A stretch of 64,000 bases of DNA from an uncultured Actinomycetota bacterium (GCA_963823915.1 CAWGNJ010000002.1:79192-143191), one strand, 5' to 3'. Shown: positions 1 to 64,000, counted from the first letter of the stretch. Numbers and translations are program-made. The notes: a model not told the origin generated them from the sequence alone.

Positions 1-232
1 CTGCGGCATAGAGCGGCACCCACAGATCTACGGACGGGCGGGCAATCAGCGACAACCCGTACTGGACTACCAGGACCACCGTCGCCCACCCGATAACCCA
101 GGGAACACCTACCGTCATCGCCGCGACCATGAGGGCCACGCCGGCAATGCCGACGAGACGCACGAGCTGGCTGATGTTTGCCAGTTCGGCCACGGGGTAC
201 GACGACAATCCAACGGCCAACCCGACCGCCAC
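1..232 (-). CDS. membrane protein, N-terminal part only (gene runs off the window)
   Basis: Minus-strand frame stays open to base 1 and reads hydrophobic helices (ALAVVAVGLAVGL, GIAGVALMVAAM, VVLVVQYGLSL). Co-directional with, and directly after, the DUF58 gene. Start codon not fixed (GTG near 232). Confidence 0.35.
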   Translation of the reverse strand, partial: MAVGLAVGLSSYPVAELANISQLVRLVGIAGVALMVAAMTVGVPWVIGWATVVLVVQYGLSLIARPSVDLWVPLYAA

Positions 233-243
233 AACTGCCAGTG

Positions 244-1560
244 CTATACCAGCGCGCGCATCGCGTTTCGTCGAAATGCTTCCACCTCCGCCAATGCTCG
301 TTGGAACGGTTCTTCCGGATCCCACCGCACCGTGGCTATGCCATGTCGCACAAACCGGTTGCGAGTGGCATCGCGCTGCACTTCCCAGATTCGACGGGCC
401 AGATGTTCCTCCTCGGTGGTCGGTTCATCGACAAACGGTTCGGCCGGAATCTCGACTACGACCAGGTCAAAGCCCCGTCCTCGCAGGTCGGCGAAGGCAT
501 TGATCGCCCGCTCATCCAGCAATGGGCTCAAACCGACGATCAAAGCCTTGGCCGGGAGGGCGCGGCGCGGAACTGCGCTAACTCCCGCGCCAGTACATCT
601 GCCTTCTGGATCGGCTTTCCATCAGCGTGTCCAGGATCCGATAACGCTGGACGTCGCCCATGGCGGGTTGCAGCCATCGGAGAGGCTCCCCAAACGAGAT
701 GAGCCCGACCCGATCGTTGCGGCGCAGGTGACCGGCGGCCAACCCGGCGGCTGCTCGGACAGCCAGATCGAGCGTGACGGCGACGCCGCGCCTTGGTTCG
801 GAGAGGGTGTCGACCAGCAGCACCACATCACTGTTGCGCTCGGGATGTCGATCGTTCACCCACACGTCCCGACCCCGGGCGGTGACTCGCCAGTTGATCT
901 GCCGCGGGTCGTCTCCGACGGCCATCGGCCGCAGATCCGCGAACTCCAGACCCTCGCCCTTCTGTCGGGACACCAGATCTCCAAAACCCAATCTGGTCTC
1001 GATCGGTCGCAGCAATCGCCGCAGCGACGCTGTTTCCGGGAACACTTTGAAGCTGAGATCGAGCGGGAGCTTCGAGGTAGTAGTTGAACAAGCCCCAGGC
1101 GTCCCGGCTTCTGATGCGCAGAAACCCAATGCGATGGGCACCCCAGCGTCTGCAGAACAACTGGAGGTTCAACACCTTGGAAGTGGCACCGCCCGGTTTG
1201 AATCCCATGGCTGTGCGCTCGGAGAATCTCAACCGCCGGCCCATCCCCGTGCCCGTCTCGAGAGATCTCGACGCCGGCGTGGCAAGATCAACCTCAAAAT
1301 CAAGACGAGATCCAGGCGGATCGGTTCCCACGGAGATTTCGAGGGGCACATGCTCTCCTTCGATCGCCCGGTCCCTGTCCAGGCGCACGTCGATGGTCAC
1401 GTCCAGATCATGCGAAACGGCCAGGCCGATTCCCAGCAGAACCGCGAATGGTGCGGCGACCGCCGCCAGCTCGGGACGCCCGGCAGCCAGATCCCCCCGC
1501 CAACCCAAGCACTGCCAGAACGGCGAAGGTACGGAGCCGGGGAGTCGTGGCTCGGATCAC
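244..1560 (-). CDS. DUF58 (vWA-like) protein, frame-interrupted
   Basis: Minus ORF pieces 1408-1614, 828-1508, 578-1141 and 244-543 join into one DUF58-type text (LEFADLRPMAVGDDPRQINWRVTARG, NDRVGLISFG). GTG at 1560 overlaps the MoxR stop (GTGA). At least 3 frame breaks. Confidence 0.7.
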
Positions 1561-2499
1561 TCCGGAACCGACGGTGGAGTCGGGACCAGGTCCAACACTC
1601 GGCAACGATGTCATCGCCCTGGATGTCCTGGACCCAGAGCTCGGGGCGCAGGACCAGTCGATGCGCCAAAGCCGGGACGGCTACCGACTTCACATCATCG
1701 GGGGTTACGAAGTCCCGTCCCCGCAGAATCGCCCGCGCTCGAGCCACCTTCATGATCGCCAGAGACCCACGGGGGCTGGCCCCCACCAGCACTCGATTGC
1801 GATGCCGGGTCGCTCCAACCAGATCGACGATGTAGCGCCCGACCGACTCGGACACATGCACGCTTTCGACCGCCTTCTGCATTGCCCGCAGGGTCTCGGC
1901 GTCAACAATGACTTCCAGTTCGATGTCGTCAGTTTTCCGGGCTAGACGCTGCTCCAGAACCTGCCACTCGTCTGCCGGAGTTGGGTAACCCACTCCGATC
2001 CGAACTATGAAGCGGTCGAGTTGAGCTTCGGGAAGCGGATAGGTGCCCTCGTACTCGATCGGATTCTGGGTAGCGACCACCAGGAACGGGCGATCGAGAT
2101 GGTGGGTGATTCCATCGACGGTGACCTGCCTCTCCTGCATCGCCTCCAGGAGCGCCGCCTGCGTTTTGGCGGGCGCCCGGTTGATTTCGTCCGCCAAAAG
2201 CAGGTTGGCTGAAGATCGGGACCGGGACGGAAGAACAAGTCTGAGGTGGCTGGATTCAACACTGGGGAACCGGTGACATCCATCGGCATGAGATCGGGCG
2301 TGAACTGCACTCGGGTGAACTTCAGGTCTGTGACTTGCGCAAACGAGCGGGCCATGAGGGTCTTGGCCAATCCCGGGTAGTCCTCGATCAGTACGTGTCC
2401 ATCGGCCAGCAGCGCCATCAACATCAGCTCCAAAACAGCCCGCTTGCCGACTACTGCCTTCTCGACCTCATCGAGCAACCGGCGGCCCAGAGTTCGCAA
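1557..2499 (-). CDS. MoxR-family AAA+ ATPase, frame-interrupted
   Basis: Pieces 2005-2499 and 1397-2197 join (HVLIEDYPGLAKT, ADEINRAPAKTQAALLEAMQERQVTVDG, VATQNPIEYEGTYPLPEAQLDRF). Breaks near 2205 and 1600. A third frame gives a plausible C-terminus VLDLVPTPPSVPE-stop. Confidence 0.85.
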
Positions 2500-2522
2500 C
2501 TTCTTCGGTAGTCATCGAGCAT

Positions 2523-3025
2523 CTAGATCCCTTCGATGGCCGAAACGGCAGCGTCCAAATCAACGAGGCTGAGCCCGGGAGCCATGCGATCGACCGGTTG
2601 GGCCGGTCCGGATCCAGCAAATCCCAGCCGGTTTCCCCAAGCATCTGCCGGGCGAGATCGGGGCGAACGGCTAGGTCGATCCCATGTCTTGCCTCCAATT
2701 GCTCGGCCGCGATCGTTCGCAAGAAAGGAAGCAGGCGCCATTCGGCATCGAAGGCGGTCGTCTTGCCAAACACCACCAGCCGTTCGATCTTCTCGAGCTG
2801 AGGCGGAACCGTATGGTGGGGCCGCCCGATCGGCTTGATCCTCATGCGAAGAGGAGAATCATCTTCCTCCTCCACCTCCGCCGGTCGCAACCTGCGCACG
2901 GCCATCGCCGCCAGCGTCACCAGGAGCAATTGGTAACCGGTGAACTCAGCCGGACCATCGAACCACAGCAAAACAATGGCGACCAATGAGGCCACGAGGG
3001 CGGTTGTTCCCAGCACCAGCCTCAT
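2523..3025 (-). CDS. hypothetical membrane protein of the MoxR module, probably frame-interrupted near its 3' end
   Basis: ORF 2468-3025 has two N-terminal TM helices. Its tail looks out of frame, and frame 2523-2741 supplies a protein-like end (LSLVDLDAAVSAIEGI). Confidence 0.45.
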
Positions 3026-3891
3026 TTGGCAACCTCGCTCAGTTCATTGCGGATGTCGCTCAGCGCCGTGATGGCTTCGTTGCCCATTTCGCGATGGATG
3101 TCGTGCTCGCTGAAACGGGCCAGCTCGAACAGTGCGGTCAAACGGGTTACCGCCGGGCGGCTGACATTCAGACGCCGCAGCGACCTGGCCAGGTACTCCA
3201 ACGGCGCTTCGGAGACGCGGCGCGGCACACCGGCAATCGTGAGGGCCCGCTCCATCCGGGCATAGGCGCCGATCACCACCTTGCGCGGATCGGTCGACTC
3301 TTCAAGTTCAATCAACATTGCATCGATGACGCCGGTCAATCGCTCGGGGGCATCGTTTTCCATGACTTCCTCCGGTTCGGCGACGGGCCGGGTAGCAGCC
3401 GCCACGCCCAGAATGACCAGAAGCACGGCCCCACCGAGGATGATCAGACCCCAGCGCGATCCTGATTGCTGGACACCGGTTGAATCGACCTCGGGCGCCG
3501 TGTTGCCGGTGTTTTGCATCTCTGTTTCCTCCTCCGATTGGCCGACGAAGGATTGGAGGATCATCAGGATCGCAAACAACAGAACAATCCCGGCCAGAAG
3601 CTTGAAAGGTGAGGATTTCTTCCGCTCGGGAAGCTTGATAGGGGGCCCGCCGGGCAGCAGGAGCAGGATCAATACCAAAACAACCAGTCCGGCGAGGATG
3701 CCCATCGCCACGCGAAAGAGGACCAGCAAGTCGATGTCGATCAGGAAAGGAGGGGGGCGGGTCTCGCGGCCCGGCAGACCGCGGGCGCCCAGCGCGGCCA
3801 GGGCGACCAGTACCAAGACGGCGACGGCGAGCACTGTGGCAGCCCACTTCGGGGTAGGGACCAATCGGCGTCGCGCCTCAGGCTCTTCCAT
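3022..3891 (-). CDS. DUF4129 domain membrane protein
   Basis: Intact 289-aa ORF with several TM helices. C-terminal text is typical of DUF4129 (IGAYARMERALTIAGVPRRVSEAPLEYL..LFELARFSEH). 4-nt overlap with the next gene. Confidence 0.7.
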   Translation of the reverse strand: MEEPEARRRLVPTPKWAATVLAVAVLVLVALAALGARGLPGRETRPPPFLIDIDLLVLFRVAMGILAGLVVLVLILLLLPGGPPIKLPERKKSSPFKLLAGIVLLFAILMILQSFVGQSEEETEMQNTGNTAPEVDSTGVQQSGSRWGLIILGGAVLLVILGVAAATRPVAEPEEVMENDAPERLTGVIDAMLIELEESTDPRKVVIGAYARMERALTIAGVPRRVSEAPLEYLARSLRRLNVSRPAVTRLTALFELARFSEHDIHREMGNEAITALSDIRNELSEVAK

Positions 3892-3950
3892 TGCCCGAGC
3901 CTACCGGGAGAGGCGATATCGCGCCCACTGAGGCGCCCGGCGAAACGCTG

Positions 3951-4379
3951 CTACCAGGAGCGAGCCTTGGTGGGAGTGATCCTGATGGGAATCGGGTAGT
4001 CGACGGCGAAACTCTCCGGCGTCCAGCCATGTCCGGCGATCTTGGCACGGTACTTCGCCGCGTACGCCGCCACCTCCGTAGAAGGAGGCGCCTCAGGGTC
4101 CAGGCGCGCCCGGCCCTCGATCGAAACCACCGACCCGCCCTGGCCATCGCCATCGAGGTTGAGCGACACCCGCGGATTGGCCTCGATGTTCCGGGTGCGC
4201 GGGGTGCCGGCCAGGCTGTACATGAGGATTTCCTCACCGTCCCACAGGAACCACACAGCCGATGTCTGTGGTTGACCGGCCGGTGACACCGTTGTCAACC
4301 AGATGATCAGTTCGTCGTGCAATCGTTGTTCTGCCCGGGGGTTGAGTCCATCCATGAGCCGACGATACCTCGTTTCCAT
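3951..4379 (-). CDS. PPOX-class (pyridoxamine 5'-phosphate oxidase fold) F420-dependent enzyme family protein
   Basis: Intact 142-aa ORF. LIIWLTTVSPAGQPQTSAVWFLWDGEEILMYS..RNIEANPRVSLNLD resembles the Rv3369-type PPOX family. Confidence 0.7.
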   Translation of the reverse strand: METRYRRLMDGLNPRAEQRLHDELIIWLTTVSPAGQPQTSAVWFLWDGEEILMYSLAGTPRTRNIEANPRVSLNLDGDGQGGSVVSIEGRARLDPEAPPSTEVAAYAAKYRAKIAGHGWTPESFAVDYPIPIRITPTKARSW

Positions 4380-4428
4380 TGGTTGGTTCGGTCAGACCTC
4401 TTGACCTCATCCGTCATCCTTGGTATCG

Positions 4429-4444
4429 TTCGATGGATATCGAA
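4429..4444. promoter_or_regulatory. inverted repeat TTCGAT-ggat-ATCGAA in the PPOX/ArsR divergent region (candidate ArsR operator)
   Basis: Read directly, 47 nt before ATG 4491. Confidence 0.35.
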
Positions 4445-4490
4445 TGGCATCATAACTGTCGTTCCTATTCATCTTAGTTGGAAGGTTCCC

Positions 4491-5486
4491 ATGACTCTGC
4501 TTCTCGATCACCTCAGCGATCCGGCCCCGGTAGCTATTCGAGTGCTCGCGTCACCCGTCTTTGAAGCTTTGGTTGCCCACTGGGCAGTTGTGGCCGAAGT
4601 CGATGACCTCGACTCCTTCCTGGAAAAGGACCGCATAGAGCGAATAGTCACTCGCTCCGCCCTATCCCAGGAGGAAACCACCTGGATGGCCCAGCAGCAT
4701 GGCACTGCGTGGACCTTCCTTATCCCCCACGTCGACAACTCCGGCGCCTCAACGATGGGCGAGTTCGTTGACTACCTCGAAGGTATCGACCCCGGACTCC
4801 TGGGACGAGAGTACGAGGCTCAGTCCGAGTGTGCCGGCCAGTGCGAACACGGCGAACGGCTCGGTATCGAGGACCCGATCGAGTTTCGCGATCGGGTCCT
4901 CGAGGTGCTCCGCAAGATCGACCGCGGGGCAGGAACCACGCTCGACAAATACACAGCCACCCTCGGTCACGAGGTACAGCTGACCAAGTTCCTGAAACGG
5001 CGCATGCCTCTGGACCGCCTGATCGAAACAGTCACCAACGGCATCGCTTACACGACCGAAGCAGGAGTCGAAGAGGTGGTATTGGTCCCGAGCGTCACGA
5101 TTCGACCGTGGAACCTCATGTTCCGGTTCGGGGGCTCTCGATATTTCGTGTATCCGGCCTCGGACGAAGCCGTTCAGGCGGACGCGGATACGCCACCGTC
5201 CTGGATGATTCAACTCTTCAAAGCGATCGGCGACGACAAGCGTCTGCGAGTGTTGCGGCGCCTGGGAGAAGGCCCCCAGAGCTTGGTGGAACTCACCGAC
5301 TTTCTCGGTCTCGCCAAATCGACCACTCACCACCACCTTCGCTCCTTGCGGGCGGCCGGGCTGGTTCGCCAGGACGTGCGGGGAGAGAAGGAAGAAAGCC
5401 GATACGAACTCCGTCAGGACATGCTCCCCGAGGCCATGCGACTCGTGGGCCAATACCTGGCTCCGAACAGCAAGGATGAAACATGA
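4491..5486 (+). CDS. ArsR/SmtB-family transcriptional regulator with a long N-terminal domain
   Basis: C-terminal wHTH (DDKRLRVLRRLGEGPQSLVELTDFLGLAKSTTHHHLRSLRAAGLV). Start set at ATG 4491 (GGAAGG 6 nt upstream), inside the longer ORF 4317-5486. Confidence 0.75.
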   Translation: MTLLLDHLSDPAPVAIRVLASPVFEALVAHWAVVAEVDDLDSFLEKDRIERIVTRSALSQEETTWMAQQHGTAWTFLIPHVDNSGASTMGEFVDYLEGIDPGLLGREYEAQSECAGQCEHGERLGIEDPIEFRDRVLEVLRKIDRGAGTTLDKYTATLGHEVQLTKFLKRRMPLDRLIETVTNGIAYTTEAGVEEVVLVPSVTIRPWNLMFRFGGSRYFVYPASDEAVQADADTPPSWMIQLFKAIGDDKRLRVLRRLGEGPQSLVELTDFLGLAKSTTHHHLRSLRAAGLVRQDVRGEKEESRYELRQDMLPEAMRLVGQYLAPNSKDET

Positions 5487-5701
5487 ACCACTCCCTGAAC
5501 ACCCATTTTGCCCAAGCCCGCCAGCGCGAAATCGCGCGCTTGGTCTCCGGTCGCCGGATTGCCGACCAATGGCAGCCTGCTCCCCCGGGCCGCCTGGTCG
5601 ATCGCATGGGCAAGAGCCTGGTCCACTTAGGTGCCCGGCTCATCAGCGACCGCCACGCCGCCCAGCGCATCGAGAACGAGCTTCATTCAAAGGCCGCGTA
5701 G
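5483..5701 (+). CDS. small hypothetical protein
   Basis: 72-aa ORF whose ATG overlaps the ArsR stop (ATGA). Basic helical text. No family recognised. Confidence 0.35.
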   Translation: MNHSLNTHFAQARQREIARLVSGRRIADQWQPAPPGRLVDRMGKSLVHLGARLISDRHAAQRIENELHSKAA

Positions 5702-5746
5702 GAACCTCCAAGCAGGAAGCATCAAGATGAACCTGTCCCGAGGAAG

Positions 5747-5781
5747 CTGACTGACGGCTGATGACTGACGACTGACGACTC
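5747..5781. repeat. 7-bp tandem-repeat block, 5 units (ctgactg acggctg atgactg acgactg acgactc)
   Basis: Read directly. Intergenic, after ORF 5483-5701. Confidence 0.9.
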
Positions 5782-5784
5782 TGT

Positions 5785-5801
5785 TTCTCACCTGATTCTG
5801 C
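5785..5801 (+). promoter_or_regulatory. TTCTCA-N5-TTCTGC direct repeat (weak copy of the GATTCTCAT box)
   Basis: 11-bp phasing. Proximal end lies 73 nt before ATG 5875. Confidence 0.35.
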
Positions 5802-5874
5802 GATGCCCTTCATGGGCGGCTTAGGTCGCTGAACGACAGTTGCTCCAGTAACGGAAATCGAAAGGAGCACTCAC

Positions 5875-6498
5875 ATGCGCAAAGCCATCGCAGCCATTGC
5901 GACTGCGGCGATCGTTCTCGGCGGATTCTCCGTCGCCCTGGTCGTCCAGTCGCCGGACGTGGCCTCCGCTCAGGAGGTCGAGACGGAGGACACCCGCACA
6001 ACCGTTCCAGAAAGCGTCGAAGACATCCTGGCCGATCTGGTCGAGGACGGCGTGATCACCGAGGGGCAATCCACCCAGATCTCCGAAGCCCTGCGGCAAC
6101 GAGTCGGGCCTCTTCGGGAACACCGCGGCGGGTTCGCTCGTGGAGCCCAACTGGAGACGATCGCAGGGGTGATCGACATCGAGGTTGAAGACCTCGCCGC
6201 AGCTCTTCGAGACGGACAGACGATTGCCGAGGTAGCCGAGGCCAACGGATCTTCGGCCCAGGCCGTGATCGACACCCTCGTCGCAGAGATGAACACCAAT
6301 CTCGATCAAGCGATTGAGGACGGAAAGCTGACCACCGAGAAAGCTGACGAGATCAGGACCGACGCACCTGAGCGGATCCGGTCGATGGTCAACGGAGAGT
6401 TCGAAGGCCGCAAGGGTTTCGACGGACATCGGCGCATGGGCCCCGGACCGGGACTCAGTTTCGATGACGCACCTAACGCCGCGGAGACCAGCGCCTAG
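5875..6498 (+). CDS. secreted helical-repeat protein with (I/L)(T/S)xxQ motifs (paralog 1)
   Basis: Signal peptide ending ASA-QE, AGGAG 7 nt before the ATG, and motifs VITEGQSTQI and KLTTEKADEI. Clear paralog of 7235-8287 (shared AQAVIDTLVAE / TQAVIDALVAE, ..MVNGE). Confidence 0.7.
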   Translation: MRKAIAAIATAAIVLGGFSVALVVQSPDVASAQEVETEDTRTTVPESVEDILADLVEDGVITEGQSTQISEALRQRVGPLREHRGGFARGAQLETIAGVIDIEVEDLAAALRDGQTIAEVAEANGSSAQAVIDTLVAEMNTNLDQAIEDGKLTTEKADEIRTDAPERIRSMVNGEFEGRKGFDGHRRMGPGPGLSFDDAPNAAETSA

Positions 6499-6517
6499 CC
6501 CAAGCGGAGACCATCTT

Positions 6518-6551
6518 CCCTTCCCCCTCCCGCCGGCGGGAGGGGGAAGGG
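6518..6551 (+). terminator. 17-bp perfect palindrome after CDS 5875-6498 (also a G/C-tract hairpin family member)
   Basis: cccttccccctcccgcc|ggcgggagggggaaggg. No U-tract. Confidence 0.6.
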
Positions 6552-6634
6552 GGAGGGTGGGAAGATAGTTGTCAGTAGTGAATCATCGCTTGTCAGTTCC
6601 GCCTTCCCGGCGTTGCCGCCTTCGGCAGCTCCGC

Positions 6635-6664
6635 GTCTCTCCCGCCAGCGAGAGAGACCTTTTT
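6635..6664 (+). terminator. intrinsic terminator-like hairpin plus T5, 17 nt before the DUF1801 start codon
   Basis: gtctctc-N10-gagagac followed by cttttt. Confidence 0.55.
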
Positions 6665-6680
6665 GTTAGTCTCTCGAGTC

Positions 6681-7136
6681 ATGCAATCTGAAGCCACCAC
6701 CGTCGACCAGTACCTCGCCGAACTCCCGGACGACCGGCGAGCCGCCATCGAAGAAGTGCGAGAGGTCATCCTCGCCAATTTGCCCGAGGGTTACCAGGAG
6801 TCCATGAACTGGGGCATGATCTCCTACGAGATCCCGCTCGAGACCTACCCGGATACCTACAACAAGAAGCCGTTGGGATATGCCGCCTTGGCGTCCCAGA
6901 AGAACCATATGGCGGTCTACCTCTCGACGATATATTCGTCCGAAGAGTCCGCGACTGCGTTTGAGCAGGAGTATCGGGCGACCGGCAAGCGGTATGACGT
7001 CGGCAAGTCCTGCGTGCGGTTTCGCAAGATGGATGACCTGCCTCTAGACCTCATCGGTCGGACGATTGCGGCGACGCCACCCAAGGCCTTTGTCGCCATG
7101 TATGAAGAGGCTCGGGCTTCCCGACGGCGCGACTAG
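6681..7136 (+). CDS. DUF1801 (YdhG-like) domain protein
   Basis: TVDQYLAELPDDRRAAIEEVREVILANLPEGYQESMNWGMISYE is typical of DUF1801. ATG 6681 preferred over TTG 6663. Confidence 0.7.
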   Translation: MQSEATTVDQYLAELPDDRRAAIEEVREVILANLPEGYQESMNWGMISYEIPLETYPDTYNKKPLGYAALASQKNHMAVYLSTIYSSEESATAFEQEYRATGKRYDVGKSCVRFRKMDDLPLDLIGRTIAATPPKAFVAMYEEARASRRRD

Positions 7137-7152
7137 CAATCAACCGGGCCCA

Positions 7153-7172
7153 GATTCTCATGTTGTTTTCAT
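7153..7172 (+). promoter_or_regulatory. GATTCTCAT-gttg-TTTTCAT box upstream of secreted paralog 2
   Basis: 17 of 20 bases identical to 14162-14181. Proximal end lies 62 nt before ATG 7235. Confidence 0.55.
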
Positions 7173-7234
7173 CCTCTTCTTAGGTGGCCGCCATATCGTA
7201 TTTGTGAAGGTCAGATTCTCTGGAGGTAAGACCC

Positions 7235-8287
7235 ATGCGCAAAGCGATGACCGCCCTGGCAGTTGTTGCCCTGGTGGCCGGAGTGGCCCTGGTAGCCGTC
7301 TCCTTGAGCCAGTCACCGTCCGCGCTTGCTCAGGAAACTGAACGAGAAGTCTTCTTCGAGCCGCTCGACGACGTACTCAACGATCTGGTCGACGACCAGG
7401 TGATAACCGAAGACCAGCGCGAGAAGATCGCTACTGCCTTTGAGGAACGGATCGTCCGATTCGGTAAGGAACATCGCGAAACGCCCCACCTGGAAACCGT
7501 TGCCGACACGCTCGACATGGCTGTTGACGAACTCGTTCAGCAGATGCGAGACGGGGCAACCATTGCCGACATCGCCGGAGACCAGACCCAGGCAGTGATC
7601 GACGCCCTGGTGGCGGAGCAGACCACCCGCCTCGAAGAAGCGGTCTCCCAAGAGCGCATTAGCGAGGAGCAGGCCGACGAGATCCGGTCCGCCATGGTCA
7701 AAAAGGTCGAAGCGATGGTCAACGGTGAGCAGTGGATGACGACCCATCCCTTCGACATCGACCGATTCCACGGTCCACGGGGCCATGGCTTCTTTGGTGG
7801 ACCACGCGGTTTCGATTTCTTCGACAAGATGCCCAAGTTCGGCCGGTTTGGGTTCGGAGGCGGCTTCGGTCTCGATCCGATCGCTGAGGCGCTCGGGTTG
7901 GAAACTGATGAACTCATCGACCGCCTTTCCGACGGATCATCACTGGCCGACATCGCTGAGGAACTGGGTGTCGAAATCGAGGAGATCGTCAATGCAGCGC
8001 TGGCCGACCTCGACGAGAAGCTGCAAGACCTGATCGCCGACGAACGGTTGACCCAAGAACATGCCGACGGAATCCGCGCCGGTCTGGCGGAAGCCATCGA
8101 ATCGATGATCAACGGCGAGATGCCGGGTTTCGACGGATTTCACTTCGAGTTCAAATTCGACGGTGAAGCCCCCCACTTCGGGGATTTCCCGTTCCACAAG
8201 TTCTTTGGGGACCCCGATGGGGATTTCCCGTTCCACAAGTTCTTTGGGGACCCCGATGATGTCGACGGGACCGGCACCGCGGCCTAA
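7235..8287 (+). CDS. secreted helical-repeat protein with (I/L)(T/S)xxQ motifs (paralog 2, duplicated module, F/G-rich linker)
   Basis: Signal peptide ending ALA-QE, GGAGG before the ATG. Two copies of the module (VITEDQREKI, RISEEQADEI, RLTQEHADGI). Linker FHGPRGHGFFGGPRGFDFF..FGRFGFGGGFG. C-terminal GDFPFHKFFGDPD x2. Confidence 0.75.
   Translation: MRKAMTALAVVALVAGVALVAVSLSQSPSALAQETEREVFFEPLDDVLNDLVDDQVITEDQREKIATAFEERIVRFGKEHRETPHLETVADTLDMAVDELVQQMRDGATIADIAGDQTQAVIDALVAEQTTRLEEAVSQERISEEQADEIRSAMVKKVEAMVNGEQWMTTHPFDIDRFHGPRGHGFFGGPRGFDFFDKMPKFGRFGFGGGFGLDPIAEALGLETDELIDRLSDGSSLADIAEELGVEIEEIVNAALADLDEKLQDLIADERLTQEHADGIRAGLAEAIESMINGEMPGFDGFHFEFKFDGEAPHFGDFPFHKFFGDPDGDFPFHKFFGDPDDVDGTGTAA
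8180..8257 (+). repeat. perfect 39-bp tandem duplication inside CDS 7235-8287
   Basis: ggggatttcccgttccacaagttctttggggaccccgat x2, encoding GDFPFHKFFGDPD x2. Confidence 0.95.
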
Positions 8288-8295
8288 GCGGTTGT

Positions 8296-8456
8296 GAGTT
8301 CGAAGTTCGAAGCAGGTAGTTGCTTCTTTGCGGCTCGCGACTTCTCACCTGAGACCTGAAACTTGAAACCTGGAACCTGCAGGCTTGATGCTTGATCCCT
8401 CTGTTCTCGTAGCTCGCAGCTCGTAGCTCGTGACCTGCAACCCGAAACCCGTCGAG
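8296..8456. repeat. mosaic of 7-bp repeat blocks, 23 heptads
   Basis: gagttcg aagttcg / tcacctg agacctg aaacttg aaacctg gaacctg / caggctt gatgctt / cgtagct cgcagct cgtagct cgtgacc / tgcaacc cgaaacc. Confidence 0.9.
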
Positions 8457-8481
8457 CCCTTTCTTCTGCTACCAATAGACC

Positions 8482-8949
8482 ATGCAGTATTGGCTGATGA
8501 AATCTGAACCCGGCGACTATTCGATCGATGACTTGCAGCGAGACGGCACCGAGCACTGGGACGGCATTCGCAACTACCAGGCCCGCAACCTGATGCGGGA
8601 TCAAATGGAGATCGGTGATCGTGTGCTGTTCTATCACTCCAACGCCAAGCCGCCCGGCGTGATCGGAATCGCGGAGATCGCCAGTGGTCCTTACCCGGAC
8701 TACTCACAATTCGATCCCAGCGAGAAGTACCACGACCCCAAATCGGACCCGGACAATCCCCGGTGGATCATGGTGGATGTGAAGTTCGTGGAGAAGCTGC
8801 CCAGGTTGGTCTCGCTCCCTGAACTACGGGAATACCAGGAACTGGCTGACATGGTGCTGCTCAATCGGTCCCGATTGTCGGTTCAGCCGGTGACAAAAGG
8901 CCAGTTCGAGTTCATCGTGGATCGGGCGCAGGAACCAGCTCCGGAGTAG
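8482..8949 (+). CDS. EVE domain protein
   Basis: MQYWLMKSEPGDYSIDDL..HWDGIRNYQARNLMRD..GDRVLFYHSN is characteristic of the EVE/PUA-like fold. Confidence 0.85.
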   Translation: MQYWLMKSEPGDYSIDDLQRDGTEHWDGIRNYQARNLMRDQMEIGDRVLFYHSNAKPPGVIGIAEIASGPYPDYSQFDPSEKYHDPKSDPDNPRWIMVDVKFVEKLPRLVSLPELREYQELADMVLLNRSRLSVQPVTKGQFEFIVDRAQEPAPE

Positions 8950-8955
8950 CTGCGG

Positions 8956-9192
8956 TCAGGCGCCGCCACCGAACAGCTGGGACTTGAGTTCTTTGCAGGT
9001 TGGACAGACCGGGTAGCGATCCGGGTCCCGGTTGGGAACCCACTTCTTGCCGCATAGCGCCACGACCGGCACGCCTTCGACATTGCTGAGGACGATGTCC
9101 GACTTTCGCACGTAGTGAGCGAACCGATCATGGCTCCCGTCACCCTCCGCCAGGCGAGGTTCGTGCTTCGTTTCCGGGGCAGTACCACTCAT
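8956..9192 (-). CDS. DUF3039 domain protein
   Basis: DRFAHYVRKSDIVLSNVEGVPVVALCGKKWVPNRDPDRYPVCPTCKEL matches the conserved actinobacterial DUF3039 pattern. Start set at ATG 9192. Confidence 0.75.
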   Translation of the reverse strand: MSGTAPETKHEPRLAEGDGSHDRFAHYVRKSDIVLSNVEGVPVVALCGKKWVPNRDPDRYPVCPTCKELKSQLFGGGA

Positions 9193-9218
9193 GTCCCCAT
9201 TCTCGCAGGAGAACCCCG

Positions 9219-9267
9219 GTTTTGGCGTCGCAGGACCACGCCACGCGTGTTTCCACGACGCCAAAAC
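9219..9267. repeat. nested-hairpin repeat, copy 1 (GTTTTGGCGTCG-25 nt-CGACGCCAAAAC)
   Basis: 12-bp outer stem. Inner stem CACGC/GCGTG (9237-9249). In a divergent intergenic region. Confidence 0.85.
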
Positions 9268-9323
9268 GGAGCGTAGTGTTGGATTTGAAGGGCAACAGCG
9301 TGGATCGACTCACTGTGCTCGCC

Positions 9324-9779
9324 ATGTTCAGCTGGCAGTACCTGCTGATGGCGTTCTTCGCCTGCTTGGGAATCGTGCAGTTGGCAGCGGCCCGGTCGGG
9401 AAGACGTCACCTCTGGTTGCTGGGCAATCGCCGGTGGACGGCCTTGGCAGGCGTCGTCCTGCTCATCGCCGGTGTGGTGCTCTTCTACCTGATGCCGCTC
9501 TTCGTGACCGGACCGTGGGGACCGCCCGACCCGATCGATGGCACGGCCACCCGAGCCCGGGCATCCCTCGACACGCTTCCCGAAGCCCGCAACCTCAACG
9601 ACACCGACGGTGGCCTATCGGGTCATTGGCAAGCCTTGTGGTTTGCGATCGCTTGGATATCGGCAGTGTTCTTTGCCAGGGCCGTGGGTCGTTGGCGGCC
9701 TCCACTCCAAGCGCAAGAGACAGCGGATAGTCAAGACGAGCGAGTCCTGATCGGTGTGACGTCGGGAGACCGCCGATGA
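9324..9779 (+). CDS. hypothetical membrane protein
   Basis: In-frame ATG 9324 inside ORF 9222-9779. Four predicted TM helices. Stop overlaps the next start (ATGA). Confidence 0.5.
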   Translation: MFSWQYLLMAFFACLGIVQLAAARSGRRHLWLLGNRRWTALAGVVLLIAGVVLFYLMPLFVTGPWGPPDPIDGTATRARASLDTLPEARNLNDTDGGLSGHWQALWFAIAWISAVFFARAVGRWRPPLQAQETADSQDERVLIGVTSGDRR

Positions 9780-10360
9780 TCTTCCTAGACGACACGGTGT
9801 TCCGTTGGCTCAACGAACTGGCCGGCCGGTCGGAGGTCATCGACGGGTTCGTCCGCTTCGCCATCGGCGACTATTTGATCCCGTTCGTCGCCACCCTGGC
9901 CATCGCCTGGTTGTGGTTTGCCGGGCGAGGAGATCGGGAGACCGGTCTTTTTCAGCATGCCGCGCTCCACGCATTGGTGGCCCTCGGCATCTGTCAGCTG
10001 GTGGTGGCCCTTATCAACATCGCCGTCGGGCGTCCCCGTCCTTTTGAGCAGCTTCCCGATGTGATCGTGTTGTTCTACGAGCCCATCAACTCGTCTTTTC
10101 CTGCCCACCCGGTGGCCACCGTCGTGGCACTGGGCCTGGTGCTCTGGACGGTCAAACCCCGGGCGGGAGGGTTGATCCTCCTGCTCGGGCTCCTGCTTGG
10201 GGTCGGGCGAATCATCGCCGGATTGTGGTTCCCCACCGACGTCCTCGGAGGCATCGCGGTCGGCGGTTTGTCGGCGCTGACGGGAGCGTGGACGCTCGGC
10301 CCGCTCCGCCGCGCCGAAGAGTTCATCCGAGCGAAAACCGCGCAGCTGGGGGTGGGCTAG
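9776..10360 (+). CDS. PAP2-family phosphatase-like membrane protein (divergent motifs)
   Basis: GRPRPF, SFPAHP and GRIIAGLWFPTDVLGG sit at PAP2 motif positions. The usual His of the third motif is absent. Confidence 0.65.
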   Translation: MIFLDDTVFRWLNELAGRSEVIDGFVRFAIGDYLIPFVATLAIAWLWFAGRGDRETGLFQHAALHALVALGICQLVVALINIAVGRPRPFEQLPDVIVLFYEPINSSFPAHPVATVVALGLVLWTVKPRAGGLILLLGLLLGVGRIIAGLWFPTDVLGGIAVGGLSALTGAWTLGPLRRAEEFIRAKTAQLGVG

Positions 10361-10370
10361 AAGCAACGGC

Positions 10371-10454
10371 GGGAAGTGGGAAGTCCGGACCCCGGTGACC
10401 CCTCCGGCATCAGGAGTTCGGACTCCAAACTTCGAACTCTGAACCTCGAACTCT
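10371..10454. repeat. mosaic of 7-bp repeat blocks, 12 heptads
   Basis: gggaagt gggaagt ccggacc ccggtga .. ggagttc ggactcc aaacttc gaactct gaacctc gaactct. Lies between convergent stops 10360 and 10456. Confidence 0.85.
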
Positions 10455-10455
10455 T

Positions 10456-11919
10456 CTACCCCTCGCCCAGCACAACGTCGACCGTCTCCACTGCGCCATC
10501 CCGATCGACGCTCAACTGCACGGTGTTGCCCACATGCGAACGACGCAGGAGGACGATCAGGTCCTGCATGATCTCGACCTCTTCGCCCTCGAAAGAGACG
10601 ATGAGATCACCGGCCAGCAGACCGGCTGCAGCCGCGCCGCCCACCGGATCGACTGATCCGATTTCAACCCCGGCAGGAACCTGGGCGCCATCGGCGGCCG
10701 TGTCGAAGCTCGTTCCGCCGGTGATCCCCAGGAATGCAGTTCCGGCCCGACCGTTCGCAATCAACTCCTCAACAACTCGTTCGACGATCTCGACGGGCGT
10801 GGCAAAACCGATCCCTTCTACGCCTATCTCCGATACCCCGACGGCGGTCGTGATCCCGATCAATCGACCCGTCTCGTCGACCAGCGCTCCTCCACTAGAT
10901 CCTTGAGTAATCGGAGCGTCAGTCTGCAACATTCCATAGAGGGGGTCGCTGCCGCCGGTTTGCACCAACCGGTCGAAGGCGGAAAGCACGCCCACGGTTA
11001 GCGACGGGCCTCCGTCAAGTCCAAGCGGGTTCCCAACCGCCACCGCGGGGTCTCCCACGGACAGGTCGTCGGACGATCCCAATTCGATCGGGACTAGGTT
11101 GTCGGCATCGATCTTGAGGACCGCTAGATCAGTAACCGGATCGGTACCTACCAGGGAGGCTTCGTAGACCCGCCCATCGGCGAACACCACCCGGTAGGCC
11201 GGACTGCCGGAAGCGACATGATCGTTGGTGATGATGTGGCCTTCCGTGTCAAACACGACACCTGATCCGGATCCACGCCGGCTGAAGCCGGTGGGGCCTT
11301 CCTGTCCGACCTGCACGCTGACGGTGGAAGGGATCACGACTTCGCCCACCAGAACGGCATCGACATTGGCTTCGCGCAGTTGAAGCGTTGCTGATCCGGT
11401 CGACGGAGGGGTAGCGGTCTCAGCGACCTGGTCGACCACTGTCGTGGTGGTAGTGGTAACCGGATCTTCGGAGAAGTCGAGGGCACCGACCCCGGCCACT
11501 GCGGCCAGCGCCACCACGGCCCCCAAGAATCCAGACACCATGGGGATCAAAACCCGGCCCCGCGGCCGGTCGGCCGGTTTTGAAGTGTCGAGGGATCCTG
11601 TCACTCCCCCCACAATGGGGGCGGGGGGCGAAACGGGTCCGGCCGGCCACTCCACCGTCGGCGGAAGGGCCTGCCGTCCAGGAAGATCGAAGCGGGCTGG
11701 GTCAAGGCGATCCCGAGGGGGCGAATCGCTCCATGCGGGACGCATCGGCTCAAAGCGTCCGGAATCGGGTTCTTCGACCGTCGACTCATTGTCCCGGACG
11801 TTCGTATCCCGTCCGGCGGCATCGTGGTCGGCGTCGGGAGGCGTGGTCGCCTCTCCGTGAATGAGCGATGACGGCTGGTCATCGTCAGACCGTGGATCCT
11901 GGTTGGGGTACATATTCAT
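10456..11919 (-). CDS. HtrA/PepD-like S1C serine protease with PDZ domain
   Basis: HIITNDHV, DLAVLKI and TQGSSGGALVDE catalytic text followed by a PDZ domain. Pro-rich N-terminus plus one TM. Start set at ATG 11919 (MNMYPNQ, GGAG upstream). Confidence 0.85.
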   Translation of the reverse strand: MNMYPNQDPRSDDDQPSSLIHGEATTPPDADHDAAGRDTNVRDNESTVEEPDSGRFEPMRPAWSDSPPRDRLDPARFDLPGRQALPPTVEWPAGPVSPPAPIVGGVTGSLDTSKPADRPRGRVLIPMVSGFLGAVVALAAVAGVGALDFSEDPVTTTTTTVVDQVAETATPPSTGSATLQLREANVDAVLVGEVVIPSTVSVQVGQEGPTGFSRRGSGSGVVFDTEGHIITNDHVASGSPAYRVVFADGRVYEASLVGTDPVTDLAVLKIDADNLVPIELGSSDDLSVGDPAVAVGNPLGLDGGPSLTVGVLSAFDRLVQTGGSDPLYGMLQTDAPITQGSSGGALVDETGRLIGITTAVGVSEIGVEGIGFATPVEIVERVVEELIANGRAGTAFLGITGGTSFDTAADGAQVPAGVEIGSVDPVGGAAAAGLLAGDLIVSFEGEEVEIMQDLIVLLRRSHVGNTVQLSVDRDGAVETVDVVLGEG

Positions 11920-12013
11920 CTCCGTCTGCAACGTCTTCTCGTAGAAATTATTCGAATCCGATGTGAGTACCGGATGAACCGAAGCTAAGAAGCTGGTGAG
12001 AACTCTCTGTCGA

Positions 12014-13363
12014 TCACACCGTGGCGGGGATCTGGAATCCCACCCGGGCGCCACCGCCGGGTGTCTCGTCGGCCCATACCCGACCGCCGTGGAGGTCGAT
12101 CACCTGTTTGACGATCGCCAGGCCGAGGCCCGATCCAGGCATCGACCGGGCCGTCGCGGAACGGTAGAAACGATCGAACACGTATGAACGATCTTCCAGG
12201 CCAATGCCGGGGCCGTGATCGATCACTTCCACTGATCCACCCCGAACCGAAACCTCGATGGGGACATCGGGTGGACTCCACTTATGGGCGTTGTCGACCA
12301 GGTTGATTACCGCCCGCTCGAGCATCCCCGGCCGGCCTTCCACGGTTCCCCCGTCCCCTGTCACCACTACGGTCCGGCCCGTTCGCCGGCGGGCCCGCTC
12401 GGCCACCTGTTCGACAAGTTCGGCCAGATCGACTTGGGACACTGGCTCCTCGGCGATCCGGGCGTCGGTGGCCAGTTCAACCAGTTCCGACACCAACTCG
12501 GTCAGCTCCTCCAGTTCAAAGGTCACGTCGGCCAGCAGTTCCTGTTTCTCGGCACCTTCCATGTCGTCCGACTTGGCCAGTACCTCGATGTTCGTACGAA
12601 GCGAGGTGAGCGGGGTGCGCAACTCATGGCTGGCGTCGGCTACAAGTTGCTGCTGCTGTTGGCGGGAAGCACCCAGCGCTTTCAGCATGGTGTTGAAGCT
12701 GGAAGCCAGCCGCCCGATCTCATCGTTCCGATCGACGGCGATGGGAGCATCGAAATCCTGGGTAGTGGCCACATGTTCGGCAGTGGCGGTCAACTCACCG
12801 ACCGGCTTCAGCGCCCGGCCGGCGACCAACCAACCCATGAGGGCGGCGAGGAGAACACCCAAGCCGCCAATGCCAAACAGACGCAATCGGAGTCCATTGA
12901 CGATGGCATCGGTTTCGCTCATGTCGCGAGCGATCTGGATCGCGTAGCCGTCTCCCCAGGGAGCGGTGATCATCCGGTAGTGGGTCTCCTCCACGTACAC
13001 ATTGCGCGGTTCGACGTAGAGGCGCTCACCGACGACCTGTAGGTCGGTTTCCGAGATCGGCAGTGCCGGGCCGCCGCGCAAGAACGCGACCACCTCTCCC
13101 TCTTCGTTGAATGCCTGGAAGGCTGAGTCCGGTCCGAAGACGTCAAAGATCCCGAATCCACCCATCCCGAACTCACGCGAGGCAGGGAAGCGGCCTCCGC
13201 CCTCGGCGAGTGCTGTGAGAGCGGAAGCTCGCTGAACCAGGAACTGATCGATTTCGCCTCTTGCTTCGCGAGTGGCCGAGACGTAAGCCGCCCCGGCCAC
13301 CGCCGCTACCGCCATGGCCACCGCCAGGGCTACAAAAAGAGAGAGCCGGGCGCGCAGGGTCAC
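12014..13363 (-). CDS. sensor histidine kinase (MprB-like)
   Basis: Two TM helices, HAMP, H-box [35 protein letters not shown]. 4-nt overlap with the regulator upstream. Confidence 0.9.
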
Positions 13364-14052
13364 GATTCTCTCAGCGCGTAACCGACGCCGCGCACCGTAT
13401 GGATCAGGCGAGGTTCGTCCTCGGCCTCGGTCTTGCGGCGCAGGTATCCGATATAGACGTCCAGCGAATTTGAAGAGGTTCCGAAATCGTATCCCCAGAT
13501 TCGCTCGTAGATGACTTCCCGGGTGAGCACGATGCCGGAATTGAGCAACAGCAATTCGAGCAGATCGAACTCTGTTTTGGTCAGCTCTATCAATCGACCG
13601 GCGCGTTCCACCCGGCGAGTCTCCGGGTCGAGGGTGAGATCGGCAAACGTCATGGGACCGCCCAGATCTTCGGGAGCCGTTCGCCGCAAGAGAGCACGGA
13701 GGCGGGCCAGCAGCTCTTCGAGAGCAAACGGTTTGACGAGATAGTCGTCGGCTCCGGCGTCCAATCCGGCGACTCGATCGGAGATGTCGTGCTTGGCGGT
13801 GAGCATCAGGATCGGTAGGTCATCCCCCTTGGCGCGGATCCGCCTGCACACCGACAACCCGTCAACGTAGGGCATCATGATGTCCAGAATCAGGGCGTCG
13901 GGCCGGTCGTCCTTGATGGCCTCCAGTGCTTCTGCACCGTCCACGGCCAAGCTGATCTCGTAGCCCTCGAAACGGAGAGCCCGTTGCAACGACTGTCGCA
14001 CACTCCGATCATCCTCGGCGATCAGCACCCTGGCGCCGTTCGTTTCTGTCAT
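13360..14052 (-). CDS. OmpR/PhoB-family response regulator (MprA-like)
   Basis: REC domain ([18 protein letters not shown]) plus winged helix ([20 protein letters not shown]). Confidence 0.9.
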
Positions 14053-14109
14053 GGGGAATCCCTTGAGGTTTCTTTGCCGAAACTGTACAACGGCCTACCT
14101 ATGAGCACA

Positions 14110-14138
14110 CTGAGAGCTAGATGAGAATCGGGTGAGAA
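14110..14138 (-). promoter_or_regulatory. three phased hexamers TTCTCA-ccc-GATTCTCAT-ctag-CTCTCAG upstream of the MprA-like regulator
   Basis: On the plus strand, TGAGAG, TGAGAA and TGAGAA start at 14111, 14122 and 14133 (11-bp spacing). The array ends 57 nt before the start codon at 14052. Confidence 0.55.
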
Positions 14139-14161
14139 GCGCAACTATTCCTGGGCCGTGC

Positions 14162-14181
14162 GATTCTCATATGTTTTTCAT
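14162..14181 (+). promoter_or_regulatory. GATTCTCAT-atgt-TTTTCAT box upstream of the lipoprotein/HlyD-like/MacB-like operon
   Basis: Proximal end lies 65 nt before ATG 14247. Forms a 10-bp inverted repeat with 14121-14130. Confidence 0.55.
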
Positions 14182-14246
14182 GTGACTATCAGAATCCCCT
14201 TAGCGCCGGATACGAGAGTGAAAGAGTTCTCGAAAGGAATCCCTGA

Positions 14247-14870
14247 ATGAAACGAAGGCTCATCCTCCTGCTGACAGTCCTGGCCCTGGTGGCCGCGGCC
14301 TGCTCGAGCAACGACACCGGCGGTGAAGTCGCCACGCTCGAAGGATCTGTTACCACTCTGGCGGAGGTGGTGGACAACCCAACCGACGATGAGGTGGACA
14401 CCGAACAGGCGATGCTCAATTTCACTCAGTGCCTCCGTGACGAGGGCCTAGAAATCCCTGACCCGGAAATGGATGCGGATGGGAATCTCAACTTCCGCCA
14501 GCTCGCTGATGGAGCGGAAGATGTCGACCGCGAAGCCCTCCGAGCTGGATTTGAGGCTTGCCAATCTGAGCTGGAAGGCATCACTCTGCGGGGCGGAGGT
14601 ATTGACCGGACGGCGATCCAGGACACCCTCATCGAGTATGCCGCCTGCATGCGAGACAACGGCTACGACATGGAAGATCCCGACCTTTCGGACTTCGGAC
14701 CCGGGGCCGGCGATGGTGAAGGTCAACCCGGCGGGGGTGGCGGGCCATTCGGCGACATCGACCCTGAGGATCCGGCGTTCGTAGCCGCCAACGAGGTTTG
14801 CCAGGGGATCTTCGTCAGTGCGGTCCCCCGCTTCCTCGGCGGTGAAGGCCAAGGCTCGGGAGGCGAATGA
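14247..14870 (+). CDS. lipoprotein, function unknown
   Basis: Lipobox LVAAAC-S, acidic mature part with paired Cys. 4-nt overlap with the next gene. Confidence 0.65.
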   Translation: MKRRLILLLTVLALVAAACSSNDTGGEVATLEGSVTTLAEVVDNPTDDEVDTEQAMLNFTQCLRDEGLEIPDPEMDADGNLNFRQLADGAEDVDREALRAGFEACQSELEGITLRGGGIDRTAIQDTLIEYAACMRDNGYDMEDPDLSDFGPGAGDGEGQPGGGGGPFGDIDPEDPAFVAANEVCQGIFVSAVPRFLGGEGQGSGGE

Positions 14871-16453
14871 TGAGAACTGTTCCGAGCGAGGAGGACGCCC
14901 CGGTCCCGGCGGAGGACCGGGAGTCAGAGGAGGCAGTTTCGGTGGATGAACCGAAGAAACGAAGCAGCCGCGGATGGATAGTTGCGGTGATCGTTGCGGC
15001 TGCCCTGGCTGCGGCTGTGTGGTTCATAACCCAGAACGGGACAAACGAGACCGACTCTGCAGCCGCTATCCCGCTCAGTTTCTCTGAAGTGGTCATCCGC
15101 GATCTCGAGGAGATTGAGGAGTTGTCCGGCACGCTTGGTTTCGATGCCGGAGATCCGATTTCGTCACGGTTCGCGGGCACGCTGACTTCGTCGGTTGAGG
15201 CCGGCGATGTTGTCCACGAAGGCGACGCTCTCTTCGCGATCGACAATCAGCCGATTGTGCTTCTCTACGGAAGTGACCCGATTTATCGGAACCTGGCCAT
15301 CGGCGAGGACCAGGTCCAGGTCATGGGACGCTTGGCGGGGCCCATCACCGAGATCGTCGAACCGGGCACGATCATCGAACAAGGCGATGTGCTGTACCGG
15401 GCCGACGGTGAGCCGGTCGCGGTGTTGTACGGCGACACCCTCGCCTACCGCACCCTGCGGGACGCATCCACCAACCTGACCGGTGCCGACGTCGAGCAAC
15501 TCGAAACGGCATTGGTGGCCCTCGGCTACGACCCGAACGAAACCCTCACCGTGGATGATGAGTTCACCTACGCAACCGGGCAGGTGGTCGAGGATTGGCA
15601 ACGTGACATCGGCGCCAACGACGACGGCGTCCTCAATTTGGGCGAAGTCGTGTTCATCCCCGGACCGGCCCTTGTAGTCGACGCCGCCCAATCCGGCGAT
15701 ACGGCCGGTCCCAACGCCCCCGTCTTGATCCTCCTGACCGGCGATCCGATGACCGGCACCGATGTCTCACAACTCGAGAATTCTCTGTCGACGCAAGGAT
15801 TCGACCCCGGAACGGTTGACGGAGTATTCACCGTGGAGACTCAGGAAGCCTTGATCGATTGGCAACAGTCGGTCGGCATGGAACCCGACGGCGTGGTCGA
15901 CGTTGGGGAGGTGATCTTCCTTCCCGATTCGATACGCATCGCGGCCGCCAATGTGACTGTTGGCTCCTCAGTGAATCCTGGTGCTGCGGTACTGGCAACA
16001 TCCTCGAACCAGAGCATCGTCGCCGTAGCCCTCGCCGCCCGCGACCAGGGTCTCCTGGCCGAAGGCGATCAGGTCACCGTGGTGCTTCCGAACGATGTGG
16101 AAACACCTGCCACGGTCACCTTTGTGGCGGCCCTGGCAACCGTTTCCGGCGCCGGTCAAGAACAGCAGGCGACTTTCGAAGTCCTCATTGAGCTCGATGA
16201 TGACTCCGAAGCCGCCGGATTCGACGAAGCCCCCGTTGATGTCCTGGTCATCACCGATCAACGCCTGGGCGCATTGGCGGTGCCGGTTAGCTCCTTGCTG
16301 GCACTCGCCGAGGGCGGGTACGCGGTAGAAGTGGACCGGGGCAACGGGCAAACGGCCCTGGTGGCGGTGGACCCGGGCATGTACGCCGACGGGTATGTAG
16401 AGATCGAGGCGGAAGGCCTCCAGCCGGGCGACCGGGTGGTGATGGCCCGATGA
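14867..16453 (+). CDS. membrane-anchored HlyD-like adaptor with two peptidoglycan-binding (PG_binding_1-like) repeats
   Basis: One N-terminal TM. Repeats LTGADVEQLETALVALGYDP..WQRDIGANDDGVLNLGEVVF and MTGTDVSQLENSLSTQGFDPG..WQQSVGMEPDGVVDVGEVIF. Followed by a MacB-type ABC pair. Confidence 0.7.
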   Translation: MMRTVPSEEDAPVPAEDRESEEAVSVDEPKKRSSRGWIVAVIVAAALAAAVWFITQNGTNETDSAAAIPLSFSEVVIRDLEEIEELSGTLGFDAGDPISSRFAGTLTSSVEAGDVVHEGDALFAIDNQPIVLLYGSDPIYRNLAIGEDQVQVMGRLAGPITEIVEPGTIIEQGDVLYRADGEPVAVLYGDTLAYRTLRDASTNLTGADVEQLETALVALGYDPNETLTVDDEFTYATGQVVEDWQRDIGANDDGVLNLGEVVFIPGPALVVDAAQSGDTAGPNAPVLILLTGDPMTGTDVSQLENSLSTQGFDPGTVDGVFTVETQEALIDWQQSVGMEPDGVVDVGEVIFLPDSIRIAAANVTVGSSVNPGAAVLATSSNQSIVAVALAARDQGLLAEGDQVTVVLPNDVETPATVTFVAALATVSGAGQEQQATFEVLIELDDDSEAAGFDEAPVDVLVITDQRLGALAVPVSSLLALAEGGYAVEVDRGNGQTALVAVDPGMYADGYVEIEAEGLQPGDRVVMAR

Positions 16454-17200
16454 ACCTTCGCCGACGCAACGGCGGGCGCGGTCCCGGCGGAGAGCGTCTG
16501 ATGATCGACCCGGGCGTCGTGTTGTCACTCCGGGGGGTCACCAAGACCTATCCGGGCACCCCGCCGGTGCGGGCGCTGCGAGGTGTAGATCTGAAAATCC
16601 GACTGGGAGAGCTGGCCGGCATCGTCGGGCCGTCCGGGTCCGGAAAGTCGACCTTGCTCCACATCATGGGCACTCTTGATCTGCCCACGCGCGGAGAGGT
16701 TCACCTGGCCGGGCATCAGGTCTCCGCCTTGAACGACAAAGAACTGTCAGCGCTCGGTCGCGCCACATCGGTTTTGTCTTCCAGCAGTTCCATCTCCTCA
16801 ACAGCCAGTCGGCCTTGGACAACGTGGCGGACGGCCTGCTCTACACCGGTACGCCGATCGCAGAGCGCCGGGAGCTCGCCGGCGCTGCCCTGCAACGGGT
16901 CGGGTCTGGGCCATCGGCTCGATCACTCGCCAACAAATTGTCCGGCGGCGAACGGCAGCGGGTGGCGGTCGCCCGGGCCATCGTCGGCCGGCCGGCGATG
17001 GTGCTGGCAGACGAACCAACCGGCAATCTCGACAGCAAGTCCTCGGACGGCATCGTCGAGCTGATCGAAGAACTCAACGCCGAAGGCATAACCATGCTGG
17101 TCATCACCCACAACCAGGAGATTGCCGAGCGATTCCCCCGGCAAGTTGGCGCTTCTCGACGGGACGATCGAATACGATCGCGCATCGGCGGCGGCTGTGA
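16450..17200 (+). CDS. ABC transporter ATP-binding protein (MacB/LolD type), frame-interrupted
   Basis: [12 protein letters not shown] in 16450-17064 and LSGGERQRVAVARA..LADEPTGNLD in 16815-17465. Breaks near 16760 and 17150. 3' end approximate. Confidence 0.8.
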
Positions 17201-17201
17201 C

Positions 17202-18399
17202 ATGCCGCACCGAGCTGATCCCAGCAAACTCCACGCCGGCGACATCCTCCGCACCTCCGCTGTAGGACTGCGCACCAGAAAGATGCGGGCGGCCCTCTCG
17301 GCGCTTGGCATCATGATCGGCATCGCCTCAATGGTCGCCGTGCTCGGACTCTCCGAATCATCAAAGTCCGACCTGCTCGCCCAACTCGACCGGCTGGGCA
17401 CCAATCTGCTCACCGTCCAGGCCGGGGACCGGGATCGGTCGCGGCAACGGCGAATTGCCGGCTGAGGCGGCGGCGATGGTCGAACGTATCGGACCGGTCG
17501 ACGAGGTCTCGTCGGCAAGCGATATCGACGCCAACGTGTACCGCACCGACTACATCCCCTCCGGCCAATCCGGCGGCATCACCGTCAAGGCGGTGGACAT
17601 CGAACCTGTTGACACGCTGCAGGGAACCGTGGCCGACGGGCGTTTTCTCGACGAAGCCAGCGGCGCATACCCGACGGTGGTGCTCGGAGCGGTGGCTGCA
17701 GAACGGTTGGGCATCACCGACCTCGACGGCAACCCGCTCGTCTGGCTCGGCGACCAGTGGTTCGGCGTCATCGGCATTCTCGAACAGTTCGACCTGAGCG
17801 CCGATCTCGACCGGGCCGCGCTGGTCGGCTGGAGGCCGCTGCAGACGTACTTCGAGTCGAGAACATGCCCGACGTCATCTACGTTCGAACGGATCCCGAG
17901 CAAGTCGACAATGTGATGGGCGTGTTGGCCGCCACCGACCAATCCGGAGAACCCGGAGGAGGTCGAGGTGGCTCGACCGTCCGACGCTCTCGAAGCTCGG
18001 GATGCCGCCGAGATGCCTTCACCGCGCTGTTCCTCGGGCTGGGGGCGGTCGCGCTCTGGTCGGCGGGGTCGGCATCGCCAACGTGATGGTGATCTCGGTG
18101 CTGGAACGCCGGGCCGAGATCGGCCTGCGCCGCGCGCTCGGTGCGACCAAGCGCCACATGCCATCCAGTTCCTCGGGGAAGCGTTGTTGCTGGCCGTCAT
18201 CGGTGGCGTCGGCGGCGTGATCCTCGGATCGGCAGTAACCGCCGGGTACGCCTCCATCCGTGGTTGGGGGATTCTCATCCCGGAGATTGCCCTGATCGGT
18301 GGATTCGCAGCTGCAATCTTGATCGGCGCCATCGCCGGCCTCTACCCGGCCCTTCGAGCAGCTCGCCTCTCCCCCACCGAGGCCTTGAGAACCACCTAA
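17202..18399 (+). CDS. FtsX/MacB-type ABC permease, frame-interrupted
   Basis: N-terminus LRTRKMRAALSALGIMIGIASMV, periplasmic core in 17455-17916, FtsX C-terminus in 17968-18399 (GLYPALRAARLSPTEALR). At least 3 breaks. Confidence 0.75.
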
Positions 18400-18403
18400 A
18401 AGC

Positions 18404-18454
18404 GGTTTTGGCGTCGTTGATGCATGCTGTCCATGTCTGCACGACGCCAAAACC
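18404..18454. repeat. nested-hairpin repeat, copy 2 (inverted loop orientation)
   Basis: GGTTTTGGCGTCGT / ACGACGCCAAAACC, 14-bp stem. Inner stem CATG/CATG (18423-18435). Between convergent stops 18399 and 18461. Confidence 0.9.
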
Positions 18455-18460
18455 ATCTTT

Positions 18461-19528
18461 CTAGGTGGCGGTGGCGAGCTTGTTGCCCAACCTCCTGGTC
18501 ATGGCAACAACGGCAACTGCCAGCAGGGCGATCACGCCGAGGCCGATGAGGAGCTCGACCCAGACGTCGCCGAGGCCGGCGTTGTTCAACGACACCTCGA
18601 AGATCGGGTTGATCACCCAATACGTCGGGAACAACTTGGCGATCCATTGCGGCCAATCCGGCCAGATGTAGAACACCGTCGGCCCGATCAGCAGGATCCC
18701 GGTGCCTTTGATGAGCGCGAACACGGAGTTCACGTCCTTGGACGCTGCCCCAAAGATCAAGCCGATCTCCGCACATAACACGGCACCAACCAGCAGCACC
18801 ACGAGGAGCGCAAATGGTTCAGCTCCGAGCGCTCCGTTGAGGAACAGCGTGAACACCGTCATGGCCAGGGCCAGGATCACTCCCAGGATGCCCTTGGCCG
18901 TGATGATTTCACTGAGCTTGACCGGCGTCACGATGAGGGCATTGATAGTGCCCTTCTCGCGCTCGTCGGCGATGCTGAAGGCCGGGAGGAACACCGCCGC
19001 CACGACCAGGGCGTACATCATGATGAACGGCACCAGCCGCACATCGATGGGTAAACCTTCATCGCCCAGAGCAACAACTTCAACATTGACCGGGGGTGGG
19101 GTTCCTTCGATCTCGCGGACCAGATCGATAGTCGTGACTGCCAGGATGATCCGGTTGGAAGCGAGGCTCTCTCCACCCACGTAAAACTCCAGGGGCGGCC
19201 GAGCGCCGGACCGCACCTGGTCGTCGAAGCCGGTCGGCAAGACCAGCCCCGCGTCCAGGTCATTTCCCTCAACTCGAGTCTTCAAATCCTCGGCGTTGTC
19301 GAGCAAGGCCAGATCGATTCCCTCCATGCCCTGTACGGCGGTGGTGATCGTCGAGCTTCCCTGGTCGACGATCCCCAGACGCGGCTGCGGGTCGAACAAC
19401 GATCCGAATGTCACCTGCAGAACCAGCGTGAACATGACGGGGAGGAACAACACCCAAGCGAAGATCGGGGAGCGCGGACCCATGCGGAATTCCTTACCCA
19501 GCACCGTGAAGGTACGTGTCAGGCTCAT
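18461..19528 (-). CDS. ABC-2 type transporter permease
   Basis: Intact. Start set at MSLTRTF (19528), overlapping the upstream stop (ATGA). Large extracytoplasmic loop followed by 5 TM helices. Confidence 0.75.
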   Translation of the reverse strand: MSLTRTFTVLGKEFRMGPRSPIFAWVLFLPVMFTLVLQVTFGSLFDPQPRLGIVDQGSSTITTAVQGMEGIDLALLDNAEDLKTRVEGNDLDAGLVLPTGFDDQVRSGARPPLEFYVGGESLASNRIILAVTTIDLVREIEGTPPPVNVEVVALGDEGLPIDVRLVPFIMMYALVVAAVFLPAFSIADEREKGTINALIVTPVKLSEIITAKGILGVILALAMTVFTLFLNGALGAEPFALLVVLLVGAVLCAEIGLIFGAASKDVNSVFALIKGTGILLIGPTVFYIWPDWPQWIAKLFPTYWVINPIFEVSLNNAGLGDVWVELLIGLGVIALLAVAVVAMTRRLGNKLATAT

Positions 19529-20711
19529 AGCGTCTCCACCTTCCTCTTGAGGATCGTCCAACCAAGCGCAAAGAGAACCACACACCAAGCAAACAGAGCT
19601 CCAACGTCCGGCAAAGCCTCCGCCCACCCATCACCGTAGGTCGACACTTTGACGAGGCCTTGGACTAGCGGAAAAGAGGGGATGGCTCGAATCCACCCTG
19701 AAGCGGTGCCGGGGAACAACACGGTGAACGCCGGGATCATCAGTGGAACCATGAACAACATCCCGTAGAACAGATTGCTGAGGAAGTCCCGTCCGAGAGA
19801 GCCGGCAATCATGGCGGCCCCCGAAACCATGACGGCTCCCAGCAACATCAGGGTGATGATCAGGATCGGTTCGTTGCCCAGAACGTTGATTGCGGCCAGC
19901 AGTATCACCGCCTGGCCCAACCCGAGGACAACACCGCCGATCCCCTTGGCCGCCAACACATCCCCGATGGTCGCGGGGGTGGCCAGGATGGCCGACACCG
20001 TCCGTGACTGAACCTCGCGAGCGATCGAGAGAGGACATCCCGAACATCTCCATCAGCAGGATCAGGAAAACCAACATGGGGCGGAAGCTCTCCTGCGGGC
20101 TGACCTGATTGCCGACCCGATCCTCACCCAGCACCGTATAGATCTCGGTTGGGTTCGAGGTGCCGACCGGCAGAGGGCTCCCGGCAACGGCGAAGGCCAT
20201 CTCCTTGACCAGGCTGGACATTGATGACTTCAGTTCTGCCGGAACCTGTGCGTCGACGAAGATCTCCACGGAGGTCTCTTGGCCGGCGGCGGCGGCCGCC
20301 AGAAAGCCGTCGGGGAATGCCATCCCAATTCCGATGTTGACCTTCTCGGCTCCCGCCGGTTTCTCCTGGTCTGATTCGGGGTCAACAACGATCGTCATAC
20401 CGTCTTTTTGCCAGGCGTCGGCTTCTCTGGCCACCACCAAGCGCATCACATCGGCGGAGTCGAACGGCACCAACCGCAGGCCTTCTTCTTCAGTGGTTTC
20501 CAGACCCGTCAAGACCGCTGGGTCGCCTAATCCGGAGATCCCGACCGGGATCGATTCGTCCACCTGGTCGGGCAAGAACCCAGAAAATCACGATCATGAA
20601 GATGAGCACCAGGAGCGTGAGGAACATCCACAACCGATCGCGGCTGTATTCCTTCAGGTCCTTCTTGACGATCGACCCGATGATGGACGCGCGCGAGACG
20701 GGCCTGCTCAT
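19525..20711 (-). CDS. ABC-2 type transporter permease, frame-interrupted
   Basis: Pieces 20490-20711 (N-terminal TM), 19631-20575 (loop) and 19525-19998 (TM bundle) join. Paralog of the downstream permease. Confidence 0.65.
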
Positions 20712-21574
20712 CCCTCCAGCCCCCTCCCGGTCATCTGGATGAAGATGGCCTCGAGAGTGGCTTCTTCGGTATGGATCGTCATCAAGTCGGGCGAACCGAC
20801 CGCGGCCCGCAACACCTCGCCGGCCCCGGCTTCATCGAGCGAAACGAGTCTGCTCGTTGACACCGGCCTCCGCGCGGGTCCGCACCCGCACCGACCGCTT
20901 GCCGTGCTTGAGTTTCAGATCCTCCGGGGTGTCAACTGCATACAACTTGCCTTCATTGATGAAGGCCACCCGGTTGGAGAGCTCATCGGCTTCATTCATG
21001 TCGTGGGTGGTCAGCAACACGGCGGCGCCCCGGTCGGCCTCCTGTTGGATGAGTTTGCGGATGGCCTGCGAGGACACGGGGTCCAACCCATCGGTGGGCT
21101 CATCGAGAAACAGCACCTTGGGGGTGTTGACCAGGGTCCGGGCCATCATGAGCCGTTGCTTCATGCCCTTCGAGTATTTGGCCACACGATCCTTGGCCCG
21201 ATCGGCCAGACCAACCCGCCGCAGCAGTTCATCGGTGTCAACATCCTTGATCCCGAAGAGGCTGGCGTAGAACTTGAGGTTCTCGGCTCCGGACATGCTG
21301 TCGTAGAGGTTCTTCTCTTCGAAACACACTCCGATCTGGGCCTGCATCTCAGGATCGTCCTTGGTCACGTCGACACCCAGCACCTGGGCCTTGCCCGACT
21401 TGGGGGTCAGCTGGCCGGTGAGGATCTTGATGGTCGTGGACTTGCCCGCCCCGTTGGGTCCCAGAAAACCGAGGATCTCGCCGGGCGCCACCTCGAAGCT
21501 GATGCCGCCGGACCGCTTCGCAGATCGCCGTAGGCGAAGGTGATGTTGTCGACTTTGATGGCGGCTTCCGTCAT
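20708..21574 (-). CDS. ABC transporter ATP-binding protein, frame-interrupted
   Basis: MTEAAIKVDNITFAYG.., GPNGAGKSTTIKIL, YSKGMKQRLMMART, LFLDEPTDGLD. C-terminus TLEAIFIQMTG lies in a third frame. Stop overlaps the permease ATG. Confidence 0.8.
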
Positions 21575-22035
21575 GCTTTCGTTCCTCTCGTTCCAACGGT
21601 TCTTGACCGCTTCGAATTCTTTCTCAAAAAAGGAGTACACGTCGTGCATTTCTTCGAGCCGTTCACGAGCCTCATCACTGGGATCGAGAGACAAGGCTTC
21701 GTCGACAGTGCGGCGGATGTAGCCAATCGCGGCGAACTTCCTGGCCAGGATCGTTCCCCACGACTCCTTTGACGATCCGATAGTGAGCCTCGCGGGAACC
21801 GCGTACCCGGTAGCGCTCGACCAAATCGATGCCAATCAGGAACTGGGTGGCATTGCTCACTGAAGCCTTGCTGACCTCGAGTTCCTCGACCAGATTCGCT
21901 GGTCGAGAGTCCTTCGCCTTCGGCCAATGTGAGAGCGGTGTAAATCCGGGCGACGGTGTGCGGAAACCCCACCTCTTCCAGCATCCTGGTGAGCCGCTCG
22001 TCCATAGCCCGCCAGCGTTTGCCACGATCGTCCAC
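21575..22035 (-). CDS. GbsR/MarR-like winged-helix regulator, frame-interrupted
   Basis: Three frames join (MLEEVGFPHTVARIYTALTLAEGEGLS / LVEELEVSKASVSNATQFLIGIDLVERYRV / ARKFAAIGYIRRTVDEAL). 3' end not resolved. Confidence 0.5.
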
Positions 22036-22050
22036 TGCACTCCTTCCGTC

Positions 22051-22078
22051 ATAACATTCAGTTAGTTGTGAACGTTAT
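22051..22078. promoter_or_regulatory. imperfect inverted repeat ATAACATTCAG-N6-GTGAACGTTAT just upstream of the GbsR/MarR-like gene
   Basis: 9 of 11 arm positions pair. Confidence 0.35.
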
Positions 22079-22274
22079 AAACTATATCCGATCTGGGAAT
22101 GGAACGCTAGGGGATTTCGTCCCATCGTGAAGACCCCACTCGACCGGGATCATGGGCTGCGCTCTAATATGAGGAATGCCGGCGACGTTTGTCGGGATTC
22201 GAATCCGGTATGCACTCGTTTCACCGTCAAACAGCGGATCGCCATTGCTGCCCCTGTGGTCCTGATGGCGCACC

Positions 22275-22842
22275 ATGTACCCGGTATTCCGTATTCTCGA
22301 TTCGGCTTTCGGCGACCAGCTCGACGGGTACCTGGGCTGGTATCTCGGGTTGGTTACTTACTGGATCGTGTGGGGAGCCGGGTTCTCAATTTGGATGCTC
22401 GGTCTTCCGAGGATCCGCCAAATGCTTCGGCCCCGCCGGCCCACCATCCGGCTAATCCTGCTGATCGCCTTCCCGGTTCTCATGGCGGTGCGGTGCTGCT
22501 CCTCCCCGGCATGAGATACAGAAGCTGACCATCGGGGTGCTCCTGTTGCTGGTCTCCACAACGATCGGCAACGGGCTCTTCGAAGAGACCCTCTGGCGAG
22601 GCGTATACCTAGAGCTGTTTCGAGATCGCAGGTTCTGGCGGGTTGCGTGGGCAAGCGTCTGGTTCGGTCTGTGGCATGTGATCCCCGTGTCCATCAACGC
22701 CGAAACCGTCGTTGACGTCATCCCGATGGTCGTCGGATCGATGTTGTTCGGTTTCTACCTGGCCTTCTTGGCCAAGAAGACCGACTCGGTCTGGTGGCCG
22801 ATGATTGCCCACTTTCTTGGCGGGATCGTGATGATTTCGTGA
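22275..22842 (+). CDS. CPBP-family intramembrane metalloprotease, frame-interrupted
   Basis: GLFEETLWRG, FGLWH and IAHFLGG motifs in 22537-22842. TM N-terminus in 22275-22514. Confidence 0.75.
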
Positions 22843-22937
22843 GCAGCGACCGGCAACCAGTCACGAATCATCACTCAGCGGCTCACAAGAGCAAGGGCCC
22901 CCGTGCGGGGCCTCCCTGGAAGAACCCAACCAAGACA

Positions 22938-22961
22938 AGAGAAGGGCCCGGGCCCTTCTCT
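22938..22961. terminator. 12-bp perfect palindrome between convergent CPBP and PadR genes
   Basis: agagaagggccc|gggcccttctct. Confidence 0.55.
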
Positions 22962-23587
22962 CAAACGTCCGCTTTCTCTTCTTTGAATCGCTTGATTCGC
23001 TCAGCGACGTCCTCGACTTCTTGTTCGAGATCGCGCTGATACTCCTCGAGCATCGCCAGCCGGTCTTCTTCGGACCAGCCCGGCCGTCCGTGTCCCTCAC
23101 CGGGACCGCAGGGTCCGGCCACCGGCCCGTGACCCATCAGGTGATGGTGCATCATCATGCGATGGCGCATCATTCTCCGTCTACTCACTCTGTCTCCTTC
23201 TCGATACCGCTCCAAAAAGGCGGTGATCGTTTCGTTTGCTTCACCAAGGGCCTCGGCCCAGGTGTCGAGCAAGGACTCGCCTTGTTCGGTGAGCCGGTAG
23301 GTGCGCCGATTGCGGCCGGGGAGATCGTCGCGCCACTCGGATTCGACGATGCCTTCGGCCTTCCAGCGCCCGCAGCATGCGGTAGAGGTTTCCCATGTCG
23401 ATCCGCTCGGCGGGCAACATCTCGGCCAGGTTGTCGGCCAGCTCGTATCCGTGGGTCGACCCGTTCTGCAGGATCAGCAGCAGAGCCGGCTCAATGAACC
23501 GTTCGACCCGGGCATGGACTCGCCACTGGCCGGACCATGCTGCGTCTGCTCCGTGACCGGTGTCCTCGGTGATGTGGATGTGGCATG
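22961..23587 (-). CDS. PadR-family regulator with Met/His-rich insert, frame-interrupted
   Basis: Hand translation upstream of ORF 22961-23272 gives FIEPALLLILQNGSTHGYELADNL..NLYRMLRALE and AEGIVESEWRDD..RRTYRLTEQG, with one extra base near 23360. Start near 23587 is uncertain. Confidence 0.65.
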
Positions 23588-23597
23588 TGAGAATGGT

Positions 23598-23616
23598 ATA
23601 TGTGTTTCACATATAT
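23598..23616. promoter_or_regulatory. perfect inverted repeat TATATGTG-ttt-CACATATA upstream of the PadR gene
   Basis: Read directly, 11 nt beyond the putative start at 23587. Confidence 0.45.
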
Positions 23617-23656
23617 GTCAACAACATTGTTACTGACATATTCCATTACCGACTGT

Positions 23657-23704
23657 TTTAGCGTCAATCTTGCACCACCGGTGGAGTCAATTTGACGTCA
23701 AAAA
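23657..23704. repeat. nested-hairpin repeat, diverged copy
   Basis: TTTTAGCGTCAA..TTGACGTCAAAA (10 of 12 bases pair). Inner stem CCACC/GGTGG. Confidence 0.55.
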
Positions 23705-23779
23705 ACTCACGAAGCTGGGGCAATCTATCCGGACTACCGTTCTGATCATGGCTCCCCGCTAGGAATATCGGGTTTGGGC

Positions 23780-24325
23780 AGAGGACCTCAGCGAATTGCG
23801 ATGCCAGGTGGCCGCTCTTGCGAGCCCCTTGGTGTGCGGGTCAGCCAGGAGACGTATCTGGTCGGTTCCCCAGGACGACCAACGCCAAGATCCGAGCCGG
23901 GATCCTCGAAGTCAAGCGCCTCCTCAAGACCGACCGAGCCTTTCAACTCTGGACTCCGACGCTCAAGGAACCCTTTCCCCTGGCGGCTGCGACCGTCAGC
24001 GAGGTTCTGGCGATCGTATTGGGATCCGATTCGCCGCGGTCAGAAATGTCCTCCTTCGAGATGGCCAACTTCCTTGCCCAGGCAAAAAGGGCCGGGGTGA
24101 TCGTGGCCGAGGTGTCCAAGAGACCGCGACGGCTACTGGCACGAGGGTTGCCTCTTGGAATTTGCCGAGGTGACCATGGGTGGGTCTACCCTGCACACGG
24201 TGGCAATCGAGTCTGAAGACTTGGAAACCGCCGGCGACCTGGCGGCGCAGATTGGGCATCGCCACTCTCCCCAACCAGAGCTATCCGATGAGCGATCCGG
24301 CACACGCTGCACATATGAGAAGATG
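23780..24325 (+). pseudogene. possible disrupted CDS, unrecognised
   Basis: Protein-like text is split over three plus frames (IRAGILEVKRLLKTDRAFQLWT..EMSSFEMANFLAQAKRAGVIVAE, then LEFAEVTMGGSTLHTVAIESEDLETAGDLAAQIG). No family recognised. Confidence 0.2.
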
Positions 24326-24330
24326 ACGAC

Positions 24331-24800
24331 ATGGGCATCGAAATCGAGCGCAAATTCCTGATCGCCACCGAAGACTGGCGCGGCCTGGCGCAGGGTTTGG
24401 ACTACCGGCAGGGATACCTCTCTACGGCAAAGAGCGGACCGTGCGAGTACGAACGATCGGCGCCCAAGGCTATTTGACGATCAAGGGAATCTCGATCGGG
24501 GCCAGCCGAACGGAGTATGAATACGAGATCCCGGTCGATGACGCCCACGAGCTACTCGACGAGCTGTGCTTGCGGCCCCTCATCGAGAAGCGCCGGCACC
24601 GGGTCCCCTTCGGCGGGTTGATCTGGGAGATCGACGAGTTCTTCGGCGAGAATCACGGGTTGATCGTCGCCGAAGTCGAACTGACCTCCGAGGATCAAGA
24701 CGTCGAACTCCCACCGTGGATCGGTGAGGAGGTCACCGGCGATCCGCGCTACTTCAATTCCAGTCTCGTCGAACGCCCCTTCTCCACCTGGAACGACTGA
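24331..24800 (+). CDS. CYTH domain protein (triphosphatase / class IV cyclase fold), frame-interrupted
   Basis: MGIEIERKFLIA start. ORF 24441-24800 continues RVRTIGAQGYLTIKG..EYEYEI..WEIDEF..AEVEL. Break at the A-run 24429-24431. Confidence 0.8.
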
Positions 24801-24807
24801 CCAAGAC

Positions 24808-24858
24808 GGTTTTGGCGTCGCACAGACACGCACACCGTGCTTCCACGACGCCAAAACC
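24808..24858. repeat. nested-hairpin repeat, copy 3
   Basis: GGTTTTGGCGTCG / CGACGCCAAAACC. Inner stem CACG/CGTG (24827-24839). Between convergent stops 24800 and 24863. Confidence 0.9.
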
Positions 24859-24862
24859 TGAA

Positions 24863-26308
24863 TCAATCCTCCAGATTGACGTAGATGTGCTTGGTTTCGA
24901 GGAAAGACTCAAGACCGTGCTGGCCTAATTCTCGGCCGACACCGGATTGCTTGTAGCCGCCCCACATGGCTTCAGAGGGCGCCGGTTGGGTGTCGTTGAT
25001 CCACACGATCCCGGCCCGCAATGCTCGAGAAACCTTCAGCGCCTTGGTGATGTCATTGGTCCACACCGAAGCGGCCAGACCGTAGATCGAGTCGTTGGCG
25101 ATCCTGACGGCTTCATCGACATCGTCGAAGGGGATCACCGCCATCACGGGCCCGAAGATCTCCTCCCGGGCAATCGTCATCTGGTTGTCGACGTCCGCAA
25201 AGATCGTCGGGGGAACGCAAGTACCCGCCGGCCAACTTGGCATCCGATGGTCTCTCGCCTTCGAAAACCAATCGGGCACCTGACTCCTTGCCGATCTCGA
25301 TGTACTTCTCCACCCGTCGTGGTGCTCGGAGGTCACCATCGGACCCATCGTCGTATCCGGGTCCATACCGTCGCCCAACTTCAGGTCGGCGGCGTATTGG
25401 CTCATCGCCTCCAGCGCCTCGTCGTAGATCGACCTTTCGACCAGGACCCGCGAACCGGCCGAGCACACCTCGCCCTGGTTGTAAAAGACCCCGATGGCGC
25501 TTCCCTCATAGGCATCAGCAAGGGTGGCGTCGGAGAACACGAGATTCGGGGACTTCCCGCCCAGTTCCATCGTCACTCGCTTCATGGTTTCGGCCGCCAG
25601 CTTGGTGATCCGCTTCCCCACCTCATCCGACCCGGTGAAGGAGATCTTGTCGACTCCAGGGTGGGTTACGAGAGCATCACCGACGCTGGAGCCCGGTCCG
25701 TTCAGCACGTTGAACACCCCGGGAGGGAGGCCGGCTTCGTCGAGTATCCGGGCCAATTCCAGGGACGACAGCGGTGTCGGTGTGGCAGGCTTGAGGATGG
25801 CCGTACAACCCGCCGCCAGCGCTGGAGCCATCTTCTGACTGGCCATCAACACCGGGTAGTTCCACGGCGTTATCAACGCTGCTACTCCCACCGGTTCCTT
25901 GACGATCAGACTCATTGCATCCGGGCCGACCGGTGGAATGGACCCCATGACCTTGGTGGTCCATCCGGCGTAGTACTCGAACATGAAGGCCGACTCATCG
26001 AATCCTCCAAGGCGTCGGAATACAGCTTTCCGTTGTCTCTCGTCTCCAACTCGGCGAGCTTCTCGCGGTCACGACGCATGATCTCGGCCGCCCGGAAGAG
26101 GATGGTTGCCCGCTCGCGGGGAGAAGATCAGGCCCCCACGGGCCTTCGTCAAAAGCTCTTCGAGCCGCAGCGACTGCCTTGTCGACGTCGGCGGGCGATC
26201 CGGCGGCATACTCGGCAATCACCTCTCCAGTCGCCGGGTTTCGAGTTTGGCGGGATCGCCCTCGAGGGCGTCGGTCCACGTTCCATCGATATAGAGCTGC
26301 GCGGTCAT
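24863..26308 (-). CDS. NAD(P)-dependent aldehyde dehydrogenase, frame-interrupted
   Basis: ITPWNYP, FTGS, MELGGKSP, NQGEVCSAGSR, EEIFGPV. Start at MTAQLYIDG (ATG 26308, GGAGG upstream). At least 4 breaks. Confidence 0.85.
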
Positions 26309-26327
26309 GCTGCCTCCAGGCGGCCGG

Positions 26328-26956
26328 TTATGTCTGACGCTAGCGGTCCCGACTTCCACGAGTCCCGCGGCGGCCCTCAGGTGTTGGGACGCGGAAACTG
26401 CTGTGAGAACGAATCGGACGGTCGCCCCGGCCAGCCGGGCAATATCGGAGGTCTCCTCGGCGATCCGACCAGGATTAGCCCTTTCCCTGATGAAGGCCGC
26501 ATCGACCTCGGGGTCGAGATCCTGGCGGAAGACCCCTTCCGCGACACCTTCCTCGAGGATCTCCACGACGATTCCTTCGGTCCGGCTGCGGTGGGTCCGC
26601 AGTTCCTCCTGCGCCCGCGGAGACAGGCTTCCCTCCAGAGCGGTCAGAGCATGAGGCGTGGGCGCCCATCGTCACCGCGTGCCGGATGAGTTGCTCGAGT
26701 TTGGCGGCTGCTCCCTCGTGTCCCTCCAACAACTGGCGAACCTGGTCGAAACCCAATCGTTCGTGCTGCTCAATGACCGCGGTCACGATGCTTTCCACAT
26801 CCGGGATAGTGGTTGTAGAGAGTCTGGCGGGCCACGCCGGCCTGCCGGGCCACCGCGGACATGGTGACTCCCGCCAGGCCACGCTTCCGAGATCAACATC
26901 ATTGCCGCCTCGGCAATCCGCTCCTGGGCGGACGGCTTCGAGCCCGATCCCTCCAT
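26328..26956 (-). CDS. TetR-family regulator, frame-interrupted
   Basis: MEGSGSKPSAQERIAEAAM.. then VARQAGVARQTLYNHYPDVESIV (HTH) and EILEEGVAEGVFRQDLDPEV. 3' end uncertain (TAA 26328 in another frame). Confidence 0.6.
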
Positions 26957-26957
26957 G

Positions 26958-27809
26958 TCAGACCTTCCGGTAGAGGCGGGTCGTCAAGGGAATGAAGACG
27001 GCCAGGAGGCACGATGATCCAGATGACGGCATACAGCGAGTCCGATCCGGCCGGTCGGCCGTCGACCAGGGCCCGCACCGCATCCGAGGCCACCGAGATC
27101 GGCTGGTTGTCGGCGAACGCCTTGAGCCACTTGGGCATGGTGGCGGTGGGGGTGAACGGCGCTGCTGGCCATCATCAGCGGGAACAGCCAGAACATGCTC
27201 AACATCCCCACCATCTCCGGGTTGCGGAGCTTGGCGGCGATCGCGGCGCCCAGCCACGAAAGGCGTAGCCGATCCCGATCGTCAGGGCGATGGCAGCAAC
27301 GGCTCCCCCGAACGAAGGGAAGCGGAAGCCCATCAGGTACCCGACTCCGGCGACCAGCAACACGCCGATCACGTTGCGGACCGGCGTCGGCCACGGTCCG
27401 GCCGGCGATCACCGCTACCTGATTCATCGGCAGCGAGCGGAACCGGTTGATCACCCCTTCCGAAAGATCCTGGGCAAGCCCGGTACTGGTCTGCTGGGCA
27501 CCCTGCAGGGCGGTGATCACAAACACTCCGGGGACCAGGAACTGGATGTAGTCGACCCCGGTGCCGGCCGCCGATCGCACCACCAAACACGTAGTTGAAC
27601 AGCAGCAGGAAGAACATCCCCATGATCACCGCAAAGGCGAGCATCTCGGGTTGGCGGGCGGTGCGGACCATGTCCCGCCAGGTGATGGTGGCAGTGTCCT
27701 GAAATGCCCAGCGGATTTGTCTGAGGGTCGGAGCGGGGAATCTGAGATCAGTCACGAGAAGACCTCCAATCAGGCGTGGCGCCGTAGGTGTGGGTGAGGA
27801 AGACGTCAT
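26958..27809 (-). CDS. ABC-2 type (DrrB-like) permease, frame-interrupted
   Basis: TM text spread over 27369-27809, 26984-27586, 26958-27257 and 26899-27138 (ITWRDMVRTARQPEMLAFAVIMGMFF, INRFRSLPM). Confidence 0.6.
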
Positions 27810-28727
27810 CCAGGGTGGGCCGCCGATAGTGGAAGTCGACGACCGGGATTCCGGAATCCTCGATGCGGCGGAGCAGACCGAGGCTGCTCGCCGAACCCCC
27901 GGTGACCGGAATGGTTAGTTGCTTGGCAGCCGGGTCAGTGCCGAAATCATCCACGATTCCTCTCAGCGCCTCCACTGCCAGGTTGAGATCATCCTCCGAG
28001 GTGAAGTGCACGTCGAGGACGTCCCGCTTCAATTCGTCCTTGAGTTCCCGAGCGGTCCCGGTGGCGACGGCTCGCCCTTCGTCCATGATCAAGATGTAGT
28101 CGGCCAGCCGGTCTGCCTCTTCCAGGTATTGCGTCGTGAGCACGACGGCGGTTCCCGCGTCGGCCAATCCCCGGATCTCCTCCCACAGCTCGACCCGGCT
28201 GCGGGGATCGAGGCCGGTCGTTGGTTCATCCAGGAACAACGCCAGCGGGTTGGCAATCAAGCTGGCGACCACATCGAGCCTCCGGTGTTGTCCCCCGAGT
28301 AGGTCCCTACCGTCCGGTCGCGCATATTCGGACATCCGGAACCGTTCGATCAGCTCCTCAACCCGGGCACGGCGCTCGCGTCTTGGGAATCTTGTACAGA
28401 CGGCCGAACAGTCTGCAGGTTCTCACGCGCCGTGAGTTTCTCGTCGACCGCCGCGGCCTGTCCGGCCAATCCGATGACCTGGCGAACCGACCTCCGGCTC
28501 GTGGTCAGGTCGAATCCGGCTACCGACGCTTTGCCGCGGTCGATGGGAAGCAGGGTCGTCAGCATGTTGATGGTGGTGGTCTTGCCCGCTCCGTTGGGTC
28601 CCAGCAGGGCAAAGACGCTGCCGGCCCAAGCCTCAAAACTCAGATCCCGCACCGCCTCGGTGTCGCCGTAGGATTTGTGCAGGCCCTCGGCCACAATGAC
28701 CGGCGTGCCTTTCGAGATTGCTGTCAT
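27748..28727 (-). CDS. ABC transporter ATP-binding protein (DrrA-like), frame-interrupted
   Basis: Start at MTAISKG (AAGGAG upstream), GPNGAGKTTTINML, LFLDEPTTGLDP, VVLTTQYLEEAD. Break near 28340. 3' end overlaps the permease start. Confidence 0.8.
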
Positions 28728-28764
28728 TCGACAAGACTCCTTGAGGGATGTGAGCGACACCATA

Positions 28765-28799
28765 TAGACATTCTGTCTACATTGCAAGACAGTTCGTCT
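28765..28799. promoter_or_regulatory. two adjacent AGACA..GTCTA palindromes upstream of the DrrA/DrrB/TetR/ALDH operon
   Basis: TAGACA-ttc-TGTCTA (28765-28779) and AGACAgttcGTCT (28787-28799). Confidence 0.4.
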
Positions 28800-28915
28800 A
28801 GATAGGGTCGGGGCTACGGCAACCCTTCAACTTCGCCCACCACTAGAGACCGGCCAGGCGCCAGTCTCGGATAGAGCAACGCAACCTGAAAGCCTCGGTG
28901 TTTCTGCCGGCTCCG

Positions 28916-29641
28916 CTAGGCCGTGGCCCGGATGATGGCGCTGACTGCGTCGGGTGCCACCTGGTGGGTGACTTCCATCTCGACGTCGTGGAAGCCGGCT
29001 CCTTCGAGACCGGCCACAAAATCGTCCTTGAAGAGCGCGCCGGCCAGACATCCAGTCCAGGAGGCCAGATCCGATTGCTCTTCATCGGTGAAGTGGCGGG
29101 TGGTGACGATATCGGTCACTGCAAAACGGCCGCCCGGCTTGAGGACTCTATGGGCTTCCCGGAAGACTTCCGGCTTGTCGACAGACAGATTGATGACGCA
29201 GTTGGAGATGATCACGTCAACCGAGTCGTCCGGCAGCGGGATAGCTTCGATTTCGCCCTTGAGGAACTCAACGTTCTCGATGCCCGCCTCCGCCTGATTG
29301 CGGCGGGCCAGATCCAACATTTCGTCGGTCATGTCGAGCCCATAGACCTTCCCGGTTGACCCCACTCGGCGAGCCGACAGAAAGGCGTCAAGCCCGCCAC
29401 CGGATCCGAGGTCCAGCACGGCCTCACCCTCCTTGAGAGCAGCCACCGCAGTCGGATTGCCACAGCCCAGCGAGGCCAGGCGGGCGGTGTCGGGAATCCC
29501 TTCGGTCTCGAGAGCCTCATACAACTCGGCACCAAGACCATCGCTGGCGGCCGGATCGGGCCCACAACACGAACCGGTTTCCCGAACTTGCAGCGCCGCG
29601 GTTGCGTATCGCTTGCGAACGGCGTCCTTGATGTCGGCCAT
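28916..29641 (-). CDS. arsM: arsenite S-adenosylmethionine methyltransferase-like protein
   Basis: Intact 241 aa. [31 protein letters not shown] and WTGCLAGA match the ArsM Cys and SAM motifs. Confidence 0.75.
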
Positions 29642-29653
29642 GGCGACTCCTAT

Positions 29654-29663
29654 ATATCGATAT
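29654..29663. promoter_or_regulatory. 10-bp palindrome ATATCGATAT upstream of arsM
   Basis: Read directly, 13 nt beyond ATG 29641. Confidence 0.3.
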
Positions 29664-29748
29664 CTGTCTATGTATCGTACCGCATCAATCCGATCGGGTC
29701 AACCGTCGAAATATGGAAAGAATCCTCTTCGTGCAAGAAAAATGAAAT

Positions 29749-29777
29749 ATGACAATACCCCACTCAGGTTATACAAT
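29749..29777 (+). promoter_or_regulatory. candidate sigma-70-type promoter of dnaK (ATGACA-17-TACAAT)
   Basis: In an AT-rich island 51-79 nt before ATG 29828. Confidence 0.4.
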
Positions 29778-29827
29778 GTGGATACGCTAAATTTCGATTC
29801 AAACGAGTCGCAGAACGAGGTGCACAA

Positions 29828-31661
<1,834 letters not shown>

Positions 31662-31687
31662 ATGCCCTCATCACCCGGAGCCAGGCC

Positions 31688-32296
31688 ATGAACGAGAAGG
31701 ACAACGACATGACGGACGTCGAACCAGCGGGTGAGGCCGAGCTCCCAGTGGTCGAGATCGTTGTCGACGACCAAACGGGGCGCATCGATCCGCACAGTCT
31801 CGGGCTGGAGCTTCCCGATGACACTGAGGACGCCGTGCAAATCCTGCTGCACGAATTGATTGCGGCTCGCGAGGAGGCCGGTTCCTATCTGGCTGATCTG
31901 CAGCGGGTGGCCGCCGATTTCGACAACTTCCGCAAACGCATGCTCCGTGATCAAGCGGACAACGTCGAGCGGGCTTCGTCACGCGTGATGATGGGCTTGA
32001 TGCCGACCCTCGACACCCTCGAAGCCGCCCTGACAACCGAAGCAGAGACTCCCGCCGAGAAAAAGCTGCTCGACGGCGTCGTGGGGACATTTGAGGTACT
32101 GCTCGAAACGCTGGCCAAAGAGGGACTCGAGGTCGTTCCGGCGGTCGGTGCTGAATTCGATCCGGAAGTGCACGAGGCGGTCCTTGCTCCTCCCCCGGGA
32201 GACGGTCGCCTCATCGTCACCAGGGAGATGCGACGCGGTTACACCCTCAAGGGCCGGTTATTGCGGGCCGCGCTAGTCGCGGTGGATCATGAATAG
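31688..32296 (+). CDS. grpE: nucleotide exchange factor GrpE
   Basis: LQRVAADFDNFRKR..FDPEVHEAV. Position between dnaK and dnaJ. Confidence 0.9.
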   Translation: MNEKDNDMTDVEPAGEAELPVVEIVVDDQTGRIDPHSLGLELPDDTEDAVQILLHELIAAREEAGSYLADLQRVAADFDNFRKRMLRDQADNVERASSRVMMGLMPTLDTLEAALTTEAETPAEKKLLDGVVGTFEVLLETLAKEGLEVVPAVGAEFDPEVHEAVLAPPPGDGRLIVTREMRRGYTLKGRLLRAALVAVDHE

Positions 32297-33428
32297 GGAC
32301 TGGGTTGAGAAGGACTTCTACAAAGTCCTGGGGGTGGCCAAGACCTCGTCGGCCGACGAGATCAAGAAGGCCTACCGCAACCTTGCCCAGCAATACCACC
32401 CGGACGCCAACCCGGGCGATTCGAGCGCCGAGGAGAGATTCAAAGATATCTCCGAGGCTTACGCCACGCTGTCCCACCAAGAGCAACGAACCGAGTACGA
32501 CCAGGTTCGGCAGATGGTCGACTCAGGCAGCTTCCGTGGTTTTGGCGCCCAGGGAGGAGCGGGCGGCTTCGGGGGCGGAACCCAACAAGTGCGCATCGAA
32601 GACCTCAACGATCTTCTGGGCGGAATGGGCGGCGGTCTCGGGGATCTGTTCGGGTTCGGCGGTCGCTCCCAGAGCGGACCGCAACGGGGCGCCGACCTGG
32701 CCACCGAACTCCACCTCTCCTTCGAAGACTCAATCGCCGGAGTCACCACCTCGGTGTCCGTCCAGGGTGATGCATCGTGTCGCACCTGCCGCGGGTCCGG
32801 AGCCGAGCCCGGGACCTCAGTCGAGACATGCTCGGTTTGCGGCGGATCCGGGATGACGGCCCAAAGCCAGGGATTCTTCTCCACGACTCAACCGTGCCGG
32901 AATTGCTCAGGGTCGGGCCGCCTCGTCCAACAGCCCTGCCATACCTGCGGCGGCCGCGGCACCGAGAGGCGGTCACGGACGCTCAACGTGAAGATCCCAG
33001 CCGGCGTCCGCCAAGGAGCCACCATCCGGCTCAAGGGCAAGGGCTCACCGGGGCGCAATGGCGGTCCCGCCGGCGATTTGCTCGTCAAGACCCATGTTGC
33101 CTCCCATCCGATCTTCAAGCGAAAAGGTGATGACCTGACAGTGAAGATCCCCGTCACGTTCACCGAAGCGACCCTGGGGGCCGAGATCGCCGTGCCGACT
33201 CTCGGCGGCGAGGTACGTCTCAAGGTCCCGGCCGGAACCAAGAGCGGGAAGACGTTCCGAGTCCGCGGTCGCGGAGTCAACAGACCGCGGGGACGCAAGG
33301 GAGACTTACTTGCCACCGTTGAGGTAGTAGTACCGACCAAACTGTCCCGGGAGGCCAAGAAGGCGCTCAAGAGCTTCCAGGATCAGTTCGAGGCCGATGC
33401 GAATCCCCGAGCCCACCTGAAGGTGTGA
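32289..33428 (+). CDS. dnaJ: co-chaperone DnaJ
   Basis: J domain (DFYKVLGV..YHPD), G/F region, four CxxCxGxG zinc motifs. Confidence 0.95.
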   Translation: MNRDWVEKDFYKVLGVAKTSSADEIKKAYRNLAQQYHPDANPGDSSAEERFKDISEAYATLSHQEQRTEYDQVRQMVDSGSFRGFGAQGGAGGFGGGTQQVRIEDLNDLLGGMGGGLGDLFGFGGRSQSGPQRGADLATELHLSFEDSIAGVTTSVSVQGDASCRTCRGSGAEPGTSVETCSVCGGSGMTAQSQGFFSTTQPCRNCSGSGRLVQQPCHTCGGRGTERRSRTLNVKIPAGVRQGATIRLKGKGSPGRNGGPAGDLLVKTHVASHPIFKRKGDDLTVKIPVTFTEATLGAEIAVPTLGGEVRLKVPAGTKSGKTFRVRGRGVNRPRGRKGDLLATVEVVVPTKLSREAKKALKSFQDQFEADANPRAHLKV

Positions 33429-33429
33429 C

Positions 33430-33852
33430 ATGGCCCAACGCAAAACCAGCAGAGAGAACCAGGCGCTTTTTGTGATCTCGGTCGCCGCCGAACTGGCCGG
33501 CGTACATCCTCAGACTCTCCGAATCTACGAACGGCGCGGACTGATCATGCCGTATCGAACCCCGGGTGGGACCCGCCGCTACTCCCAGGAGGATCTCAAT
33601 CGATTGGCCCTCATCCAGGAGTTGACCGAGCAGGGGCTCAACCTCGAGGGAGTCAAGAAGGTGCTCGAGCTTCGCGAACGGGTCGTCAAGCTCGAGAGGG
33701 AGCTGACCGGGATCAAACGAGAGTTGTCGGCCGCCGAAGATCAAGTCAACCGGGAGATCGCCGCAGTCCACCGCAGCTACCGCCGTGACATCATCCTGCG
33801 CCGGCAACTCCACCCTGACGTTCGGAGACGGCTCAAGGATCTGTTTGAGTGA
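33430..33852 (+). CDS. hspR: MerR-family heat-shock repressor HspR
   Basis: ISVAAELAGVHPQTLRIYERRGL..RTPGGTRRYS. Last gene of the dnaK operon, as in other actinobacteria. Confidence 0.85.
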   Translation: MAQRKTSRENQALFVISVAAELAGVHPQTLRIYERRGLIMPYRTPGGTRRYSQEDLNRLALIQELTEQGLNLEGVKKVLELRERVVKLERELTGIKRELSAAEDQVNREIAAVHRSYRRDIILRRQLHPDVRRRLKDLFE

Positions 33853-33870
33853 ACGGGCTGCGCCCGTTCA
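33850..33870 (+). terminator. hairpin at the hspR stop codon
   Basis: tgaacgggc-tgc-gcccgttca. The TGA stop is part of the stem. Confidence 0.6.
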
Positions 33871-33877
33871 CAGTTCC

Positions 33878-33940
33878 GGGTTTCAGGATCCAGGTCACAA
33901 GTCGGCCGATAGGTGGAACCTGAAACTTGCGACCTGAAAC
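33878..33940. repeat. 7-bp repeat block (aggatcc aggtcac aagtcgg .. ctgaaac ttgcgac ctgaaac), weaker
   Basis: Read directly. Just downstream of the hspR terminator hairpin. Confidence 0.6.
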
Positions 33941-33970
33941 GACCGTCCTTGATCGTTCTACCATCGGTTC

Positions 33971-34762
33971 ATGGCCAATCGCCTCGCGGACCAGTATGCC
34001 GATGACACCTTGCTGCAAGCTCGCCAGGACATGCACGAGCGCTTCTCCGAGTTCCGCTCCGACGTTCGCTCCTGGGTGACGGACCGCATACCGTTCGCAG
34101 CTGGCGCCCGACTTCTCGATGTCGGTTGCGGGAACGGACGCTATTTCCCCTACTACGCGGCCCGCGGGGCCAGCGTGGTGGCGATGGATCCTTTTCCCGG
34201 GATGCTCAAGGCGGCGGCCCGGGCCGGCAATGCGGATCTGGTAGCAGCGGCGGCTGGTTCGCTGCCCTTTGCGGATGCTTCTTTCGGTGTTGTGTGCATC
34301 AACCACGTCTTGGGATTTGTCCCCGATCGGCCGCGGGCGCTGCGCGAAGCCCACCGAGTGCTCCGCCCGGGCGGAACGGTGGCCGTGACCCTCAACACCC
34401 GCGATCACAGCCGGGAGCTGTATGCCGTCTGGAACCAGGCCGTGGGCGAGACCGGCCGGCACCCGGTCGCCACCGCCACCACTGCCTCCTACCGGGCCGA
34501 GGATGCCGAGATCCAGGTGGCTGAGGTGTTTGGCAGCGCCGTCTCCGATCGACTCGAGAACGCCTTCGTTTTCGCCACTCCAGACGATCCGGTCGCCTAC
34601 CTGGCGACTACCCACTTCGCCGAGGAGGAAGACCCGCCCTTGGCACCCGACGAGGTAGTCGTTGTGAACGGCGCGGTCCGAGCTCATGCCACCAAAATGA
34701 TCTCCGCCCGCGGCGTCTGGCGGGTTCCCAAACCCGTGATGGTGATCACCGCCACCAAATAA
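33971..34762 (+). CDS. class I SAM-dependent methyltransferase
   Basis: LLDVGCGNG, VVAMDP, LRPGG motifs. Intact. Confidence 0.8.
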   Translation: MANRLADQYADDTLLQARQDMHERFSEFRSDVRSWVTDRIPFAAGARLLDVGCGNGRYFPYYAARGASVVAMDPFPGMLKAAARAGNADLVAAAAGSLPFADASFGVVCINHVLGFVPDRPRALREAHRVLRPGGTVAVTLNTRDHSRELYAVWNQAVGETGRHPVATATTASYRAEDAEIQVAEVFGSAVSDRLENAFVFATPDDPVAYLATTHFAEEEDPPLAPDEVVVVNGAVRAHATKMISARGVWRVPKPVMVITATK

Positions 34763-34765
34763 CCC

Positions 34766-34814
34766 GTTTTGGCGTCGTACAGACACGAGTGGCGTGTACG
34801 TGTGACGCCAAAAC
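34766..34814. repeat. nested-hairpin repeat, copy 4
   Basis: GTTTTGGCGTC / GACGCCAAAAC. Inner stem ACACG/CGTGT (34783-34797). Between convergent stops 34762 and 34825. Confidence 0.85.
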
Positions 34815-34824
34815 CGTAATTCTT

Positions 34825-36252
34825 CTATCCCTTGACGACTCCGAGGGGGCGTAGGCGAGCCACCTTGTTGGCCAGACCGGCCCGAGCGCAGGCGTCGACG
34901 ACCTCGTCGACATCCTTGTAGGCGTAGGGCGCTTCCTCCGAAAGCAGTTTGACCGAACCGGGCCGCACGGAGATGCCACCTGCCTCCAGGGCCCGCCGCA
35001 CTTCGTACCCGGTTTCCTCCTGCTTGGCCTTCTTGCGGCTCATCAAGCGGCCCGCGCCGTGGGCCGCGGTCGCAAAGGCCGGGTTGCCTTCGACACCGAC
35101 CAACACCCAGGATGCCGTTCCCATGCTGCCCGGAATCAGTACCGGTTGCCCGACTGGTCGCAGGTCTGCCGGAAGGTCGAGATGACCCGGACCAAAGGCA
35201 CGAGTGGCACCCTTGCGGTGCACACAAAGGCGCCGGTCTTGACCGTCGACTTCGTGGGTCTCGATCTTGGCCAGGTTGTGGGCGACGTCGTAGACGAGTT
35301 GCATTCCTGTCTGTTCGGGTGACATCCCAAAGGCCGCGGCGAATGCTTGACGAGCTTCGTGGGCCAGGACGTGGCGGTTGGCCCAGGCGAAGTTGGCCGC
35401 GGCGGCCATGGCTCCCAGGTAGCGCTGCCCCTCTGCCGACTCAACCGGAACCGAGGCAAGTTGTCTATCCGGCACTTCGATCCCGTACTTCTGCATGGCG
35501 GCCCCCATCAGCTTCAACTCGTCGGTGCAAGTCTGGTGACCAAGACCACGACTCCCGCAGTGAATCATCACGCACACCATCCCCTCAGCGAGACCGAAGG
35601 CGCGGGCGGATTCTTCGTCGTGAATGGAATCCACCACCTGGACCTCGAGAAAGTGGTTGCCGGCGCCCAAAGACCCCAACTGCCCGGCGCCTCTTTGCAG
35701 GGCTCGTGCCCCAATGTGGCCGGGTTGCGCTCCCGCAGAGGTCCCGTTCTCCTCGCACCGATCGAGATCCGACTCCCAGCCGTAACCGGCCGCCAGCACT
35801 GCCCGCGCACCGTCGCTGAGCACCTGACGCAAGAGACCCGCGTCGGCTATCGAACCCTTGCCCAGTCCGCGCGGGATGCGACCGTCGAGTTCGTTCATCA
35901 CCTCAGTGCGCCGGTTGTTGAAATCTCCCTCGTCAAAGCTGGATGCCAGCAACCGGACTCCGCAGCAGATATCGAATCCGACCCCGCCGGGTGAGACCAC
36001 TCCACCGGCATCAACGTCGGTAGCCGCTACCCCACCAATCGGGAATCCGTATCCCCAGTGGATGTCGGGCATGGCCATCGAAGCTTCGATGATCCCCGGC
36101 AGGTGGGCGACGTTTTCAACTTGCATCACCGCCCGGTCCTCTTCGGCCTTCAGCAGAAGCGGCTCGGAAGCGAATATGCGTCCGGGGACTCGCATGCCCT
36201 TGTGACGGGGGATCTCCCAGACGCATTCGGCAATCCGGTGCAGGTTCATCAA
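34825..36252 (-). CDS. rtcB: RNA-splicing ligase RtcB
   Basis: Intact 475 aa. [42 protein letters not shown]. Confidence 0.9.
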
Positions 36253-36274
36253 TCCAACTGTACGTCAGAGGTTG

Positions 36275-36414
36275 GCTTCAGGTTTCAGGTTTCAGGTTTC
36301 AGGTTGCAGGTTTCAAGTTGCACGCACGAGCAGCAAGCAACAAGAACCAGCAGGTTTCGGGTCTCAGGTTTCAGGTTTCAGGCAGGAGCACGAGGAACGA
36401 GGAACGAGATACTG
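36275..36414. repeat. mosaic of 7-bp repeat blocks, 20 heptads (GTTTCAG-type dominant)
   Basis: gcttcag gtttcag x3 gttgcag gtttcaa gttgcac / gcacgag cagcaag caacaag / aggtttc gggtctc aggtttc aggtttc / agcacga ggaacga ggaacga. Confidence 0.95.
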
Positions 36415-36425
36415 CTCCCCAACGC

Positions 36426-36455
36426 AAGAAGGCCGGCCCACGGGCCGGCCTTCTT
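36426..36455 (-). terminator. 13-bp stem hairpin downstream of mscL
   Basis: aagaaggccggcc-cacg-ggccggccttctt. Confidence 0.65.
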
Positions 36456-36474
36456 GTTGATCGACGAGGTTTGC

Positions 36475-36852
36475 CTAGCGCTTCAGGGAGTCGCGGATCT
36501 CGGTGAGGAGCACAATGTCCTCGGCCGGGGCCGGAGCCTCTTCCTCACCAGAAGCCTGACGAGCCTTGATAACCTCATAGGGCTTCACAACAAAGAAGAA
36601 CACCGCAAAGGCAATCATCAGGAATACCACAATGGCCTGGATGAACGCCCCGAACTTGATCTGCGAATCGTTGATCTCCAGGATCATCACCTGATTGAAG
36701 TTCGGCTCGCCGAAGATGATGCCCACGATCGGCATGAGAACCTCAGTAACTAATGCACCGATCACAGCCACAAATGCCAGAGCCATCACCAAACCGACGG
36801 CGATCTCGATCAGATTGCCCTTGAGGGCAAAGTCCTTAAATTCCTTGAGCAC
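36475..36852 (-). CDS. mscL: large-conductance mechanosensitive channel MscL
   Basis: LKEFKDFALKGNLIEIAVGLVMALAF. GTG 36852 with GGGAAGGGAGAG upstream is preferred over the longer ORF. Confidence 0.9.
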   Translation of the reverse strand: MLKEFKDFALKGNLIEIAVGLVMALAFVAVIGALVTEVLMPIVGIIFGEPNFNQVMILEINDSQIKFGAFIQAIVVFLMIAFAVFFFVVKPYEVIKARQASGEEEAPAPAEDIVLLTEIRDSLKR

Positions 36853-36975
36853 AAGCTCTCCCTTCCCATACCCGGATTTTCCAGGGACCAAAGTAACAGG
36901 TGTGGAAAGCCCACGATTCGAGCCCCTTCACCGGGGTTTTGACCCCACCGGTTGGCAGAAGTTCCGCGCCGACTC

Positions 36976-37392
36976 TCAAACGTCAAAAACCACCCGGGCC
37001 GACCATCCGTGCGGCGTCTCTTCGATCGAGAGTTGGTGATAGGTGACGGCCTTGATGGGAGGCCCGGATAGCTCCAACCCTGCCGACGCCAGACCACCAA
37101 CCGAGCCCAGCAACCGACAATCGTCGAGTACCTCGATTTCGAAGGAACAAAAGGCCAGGTCGCGGGTCTCCGCCTCAAACAGCAGCGTGCTCAACCAGTC
37201 GACCAGCAGGTCCTCGACGTTGGCCGCCTCAACCTCGATCCGGACCCGTTCACTCTCGACCAGATCGCCGATGCCAAACATCAGATCAACCATGGCGAAA
37301 GCGCCATTCTCGAAGACCTCCCTGAGGGTGGCACCGAACACGATGATTCCCGTGTCGGCGGTATGGGAGAGAACTTCGTACCGGGGCGCCAT
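36976..37392 (-). CDS. archease
   Basis: YEVLSHTADTGIIVFG..FENGAFAM..IKAVTYHQLSIE is the archease pattern. Start at MAPRYEV. Confidence 0.8.
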   Translation of the reverse strand: MAPRYEVLSHTADTGIIVFGATLREVFENGAFAMVDLMFGIGDLVESERVRIEVEAANVEDLLVDWLSTLLFEAETRDLAFCSFEIEVLDDCRLLGSVGGLASAGLELSGPPIKAVTYHQLSIEETPHGWSARVVFDV

Positions 37393-37517
37393 GGCGACAT
37401 TGTGCCATCCATCCAGTCCGGTTCCGGCGTGACTTGCCTGCCATATGGGCAGGTTTCTCACGCAAGTATGGGAAGACCGCTAAGTCGCTCGGCTTGGCGT
37501 TCCGATAATCAACTGCA

Positions 37518-38987
37518 ATGGACAACACCAACGATCTGGCGGTGCTGCTCGCCTCTCAGTACCCGCTCCTCCTCGTAGAAGCGCAGGAGGAAGAGCGCCT
37601 GCTCGGAATCATCCGCGAAGCAGCCCACCGGCTCGACCTGCCCGTGTGGACGTGGTCGGCCACCCGCGGTCTGGCCAAGGACGGTCATCATGCTCAGTAC
37701 CAAACCGTCGATCCGCATGTCGCCCTGGAATTCGTCGGAGAGCTGTCGGGCCCCGGCGTCTTCGTCTTCGCCGACGTCCATCCGCTCCTCAACGATGCCC
37801 TGGTCATCCGCCGGATCAAGGAAATCGCCCAGGGGGCTCGACGAGGTCAGACCCTGGTTCTCACCGGTCCTCGAAACGAAGTTCCGCCCGAGATCGAGAG
37901 CCTCGCCCATCAGTGGTCGCTCAAACCGCCCGATCGAGAAGAGTTGCACGCCCTGGTGAGCCGGACACTCGAAACCTTCGTTTCTCGCTCTTTCCCGGTG
38001 GTCGTAAATGCCACCGAGATTGAGCAGATAGTCGACGCCCTCCTCGGCCTCACCATCACCGAAGCCGAACGCCTCGTGCAGCGGGAGGCGTTACGTGATG
38101 GTCAGATATCTCCGGCCGATATCCCGGCACTTCGGACCGCCAAGGCGGAGCTGCTCAATTCCGACGGAATCCTCGAGCTGGTCGAAGCGGATGTCGGCAC
38201 CCTCGACACGATCGGTGGGCTCAACGGCCTCAAGTCGTGGTTGCGGCTGCGGCGACGGGTAATGATCTCCGACGATGCCATGCCCGGCCTCGACCCACCG
38301 AGAGGCGTCCTGCTCACCGGTGTGCCCGGTTGCGGCAAGTCGTTGATCGCCAAGACCCTGGCTCACACCTGGGGACTCCCCTTGGTGCTGCTGGATCCTT
38401 CCCGGCTCTACAGCAAGTACATCGGCGAATCCGAGCAACGACTGACCGCCGCGCTCGCCACGGTGGAAGCGATGGCCCCCGCCGTCCTGTGGATCGATGA
38501 GATCGAAAAGGGCCTGGCGTCATCTGGTGACGGCGACGGCGGAGTCAGCCGGCGAATTCTTGGCACCTTCCTGCGCTGGATGCAGGAGCGCAGCGGCGAT
38601 GTCTTCATGGTGGCGACCGCCAATGATGTCTCATCGCTCCCCCCCGAATTGCTCCGGCGGGGCCGATTCGACGAGATCTTCTTCGTGGACCTGCCCGGAA
38701 CCGACGAGCGAGCCGAAATCTTGGCCATCCATCTCGGCCAAACGAGGGTGGGATCCCGGCCAGTTTGCGATCTGCGGATCTGGTGGCCTCATCCGAGGGG
38801 TTCTCGGGAGCCGAACTGGAGACGGTGGTGGTCGGTGCGCTCTACCGGGCGCTCGCCGACGAGGACGACCTCAGCACCGACAGCCTCATGAAGGAACTGG
38901 CGGCAACCGTGCCACTCTCCGTGTCCCGTCGGGAAGACGTGGCCGTCGCTGCGAGCCTGGGCCGACGGTCGAGCAGTGTTCGCCTAA
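37518..38987 (+). CDS. single-domain AAA+ ATPase (Ycf46-like architecture), frame-interrupted
   Basis: About 230-aa N-domain, then GVLLTGVPGCGKS, VLWIDEIEK, RRGRFDEIFFVDLP. Breaks near 38745 and 38942. The repaired end reads REDVAALRAWADGRAVFA-stop (38985-38987). Confidence 0.8.
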
Positions 38988-39034
38988 CGGTCGGAAGCGC
39001 CGGAATCGGAATACGGGCGGCTATTCTCCCGAAC

Positions 39035-39419
39035 ATGACTGAACGACCAGCGATCATTCACATTTCTGAGGCGGTTGATGGCGACGATGCCCGGGTAATG
39101 ATCACCCTGGAGTGGGCCGACACCACCTTCCACGGGGAAGCGATCGGCTCGTCCGGAGTCGAGCATCGGGCCCGCCTGGTCGGCGAGGCAACACTGAACG
39201 CGGTCGAGAAGGTAACCGACGGCCGCATCCACCTCGACCTCGAAGCCGTTGCCACACAGGATCTCGGGAGTGGTGCAGGTTGCGCTTGCCCAGGTGAACC
39301 TCACCGAGACAGGTGAGTCGTTGGTGGGGAGCGCCCTGATCAGCGAACAGGACCCATCGGCCGCCACCGTCAAGGCCATCCTCGACGCCATCAACCGGAG
39401 ACTCACGACCGTTCTCTAG
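39035..39419 (+). CDS. small hypothetical protein (two beta-alpha-beta-like halves), one frame break
   Basis: MTERPAIIHISEAVDGDDARVMITLEWADTTFHGEAIGSSGVEHRARLVGEATLNAVEKV, then VQVALAQVNLTETGESLVGSALI..ATVKAILDAINRRL after a break near 39280. Confidence 0.45.
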
Positions 39420-40201
39420 GACTCCGCCCGGAAGTCCCAAAAGGACCAGGAATCCAGGACCACCGACTCGGCTACCTCCTGCAACGCTCGAGCGTCGTTC
39501 CGTGATAATCCGGCCCGATACGAAGCCCCTACCGGAGACTCCTGGTAGATCGAGGCGAATATCACACACGCTGCCAAGTAGGTTCCGGCAGCGGTCGGAT
39601 GGCTCCCATCAGGTTGCCAGAGATCCAATCCCGGGTCCCTGCCAATTGCTCGCTGCCAAGCCACCCCGGCCGGTAGCACCTGGGCGCCCAACTCTTCGCC
39701 CAGGGCGCGGTAGCCGATGGTGACTTGATCCTGCATGGCGGCCTAGGTTGCGAACCCCACATCGGCCATACCCGTTTCCCGGGCCCACGTCATCAACAGC
39801 AACGTCTCCGCCCCCGTTTCTGCGATGGCCCGATCAAGAACCCGAGCGGCCGGGATCATATATTCCTCCCGGTAGTCGGCCAATGACGGAATGACGCTTT
39901 GTTCCTGGAGAACCACGTAATCCCATTCCTCTGAGTCGATCATGTTCATTGTTTCCGTTGAGTTGGCATGGTCTCCCAAGCTCCAACCGCCGACCGCAAT
40001 CAATTCCGTTGTGAGGTTCTTTCCTTCGGAGGCCGCCAATTCCAGGATCATCCCTGGAAGGTCATTGGATGAGGAGTAGCTGTTTCCGATCATCAAGACA
40101 GACTGGGGCGGAAGTTCCGTCGTCGTGGACGAACAGGCCGTTAGGAGGATCGCCACGACTAGGCCCCCTACGCCGAAACGCTTCCGGAGGAGCGGTCTCA
40201 T
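39416..40201 (-). CDS. SGNH/GDSL-like hydrolase lipoprotein with an in-frame TAG
   Basis: Lipobox LLTAC-S, MIGNSYS, WDYVVLQEQS. ORFs 39743-40447 and 39416-39736 are in the same frame, separated only by TAG 39743-39745. Confidence 0.6.
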
Positions 40202-40641
40202 TCCTGCTCGAGATCCTGGCGCAGCCGAATCCTTGCCTGGCGGCGAGTCTCTGCTTCGCGCTGGCGGCGTTGTTCCTCCTCGCCTTCCGGGCTGACTGGC
40301 GGAACAGCTACCGGCCGGCCATGATCGTCGAGCGCCACCATGGTCAAATAGGCGGTCGTCGTATGGTCTTCGTCTCCGGTAACCGGATCCTCCCGGTAAA
40401 CGGTGACTTCCACCTCCATGGATGAGTTCCAAGCCTGGGTCACACAAGCGGTGAGGCTCAGCACATCGCCGATGTGGACCGGGGCGTGGAAACTGAGGGA
40501 ATCCACCTGAGCGGTCACCACCCGTCGCTGGGCATGCCGCATCGACGCCACCCCCGCAGCCGAGTCCACCAGTTTCATGATCGATCCACCATGCACAAAA
40601 CCGGCGTTATTGGCGTCGGTGATCTGCATCACCTGTGACAT
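40198..40641 (-). CDS. acyl-CoA thioesterase (hotdog fold)
   Basis: TDANNAGFVHGGSIMKLVDSAAG..VTAQVDSLSFHAPVHIGD. Confidence 0.8.
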   Translation of the reverse strand: MSQVMQITDANNAGFVHGGSIMKLVDSAAGVASMRHAQRRVVTAQVDSLSFHAPVHIGDVLSLTACVTQAWNSSMEVEVTVYREDPVTGDEDHTTTAYLTMVALDDHGRPVAVPPVSPEGEEEQRRQREAETRRQARIRLRQDLEQE

Positions 40642-40673
40642 GGTCGTCGTTGACTCGGACGGGGTTCTTGGCC

Positions 40674-40702
40674 TTCACGGTTCTCCCTAGATCTGATACA
40701 AT
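40674..40702 (+). promoter_or_regulatory. candidate sigma-70-type promoter of clpB (TTCACG-17-TACAAT)
   Basis: In an AT-rich island. Shares ATACAAT..GGA with the dnaK candidate. Confidence 0.35.
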
Positions 40703-40779
40703 AGGACTTAGATTTATTGAAACAATACGACTACGAAATAGGGTGTATGCAACAAGGCAACCCTACAGGAGAGTGAAGC

Positions 40780-43365
40780 ATGGCCGTCGATTTTGACAAA
40801 TTTACCCACCGCTCTCAGCAAGCGACCTTGCGCGCCCAGGAACTGGCCAAGGCTCACAACCACCAGTACGTGGAGCCCGCTCATCTGCTGTTGGGATTGT
40901 TGGATCAAGCGGACGGAATCGTCTATCCCCTCCTCAGCAAGCTCGACATTGCCGTGCCCACCTTGAGGGCCGCAAACCGAAGAGCAACTCGAGCGAATCC
41001 CCAAGGTGTATGGGGGTGAGGTTGCCATATCCCAGAACCTCCTCAACCTCTTCGAGGTGGCCGAAGTCGCGCCGGACGGAAATGCGCGACGATTATCTCT
41101 CCGTCGAGCACTTACTCCTTGCCCTGGCGGGCTCGGAAACACCTGCCGGAGAGGTACTACGAGAGCTCGGCGCCGACCGTCAGGCGATCCTCGAGGCATT
41201 GACGGAGATTCGGGGGAACCCAGCGAGTGACCAGCCAGGACCCCGAGGCCACTCTCAACGCCCTCGAACAGTACGGACGGGATCTGACCGAAATGGCCCG
41301 CCAGCAAAAGCTGGATCCGGTTATCGGTCGGGACGATGAGATCAGACGGGTCATCCAGGTGCTTTCTCGACGGACCAAGAACAACCCTGTTCTGATCGGC
41401 GAGCCGGGAGTCGGCAAAACCGCCATCGTCGAAGGACTTGCCCAGAGAATCGCCAATGGCGACATTCCCGAGGGTCTCAAGAGCAAACGCATCGTCGCCC
41501 TCGACCTGAGCGCCATGGTGGCCGGAGCCAAATACCGGGGAGAATTCGAAGAGCGCCTCAAGGCAGTGCTTGGTGAAATCAAGGCGTCGGAAGGCCAGAT
41601 CATCACCTTCCTCGATGAGATGCACACCATCGTCGGCGCCGGTGCCGCCGAAGGTGCGATGGACGCTTCCAACATGCTCAAGCCGATGTTGGCCCGCGGC
41701 GAATTGCGCATGATCGGCGCGACCACTCTCGACGAGTATCGAAAGCATGTCGAGAAGGACGCAGCCTTAGAGCGGCGCTTCCAGCCTGTGTACGTCGACG
41801 CCCCGAGCGTCGAGGACTCAATCGGCATCCTGCGCGGACTGAAGGAACGGTATGAGGTCCACCACGGAGTCCGTATCACCGACTCGGCCCTCGTCGCCGC
41901 AGCCGTGCTTTCGGACCGGTATATCACGGGCCGGTTCTTGCCGGACAAAGCGATAGACCTGATCGACGAGTCGGCCTCCCGGCTTCGCATTGAGATCGAT
42001 TCCATGCCGGAGGAGATCGACGAGCTGGAGCGGCGCGTCAAGCAATTGGAGATCGAGCGGGCCGCTCTGCAGAAAGAAACTGATGACGCATCCCAGCGAA
42101 CGGCTGGCGGCCCTCGAGCAGGAACTGGCGGACGTGCAGTGAGGAGTCCGAAGGGCTTCAGGCCCATTGGAACCTCGAGAAGGAAGAGATCGACCGGATC
42201 CGCAGCGTCAAGCAACAGACCGAGGAGGCCCGAGCCGAGGCCGAACGGGCGGAGCGCCACGGCGACCTGGAGCGGGCGGCCGAGATCAGGTACGGAACCC
42301 TCCCCAACCTGGAGCGGAGCCTCCTCGAATGGCAGCAGGACCTGGAGAAGCTTCAGGTGCAACAAGAAGATGCTGAAGGAAGAGGTCGACGAAGAGGACG
42401 TCGCCGAGGTGGTCAGCCGTTGGACAGGAGTCCCGGTGGCACGGTTGATGGAAGGCGAAGTCGAAAAGCTGATCCGGCTCGAAGACCACTTGCACCGGCG
42501 GGTCGATCGGCCAGAACGTGGCGGTTACGGCCGTGGCCAACGCCATCCGTCGCAGCCGCGCTGGCTTGTCGGACCCGCAACGACCCATCGGATCGTTTAT
42601 CTTCCTGGGACCCACCGGGGTCGGAAAGACAGAGCTGGCCCGGGCTCTGGCATGGTTCATGTTCGACGATGAGCGGGCCATGGTCCGCATCGACATGTCC
42701 GAGTACATGGAGAAACACAGCGTCTCCCGGCTCATCGGTGCTCCTCCCGGCTACGTCGGCTACGACGAGGGCGGGCAGCTCACCGAAGCTATCCGCCGGC
42801 GTCCCTACTCGGTGATCCTGCTGGATGAGATCGAGAAGGCCCATCCGACGTGTTCAACGTGTCTGCTGCAGGTCATGGACGATGGCCGCCTGACCGACGG
42901 TCAGGGACGCAGCGTCGATTTTTCCAACACCGTCCTGATCATGACCTCCAATCTGGGGTCGCAACATATCGAAGCCGACGAGCAGCGACGAAGCGGTCCG
43001 CGACGCAGGTGATGGCGGTGGTGCAATCACATTTCCGTCCCGAGTTCTTGAACCGGGTCGACGAAGTGATTGTGTTCCACCGATTGACCCGGGACGACCT
43101 GCGGGCCATCGTCGACATCCAACTCGAACATGTCAGGGGCCGTCTGGCCACCCGCCGGATCAGCCTCACCTTGACCGACGCCGCCAAGGACTGGCTGGCC
43201 GCAGAGGGATACGACCCGGCCTACGGTGCTCGTCCCCTCAAACGACTCATCCAGACTGAGATCGCCGACAAACTGGCGCTGCAGATCCTGGACGGAACCT
43301 TCCGCGAGGACGACGCGGTGGTGGCGGATGTTGGTGACGACGGGTTGGTGTTTCAAGCCGCATAG
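40780..43365 (+). CDS. clpB: chaperone disaggregase ClpB, heavily frame-interrupted
   Basis: Clp_N text, NBD1 ([18 protein letters not shown]), coiled coil, NBD2 ([29 protein letters not shown]) and C-terminus YGARPLKR, spread over at least 8 frame pieces. Confidence 0.95.
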
Positions 43366-43373
43366 CGGCTCGA

Positions 43374-43408
43374 GTCATCAGTCGTCAGTCATCAGTCATC
43401 AGTTGTCG
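43374..43408. repeat. 7-bp tandem-repeat block, 5 units (gtcatca gtcgtca gtcatca gtcatca gttgtcg)
   Basis: Reverse complement of the 5747 motif (TGAYGAC). Directly after the clpB stop. Confidence 0.9.
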
Positions 43409-43410
43409 GT

Positions 43411-43466
43411 TTCCCCCTCCGACCTCGCTCCGCTCGGCCACCTCCGCCGGCCGGCGCCGGTGGAGG
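43411..43466. repeat. C-tract/G-tract hairpin element (shares the CCCCCTC..TCGCTCCGCTCGG motif)
   Basis: CCCCCTCcgaccTCGCTCCGCTCGG, followed by the hairpin cctccgccgg..ccggtggagg. Confidence 0.6.
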
Positions 43467-43596
43467 ACATCCAAAGCCCCACTGATGCCTGAAAGGGCGG
43501 CCGCCAGGCCGACCGACGGACAACTGATAACTGCGACCGCAGGTCGCAATCCCAATTCCCGACGTACCGACGGTTCCATCTGCGATAATCAATGTC

Positions 43597-44043
43597 ATGG
43601 ATAACGAGATTTGGCGCTGGTTGTGGACAGGTCTGGCCGTCGTGCTCGCCGTGGGCGAGATCTTCACCGCAGGATTCTTCCTGCTGCCATTTGCCGTCGG
43701 CGGAGCTATTGCCGCCATCCTGGCTTGGGCAGGTGCGGCGGTCGCTTGGCAGTGGATTGTGTTCTTCGTCGTATCGGTGGGAACGCTCTTGTACCTGCAG
43801 CGATTCATCCGCAAGCAAGACATTGCGGACACCAAGAGCATCGGAGCCAACCGCTACCTGAGGATGCAGGCGATTGTGCTCGAGCAGGTCGATCCGACCT
43901 CCGGTACCGGCCGGGTCAGGGTCGAGTCGGAGGAGTGGAGAGCCACCAGCGACGGCGACATCATCGAGCCCGGAACGCCGGTAACCATCACCGAGGTACG
44001 CGGTACTCGCTTGGTGGTCCGCGCCTCAGCACAAGAGTCCTGA
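43597..44043 (+). CDS. NfeD-family membrane protein
   Basis: Two to three TM helices followed by an OB-like C-terminus (GTGRVRVESEEWRATSDGDIIEPGTPVTITEVRGTRLVV). Confidence 0.8.
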   Translation: MDNEIWRWLWTGLAVVLAVGEIFTAGFFLLPFAVGGAIAAILAWAGAAVAWQWIVFFVVSVGTLLYLQRFIRKQDIADTKSIGANRYLRMQAIVLEQVDPTSGTGRVRVESEEWRATSDGDIIEPGTPVTITEVRGTRLVVRASAQES

Positions 44044-44074
44044 TTCTGATTAGCGGCTTGAAAGAGAGGGCTTC

Positions 44075-45057
44075 ATGGAAGCAGTAATAATCCTATTCGT
44101 AGTTTTGGCGGTCCTTCTGATCGTGTTCGTGGGGGCCGGCCTCAGGATTGTCAGGCCGTTCGAGAAAGGCCTTATCGAATTCCTGGGCAGGTATCAGAAA
44201 ACCGTCGATCCAGGTCTTCGCTGGGTCATGCCGTTTGTCAAACGCCTGCTCAAAGTCGACATGCGTGAACAGGTGATCGACGTTCCTCCCCAGGAAGTAA
44301 TCACCAAGGACAACGTCGTCGTCACCGTCGACGCGGTCATCTACTTCGAAGCCACCGACCCGGTCAAACTGAAGTACAACATCTCCAATTTTGTGCTGGC
44401 AGTCACCAAGCTGGCTCAGACCAACCTCCGTAATGTGGTTGGTGATTTGCAGTTGGACGAAGCCCTCACCTCTCGTGAGTTGATCAACGCCAAGCTGCGG
44501 GAGATCCTCGACGACGCCACCGACAAGTGGGGTACCAGGGTGGTCCGGGTCGAAATCCAGAGGATCGAGCCGCCCCCGGACGTCACCGACGCCATGCACC
44601 GGCAGATGAAGGCCGAGCGTGACCGCCGGGCCGTCGTCACCGAGGCCGAGGGGCAGAAGCGGTCGGCGATCCTCAAGGCCGAAGGTGTCAAGGAAGCCCA
44701 GATTCTCGAGGCCGAAGGTCAGGCAGAAGCCATCAAGCGAGGTAGCCGACGCCGACAAGTACCAGAAGCTGACCGTTGCCGAGGGTGAGGGACAGGCCAT
44801 CGAGACGGGTGTTCGGCGCCATCCACATCGGCGACCCGACCCCCGATTTGATCGCTATCCGCTACCTGGAGGCATTGCAGGGCATCGCCGACGGCCAGGC
44901 CACCAAGGTGTTCTTGCCGGTGGAGATGAGTGGGATCATGTCCAGCATCGGCGCTATCGGCGAGCTGTTTGCCCCCGAAGGAGCGACAGGCGCCGGTCAG
45001 CCCGAGCGAACCGCCGTACGGAGACCAGTACCACCGTCAGAAGGAACGAAGTTCTAG
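44075..45057 (+). CDS. SPFH/band-7 (stomatin-like) protein, frame-interrupted
   Basis: [45 protein letters not shown]. Breaks near 44745 and 44810. Confidence 0.85.
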
Positions 45058-45074
45058 GAAGGTTCAGAGTGGGC

Positions 45075-45095
45075 AGTTTGAAGTTTGAAGTTGTT
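45075..45095. repeat. 7-bp repeat block (agtttga agtttga agttgtt)
   Basis: Left arm of the 45072-45162 palindromic arrangement. Confidence 0.8.
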
Positions 45096-45117
45096 GATCC
45101 CCTCTCCGGAGGGGATC
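45096..45117. terminator. hairpin between convergent SPFH and M20 genes
   Basis: gatcccctc-tccg-gaggggatc. A second hairpin, gcgaagc-aag-gcttcgc, lies at 45161-45177. Confidence 0.6.
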
Positions 45118-45130
45118 ACTCTTTGCTCCA

Positions 45131-45160
45131 CTTCCGACTTCCAACTTCCAACTTCCAACT
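45131..45160. repeat. 7-bp repeat block (cttccga cttccaa x3)
   Basis: Right arm. Its reverse complement (ttggaag) is one base different from the left-arm unit (tttgaag). Confidence 0.85.
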
Positions 45161-45176
45161 GCGAAGCAAGGCTTCG

Positions 45177-46321
45177 CTACAGCTCCGCCCACCGATTGTC
45201 GACGGCTAGATCGATGATCGTCCAGGCCATGGCCAGGGCACCATCACGGATAGCTTGGCGCCCATCGGCGGTCACGGTGTGGGCGGCGAACTCCGGCTGA
45301 TGGTTGACGGCTTCGCCGGGGTTTATGGTCAGGAACGGATGGATCGAGGGCACCACGTGGCTGACATTTCCCATGTCGGTTGATCCGGCGGCACCCGGCT
45401 CTTCATCGGCTCCTCTTCCCATGGGCCCTCCCAGCGTTGCCGAGTTCGCGGCAAACAGTTCGACCATGACCGGATTGTTGATCATGTCCTCAAAGGGGTG
45501 CCCCATCATGCTCGACATTCCATGTGCACCCGGTGGCGATAGCGGCAGCTTCGAAACAGGCCATCACCCGTTCATAAAGCTCCTCCATCCGATCCTGGGT
45601 GGCGGCCCGCACATACCAGGAGGATCGTGTGTAGCTGGGAACGATGTTGGGTGCGTCGCCGCCGTGGGTGATGATGCCGTGGATCTTGTCAGTAGGGTAG
45701 AGTGCTTGACGCAGGGTTGAGACGTTGACGTACGCCTGGACGAAGGCATCGAGGGCGTTGATGCCCAAGCTGCGGCGCGAAGGCGGCGTGGGAGTCCTTG
45801 CCGTGGAATTCCACGTCGATATGCCGAACCCCAAGGACGTTGGGATCGACAACATCGCTGTTGGACGGGTGCACCATCATCGAGGCCGCGGCCCCGGCGA
45901 AGGCGCCGGCATTGATCAGATCTACCTTGCCCCCCATCTTCTCTTCGGCCGGGGTGCCCAGCACCGTCACCCTGATACCCAGCTGATCGACCAGCGGAAC
46001 AAGAGCTACCCCGGCTCCCAGCAGCGGAAGTGGCAATGACGTTGTGTCCACAAGCATGGCCGACCGCGGGGAGGGCATCCATCTCGGCGCAGATGACCAC
46101 CTCGGGACCGTCTGAACCGGCCCGGGCCACGAACGCCGTCTCGAGACCGTAGGCCGGATACTCCACGAGAACCCGTGGTCGGTCAGGAACTCCGCCAACC
46201 GCGCCGAGGTGTCATACTCTTCGAATCCGATTTCCGGGTGGTCATACATCCACTGGTTGATCTCGCCCAGCTCCCCCTCCACCTCGGTGAAGGCATGTTC
46301 AGCGCGGGCTTTTGGATCCAT
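45177..46321 (-). CDS. M20-family amidohydrolase, frame-interrupted
   Basis: WMYDHPEIGFEE, HACGHN, GTPAEE, HGGDAPNIVP. Four or more pieces. Confidence 0.8.
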
Positions 46322-46399
46322 GATTTCCTCGTTCTCATAGTTCGGCCGTTAGGCCGGTTCACGGTACCAGGCAGTCGGGGGCCCGACTGCGTGGGCCGC

Positions 46400-46427
46400 G
46401 TATCTCGTACTTCGTATCTCGTGCTCC
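46400..46427. repeat. 7-bp repeat block (gtatctc gtacttc gtatctc gtgctcc)
   Basis: Read directly. Upstream of the M20 gene start. Confidence 0.75.
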
Positions 46428-46511
46428 GATCGCGGCTTGAATCCAATAGCCGGGCCGGGGCGGCGTATCGAGAAACGTGTCACGCAGTCACGAGCCGTTA
46501 CTCTCCCTCAC

Positions 46512-47045
46512 GTGACTCTGATCCGCAATTCTCTGATCGTTGCCGCGTTCCTCTTGTTGAGCGCTTGTACATCGGGAACTGAACCCGCACGACGTCACCA
46601 TCACCATTCCCGATGACCACCACGACCATTCCGACGACCACGGTCCCGACGGGGCCGGCACCGGAAACCTGCGACCCTCCCGGCTTCCTGCCGACCGTGC
46701 TTCCCGAGAGGGTGATCGACGATCAACCCGACGTTTCGGCGGTCCCCCTCGACGAACTCACCTTGCAGCCTGGCACGATCGTCACCGGCTGGACGGACGG
46801 CTCCGGCGAATCCGGTAGTCGCCTTCGTGCGCGGAGCTCTCCCTCCTAAGCGATGGATCGGGACACCCGAGGAGGTCGAAGTGCGTGGAGTCGAGGCGGC
46901 CCTGGGAGAACTCGGCGACGGCATCTGGGCAGTTGCCTGGTTCGAAGGTCCCGAACGCTGCGACGAGTACTACCTGGTGTTCTATCCCCCGACAGCCGCC
47001 GAGGAAGCCAGAATGGTGGCGGAAAGCCTGACCGGAAGCGGCTGA
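46512..47045 (+). CDS. lipoprotein, hypothetical, frame-interrupted
   Basis: GTG 46512, lipobox LLSAC-T, Thr/Pro-rich linker. Continues in 46613-46849 and 46827-47045. Confidence 0.4.
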
Positions 47046-47068
47046 CGCCGCTTCGTACGCCCGGAGGG

Positions 47069-47848
47069 CTACAAAATCTGGCTGAGGAACAGCTTGGTCC
47101 GGTCCTCGTCGGGATTCTCGAAGAAGTGCTGCGGCGTGCCCACTTCGACGACCTCCCCGTCGGCCATGAACAGGACCCGGTTGGCAACCGCTCGAGCAAA
47201 TCCCATCTCGTGGGTGACCACGATCATGGTCATCCCCGACTCGGCCAGTTCCTGCATGGCGTCGAGCACCTCTTTGATCATCTCCGGGTCGAGCGCAGAG
47301 GTCGGCTCATCGAACAGCATCACCTTGGGCTGCATGGCCAGCGACCGGGCGATCGCCACCCGCTGCTGCTGGCCACCGGACAGCTGGCCCGGATACTTGT
47401 GGGCCTGCTCGGGGATCTGCACCCGCTCGAGCATGCTCCATGGCCATTTCTTCGGCTTCGTTCTTGGGCATGTTCCGGACCTGCCGGGGAGCCAGGGTGA
47501 TGTTGTCCAGCACCGTCAGATGCGGGAAGAGGTTGAACTGCTGGAACACCATGCCCGTCTCACGGCGGATCTCCTGAATGTTGCGGATGTCGTCGGACAG
47601 CTCGATCCCGTCAACGATGATGCGGCCGGCGTCGTGTTTTTCGAGCCGGTTGATGCACCGGATGAGCGTCGACTTGCCCGGATCCGGACGGGCCGATGAC
47701 CACCACCACTTCCTGCCTGCCGACATTCAGGTTGATGTCCCTTGAGAGCCTGGAAGTCGCCGAAGTACTTGTCGACGCCTGATGACCTCGATAATCATGT
47801 CGCCCGCTCATCTTGGGTCGCGTCCGAAAACACGTTGTTCTGAGTCAT
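47069..47848 (-). CDS. amino-acid ABC transporter ATP-binding protein (AapP/GlnQ-like), frame-interrupted
   Basis: [15 protein letters not shown] (repaired reading), [33 protein letters not shown] 47848 overlaps the permease stop (ATGA). Confidence 0.85.
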
Positions 47849-49088
47849 CGTTCTCCTACTCCCAGTTTCTTCTCGAGTCGTCGGCTCTCCCGCGACATCG
47901 TGTACGAACCGACCCAATAGATCAGCGCAACAAATGGCAAGGTCACCTCTGCCAGACCTTTCCCGAGGAACTCCGCTTGAACAGTTGGCAACGGCCGACA
48001 CCTGCGAGAAGTTCAAAGACCCCGACAACGATGCCAGCAGGGACGTGTCCTTGAAAAGGGCTGATGAACTGGCCGACCATGGCCGGAATCACCGCTCGGA
48101 GAGCCTGGGGCAGCACGATGAGCCGCATGACCTTCCAGGCCGGGAGGCCCAGCGCCTGCCCTGCTTCGGTCTGGCCTTTGGGGACCGCCTGCAATCCGCC
48201 CCTGACATTCTCCGCCACATACGCCGCGGTAAAGAGCATGATCGCCACAATCAGCCGGGCTACTTGCCCGAGTTCGTGTGCCGGGGGGAAGCAGGAACTT
48301 GAGCGCAAAAGCACCCACAAAAGCAAAGCGTGATGAGCGGTACGCCGCGGATGAACTCGATATAGGTAACCGACAGGTACCTGACCAGCGGCAGGCTCGA
48401 GCGGCGGCCCAACGCCAACAGAAGACCCAGCGGAAATGCCAGCACGATTCCGGCGACGGTGACGAACAGAGTGAGATGCAGACCACCCCAATTGTCCAGC
48501 TCGACGCCATCAAATCCAGAAAGGGCTAGGTACGCACCAACCAACAAGACAGCAGCCAGCAACCAACCGCGTTTTCGGATCACGGCAGGTAGATAGAGGC
48601 CGACATACCGCGCTGCCACTCCGACGGCCAGCATTCCGATAGTCAAATAGGTCGGTGTCCAAGTGCGAGTGAACTGAAGCAGAAGAACAATCAGCAGCAA
48701 TATCGGCCAGAAGCGCTGGATCCACTCGCGCGGCTTCGATTTCACGTACGTCAGGCCCGCTTCCTTCGGCCGCGACCGCGGCCGAAGCCGCGGTTGCCCC
48801 GGCCATCAGCCCGATCGTGCCGGCCAGCAGGTAGTTGCTCACCCAGATCCGGGCCAACTCGTCGCGGGGGAACCGGCCCAACATGAAGAGAGCCAGGTTG
48901 GCCTCGACGATTCTCCACTCGGCCCGCCAGAAGACCCAGCGAATAAGCGTGAAGCCAGCCCAGACGAACAAGGCCCCGAAGAGGAGGGTAAAGAGGGTGT
49001 TATACCAATTGCTAAAAAGGTTCTCTTTGGCCCACCGGACGGCTGGGGACTCCCGGCGAACAGGCGCGACGTCGGTATGGGTAGCCAT
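47845..49088 (-). CDS. amino-acid ABC permease (AapM/BztC-like), frame-interrupted
   Basis: Long N-terminal TM extension (48510-49088), core with YIEFIRGVPLIT and GQTEAGQALGL, C-terminus [13 protein letters not shown]. Confidence 0.7.
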
Positions 49089-50275
49089 TAGTTGGTCACC
49101 AATTGCAGCCGGCGGTTCAAAAAGTTGATCAACAGCGAGATGGTCAGCGAGAAGATCAGGTAGGCGCCCATGAGAATGACGATCAACTGCGGTGCCGGGT
49201 TGGCGTTGCCGATCGCCTGGAAGACAATCAGGGTGATTTCCATATATCCGATGGCCACTGCCAAAGAAGTGTTCTTGGTGAAGTTGAGGAATTGGTTGAT
49301 CAACGGAGGGATGGCGATCCGGAAAGCCTGGGGAAGGATGACAAACCGAAGCCGTTGAAAACTGCTCAGCGCCAAAGCGTTGGCCGCCTCGGTCTGGCCC
49401 TTAGCGACTGCCTGAATGCTTCCCCTTACGATCTCTGACACGTGACTGGCGGTGTAGATGACCAAGGCCAGCAAGACCGCCATATAGGGTCCGACCGTCT
49501 GATAGCCGCCTTCGATGAAGCGACCATTAACCACCACCGGTTTCGACAGGGAGAACGGCTGGCCAAGAGCGAAGAAGCCGATGATCGCGAACAGCAGAAC
49601 GACGCCAGTCCCCCACGCGAATCGGTGATGAGGTTGGCCGGTGGCGTCAAAGCGTCTGGTGCGCCAGATCCAGACAGCAATTGAGGCCAGAATGCCTGCT
49701 CCCAGAACGGCCAGATAGATCCCCGAGTTGTCCTCGGGCGTCGCCCAGGGGATCGCCATGGGCAGATTGGAAATCACGAAGAGATCAAAAGGCGCGTACG
49801 CCTTGTCGATAGACGGCAGCGAGAGGATGACTGCCGCGTTCGTGAAGATGATCACCAGCAGAGGTGGGATGTTGCGAAGGGTCTCCACATAGACGGTGGC
49901 CGCCTTGCGAACCAGGTAGTTGCTGGACAGTCGACCGATGCCGATCAGGGTGCCCAAGATCGTCAACAGCGGGATTCCCACGATGGCCAGAGCGAAAGTG
50001 TTCTTGATGCCCACCATAAGAATGTCGGAGATCGGTTGCGACGGCCGGAAATCTGGATCACCGGTGACGTTGACCCCCGCAGGCCCTGAAAGGAATTCGA
50101 AATCGGTCGGGATGTTGGCGGCGGTGAGGTTGGTGGTGAGGTTGTTCCAGAGGTACAAGGCCAGCGCTACGGCACCGACCCCCGCCCCTACCTGGGCCAC
50201 CACGCGCAGCACTTTGATATCGCGCCAAAACGGAGGCCGAACAGACTGGACGGTCGAGTTTGTGGTTGCCGCCAC
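49088..50275 (-). CDS. amino-acid ABC permease (AapQ/BztB-like)
   Basis: Intact 395 aa. YVETLRNIPPLL, GQTEAANALAL. Confidence 0.85.
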   Translation of the reverse strand: MAATTNSTVQSVRPPFWRDIKVLRVVAQVGAGVGAVALALYLWNNLTTNLTAANIPTDFEFLSGPAGVNVTGDPDFRPSQPISDILMVGIKNTFALAIVGIPLLTILGTLIGIGRLSSNYLVRKAATVYVETLRNIPPLLVIIFTNAAVILSLPSIDKAYAPFDLFVISNLPMAIPWATPEDNSGIYLAVLGAGILASIAVWIWRTRRFDATGQPHHRFAWGTGVVLLFAIIGFFALGQPFSLSKPVVVNGRFIEGGYQTVGPYMAVLLALVIYTASHVSEIVRGSIQAVAKGQTEAANALALSSFQRLRFVILPQAFRIAIPPLINQFLNFTKNTSLAVAIGYMEITLIVFQAIGNANPAPQLIVILMGAYLIFSLTISLLINFLNRRLQLVTN

Positions 50276-50296
50276 CTCACCTCACCCAAGCTAGGA

Positions 50297-50322
50297 GGGG
50301 GACCGGCAACCGCCGGTCCCCC
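50297..50322 (-). terminator. intercistronic hairpin between the SBP and first permease gene
   Basis: gggggaccggc-aacc-gccggtccccc. Confidence 0.55.
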
Positions 50323-50337
50323 TGTTCGTTTCTGCGT

Positions 50338-51435
50338 CTACCGGTACGGCGGGGCGTAGAGCAGACCACCCCGGGTCCACAGGTCGTTGACGCCGCGCTC
50401 GAGGCCGAGCGGAGTGTCCGGACCCACATTCCGGTTGTAGATCTCCCCGTAGTTGCCTACCGCGCTGATCACCTTCACGGCGAAATCGGTTGGCAGCCCC
50501 AAGGCCGGATCAGTGATCGTGGGTGGGTCGCCGCTTTCCCGGCCGAGGAACTTGAGGACATTGGGATCGGTTCCCGAGTAACTGTTGATGTTGCTCGAAT
50601 CGAGGCCGAACTCCTCAGCCTGGATGGTCGCAAACACAACCCAGTTGACTACCTGGGCCCACTCGGAGTCTCCGTCCAACACCATCGGACCGAGCGGTTC
50701 CTTGGAGAACGTCTCTGCGAGAATCGTCCAGGCCTCGGGGCCACCCTGGTCTTCAGGGTTCTGGGCGCGGAAAGCAGCCAGCTGGGATTTGTCGGACGTC
50801 CAACCTTGGCACTGCCCGGCTACGAATGCAGGTCGAAGCTCGTCGTTCGAGTCGAAGGTCAACACTTCATAGGGGATACCACCGGCACCAAACCGGTCGG
50901 CCAGGTTCAACTCGGTAGTCGTCCCTGACTGTGTACAGACCGCCGTGTTGGCCATGTCTTCGATCGCGCTGATGCCGCTGTCGGACTTCACCATCATGCC
51001 CTGGCCGTCATAAAAGGTGGTGGTCAGGAAGGTTCCGCCTTCTTTTCCATCACGGCTCGCCGTCCAGGTGGTGTTCCGGATAAGCACGTCGATCTCACCG
51101 GACTGCAGCGCGGTGAACCGCTGCTGTGCGGTCAATGGCACATAGTTGACAGCATCCGCATCACCTAACACCGCCGCCGCCACTGCCTTGCAGTAGTCGA
51201 CGTCAAGACCGGTGAAGTTTCCGTCGGCGTCAAGGAAGCTGAACCCAAAGACTTCGCCGTTAACGCCACAGTTGAGTTCTCCGCGGCTTATGACCTGGGC
51301 AAGCACGCCGTCGCCTGTCGCCTGTCCACCATCTGCCGCGGTTGTTGTAGTTGTTTCTTCGTCGACGCTGTCCCCGCCGCAGGCTGCAACCACCATGGCC
51401 AGCACTACGACAAGCAGCAATAGTCGCTTGATCAT
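50338..51435 (-). CDS. amino-acid ABC substrate-binding lipoprotein (AapJ/BztA-like)
   Basis: Start at MIKRLLLL.., lipobox VAAC-G, family-3 SBP text. Confidence 0.85.
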   Translation of the reverse strand: MIKRLLLLVVVLAMVVAACGGDSVDEETTTTTAADGGQATGDGVLAQVISRGELNCGVNGEVFGFSFLDADGNFTGLDVDYCKAVAAAVLGDADAVNYVPLTAQQRFTALQSGEIDVLIRNTTWTASRDGKEGGTFLTTTFYDGQGMMVKSDSGISAIEDMANTAVCTQSGTTTELNLADRFGAGGIPYEVLTFDSNDELRPAFVAGQCQGWTSDKSQLAAFRAQNPEDQGGPEAWTILAETFSKEPLGPMVLDGDSEWAQVVNWVVFATIQAEEFGLDSSNINSYSGTDPNVLKFLGRESGDPPTITDPALGLPTDFAVKVISAVGNYGEIYNRNVGPDTPLGLERGVNDLWTRGGLLYAPPYR

Positions 51436-51520
51436 CCCTCTCCTCCCAAGCGTGGTCGGGTACCGAGAGAACTCCCGGCGTGTAGCGACCATAGCGACCA
51501 CAGCGTGGTGGGTTTCAACT

Positions 51521-51543
51521 AAAAATGCCGCGCCTTCGGCGCG
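51521..51543 (-). terminator. intrinsic terminator downstream of dxs
   Basis: On the minus strand, a GC stem (cgcgcc/ggcgcg) followed by ATTTTT. Confidence 0.55.
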
Positions 51544-51549
51544 ACAGTC

Positions 51550-51577
51550 GTCCGCGGTTCGCAGTCCGCAGTCCGAA
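51550..51577. repeat. 7-bp repeat block (gtccgcg gttcgca gtccgca gtccgaa)
   Basis: Lies between the dxs stop (51615) and the terminator hairpin at 51521-51543. Confidence 0.75.
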
Positions 51578-51614
51578 ATCTGGACCGCTCACCGACAACG
51601 CGACGACTACGCCG

Positions 51615-53490
51615 CTACGAGTTTTCCACAATGGCCGCGACCCGCTTGGCGATCGAGTCCGGGTCGAGTTCGACGTCTGTCTGGACATCGGCGGCAGAGC
51701 CGGAAGGCAAAAAACGATCAGGAAGACCGAGCAGCGACACATGGCCGGCCAGGCCATGGCGCGACAACTCTTCGAGCACGGCCGCCCCAAACCCACCGGC
51801 GACCACGTTGTCTTCCAGCGTGACAACTCGTGGATAACCCTCCGCCCATTCCGCCAGGCGGGCATCGAGCGGCTTGACCCAACGGGCATTGACGATTCCA
51901 CACGAGATGCCCTGTTGGGCAAGCATTCCGGCAGCCTTCACCGCGGGTTCGACCATGCTCCCGAGAGCCAGCAAAAGCACATCCTCGCCCTCCTGTACCA
52001 GATCGGCTACCCCCACCTCGAGGGGAGCCGCCGGCAAGTTCGGAACTGAGGCGGCGGCGCCTTTGGGGAAGCGGACGGCGATCGGGCCGGCGAAGTCCCA
52101 GGCGGTTTCGAGCATCCCGCACAACTCGTCGGCGTCGGCCGGGGCGCCGATCGTCAGATTGGGGATCATCCTCAGATAGGAGAGATCGAAGGCACCGTGG
52201 TGGGAAGCACCATCCGGCCCGGTGATGCCGGCCCGGTCGATCATGAACACCACCGGCAGGTCATGCATCGCGACATCGGTAACGATCTGATCGAAAGCCC
52301 GCTGCAAGAAACTCGAATAGATGGCTACCACGGGACGCATGCCGGCCATCGCCAGCCCGGCTCCCAGGGTGACCGCGTGCTGCTCGGCGATTCCGGTGTC
52401 GATCACCCGGTCGGGAAACTCCCGGGCCATCGCCGCCAAGACCGGTTGGAGAGACCATGGCGGCGCTGATCGCGATCAGATCCTCCCGGTCCCGAGCCGC
52501 ATGGACCAGCGCCTGACCGGCCACATTGGTGAGCTTCATCTCCGATTTGGCCGGCCGGCCCGACTCGATGTCGAAAGCACCGACGCCGTGCAGTTTGTCC
52601 TCTTCGTTGTTGATAGCCGGTTCATATCCGGAGCCCTTTTCGGTGACGGCGTGCACCACCGAGGGTTCGTCGAAAGACTTGGCGTGTTCCAAGGTCTCTT
52701 CGATCAGGTCGATGTTGTGACCGTCGATAACGCCTGAGTACTTCAGTCCCAGGGCATCGAACACGGTGCCGGGTTCGATCAGTTGTTTGACCGATTCTTT
52801 CAGCCGGTGAGCCAGCTCGTCGGCGCCCTCCCCGATGGCAGGGATGCTGCGCAGGATCCTTCCAATGGTCTTTTTGGTCCATTCATAGCGCGGGTCGAAT
52901 CGCAGGTGCCCGAGGGCTGCGATCCCGCCCACCGTCGGTCCGTAGGAACGCCCGTTGTCGTTGACCACCACGATCAATTTGGGTGGCTGCAAGACGGCGA
53001 TGTGGTTGAGGGCCTCGTAGGCCATGCCGCCGGTCAGGGCGCCGTCCCCGATGACGGCCACCGTGTAGCTGTCGTCTCCGGATCGTTGTTTGGCCAGAGC
53101 CATTCCCAGGGCATAGGAAAGAGAGGTCGAAGCGTGGCTGTTCTCGACAAAATCATGCTCGCTCTCGGCCCGATTCGGGTACCCGGTCAAACCCTCATAC
53201 TGCCGCAGGGTCTCAAACTCATCCTGGCGACCGGTGACCAGTTTGTGGACGTAGGCCTGATGTCCAACATCCCAGATGATGCGATCGGTTGGACTGTCGA
53301 ACACCCGGTGCAGAGCCAGAGTCAATTCAACGATTCCCAGATTGGGTGAGAGGTGGCCGCCCGTCCTCGAGATCACGTCGACCATAAAGGACCGGATTTC
53401 GTCGGTCAGTTGCGTCAGTTGGTCGTTATCGAGTTTGCGCAAATCGGCCGGGCCGTTCACACGAGCGAGCACACTGTCGGTTGCGGTCAC
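51615..53490 (-). CDS. dxs: 1-deoxy-D-xylulose-5-phosphate synthase, one frame break near 52440
   Basis: GGHLSPNLGIVELT, IWDVGHQAY, VIGDGALTGGMA. C-terminal transketolase text in 51615-52439. Confidence 0.95.
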
Positions 53491-53680
53491 TGGTCAACCC
53501 TCAGATCGATAAGGCGATAGCCCGCCGACCGGGCAACCGCTGCTGGTGAACAACCAGATTAGTGAACAGCGTGGATAGACCAACCTGGATAGGCAGGCTC
53601 TGGACGAACGGCCTAACATCTCCGAGGAGGGGAACACGGTCGCAGGGCCGCCCCTCGATCAAACATGAGGAGGAAGGGCC

Positions 53681-54450
53681 ATGAGAAGAAAGACCAAAGC
53701 CGCGCTGCTTCTGGTGCTGGCGTTTGCATTGATTGCAGGCGCATGTAGCGGAGGAACGTCTGGCGAGTACGACCTGATCGAAGCAGACAAGCTGATTGTG
53801 TGTTCGGACATCCCCTATGCACCTTTCGAGTTTGAAGAAGGCGGCGCCTACACCGGGTTTGATGTCGAGCTGATGGGAGCCATCGGAGACGGAACTCGGC
53901 CTGACTGTCGAGTTCATCGACTCCGGTTTCGACTCCATCACCAGCGGAACGGCCATGGTCGGCAACGAGTGCGACATCGCCGCTTCGGCTATCACCATCA
54001 GGCCCGACCGGGAAGAGAACATCGACTTCTCGGACGGCTACTTCGACGCCGACCAGTCCTTGATGGTCAAGACGGACTCCGGTTACACCAGCTACGACGA
54101 TCTCGTGGGATTGCGGCTTGGCGTCCAGGCGGGTACTACCGGCGAGGCCTATGCCAACGACAACAACCCCGGTGGCGTCGAGATTGTCAGCTTCGGTGAG
54201 AGCGCCGACCTGTTCGTGGCGATGGAAGCCGGCGATATCCAGGGCATCCTCCAGGACCTGCCGGTCAATGCCGAGCGCATGCTGGGCGATGACACCCTGA
54301 CCGTGGTCGCCACCTACCCGACCGGCGAGGTATACGGCTTTGCCGTCAAGGAAGAGGGCAAAGAAGCATTGCTCAAGCGGTCAACGAAGCTCTGGCCACC
54401 GTCAAGGGCGACGGCACCTACGACACCCTCTACGACAAGTACTTCAAGTA
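53681..54450 (+). CDS. polar amino-acid ABC substrate-binding lipoprotein, frame-interrupted
   Basis: Lipobox IAGAC-S, PYAPFEF, DIAASAITI. Breaks near 53890 and 54370. Confidence 0.8.
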
Positions 54451-54472
54451 AACCCAACCTGAAAGTCAGCCT

Positions 54473-54499
54473 AAGGGGGACCCGACTAGGGTCCCCCTT
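54473..54499 (+). terminator. intercistronic hairpin between the SBP and permease gene
   Basis: aagggggaccc-gacta-gggtccccctt, 23 nt after the TAA stop. Confidence 0.55.
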
Positions 54500-54524
54500 A
54501 TCGTTGGAGACTGGGGACGACGTC

Positions 54525-55315
54525 ATGAAGAAGTCGACCAAAGCAAAACTCCGTCGAGGGAGTCCTCTACGGCACGCTGATCGTGATATTCGCCGGCTGG
54601 TGGTCATCGCGGCCGACTGGCCCAACAATCCAGAAAGCGTTCTTCAATCCTGAAATCGCCGCGGAGATGTTTCCCGAAGTCATCACCATCGGGGCCAAGA
54701 ACACCATCATCTACACGGCTCTGGCTTTCACTTTCGGCTTGATCCTGGCCCTGATTCTGGCCTTGATGAAGCGATCCGATATCAAGCCCTACAAGTGGAT
54801 CGCCACCACCTACATCGAGTTGTTCCGCGGGCTTCCGGCCCTGGTGACCATCATCCTGGTGGGGTTCGGCCTACCGATCGCCATGGGCGTGCGGATTCCG
54901 GGGGGCACGCTCGGCAAAGGAACGGTCGGTTTGGGGATCGTCGTGGCTGCCTACATGGCGGAGACTATCCGGGCCGGAATCGAAGCGGTTCCGCGTGGTC
55001 AAATGGAAGCCGCTCGCTCGCTGGGTATGACCAAAGGAGCCGCGACCAGGTCCATTGTCTTGCCGCAAGCCTTCCGTATCATCATCCCGCCGCTCACCAA
55101 CGAGTTGGTGATCCTCATCAAGGACACCTCGCTGTTGTTCGTTCTTGGGTACCACAATCGCCACTAAGGAGCTAACCAAATTCGGGCGAGATTTCATGAA
55201 TGACACATTCAACGGCACGCCGCTGATCGTCATCGCGCTGATGTACTTGATCATCACGCTCCCGATGACGAGGTTTGTTGCGCAACTCGAGAAGCGTGCA
55301 GCGAGGGCGAGGTGA
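54525..55315 (+). CDS. polar amino-acid ABC permease, frame-interrupted
   Basis: YIELFRGLPALV, GQMEAARSLGM. Extra base near 54543 and a break near 55160. Confidence 0.8.
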
Positions 55316-55318
55316 ACC

Positions 55319-56065
55319 ATGGATAAGAACGTTCCTCCCATTCAAATCTTGGAGCTACACAAGTATTTCGGTGATCTCGAAGTGCTACGCGGCATCGATT
55401 TCCAGGTCAATGCCGGCGAGGTCGTCTGCGTCATCGGACCATCCGGGTCGGGCAAGTCGACCCTGCTGCGGTGCGTGAACCTCCTGGAAATCCCCACTTC
55501 GGGCAAGGTGCTGGTTGAGGGCATCGACCTCACCGATCCCGAAACCGACGTGGACGCAGTACGGGCCCGAATCGGCATGGTCTTTCAGCAGTTCAATCTC
55601 TTCCCGCATCTCACCGTCATGCGCAACCTGACCATTGCTCAGCGCCAGGTCTTGAATCGGTCGGAAGAAGAGGCCGATGAGACAGCCCGGAAGGTGTTGG
55701 AAAGAGTCGGCATGCTCGACAAGATCGACGAGTACCCGATCAATCTCTCCGGCGGTCAAATGCAGCGGGTGGCCATCGCCCGCTCACTGTCGATGGACCC
55801 GGACATGATGCTCTTCGATGAGCCGACCAGCGCGCTGGATCCAGAGCTGGTGGGAGAAGTCCTCGACGTCATGCGCCAACTGGCCGAGGAAGGCATGACC
55901 ATGATGGTGGTCACCCACGAAATGGGTTTTGCCCGGCAAGTCGGGGACCGGGTGGTGTTCATGGACGAAGGCGTGGTCGTCGAGGACGGTCCACCCGACG
56001 ACGTGTTGCTCCGTCCCCAACACGAGCGAACCAAGAAGTTCCTGGAAGCCGTGCTGCAACAGTAG
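55319..56065 (+). CDS. polar amino-acid ABC ATP-binding protein (GlnQ-like)
   Basis: Intact. [45 protein letters not shown]. Confidence 0.9.
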
Positions 56066-56073
56066 GAACTGCC

Positions 56074-56280
56074 ATGGAATGGTACGAATGGATCCTGGCC
56101 GTGGGGTTTGTTGGGATTCTGGGATGGTTCATCCGATACGCCCGCTCGGTGTGGCGCGGTGACTACGGGCACACCAAAGGCTCCAAGTCTGTTTGGTGGA
56201 CACCGGGCGGAGGCGGTCATGGCGGAGGCGGACAGGTCCCTCCCTTGATTGCCGACTCCGACGAGGACGAGATCAGGTGA
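56074..56280 (+). CDS. small single-TM protein with SKSVWWTPG motif (paralog A)
   Basis: 68 aa. TM helix WILAVGFVGILGWFI followed by RYARSVWRGDYGHTKGSKSVWWTPGG. Confidence 0.5.
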   Translation: MEWYEWILAVGFVGILGWFIRYARSVWRGDYGHTKGSKSVWWTPGGGGHGGGGQVPPLIADSDEDEIR

Positions 56281-56470
56281 CTCCCCTCCCTGCAAGGGAG
56301 GGGAAGGCTCGCCCGCCAGGGGCGAGACAGGGGAGGGTCAGGCGACAGCCAGACGGTCTCGCGGCGAGGCGTGACCCCCATCCCCCTCGCTTCGCTCGGG
56401 TACTTCCCCCTTTCAGGGAGAAGAGGACCCCGACAGGCGAGGAACCTTCGTTCGTGAGGCCGGGGATCGA
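56281..56470. repeat. cluster of G-tract/C-tract hairpins (REP-like)
   Basis: tcccctccct-gca-agggagggga, ctcgccc-gccag-gggcgag, ggggagggtca..tgaccccc, CCCCCTCGCTTCGCTCGG (56382-56399). Confidence 0.75.
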
Positions 56471-56587
56471 GTAGTATTTCCACTGAGGGCAGGGTCGTCG
56501 GAGACGGCCCGCTTTTTGACGTTGACTCACCCCAACACGACCGAGATCCACATTCCCGGCCGTGCTAAAACAGCAGGAGGAATCACT

Positions 56588-56773
56588 ATGGGATCGGCGA
56601 TCACCCTTATCGCAGGTGCCGCAATCTTCGCAGGAGCAAGCTGGCTCGGAAGATACGCCACATCAATCCGGCGGGGCTACCGCCACGACCCACAATCCAA
56701 ATCCGTGTGGTGGACCCCCGGACAACTCCCCACTCCATATGTCGACGGGAACGACCGGGTCGGTGCCAAGTAG
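56588..56773 (+). CDS. small single-TM protein with SKSVWWTPG motif (paralog B)
   Basis: 61 aa from ATG 56588 (AGGAGG 7 nt upstream). ITLIAGAAIFAGASWL followed by RYATSIRRGYRHDPQSKSVWWTPG. Confidence 0.5.
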   Translation: MGSAITLIAGAAIFAGASWLGRYATSIRRGYRHDPQSKSVWWTPGQLPTPYVDGNDRVGAK

Positions 56774-56847
56774 TTTCTAGTTTCTAGTTTCTGGTTGCTC
56801 GTTCCGACCTGGAACCTGAAACCTGAAACCGGGAACCTGCAACTGCG
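56771..56847. repeat. mosaic of 7-bp repeat blocks, 11 heptads
   Basis: tagtttc x3 tggttgc tcgttcc / gacctgg aacctga aacctga aaccggg aacctgc aactgcg. The first TAG is the stop codon of 56588-56773. Confidence 0.9.
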
Positions 56848-56860
56848 AGCGCTAGCTCGC
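56845..56860. terminator. short hairpin at the convergent junction
   Basis: gcgagc-gcta-gctcgc. Overlaps the hemD-like stop codon. Confidence 0.4.
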
Positions 56861-57547
56861 CAGTAGCGCACTCGCCAGTGTCTCGGCCAGCATCCCGAAG
56901 TGCGGTCGGCGCACCAGGATGTCGGGACTCCGCCCGTGACGGCGCAGGGCGGCCGCCGTGGCCGGACCGATCGCCGCCACGATCACGCCCGACAGATCCC
57001 GCGCCTCCATCCAACCCTCCACGGCCAGCGGCGATTCAAAGACAACCGCCTCGACGGTGGCTCGCGCGGGAGCCACCGGAATCCACCCATACACCGCCAC
57101 CGCTACCAGCTCTGCGGCGGCGTCTGCGAGGGAAACAACGATCCGGGGGTCAACGCCCTCCGCATGTGGGTAGGCAACGCGCTTGCCGGTTGCCGTGCGA
57201 ACCAGATAGGCGGTGAAGTCGGATGGATCGCCGGTGCCGGCATGCGCCACCCGTCCTCCGCGTTCCTCGATACGGGCGGCTCCGGCGGGTGTCAACATGG
57301 CGATCGGTGGAGTGGGAACAGGACCCTCCGGCCAGAGCACATCAAACGCCCGCGAGGACGTCAACACCACCAGATCAGCCTCTTCCACCGCGGCGCGAGC
57401 ACGGGCCAGGGCTACGTCATCAGCTTGCTGGATCCGGACACAGGGAAGGTTTACGGGGCGAAGACCGACCGCTACCAGCTCAGCGGCCATGCCCGCCGCG
57501 GCTTCAACGCTGGCCGTCACTGCTACCCGGGGAACCGTGTTCTCCAC
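56852..57547 (-). CDS. uroporphyrinogen-III synthase (HemD)-like protein
   Basis: Intact 231 aa with two-lobed HEM4-like text (RVAVTAS..LVVLTSSRAF..VAAIGPATA). Confidence 0.5.
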   Translation of the reverse strand: MENTVPRVAVTASVEAAAGMAAELVAVGLRPVNLPCVRIQQADDVALARARAAVEEADLVVLTSSRAFDVLWPEGPVPTPPIAMLTPAGAARIEERGGRVAHAGTGDPSDFTAYLVRTATGKRVAYPHAEGVDPRIVVSLADAAAELVAVAVYGWIPVAPARATVEAVVFESPLAVEGWMEARDLSGVIVAAIGPATAAALRRHGRSPDILVRRPHFGMLAETLASALLAS

Positions 57548-57647
57548 CCGTCCAAGCGTACGTACCTGACACGGACGGCGCCTCGCGCCAACGCTCTATG
57601 ATTCTTCCGGCGCCGGGACGGAGAGACCGGCAGGACTTGGGGTAGGC

Positions 57648-58790
57648 GTGACGGAAGACGTGAAACCCAAACGGATCATTCCCGTCAGAGTCCGCGTCGT
57701 GTTGGTGCTCTTCCTCCTCTATCTCTTCCTGGTCGGAGTCAAGGCACTGGAAACTGGAATCAAGGGGTTCGGGGCGGACTTCACCGACTCGCTCTTTGAG
57801 GGGGTTTCTAATCCGTTGGCAGGTCTCTTCGTCGGGGTCCTGGCCACGGTCCTCGTGCAATCCTCCTCCGTTTCAACTGCCACTATTGTCGGGCTGGTCG
57901 GTGCCGGCACCCTCACCGTGCCATTGGCCGTCCCGATGATCATGGGAGCCAATATCGGGACAACCGTCACAAACACGCTTGCTTCGCTTGGCTACCTGCG
58001 CCGTAGTACCGAATTCCGTCGGGCCTTCGCCGGAGCCACCATGCATGATTTCTTTAATCTGTTGGCGGTCGCGGTACTGCTACCCCTCGAACTCGCCACC
58101 AAGTTCTTGTCGAAATCGGCGGAGGCGTTGGCGGGACTCCTGGGGAGATCGACAAACATCGGATTCGAAACCCCGGATAGTCCCATCAAGGCGGCCGTGA
58201 AAGCGCCGGTCAAGTTGCTCGAAAAGATCTTGGAGGGCCTGGGTGCCGGTGACACGCTGATGGGGATCCTGTTGCTCATCGTGGGACTTGCCCTGATCTT
58301 CCTGGCGCTGGCCTACATCACCCACAACATGAAACTCGTCGTGGCCGGGCGCATCGAACGATCCATGAATGCCGTGCTCGCCAAAGGTGGCGGATTAGCG
58401 GCCATGGCGATCGGCATGGTCATGACGGTTTCTGTCCAATCATCGAGCATCACCACCTCGGTGCTGATTCCCATGATCGCAGCCGGCATCCTTACCCTCA
58501 GCAACGCCTTCCCGATCACTCTCGGAGCCAATGTTGGTACCACCGTCACCGCCTTGTTGGCCTCTCTCGCTACCGAAAGGCCTGAAGGTCTGGTAATTGC
58601 CTTGACGCATACCCTGTTCAATCTCAGCGGCATTCTGCTGTTTTATCCGATCCCCCAGCTCAGAAGAATCCCCCTGTTCCTGGCTCAGAAGTTGGCACAA
58701 GTCGCAGAAGTCAGGAAGTCCCTCGTGATTGTGTACGTGATTGGAGGCTTCGTTTTGGCCCCCATTGTTGGGATACTGATACTGCAATAG
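57648..58790 (+). CDS. Na/Pi cotransporter family protein
   Basis: Duplicated GANIGTTVT / GANVGTTVT motifs, about 8 TM helices. Confidence 0.85.
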   Translation: MTEDVKPKRIIPVRVRVVLVLFLLYLFLVGVKALETGIKGFGADFTDSLFEGVSNPLAGLFVGVLATVLVQSSSVSTATIVGLVGAGTLTVPLAVPMIMGANIGTTVTNTLASLGYLRRSTEFRRAFAGATMHDFFNLLAVAVLLPLELATKFLSKSAEALAGLLGRSTNIGFETPDSPIKAAVKAPVKLLEKILEGLGAGDTLMGILLLIVGLALIFLALAYITHNMKLVVAGRIERSMNAVLAKGGGLAAMAIGMVMTVSVQSSSITTSVLIPMIAAGILTLSNAFPITLGANVGTTVTALLASLATERPEGLVIALTHTLFNLSGILLFYPIPQLRRIPLFLAQKLAQVAEVRKSLVIVYVIGGFVLAPIVGILILQ

Positions 58791-58803
58791 ATCGGAGCAA
58801 AAC

Positions 58804-59478
58804 ATGGTATTCGATTTCTTCCGCGGCGGCGGAGACGCTCAACTCGAGCAGATCGAAGCGCAGATCCGTCAGATGCTCGTCGACGACCGGCACACCTTCG
58901 ACACTGCCATCAACGCCCTGATCGGCGGAACCGACCCGGCGCTGGTTCGCAAGGACATTCATAAGACGGACAAAGGTGTCAATAAGGCAGAACGTGCCGT
59001 ACGAAGAGAATTGGTCGTCCATGTGAGCGTACGCGGCACCTCCGCCGATATCCCCCTCGTGCTGGCCTCGATGAGCGTCGTCAAGGACGCTGAGCGGATC
59101 GGCGATCACTCGAAAGACATCTGGGACATCGCCAACAGCGGCATCGACCTGTCCAACGCCGAGGACGTCAATGCACTCATGAGATGTCGGGATCGCATCT
59201 CGCAACTGATCGGTGAGACCGCCAGGGTGTTCGGAGAGAGGGACCTCGAAGCGGCCCACGCTTTACTTCAGGGCGCCGACGACATGCAGGACGAGTACGA
59301 CGATCTGATCGCCGAACAACTCCACACCGACAAGCCGGCCATCGAGGCAGTGCCGCGAGCGTTGCTCTTCAGGTATTTCAAGCGAATCACCGCCCACCTG
59401 ATGAACATCCTCACCTCACTGGTCATGCCGATCGACCGTCTCGACTATTACGACGAGGCCAAGGCGGATCGCGAGTAG
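58804..59478 (+). CDS. PhoU-domain protein (partner of the Na/Pi transporter)
   Basis: Two PhoU repeats (KDAERIGDHSKDI, FKRITAHLMNI). Confidence 0.8.
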   Translation: MVFDFFRGGGDAQLEQIEAQIRQMLVDDRHTFDTAINALIGGTDPALVRKDIHKTDKGVNKAERAVRRELVVHVSVRGTSADIPLVLASMSVVKDAERIGDHSKDIWDIANSGIDLSNAEDVNALMRCRDRISQLIGETARVFGERDLEAAHALLQGADDMQDEYDDLIAEQLHTDKPAIEAVPRALLFRYFKRITAHLMNILTSLVMPIDRLDYYDEAKADRE

Positions 59479-59492
59479 CGAGCTGCGCTCGC
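59478..59492 (+). terminator. short hairpin at the PhoU-domain gene stop
   Basis: gcgagc-tgc-gctcgc. Confidence 0.4.
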
Positions 59493-59562
59493 GGTTTCAG
59501 GTTGCAGGTTTCAAGTTTCAGGTTTCAGGTCGATTTCTCGTTTCTCGTTTCTCGTTTCTGGT
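59493..59562. repeat. mosaic of 7-bp repeat blocks, 10 heptads
   Basis: ggtttca ggttgca ggtttca agtttca ggtttca ggtcgat / ttctcgt x3 ttctggt. Confidence 0.9.
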
Positions 59563-59565
59563 AGC

Positions 59566-59860
59566 CGGCGGTTGTGTCGGCCTCTCCCGCCGGCGGTGAT
59601 CTATCGCGACTTTGGTGCGACAGTTTTGGCGTCCTCTCCCACCGAAGCGAAGGTGGGGGAGGTGGCCGAGGCCACCAGGCCGAGGTCAGAGGGGGCATAA
59701 CGGCCTGGCAATCAAGGTCTTTGCCCCCTCAGTCTTCGCTTCGCTCAGACAGTTCCCCGCGTCCTCCCCCCCGGACGAGCAAAGCTCGTCGGACGGGGGT
59801 AGTGCCCGGGCAAAGTGAGGGCGAGGGGGGGGGGGGAGAGAGAGAGAGAGCACGTGTGAG
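59566..59860. repeat. cluster of G-tract/C-tract hairpins plus simple repeats (REP-like)
   Basis: cctctcccacc-gaagcgaa-ggtgggggagg, gagggggca..tgccccctc, CCCCCTCagtctTCGCTTCGCTCAG (59724-59748), gacgagc-aaa-gctcgtc. Confidence 0.75.
59825..59850. repeat. G12 homopolymer followed by (AG)7
   Basis: Read directly (gagggggggggggg agagagagagagag). Confidence 0.9.
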
Positions 59861-60040
59861 GAGAGAGGTCGATATGTCGCACCTGCTGTGCAATGCAACG
59901 CCGACGGCGGGAGAGGCGCGGCGCTGTCACTCGGCAGCGCCGCGGAGAAGGCGGTGGCGATCGTCGTCGCCTACGGTCTAGGAGGTCTCATCGGGTTGGG
60001 GGTCGCAGCCAGCAAACGCCGCGTGGGAACCGGAAGGTGA

Positions 60041-61771
60041 TCATTCCCCCGACCAAACCCCATCGTCGCCATCGATGAGCGGAAGCGATAGGCGGAACGT
60101 CGATCCGACCCCTAGTTGACTCTCTACCTCCACACGTCCGCCGTGCCGCTCCGCCACATGCTTGACGATGGCCAGACCCAGGCCGGTTCCTCCCGTGTGC
60201 CGAGAACGCGCCACATCAACCCGGTAGAACCGTTCGAATACCCGCGGCAGATCGCGGGTGGGTATCCCCACGCCGTTGTCGGCCACCTCGAGCACGGCTG
60301 CGTTACCAACGGGCCGGACCGCAATTCGCACCTCACCACCGGCCGCGTATCTCTGAGCGTTGTCGAGCAGATTCCGAACCGCCAGGCCCAAGTCAGATCG
60401 ACTTCCGTAGACGGCAACCGGCTCGGTTTGCACAATCAGCTCTACCGGAGCCTTTCCACTCGCATGCTCGAGTCGCGCTGCCTCGTCTCTCACCGTCTCG
60501 TCGAAACGCACTCTCTCGAATACCGGATCCTCGGTCTCGAGGCGCGAAAGGTCGAGAAGGTCGCCGACCACCCTTCCCAAACGGACCGTATTGAGGCGGA
60601 CCTGCTCGGCAAAGGTCCTGGCAGCCTCCGGATCCTCGTCGACGGCCCGCAGGATGGTTTCCGCGCCGGCCTGAATCGCTGAGATAGGTGTCTTCAACTC
60701 GTGTGAGGCATCGGCCACGAAGTCCCGCCGCATGGCCTCCACTCGAAGCGCCTCCGTGACGTCCTGCAAGACCAACAAGACGCTGCCCGGCTCATGGGGA
60801 ACCACCGCAGAGGCCAAGAGCCGGCGGGAAGGGACGCCGTATTCAAAATCTCCGTGCACCATCCCGGCCCCGGAACGAGCTCGACCGGACAATTCCTGAA
60901 GTGGACCGGGTAGTTCGGCCAACAGTGGGCGAACACCGATTGCGTTACGGGCCCAGGGATTGGCGTAGGCAACCGAATCGTCGGCTTCGATCAAGATCAC
61001 CCCTTCTTCGAGCGAATCCAGGATCCGGTCGCGCAGCAAGCGCTCGTCCTCACTCTGCTGCGCTTTGTGGCGAAGCTCAACCGCCATCCGGTTCACGGTA
61101 TCGGCCATGCGCCGGAGTTCAACAGTCGAGGTGACGCCCACCTCCGCCGTACGATCGCCGGCAGCAATGGCCATCGCCGACTCTGTGATTTGCTGAATGG
61201 GACGCACGATCCGGCGGGCGATCAGCCAGATGGCCCCAACTCCCAGAAGGGCGGCGGCCAGACCGGCGAAGGCGATGGCAGTCCGTAAGCGTCGGAGACG
61301 TTCCGCAATGACGTTGACCGGCTCGGCCACGCGCACTACCCGGCCATCGTCGGTCGGAGGTATTGCGACGTAGCGGTACTCCACGCCAACGCTGGCACTG
61401 ACCCTGGTAGCGATCCCGGTGCCCCCGGCCAGCGCCGTCTGTACTTCCGGCCGTTGCGCGTGGTTCTCCATGCCCGCCTCATCACGAGACGAATCAAAAA
61501 GGACCCCTCCACCAATATCGATGACCGTGACCCGCAAGCTCTCGTTGTTGGCCCACTCCAGAATGCCCTGCGTCAATTCGCCTTCGCCTGCCACGACAGC
61601 CCGCAACAGAAGCGCCTGCGATTCGAGTGAGTCGGTCAGATCATCGAGCAACTGATTCTCGAGAACCCGATTGAGTACCACCCCAAGGATCAGCAGGACC
61701 ACCAGCACCGCGAGCGTGTACCAGATCAGGAGCTGGTTAGCCAGGGTTCGGCGGCGGAGTTCAGACATCAA
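60041..61771 (-). CDS. sensor histidine kinase (PhoR/SenX3-like)
   Basis: Two TM helices, HAMP, PAS-like region, H-box ADASHELKTPISAI, DNAQRY, DNGVGI, GTGLGLAIV. Confidence 0.9.
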   Translation of the reverse strand: MMSELRRRTLANQLLIWYTLAVLVVLLILGVVLNRVLENQLLDDLTDSLESQALLLRAVVAGEGELTQGILEWANNESLRVTVIDIGGGVLFDSSRDEAGMENHAQRPEVQTALAGGTGIATRVSASVGVEYRYVAIPPTDDGRVVRVAEPVNVIAERLRRLRTAIAFAGLAAALLGVGAIWLIARRIVRPIQQITESAMAIAAGDRTAEVGVTSTVELRRMADTVNRMAVELRHKAQQSEDERLLRDRILDSLEEGVILIEADDSVAYANPWARNAIGVRPLLAELPGPLQELSGRARSGAGMVHGDFEYGVPSRRLLASAVVPHEPGSVLLVLQDVTEALRVEAMRRDFVADASHELKTPISAIQAGAETILRAVDEDPEAARTFAEQVRLNTVRLGRVVGDLLDLSRLETEDPVFERVRFDETVRDEAARLEHASGKAPVELIVQTEPVAVYGSRSDLGLAVRNLLDNAQRYAAGGEVRIAVRPVGNAAVLEVADNGVGIPTRDLPRVFERFYRVDVARSRHTGGTGLGLAIVKHVAERHGGRVEVESQLGVGSTFRLSLPLIDGDDGVWSGE

Positions 61772-62468
61772 CGTACTTGTAGCCGAGACCCCGAACCGTC
61801 ACGAGATGAACGGGCCGGTGGGGGTCTTCCTCGATCTTGTTTCTGATTCGACGGATATGAACGTCCAGGGTCTTCATATCACCGTAGTAGCCGGGTCCCC
61901 ACACTTCTTCGATGAGGTATTCGCGGGTAAGGAGCCGGCCCATTCGGCGGAGAAAGGTTGAGACGAGATCGTACTCCTTGGGGCGGAAATCGACCGGTTC
62001 GCCGCGCACGGTAGCTTCGTGCCTCGCAACGTCAAGACGAACAGGGCCTCCCTCCAGGATTTCTTCGGCAAGTTCCCGGGTGGGGACGGCCATAGCCACC
62101 CGGCGAAGATTGGCCCTCACCCGGGCTATCAACTCTCTCATCGAAAACGGTTTGGTGACATAGTCGTCTGCCCCGATTTCGAGCCCCGCTACTTTGTCCG
62201 CCTCAGCATCTTTGGCAGTGACGATGATGATCGGAACGTTGGACTCGGATCGCAGCGCCCGGCACACATCGAGCCCGGCCATTTCCGGGAGCATCAGATC
62301 GAGCAAGATCAGATCGGGTGGCTCCAATCGGGCGCGTCGGAGGGCATCACGCCCGTCGTAAGCCACGTCGACGTCGTAGCCCTCTCGTTCGAGGTTGTAG
62401 CGGATCGAGTCGGCCAAACTTGCCTCATCCTCAACGATCAACACCCGGCGAGCGCGGTCAGTGGCCAT
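61761..62468 (-). CDS. OmpR/PhoB-family response regulator (PhoP/RegX3-like)
   Basis: REC domain plus winged helix (VRGLGYKY). Overlaps both neighbouring genes. Confidence 0.9.
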   Translation of the reverse strand: MATDRARRVLIVEDEASLADSIRYNLEREGYDVDVAYDGRDALRRARLEPPDLILLDLMLPEMAGLDVCRALRSESNVPIIIVTAKDAEADKVAGLEIGADDYVTKPFSMRELIARVRANLRRVAMAVPTRELAEEILEGGPVRLDVARHEATVRGEPVDFRPKEYDLVSTFLRRMGRLLTREYLIEEVWGPGYYGDMKTLDVHIRRIRNKIEEDPHRPVHLVTVRGLGYKYVDV

Positions 62469-63144
62469 CTGGCTCTGTGTCCGGTCTGCCGAACTCCTGG
62501 AACTCGCCGGTGAGCAAGAACGCCACCTGTTCGGCGATGTCGACGGCCTGATCGCCCACTCGTTCCAAGGCTCGGGACACCATCAACATGGGCACGGCCC
62601 ACTCGAGTATCTCCTGGTCGGGAGCACACCGAGCAACCTCCGCGGTCATACTGCGGTTGAGCCGATTGACCGGTTCGTCCATCTCCGGAACCCGCAAAGC
62701 CAACCCAAGATCCCTTTGCACGAAGGCATCCATCGCCGTCCGTACCATCGGTTGCACCAGATCACCCATCTCCCGAAGGTGCTCGAGAATCATCGGTTCC
62801 CGGGAATGACCCTCGATCGACTTCACGATCTTGGCGATGTTGGCAGCCTGATCACCCATGCGTTCCAGGGTCACGAGGAGATGCAACACCGAAGACATCA
62901 AACGCAGGTCGATCGCCACAGGTGTCTGTAATGCCATCGTTTCCAGCCACCTCTCGTGAATGAGGAGGTACTTTTCGTCGATCAATTGGTCATCCTTGAC
63001 CACGTCGCCTGCCAGGACGCTGTCGTTTCTGAAGAGGGCATCGACCGCCCGCCCTACCGCCCGCTCGGCCATACCGGCCATCAAGACCAGTTCCTGTTCG
63101 ATCGCCTTCAACTCATCGTGGAAGTGCCGTCTTGGAACCGTCAT
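62458..63144 (-). CDS. phoU: phosphate signalling protein PhoU
   Basis: Two PhoU repeats ([24 protein letters not shown]). Follows pstB. Confidence 0.9.
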
Positions 63145-63977
63145 CCGAACCGCCCGGTAATGTAGTCCTCAGTCTCTTTCTTGACGGGCCTCGTGAAAAG
63201 CTCCGCCGTCGCTCCAAATTCAACCACCTGGCCGGCCCGGTCCTGGTCCATGTTGAGGAAAGCGGTGAAGTCGGAGGCGCGGGCAGCCTGCTGCATGTTG
63301 TGAGTCACAATGATGATCGTATAACGCTCCCTCAACTCCTGAATGAGCTCCTCGATGCGCAAGGTGGCGATCGGGTCGAGGGCCGAGGTCGGCTCGTCCA
63401 TGAGGATGATCTCCGGCTTGACGGCAATGGTGCGAGCGATGCACAACCGCTGCTGCTGGCCACCCGAAAGCGACAATCCGGATTGATCGAGCTTGTCGTT
63501 CACCTCGCCCCAGAGTGCCGCCTGGCGAAGCGACTGTTCGACAAGATCATCCATATTGCCCTTGTAACCGTTGACTTTGGCTCCCCAGGCGACGTTGTCG
63601 TAGATGCTCTTGGGGAACGGATTGGGTTTCTGGAATACCATTCCCACCCGGCGTCGAACCTCGACCGGATCGATAGATTCCTCGTAGATGTCATTTCCGT
63701 GGAAAAGGACCCGGCCCTCGACCCGCGAGGTTGGAATGAGGTCGTTCATGCGGTTGAAAGCCCTCAGCACGGTGCTCTTGCCACAACCCGAAGGGCCGAT
63801 CAGAGCAGTTATGTAGTTGTCCCGGAACTGGAGCGAGACGTTCTTGACGGCCCGGAATGATCCGTAGAAAACACTCATGTCGACGGTCTCCATGGCATGG
63901 GTCACCGGGGCATCGTCATCTGCCGGACTCGGCATGCCGGGGGTGAGAGTCTCGATCCCCTGATCATCGATCGACAT
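63141..63977 (-). CDS. pstB: phosphate ABC transporter ATP-binding protein PstB
   Basis: [53 protein letters not shown] end. Confidence 0.95.
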
Positions 63978-63978
63978 C

Positions 63979-64000
63979 TCAGATTCTCCTTGCGTACCGG
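63979..64000 (-). CDS. last codons of an upstream gene (expected pstA), partial
   Basis: A minus-strand TGA at 63979-63981 closes a frame open to the window edge. Only 7 codons are visible, so the call rests on position alone. Confidence 0.25.

Follow-up and report, generated by a model that had tools for sequence, protein, structure and literature searches.

The spacer between mscL and rtcB in the genome studied here is largely filled by tandem 7-nt units (heptads), and the original prediction held that this array occupies the place where the promoter and 5' UTR of rtcB should be. What kind of sequence is the array, how did it come to lie between these two genes, and does rtcB need it? We approach these questions through the anatomy of the array, the same junction in congeneric genomes, and the heptads of the whole genome.

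Genome and gene annotation

The source genome (G000), from an uncultured soil actinobacterium, is a 2.32-Mb bin of 6 contigs with 62% GC and about 53% completeness, and its RtcB relatives are uncultured Acidimicrobiia throughout. The window, i.e. the whole stretch of 64,000 nucleotides that was analysed, is G000:C2:79192-143191; positions given below without a contig name are counted from its first letter. The comparison covers the genomes of the genus, G000 to G009. Genes in G000 were called with a codon-usage longest-ORF picker, and the calls account for only 76-79% of the DNA; the class assigned to some spacers is therefore wrong.

The features of the locus are listed in Table 1. The rtcB product matches the Pfam family RtcB (PF01139, E=2e-163) over its full length, and each of the 9 remaining genus genomes has an orthologue at 84-89% identity. 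The stop codon of mscL is 36475-36477. For rtcB, the ATG at 36249 is more likely to be the start than the TTG at 36252. Two other rtcB copies are unusual. In G009 the gene (G009:C18:17368-18792) was matched as three pieces, suggesting frameshifts or assembly errors, and G002 has a second copy (G002:C7:210650-212071) with 72% identity and two TGA codons in frame.

Two plus-strand ORFs of 62 aa each (36272-36460 and 36318-36506) cross the array. They are open because AGGTTTC-type units have no stop codon, and both are repeat artefacts rather than genes. Over-extension of ORFs by stop-free heptad units also affects called ORFs elsewhere in G000.

Table 1. Features of the archease-mscL-rtcB locus, in the direction of transcription (positions in the window).
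Feature	Position	Strand	Remarks
Archease gene (RtcB cofactor gene)	36976..37392	-	Upstream of mscL, same strand; Pfam Archease PF01951, E=3e-34
mscL	36475..36891	-	Pfam MscL PF01741, E=1e-31; ATG 36868 may be start
Hairpin, GC-rich	36425..36456	-	3' of mscL; 14-bp stem, 4-nt loop, no U-tract
Leader, hairpin to array, 16 nt	36409..36424	-	CGTTGGGGAGCAGTAT; unique, single copy in genome; aligns to G001 leader
Block next to the putative terminator	36388..36408	-	CTCGTTC x2 + CTCGTGC; TRF 36390-36408, 2.7 copies, 100% match
Transition, 8 nt	36380..36387	-	TCCTGCCT; in rows of 7
Second GAAACCT block	36352..36379	-	GAAACCT GAAACCT GAGACCC GAAACCT; TRF 36351-36382, 4.6 copies
Degenerate middle, 5 heptad lengths	36317..36351	-	GCTGGTT CTTGTTG CTTGCTG CTCGTGC GTGCAAC; unique in genome
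Block next to the putative promoter	36275..36316	-	GAAACCT x4 perfect + 2 one-mismatch variants; TRF 36277-36319, 6.1 copies, 91% match
Stretch from array to -10 hexamer, 12 nt	36263..36274	-	CAACCTCTGACG; unique, no second copy in genome
TACAGT, inferred -10 hexamer	36257..36262	-	7 nt before ATG
rtcB CDS	34825..36249	-	474 aa from ATG 36249; TTG in frame at 36252

Anatomy of the array

On the minus strand, the sequence from 36408 to 36275 can be set out in rows of 7 as three CTCGTTC units, four GAAACCT units, a degenerate middle of 35 nt and six further GAAACCT units, variants included. The heptad blocks between the hairpin and rtcB amount to about 133 nt, which corresponds to about 19 unit lengths, about 13 of them clean. 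The earlier description, 20 units in 140 bp of pure heptad blocks, was essentially correct in its coordinates and unit readings. Self-identity of the array is 0.58 at lag 7 against 0.16-0.36 at other lags. It is not one continuous array, because the register of its two GAAACCT blocks differs by 2 nt; the shift falls in the degenerate middle, and a related sequence, GTTGTAGCTCG, lies at the corresponding place in G001. The CTCGTTC block is pyrimidine- and T-rich on the sense strand and its unit is common to the G001 array, while the GAAACCT block nearest rtcB is A-rich on the rtcB sense strand, and G001 has that unit in the equivalent position.

The last unit ends at 36275, which is 23 nt before the TTG at 36252, exactly the distance first reported, and 26 nt before the likelier start at ATG 36249. 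By TRF coverage the array is indeed the largest in the window. It is not the largest in the genome, where one of 230 nt occupies C3:604807-605036.

The junction across the genus

The mscL-rtcB junction provides a natural with/without comparison of one promoter-terminator junction. In G002, G003, G005 and G009 the spacer measures 62-65 nt and has no array; its order is the mscL stop, about 22 nt, a hairpin with the core GGCCGGCC, exactly 8 nt, and TACAGT. The array is also absent from G008, whose spacer is 42 nt, and the 120-nt spacer of G007 is free of heptads. In G004 a different sequence lies upstream of rtcB, in which neither an mscL stop nor the hairpin is recognisable. Heptad arrays at this junction were found only in G000, with a spacer of 225 nt, and in G001, with one of 169 nt.

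Both arrays are inserted within the 8-nt gap between hairpin and TACAGT. They have a homologous leader and a common order of a CTCGTTC block, a GAAACCT block and a GTTGYWGCT-like piece; they differ in copy number, and one additional GAAACCT block is found in G000. From several species through G001 to G000, the unit count at the junction is 0, about 6 and about 19, with the hairpin and the -10 hexamer conserved on either side. Since only G000 and G001 carry an array and five congeners do without one, with spacers of 42-65 nt, the array is dispensable for rtcB. The original prediction had spoken against one dedicated cis-regulatory function, and an indispensable role of this kind is indeed contradicted by the five array-free congeners, four of which have the hairpin core 8 nt before a -10-like hexamer. 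It had also named the absence of identical arrays from any related genome as a result that would count against it; what we found is an orthologous array in the congener G001. Exact-protein look-ups of RtcB and MscL gave no strain-level copies of the locus, and two metagenome pattern scans for such copies returned nothing, or an unrelated AT-rich chance match. A continuing change of array length is suggested by the differences between species only.

The comparison also bears on whether the array could have arisen as an artefact, through faulty assembly or sequencing of a long-read metagenome bin. The small number of contigs and the incompleteness of the bin (6 contigs, 53% complete) could raise this suspicion, and repeats are error-prone in long reads. 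However, the independent genome G001 contains the orthologous array with the same units, arrays also occur in the many-contig assemblies G004 and G005, and the class of repeats is well documented in finished genomes (PMC4692102). We therefore consider an artefact extremely improbable.

The hairpin and the putative rtcB promoter

On the minus strand the hairpin reads CAAGAAGGCCGGCC with the loop CGTG, and it begins 19 nt past the mscL stop. It is present as originally described (13-bp stem, 36426-36455), except that the stem has 14 bp when the pair C36425:G36456 is counted. Of 9 genus members, 7 retain its GGCCGGCC core, and covariation of the outer stem pairs is seen among 6 genomes (AAGAA/TTCTT, GAGGA/TTCTC, AAA/TTT, CAG/CTG and GGAG/CTCT), so the hairpin structure itself is selected. 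Of the usual marks of an intrinsic terminator it has the GC-rich stem-loop soon after the stop, with compensatory change, and lacks the U-tract: the stem is followed by CGUUGGGG, and a consensus terminator scan of 36150-37600 found no terminator with a U-tract. The hairpin is most simply taken as a putative mscL terminator despite this absence. In G002, G003, G005 and G009, terminator and promoter fit within about 45 nt, with the hairpin at the -35 position. In G000 and G001 the array moved the hairpin by 100-160 nt from the -10 hexamer and neither element was lost, which argues against the hairpin being a distance-dependent operator of rtcB.

No consensus sigma-70 promoter was found by a promoter scan of 36150-37600. 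A short hexamer, TACAGT, is nevertheless invariant 6-8 nt before the rtcB ATG in all 9 genomes of the genus in which the 5' region of rtcB is available. At the same position, 10 more distant loci of Acidimicrobiia have TACGCT, TACGGT, TAGCCT, TACCCT, TACATT, TAGGCT or TACAGT, i.e. the pattern conserved before rtcB is TANNNT, whose inner bases vary. In the genome as a whole, TANNNT shows a sharp peak 6-8 nt before candidate starts: offsets -12 to -15 have counts of 116, 64, 50 and 41 compared to a background of about 15 each; the four offsets together hold 271 cases against a background of about 60. Leaderless transcription is common in Actinobacteria, and the TANNNT peak indicates that it is widespread in the genus of G000 as well.

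Because the position of TACAGT matches this genome-wide signature, we infer a leaderless promoter for rtcB. Most likely it is a minimal one, with its -10 element at 36257-36262, intact below the array. The rtcB mRNA would then probably have no 5' UTR, and the array, spanning about -18 to -155, would lie outside it. The claim that the array stands in place of the rtcB promoter and 5' UTR does not hold, since the invariant TACAGT survives between the array and the ATG and fits the leaderless signature.

The rtcB promoter could still be modulated by the array, which spans its -35 and upstream zone: a change of unit number would tune or switch the transcription of rtcB, or the units would bind a regulator. 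The array adjoins the inferred -10 hexamer at about 13 nt and places units at the -35 position. Moreover, 28 of the 59 arrays within 60 nt upstream of starts, about half, precede a leaderless-type -10, and of the GAAACCT arrays lying up to 80 nt before starts, 9 of 10 (9:1) in G000 and 5 of 5 (5:0) in G001 have the unit on the sense strand. Precedents for such modulation exist (PMC8262952; bioRxiv 10.1101/2022.06.06.494920). On the other hand, five congeners keep the same TACAGT geometry for rtcB without an array, the units have no good -35 match at usable spacing and no sigma-70-type promoter was found in the scan, and gene 3' ends and convergent spacers, which have no promoter, contain these units too. 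In addition, rtcB, a gene for RNA repair, is atypical as a contingency gene. In our judgement such a modulator is quite unlikely.

Heptads in the genome and the genus

The array far exceeds chance expectation and is part of a class of heptads found throughout the genome. Exact runs of period 7 number 209 in G000 compared to 1-24 for periods 4-6 and 8-12, and 423 of 1493 TRF rows have period 7, merging into 339 islands. There are 67 unit types, the dominant families being CTCGT+NN, GAAAC+NN and AACTG+NN. Intergenic DNA holds 272 of the 339 islands; heptads 'inside genes' are chance matches of 2.1 copies or the ends of over-extended ORFs, and true arrays avoid coding DNA. Per kb of spacer there are 0.96 islands between convergent, 0.48 between tandem and 0.30 between divergent genes, as expected if arrays persist where constraints are fewest. 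Islands lie within 30 nt of a perfect hairpin about 3 times as often as matched random positions.

The density of exact period-7 runs per 100 kb is 22 in G001 (statistics based on 500 kb), 9.0 in G000, 5 in G002, 2.5 in G005, 1 in G003 and in G007, and 0 in the sample of G004. Among the seven genomes sampled over 80 kb or more, G001 and G000 thus have the highest density; from G008 and G009 20 kb each were sampled, with no exact period-7 run. Counting (GAAACCT)3 with at most 1 mismatch gives 124 in G001, 33 in G004, 29 in G000 and 1-2 each in G005 and G008. Among 41 related genomes from the genus, family and order searched, this sequence was found in only 5, all of this genus, and was absent from the other 36. 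The density of exact runs varies more than 20-fold between congeneric species. We cannot account for this simply by relatedness, because the congeners are about equally distant from G000 (76-79% nucleotide identity), nor by assembly type, because G003 (8 contigs) and G007 (about 20 contigs), whose contiguity is about that of G000 and G001, are heptad-poor.

Across the syntenic 64 kb, G000 and G001 have arrays in about 9 common spacers, and about 5 of these blocks have identical units, at a coding-DNA identity of only about 78% between the two genomes. Some spacers of the window are hot spots, with heptads in 3-5 of 7 congeners and differing units: about 43380 (43373-43403), 45075-45160, 46399-46422, about 47040, 51550-51575 and about 10400. 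For example, a TCAG+NNN series is found at about 43380, and TAACTGA itself occurs in G009 at about 45076.

Three features elsewhere in G000 were noted in passing. At C5:222562-223596, a gene-free gap between convergent genes contains 4.8 copies of a 216-bp unit (97% identity), each copy with a GAAACCT-type block flanked by G/C-rich inverted arms, and (ACGAGGA)6 then follows at 223632-223676. An 8.1-kb ORF at C2:387419-395542 has GGTGGTT motifs every 489 bp or so, which suggests a giant protein of tandem domain repeats. At about 360-400 kb of C2 the GC skew changes from about -3% to +7.5%, marking a replication origin or terminus.

The differing contexts of the blocks had led to the suggestion of a mobile or self-propagating sequence type, or of a generic spacer; the array is indeed a generic filler. 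We considered a mobile or copied cassette of the MITE or REP kind, or spread by recombination between loci. Units and occasional neighbour pairs do recur (GGTTTCA followed by ACGAGGA is found at C5:166906 and at the rtcB locus), and the 216-bp higher-order repeat includes a GAAACCT block. However, when the 225-nt spacer is matched across the genome, the matches stop at the heptad blocks; the leader, the middle and the right flank are unique, so that nothing like the full-length copies of MITE or REP elements was found. Neither terminal inverted repeats nor target duplications were seen, and the commonest pair of neighbouring units occurs only 3 times among 71 multi-block islands. The idea of a mobile element is largely refuted by these results and we regard it as very improbable.

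Polarity relative to gene ends

The orientation of the blocks depends on the gene end they adjoin. For confident genes and at least 3 copies, blocks starting within about 25 nt after a stop have T>A on the sense strand in a ratio of 40:11 (p=1e-4). For all blocks within 20 nt from stops the ratio is 61:19, with a composition of 16% A and 31% T, and the stop-side polarity was replicated in G001 (14:3). Before starts the sense strand is A-rich, i.e. the template strand has T>A, in a ratio of 23:8 within 50 nt, a bias that longest-ORF calling could inflate by swallowing stop-free arrays; none of the swallowed 5' arrays had the antisense form. The preference of GAAACCT upstream of starts is mirrored just after stops, where its complement is on the sense strand in 9:1 cases in G000 and 3:0 in G001. 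The rtcB locus follows both halves of the rule, with CTCGTTC adjoining the mscL end and GAAACCT adjoining the rtcB start. The original prediction pointed to the differing contexts of the blocks; the same units do lie at many loci in different gene contexts, but these are not arbitrary, since the polarity rule is obeyed. This polarity is a property of the class that has already been published (Rehm et al., 2015).

Several simple causes of the polarity were rejected. Local base composition does not explain it, as the non-repeat spacer after stops has 18.7-19% A and 17-18.6% T. Replication direction was rejected as well, given 18 leading and 14 lagging GAAACCT arrays under a clear GC skew. A rut-like tract for Rho utilisation was rejected because the sense strand has no C>G bias, the ratio being 76:76 for all tandem-spacer blocks and 36:44 for blocks within 20 nt from stops. 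As a general rule, an insulator of stop codons in all frames fails too: 32% of the units have a stop on the sense strand compared to 31% of random heptamers. Stop-bearing units were sense-only or antisense-only in a ratio of 44:28, which is not significant.

A strand-specific and possibly RNA-level constraint would nevertheless be one way to read the polarity at gene ends. The array may be an RNA element in an archease-mscL-rtcB read-through transcript or in a long mscL 3' UTR, unstructured, and either bound by protein or modulating decay or termination. Read-through is plausible because the hairpin has no U-tract, all three genes run in one direction and are linked in function (archease and RtcB), and the GAAACCU blocks are predicted to be unpaired; the RNA would have U-rich sequence past the hairpin and A-rich sequence ahead of the following start. 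Transcription of most heptamer repeats has been reported for Xanthomonas (PMC4692102). Against an RNA element, no Rfam family matched in the window, the lack of a C>G bias means that the array is not rut-like, and the stop-codon content is no higher than random. The polarity is also mirror-symmetric at gene boundaries, including upstream of promoters, a pattern not expected from a simple sense-RNA model, and most congeners lack the array. We find such an element improbable.

Origin of the array

On balance, we think it probable that the rtcB array is a composite heptanucleotide microsatellite of the LSSR/STRR class that grew in place by slippage, is tolerated, and is not needed for rtcB. Its birthplace would be the unconstrained gap of 8 nt that separates the mscL hairpin from the -10 hexamer of the leaderless rtcB promoter; there it most likely grew in place, and it would keep changing its length in 7-nt steps via slipped-strand mispairing. 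The array would be tolerated because spacing matters to neither neighbour: the hairpin can work anywhere and the promoter needs only its -10 hexamer. At most, the array may act as a passive spacer that has shifted the hairpin by 100-160 nt from the promoter.

The background of such slippage would be a lineage without MutS-type mismatch repair. MutS domain V was not found in any of the 10 genomes of the genus, and NucS is present in 8 of the 10, including the heptad-rich G001, and was not found in G000 (53% complete) or G007. Loss of a repair gene was rejected as the cause of rich versus poor genomes, as MutS is absent from all and NucS occurs in rich and poor alike. According to the summary in PMC4679880, Mrazek et al. 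(2007) suggested that the polymerase slips in steps of 7 nt, and the summaries in PMC4679880 and PMC4692102 state that the preference for period 7 was attributed there to the polymerase footprint.

Slippage alone leaves the period-7 preference and the dominance of CTCGT+NN, GAAAC+NN and AACTG+NN unaccounted for. The strong polarity argues against strict neutrality, and together with the dominance of a few units it implies that some orientation-dependent filter acts on the arrays. The identical units at about 5 of the 9 spacers common to G000 and G001 also count against our preferred explanation. These observations, namely the mirror polarity, the persistence in the same spacers at 76-79% identity and the identical units at about half of the G000/G001 shared spacers, leave room for a different reading, in which heptads are a selected, orientation-dependent punctuation of gene boundaries rather than neutral slippage debris. 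They might, for example, stop transcription or translation leaving or entering a gene, or serve as sites for a strand-specific binding factor. This is rather unlikely in our view; if it were true, the more than 20-fold spread in density could expose the causal polymerase, repair or binding factor and answer the question of why the period is seven.

Comparison with known heptanucleotide repeats

Heptamers of the STRR type were reportedly described in the cyanobacteria Calothrix and Nostoc in 1990. The wider class of heptanucleotide LSSRs goes back to Mrazek, Guo and Shah (2007), as presented in PMC4679880 and PMC4692102. Like these repeats, those of G000 are tandem 7-nt units in several families, with a period-7 excess, a non-coding location and rapid change of length, and their phylogenetic distribution is sporadic, Actinobacteria being among the rich genomes. 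The array at rtcB itself consists of tandem units in non-coding DNA, its genome has the period-7 excess, and the site is kept with changed units. Unlike the known cases, the repeats described here have other units, a new host lineage (an uncultured genus of Acidimicrobiia) and a density spread of more than 20-fold among congeners. The rtcB array thus belongs to the known heptanucleotide LSSR class, with Acidimicrobiia as a new host lineage.

The closest likeness is to the repeats of Rehm et al. (2015), GGGAATC in Xanthomonas and GGGGA(C/T)T in Nostoc PCC 7120 (PMC4692102). These lie on the antisense strand up to 50 bp upstream of ORFs or on the sense strand within 50 bp of the stop, are over-represented where ORFs are aligned or convergent and depleted where they diverge, and fill the same spacers in two species with varying length and sequence (PMC4692102). 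The G000 repeats resemble them in mirror polarity, spacer preference, occupation of the same spacers in relatives, a typical number of about 4 units, and inverted pairs. The difference is one of composition: the Rehm repeats are G-rich, whereas the gene-leaving strand in G000 is T- or pyrimidine-rich, and GAAACCT, CTCGTTC and CTTGYTG have no G-tracts from which a G-quadruplex could form.

TAACTGA direct repeats are found in marine Beggiatoaceae, cyanobacteria and Bacteroidetes (MacGregor, 2015, PMC4679880). They are similar in being sense-oriented, A-rich heptads upstream of start codons, and their AACTGA core also occurs in G000 (AACTGAC with 11 and AACTGAT with 4 exact runs). The rtcB locus, however, uses GAAACCT and CTCGTTC and not the TAACTGA unit. 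Compared with the TAACTGA repeats of 5' UTRs, which lie within a few nt of the start codon, the rtcB array has its units on the sense strand, but its end is 26 nt from the ATG and upstream of the -10 hexamer. A translational role of the TAACTGA type is ruled out at rtcB to the extent that the array is upstream of the inferred leaderless promoter and probably outside the mRNA.

Tandem heptads next to promoters are a further point of comparison. The TTTTGAT heptads of the ctxAB promoter are said to bind a regulator, and the heptamers of recO and recF in Nostoc reportedly do so as well. In the hmw1A and hmw2A promoters of H. influenzae, the copy number of 7-bp repeats measurably sets expression (PMC8262952). 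Like the hmw1A/hmw2A and ctxAB tracts, the rtcB array consists of tandem 7-bp units directly upstream of the core promoter, and the unit number varies between strains or species. Unlike those surface or virulence genes, rtcB encodes a housekeeping-type RNA ligase, and sister species have no tract.

Taken alone, the rtcB locus is nothing unusual within its repeat class, reports on which date from 1990, 2007 and 2015. What the junction adds to these systems is a case in which arrays can be seen to be born in an unconstrained 8-nt gap and to be dispensable, and the more than 20-fold density spread among equally distant species could help to find the driver of 7-nt repeat formation.
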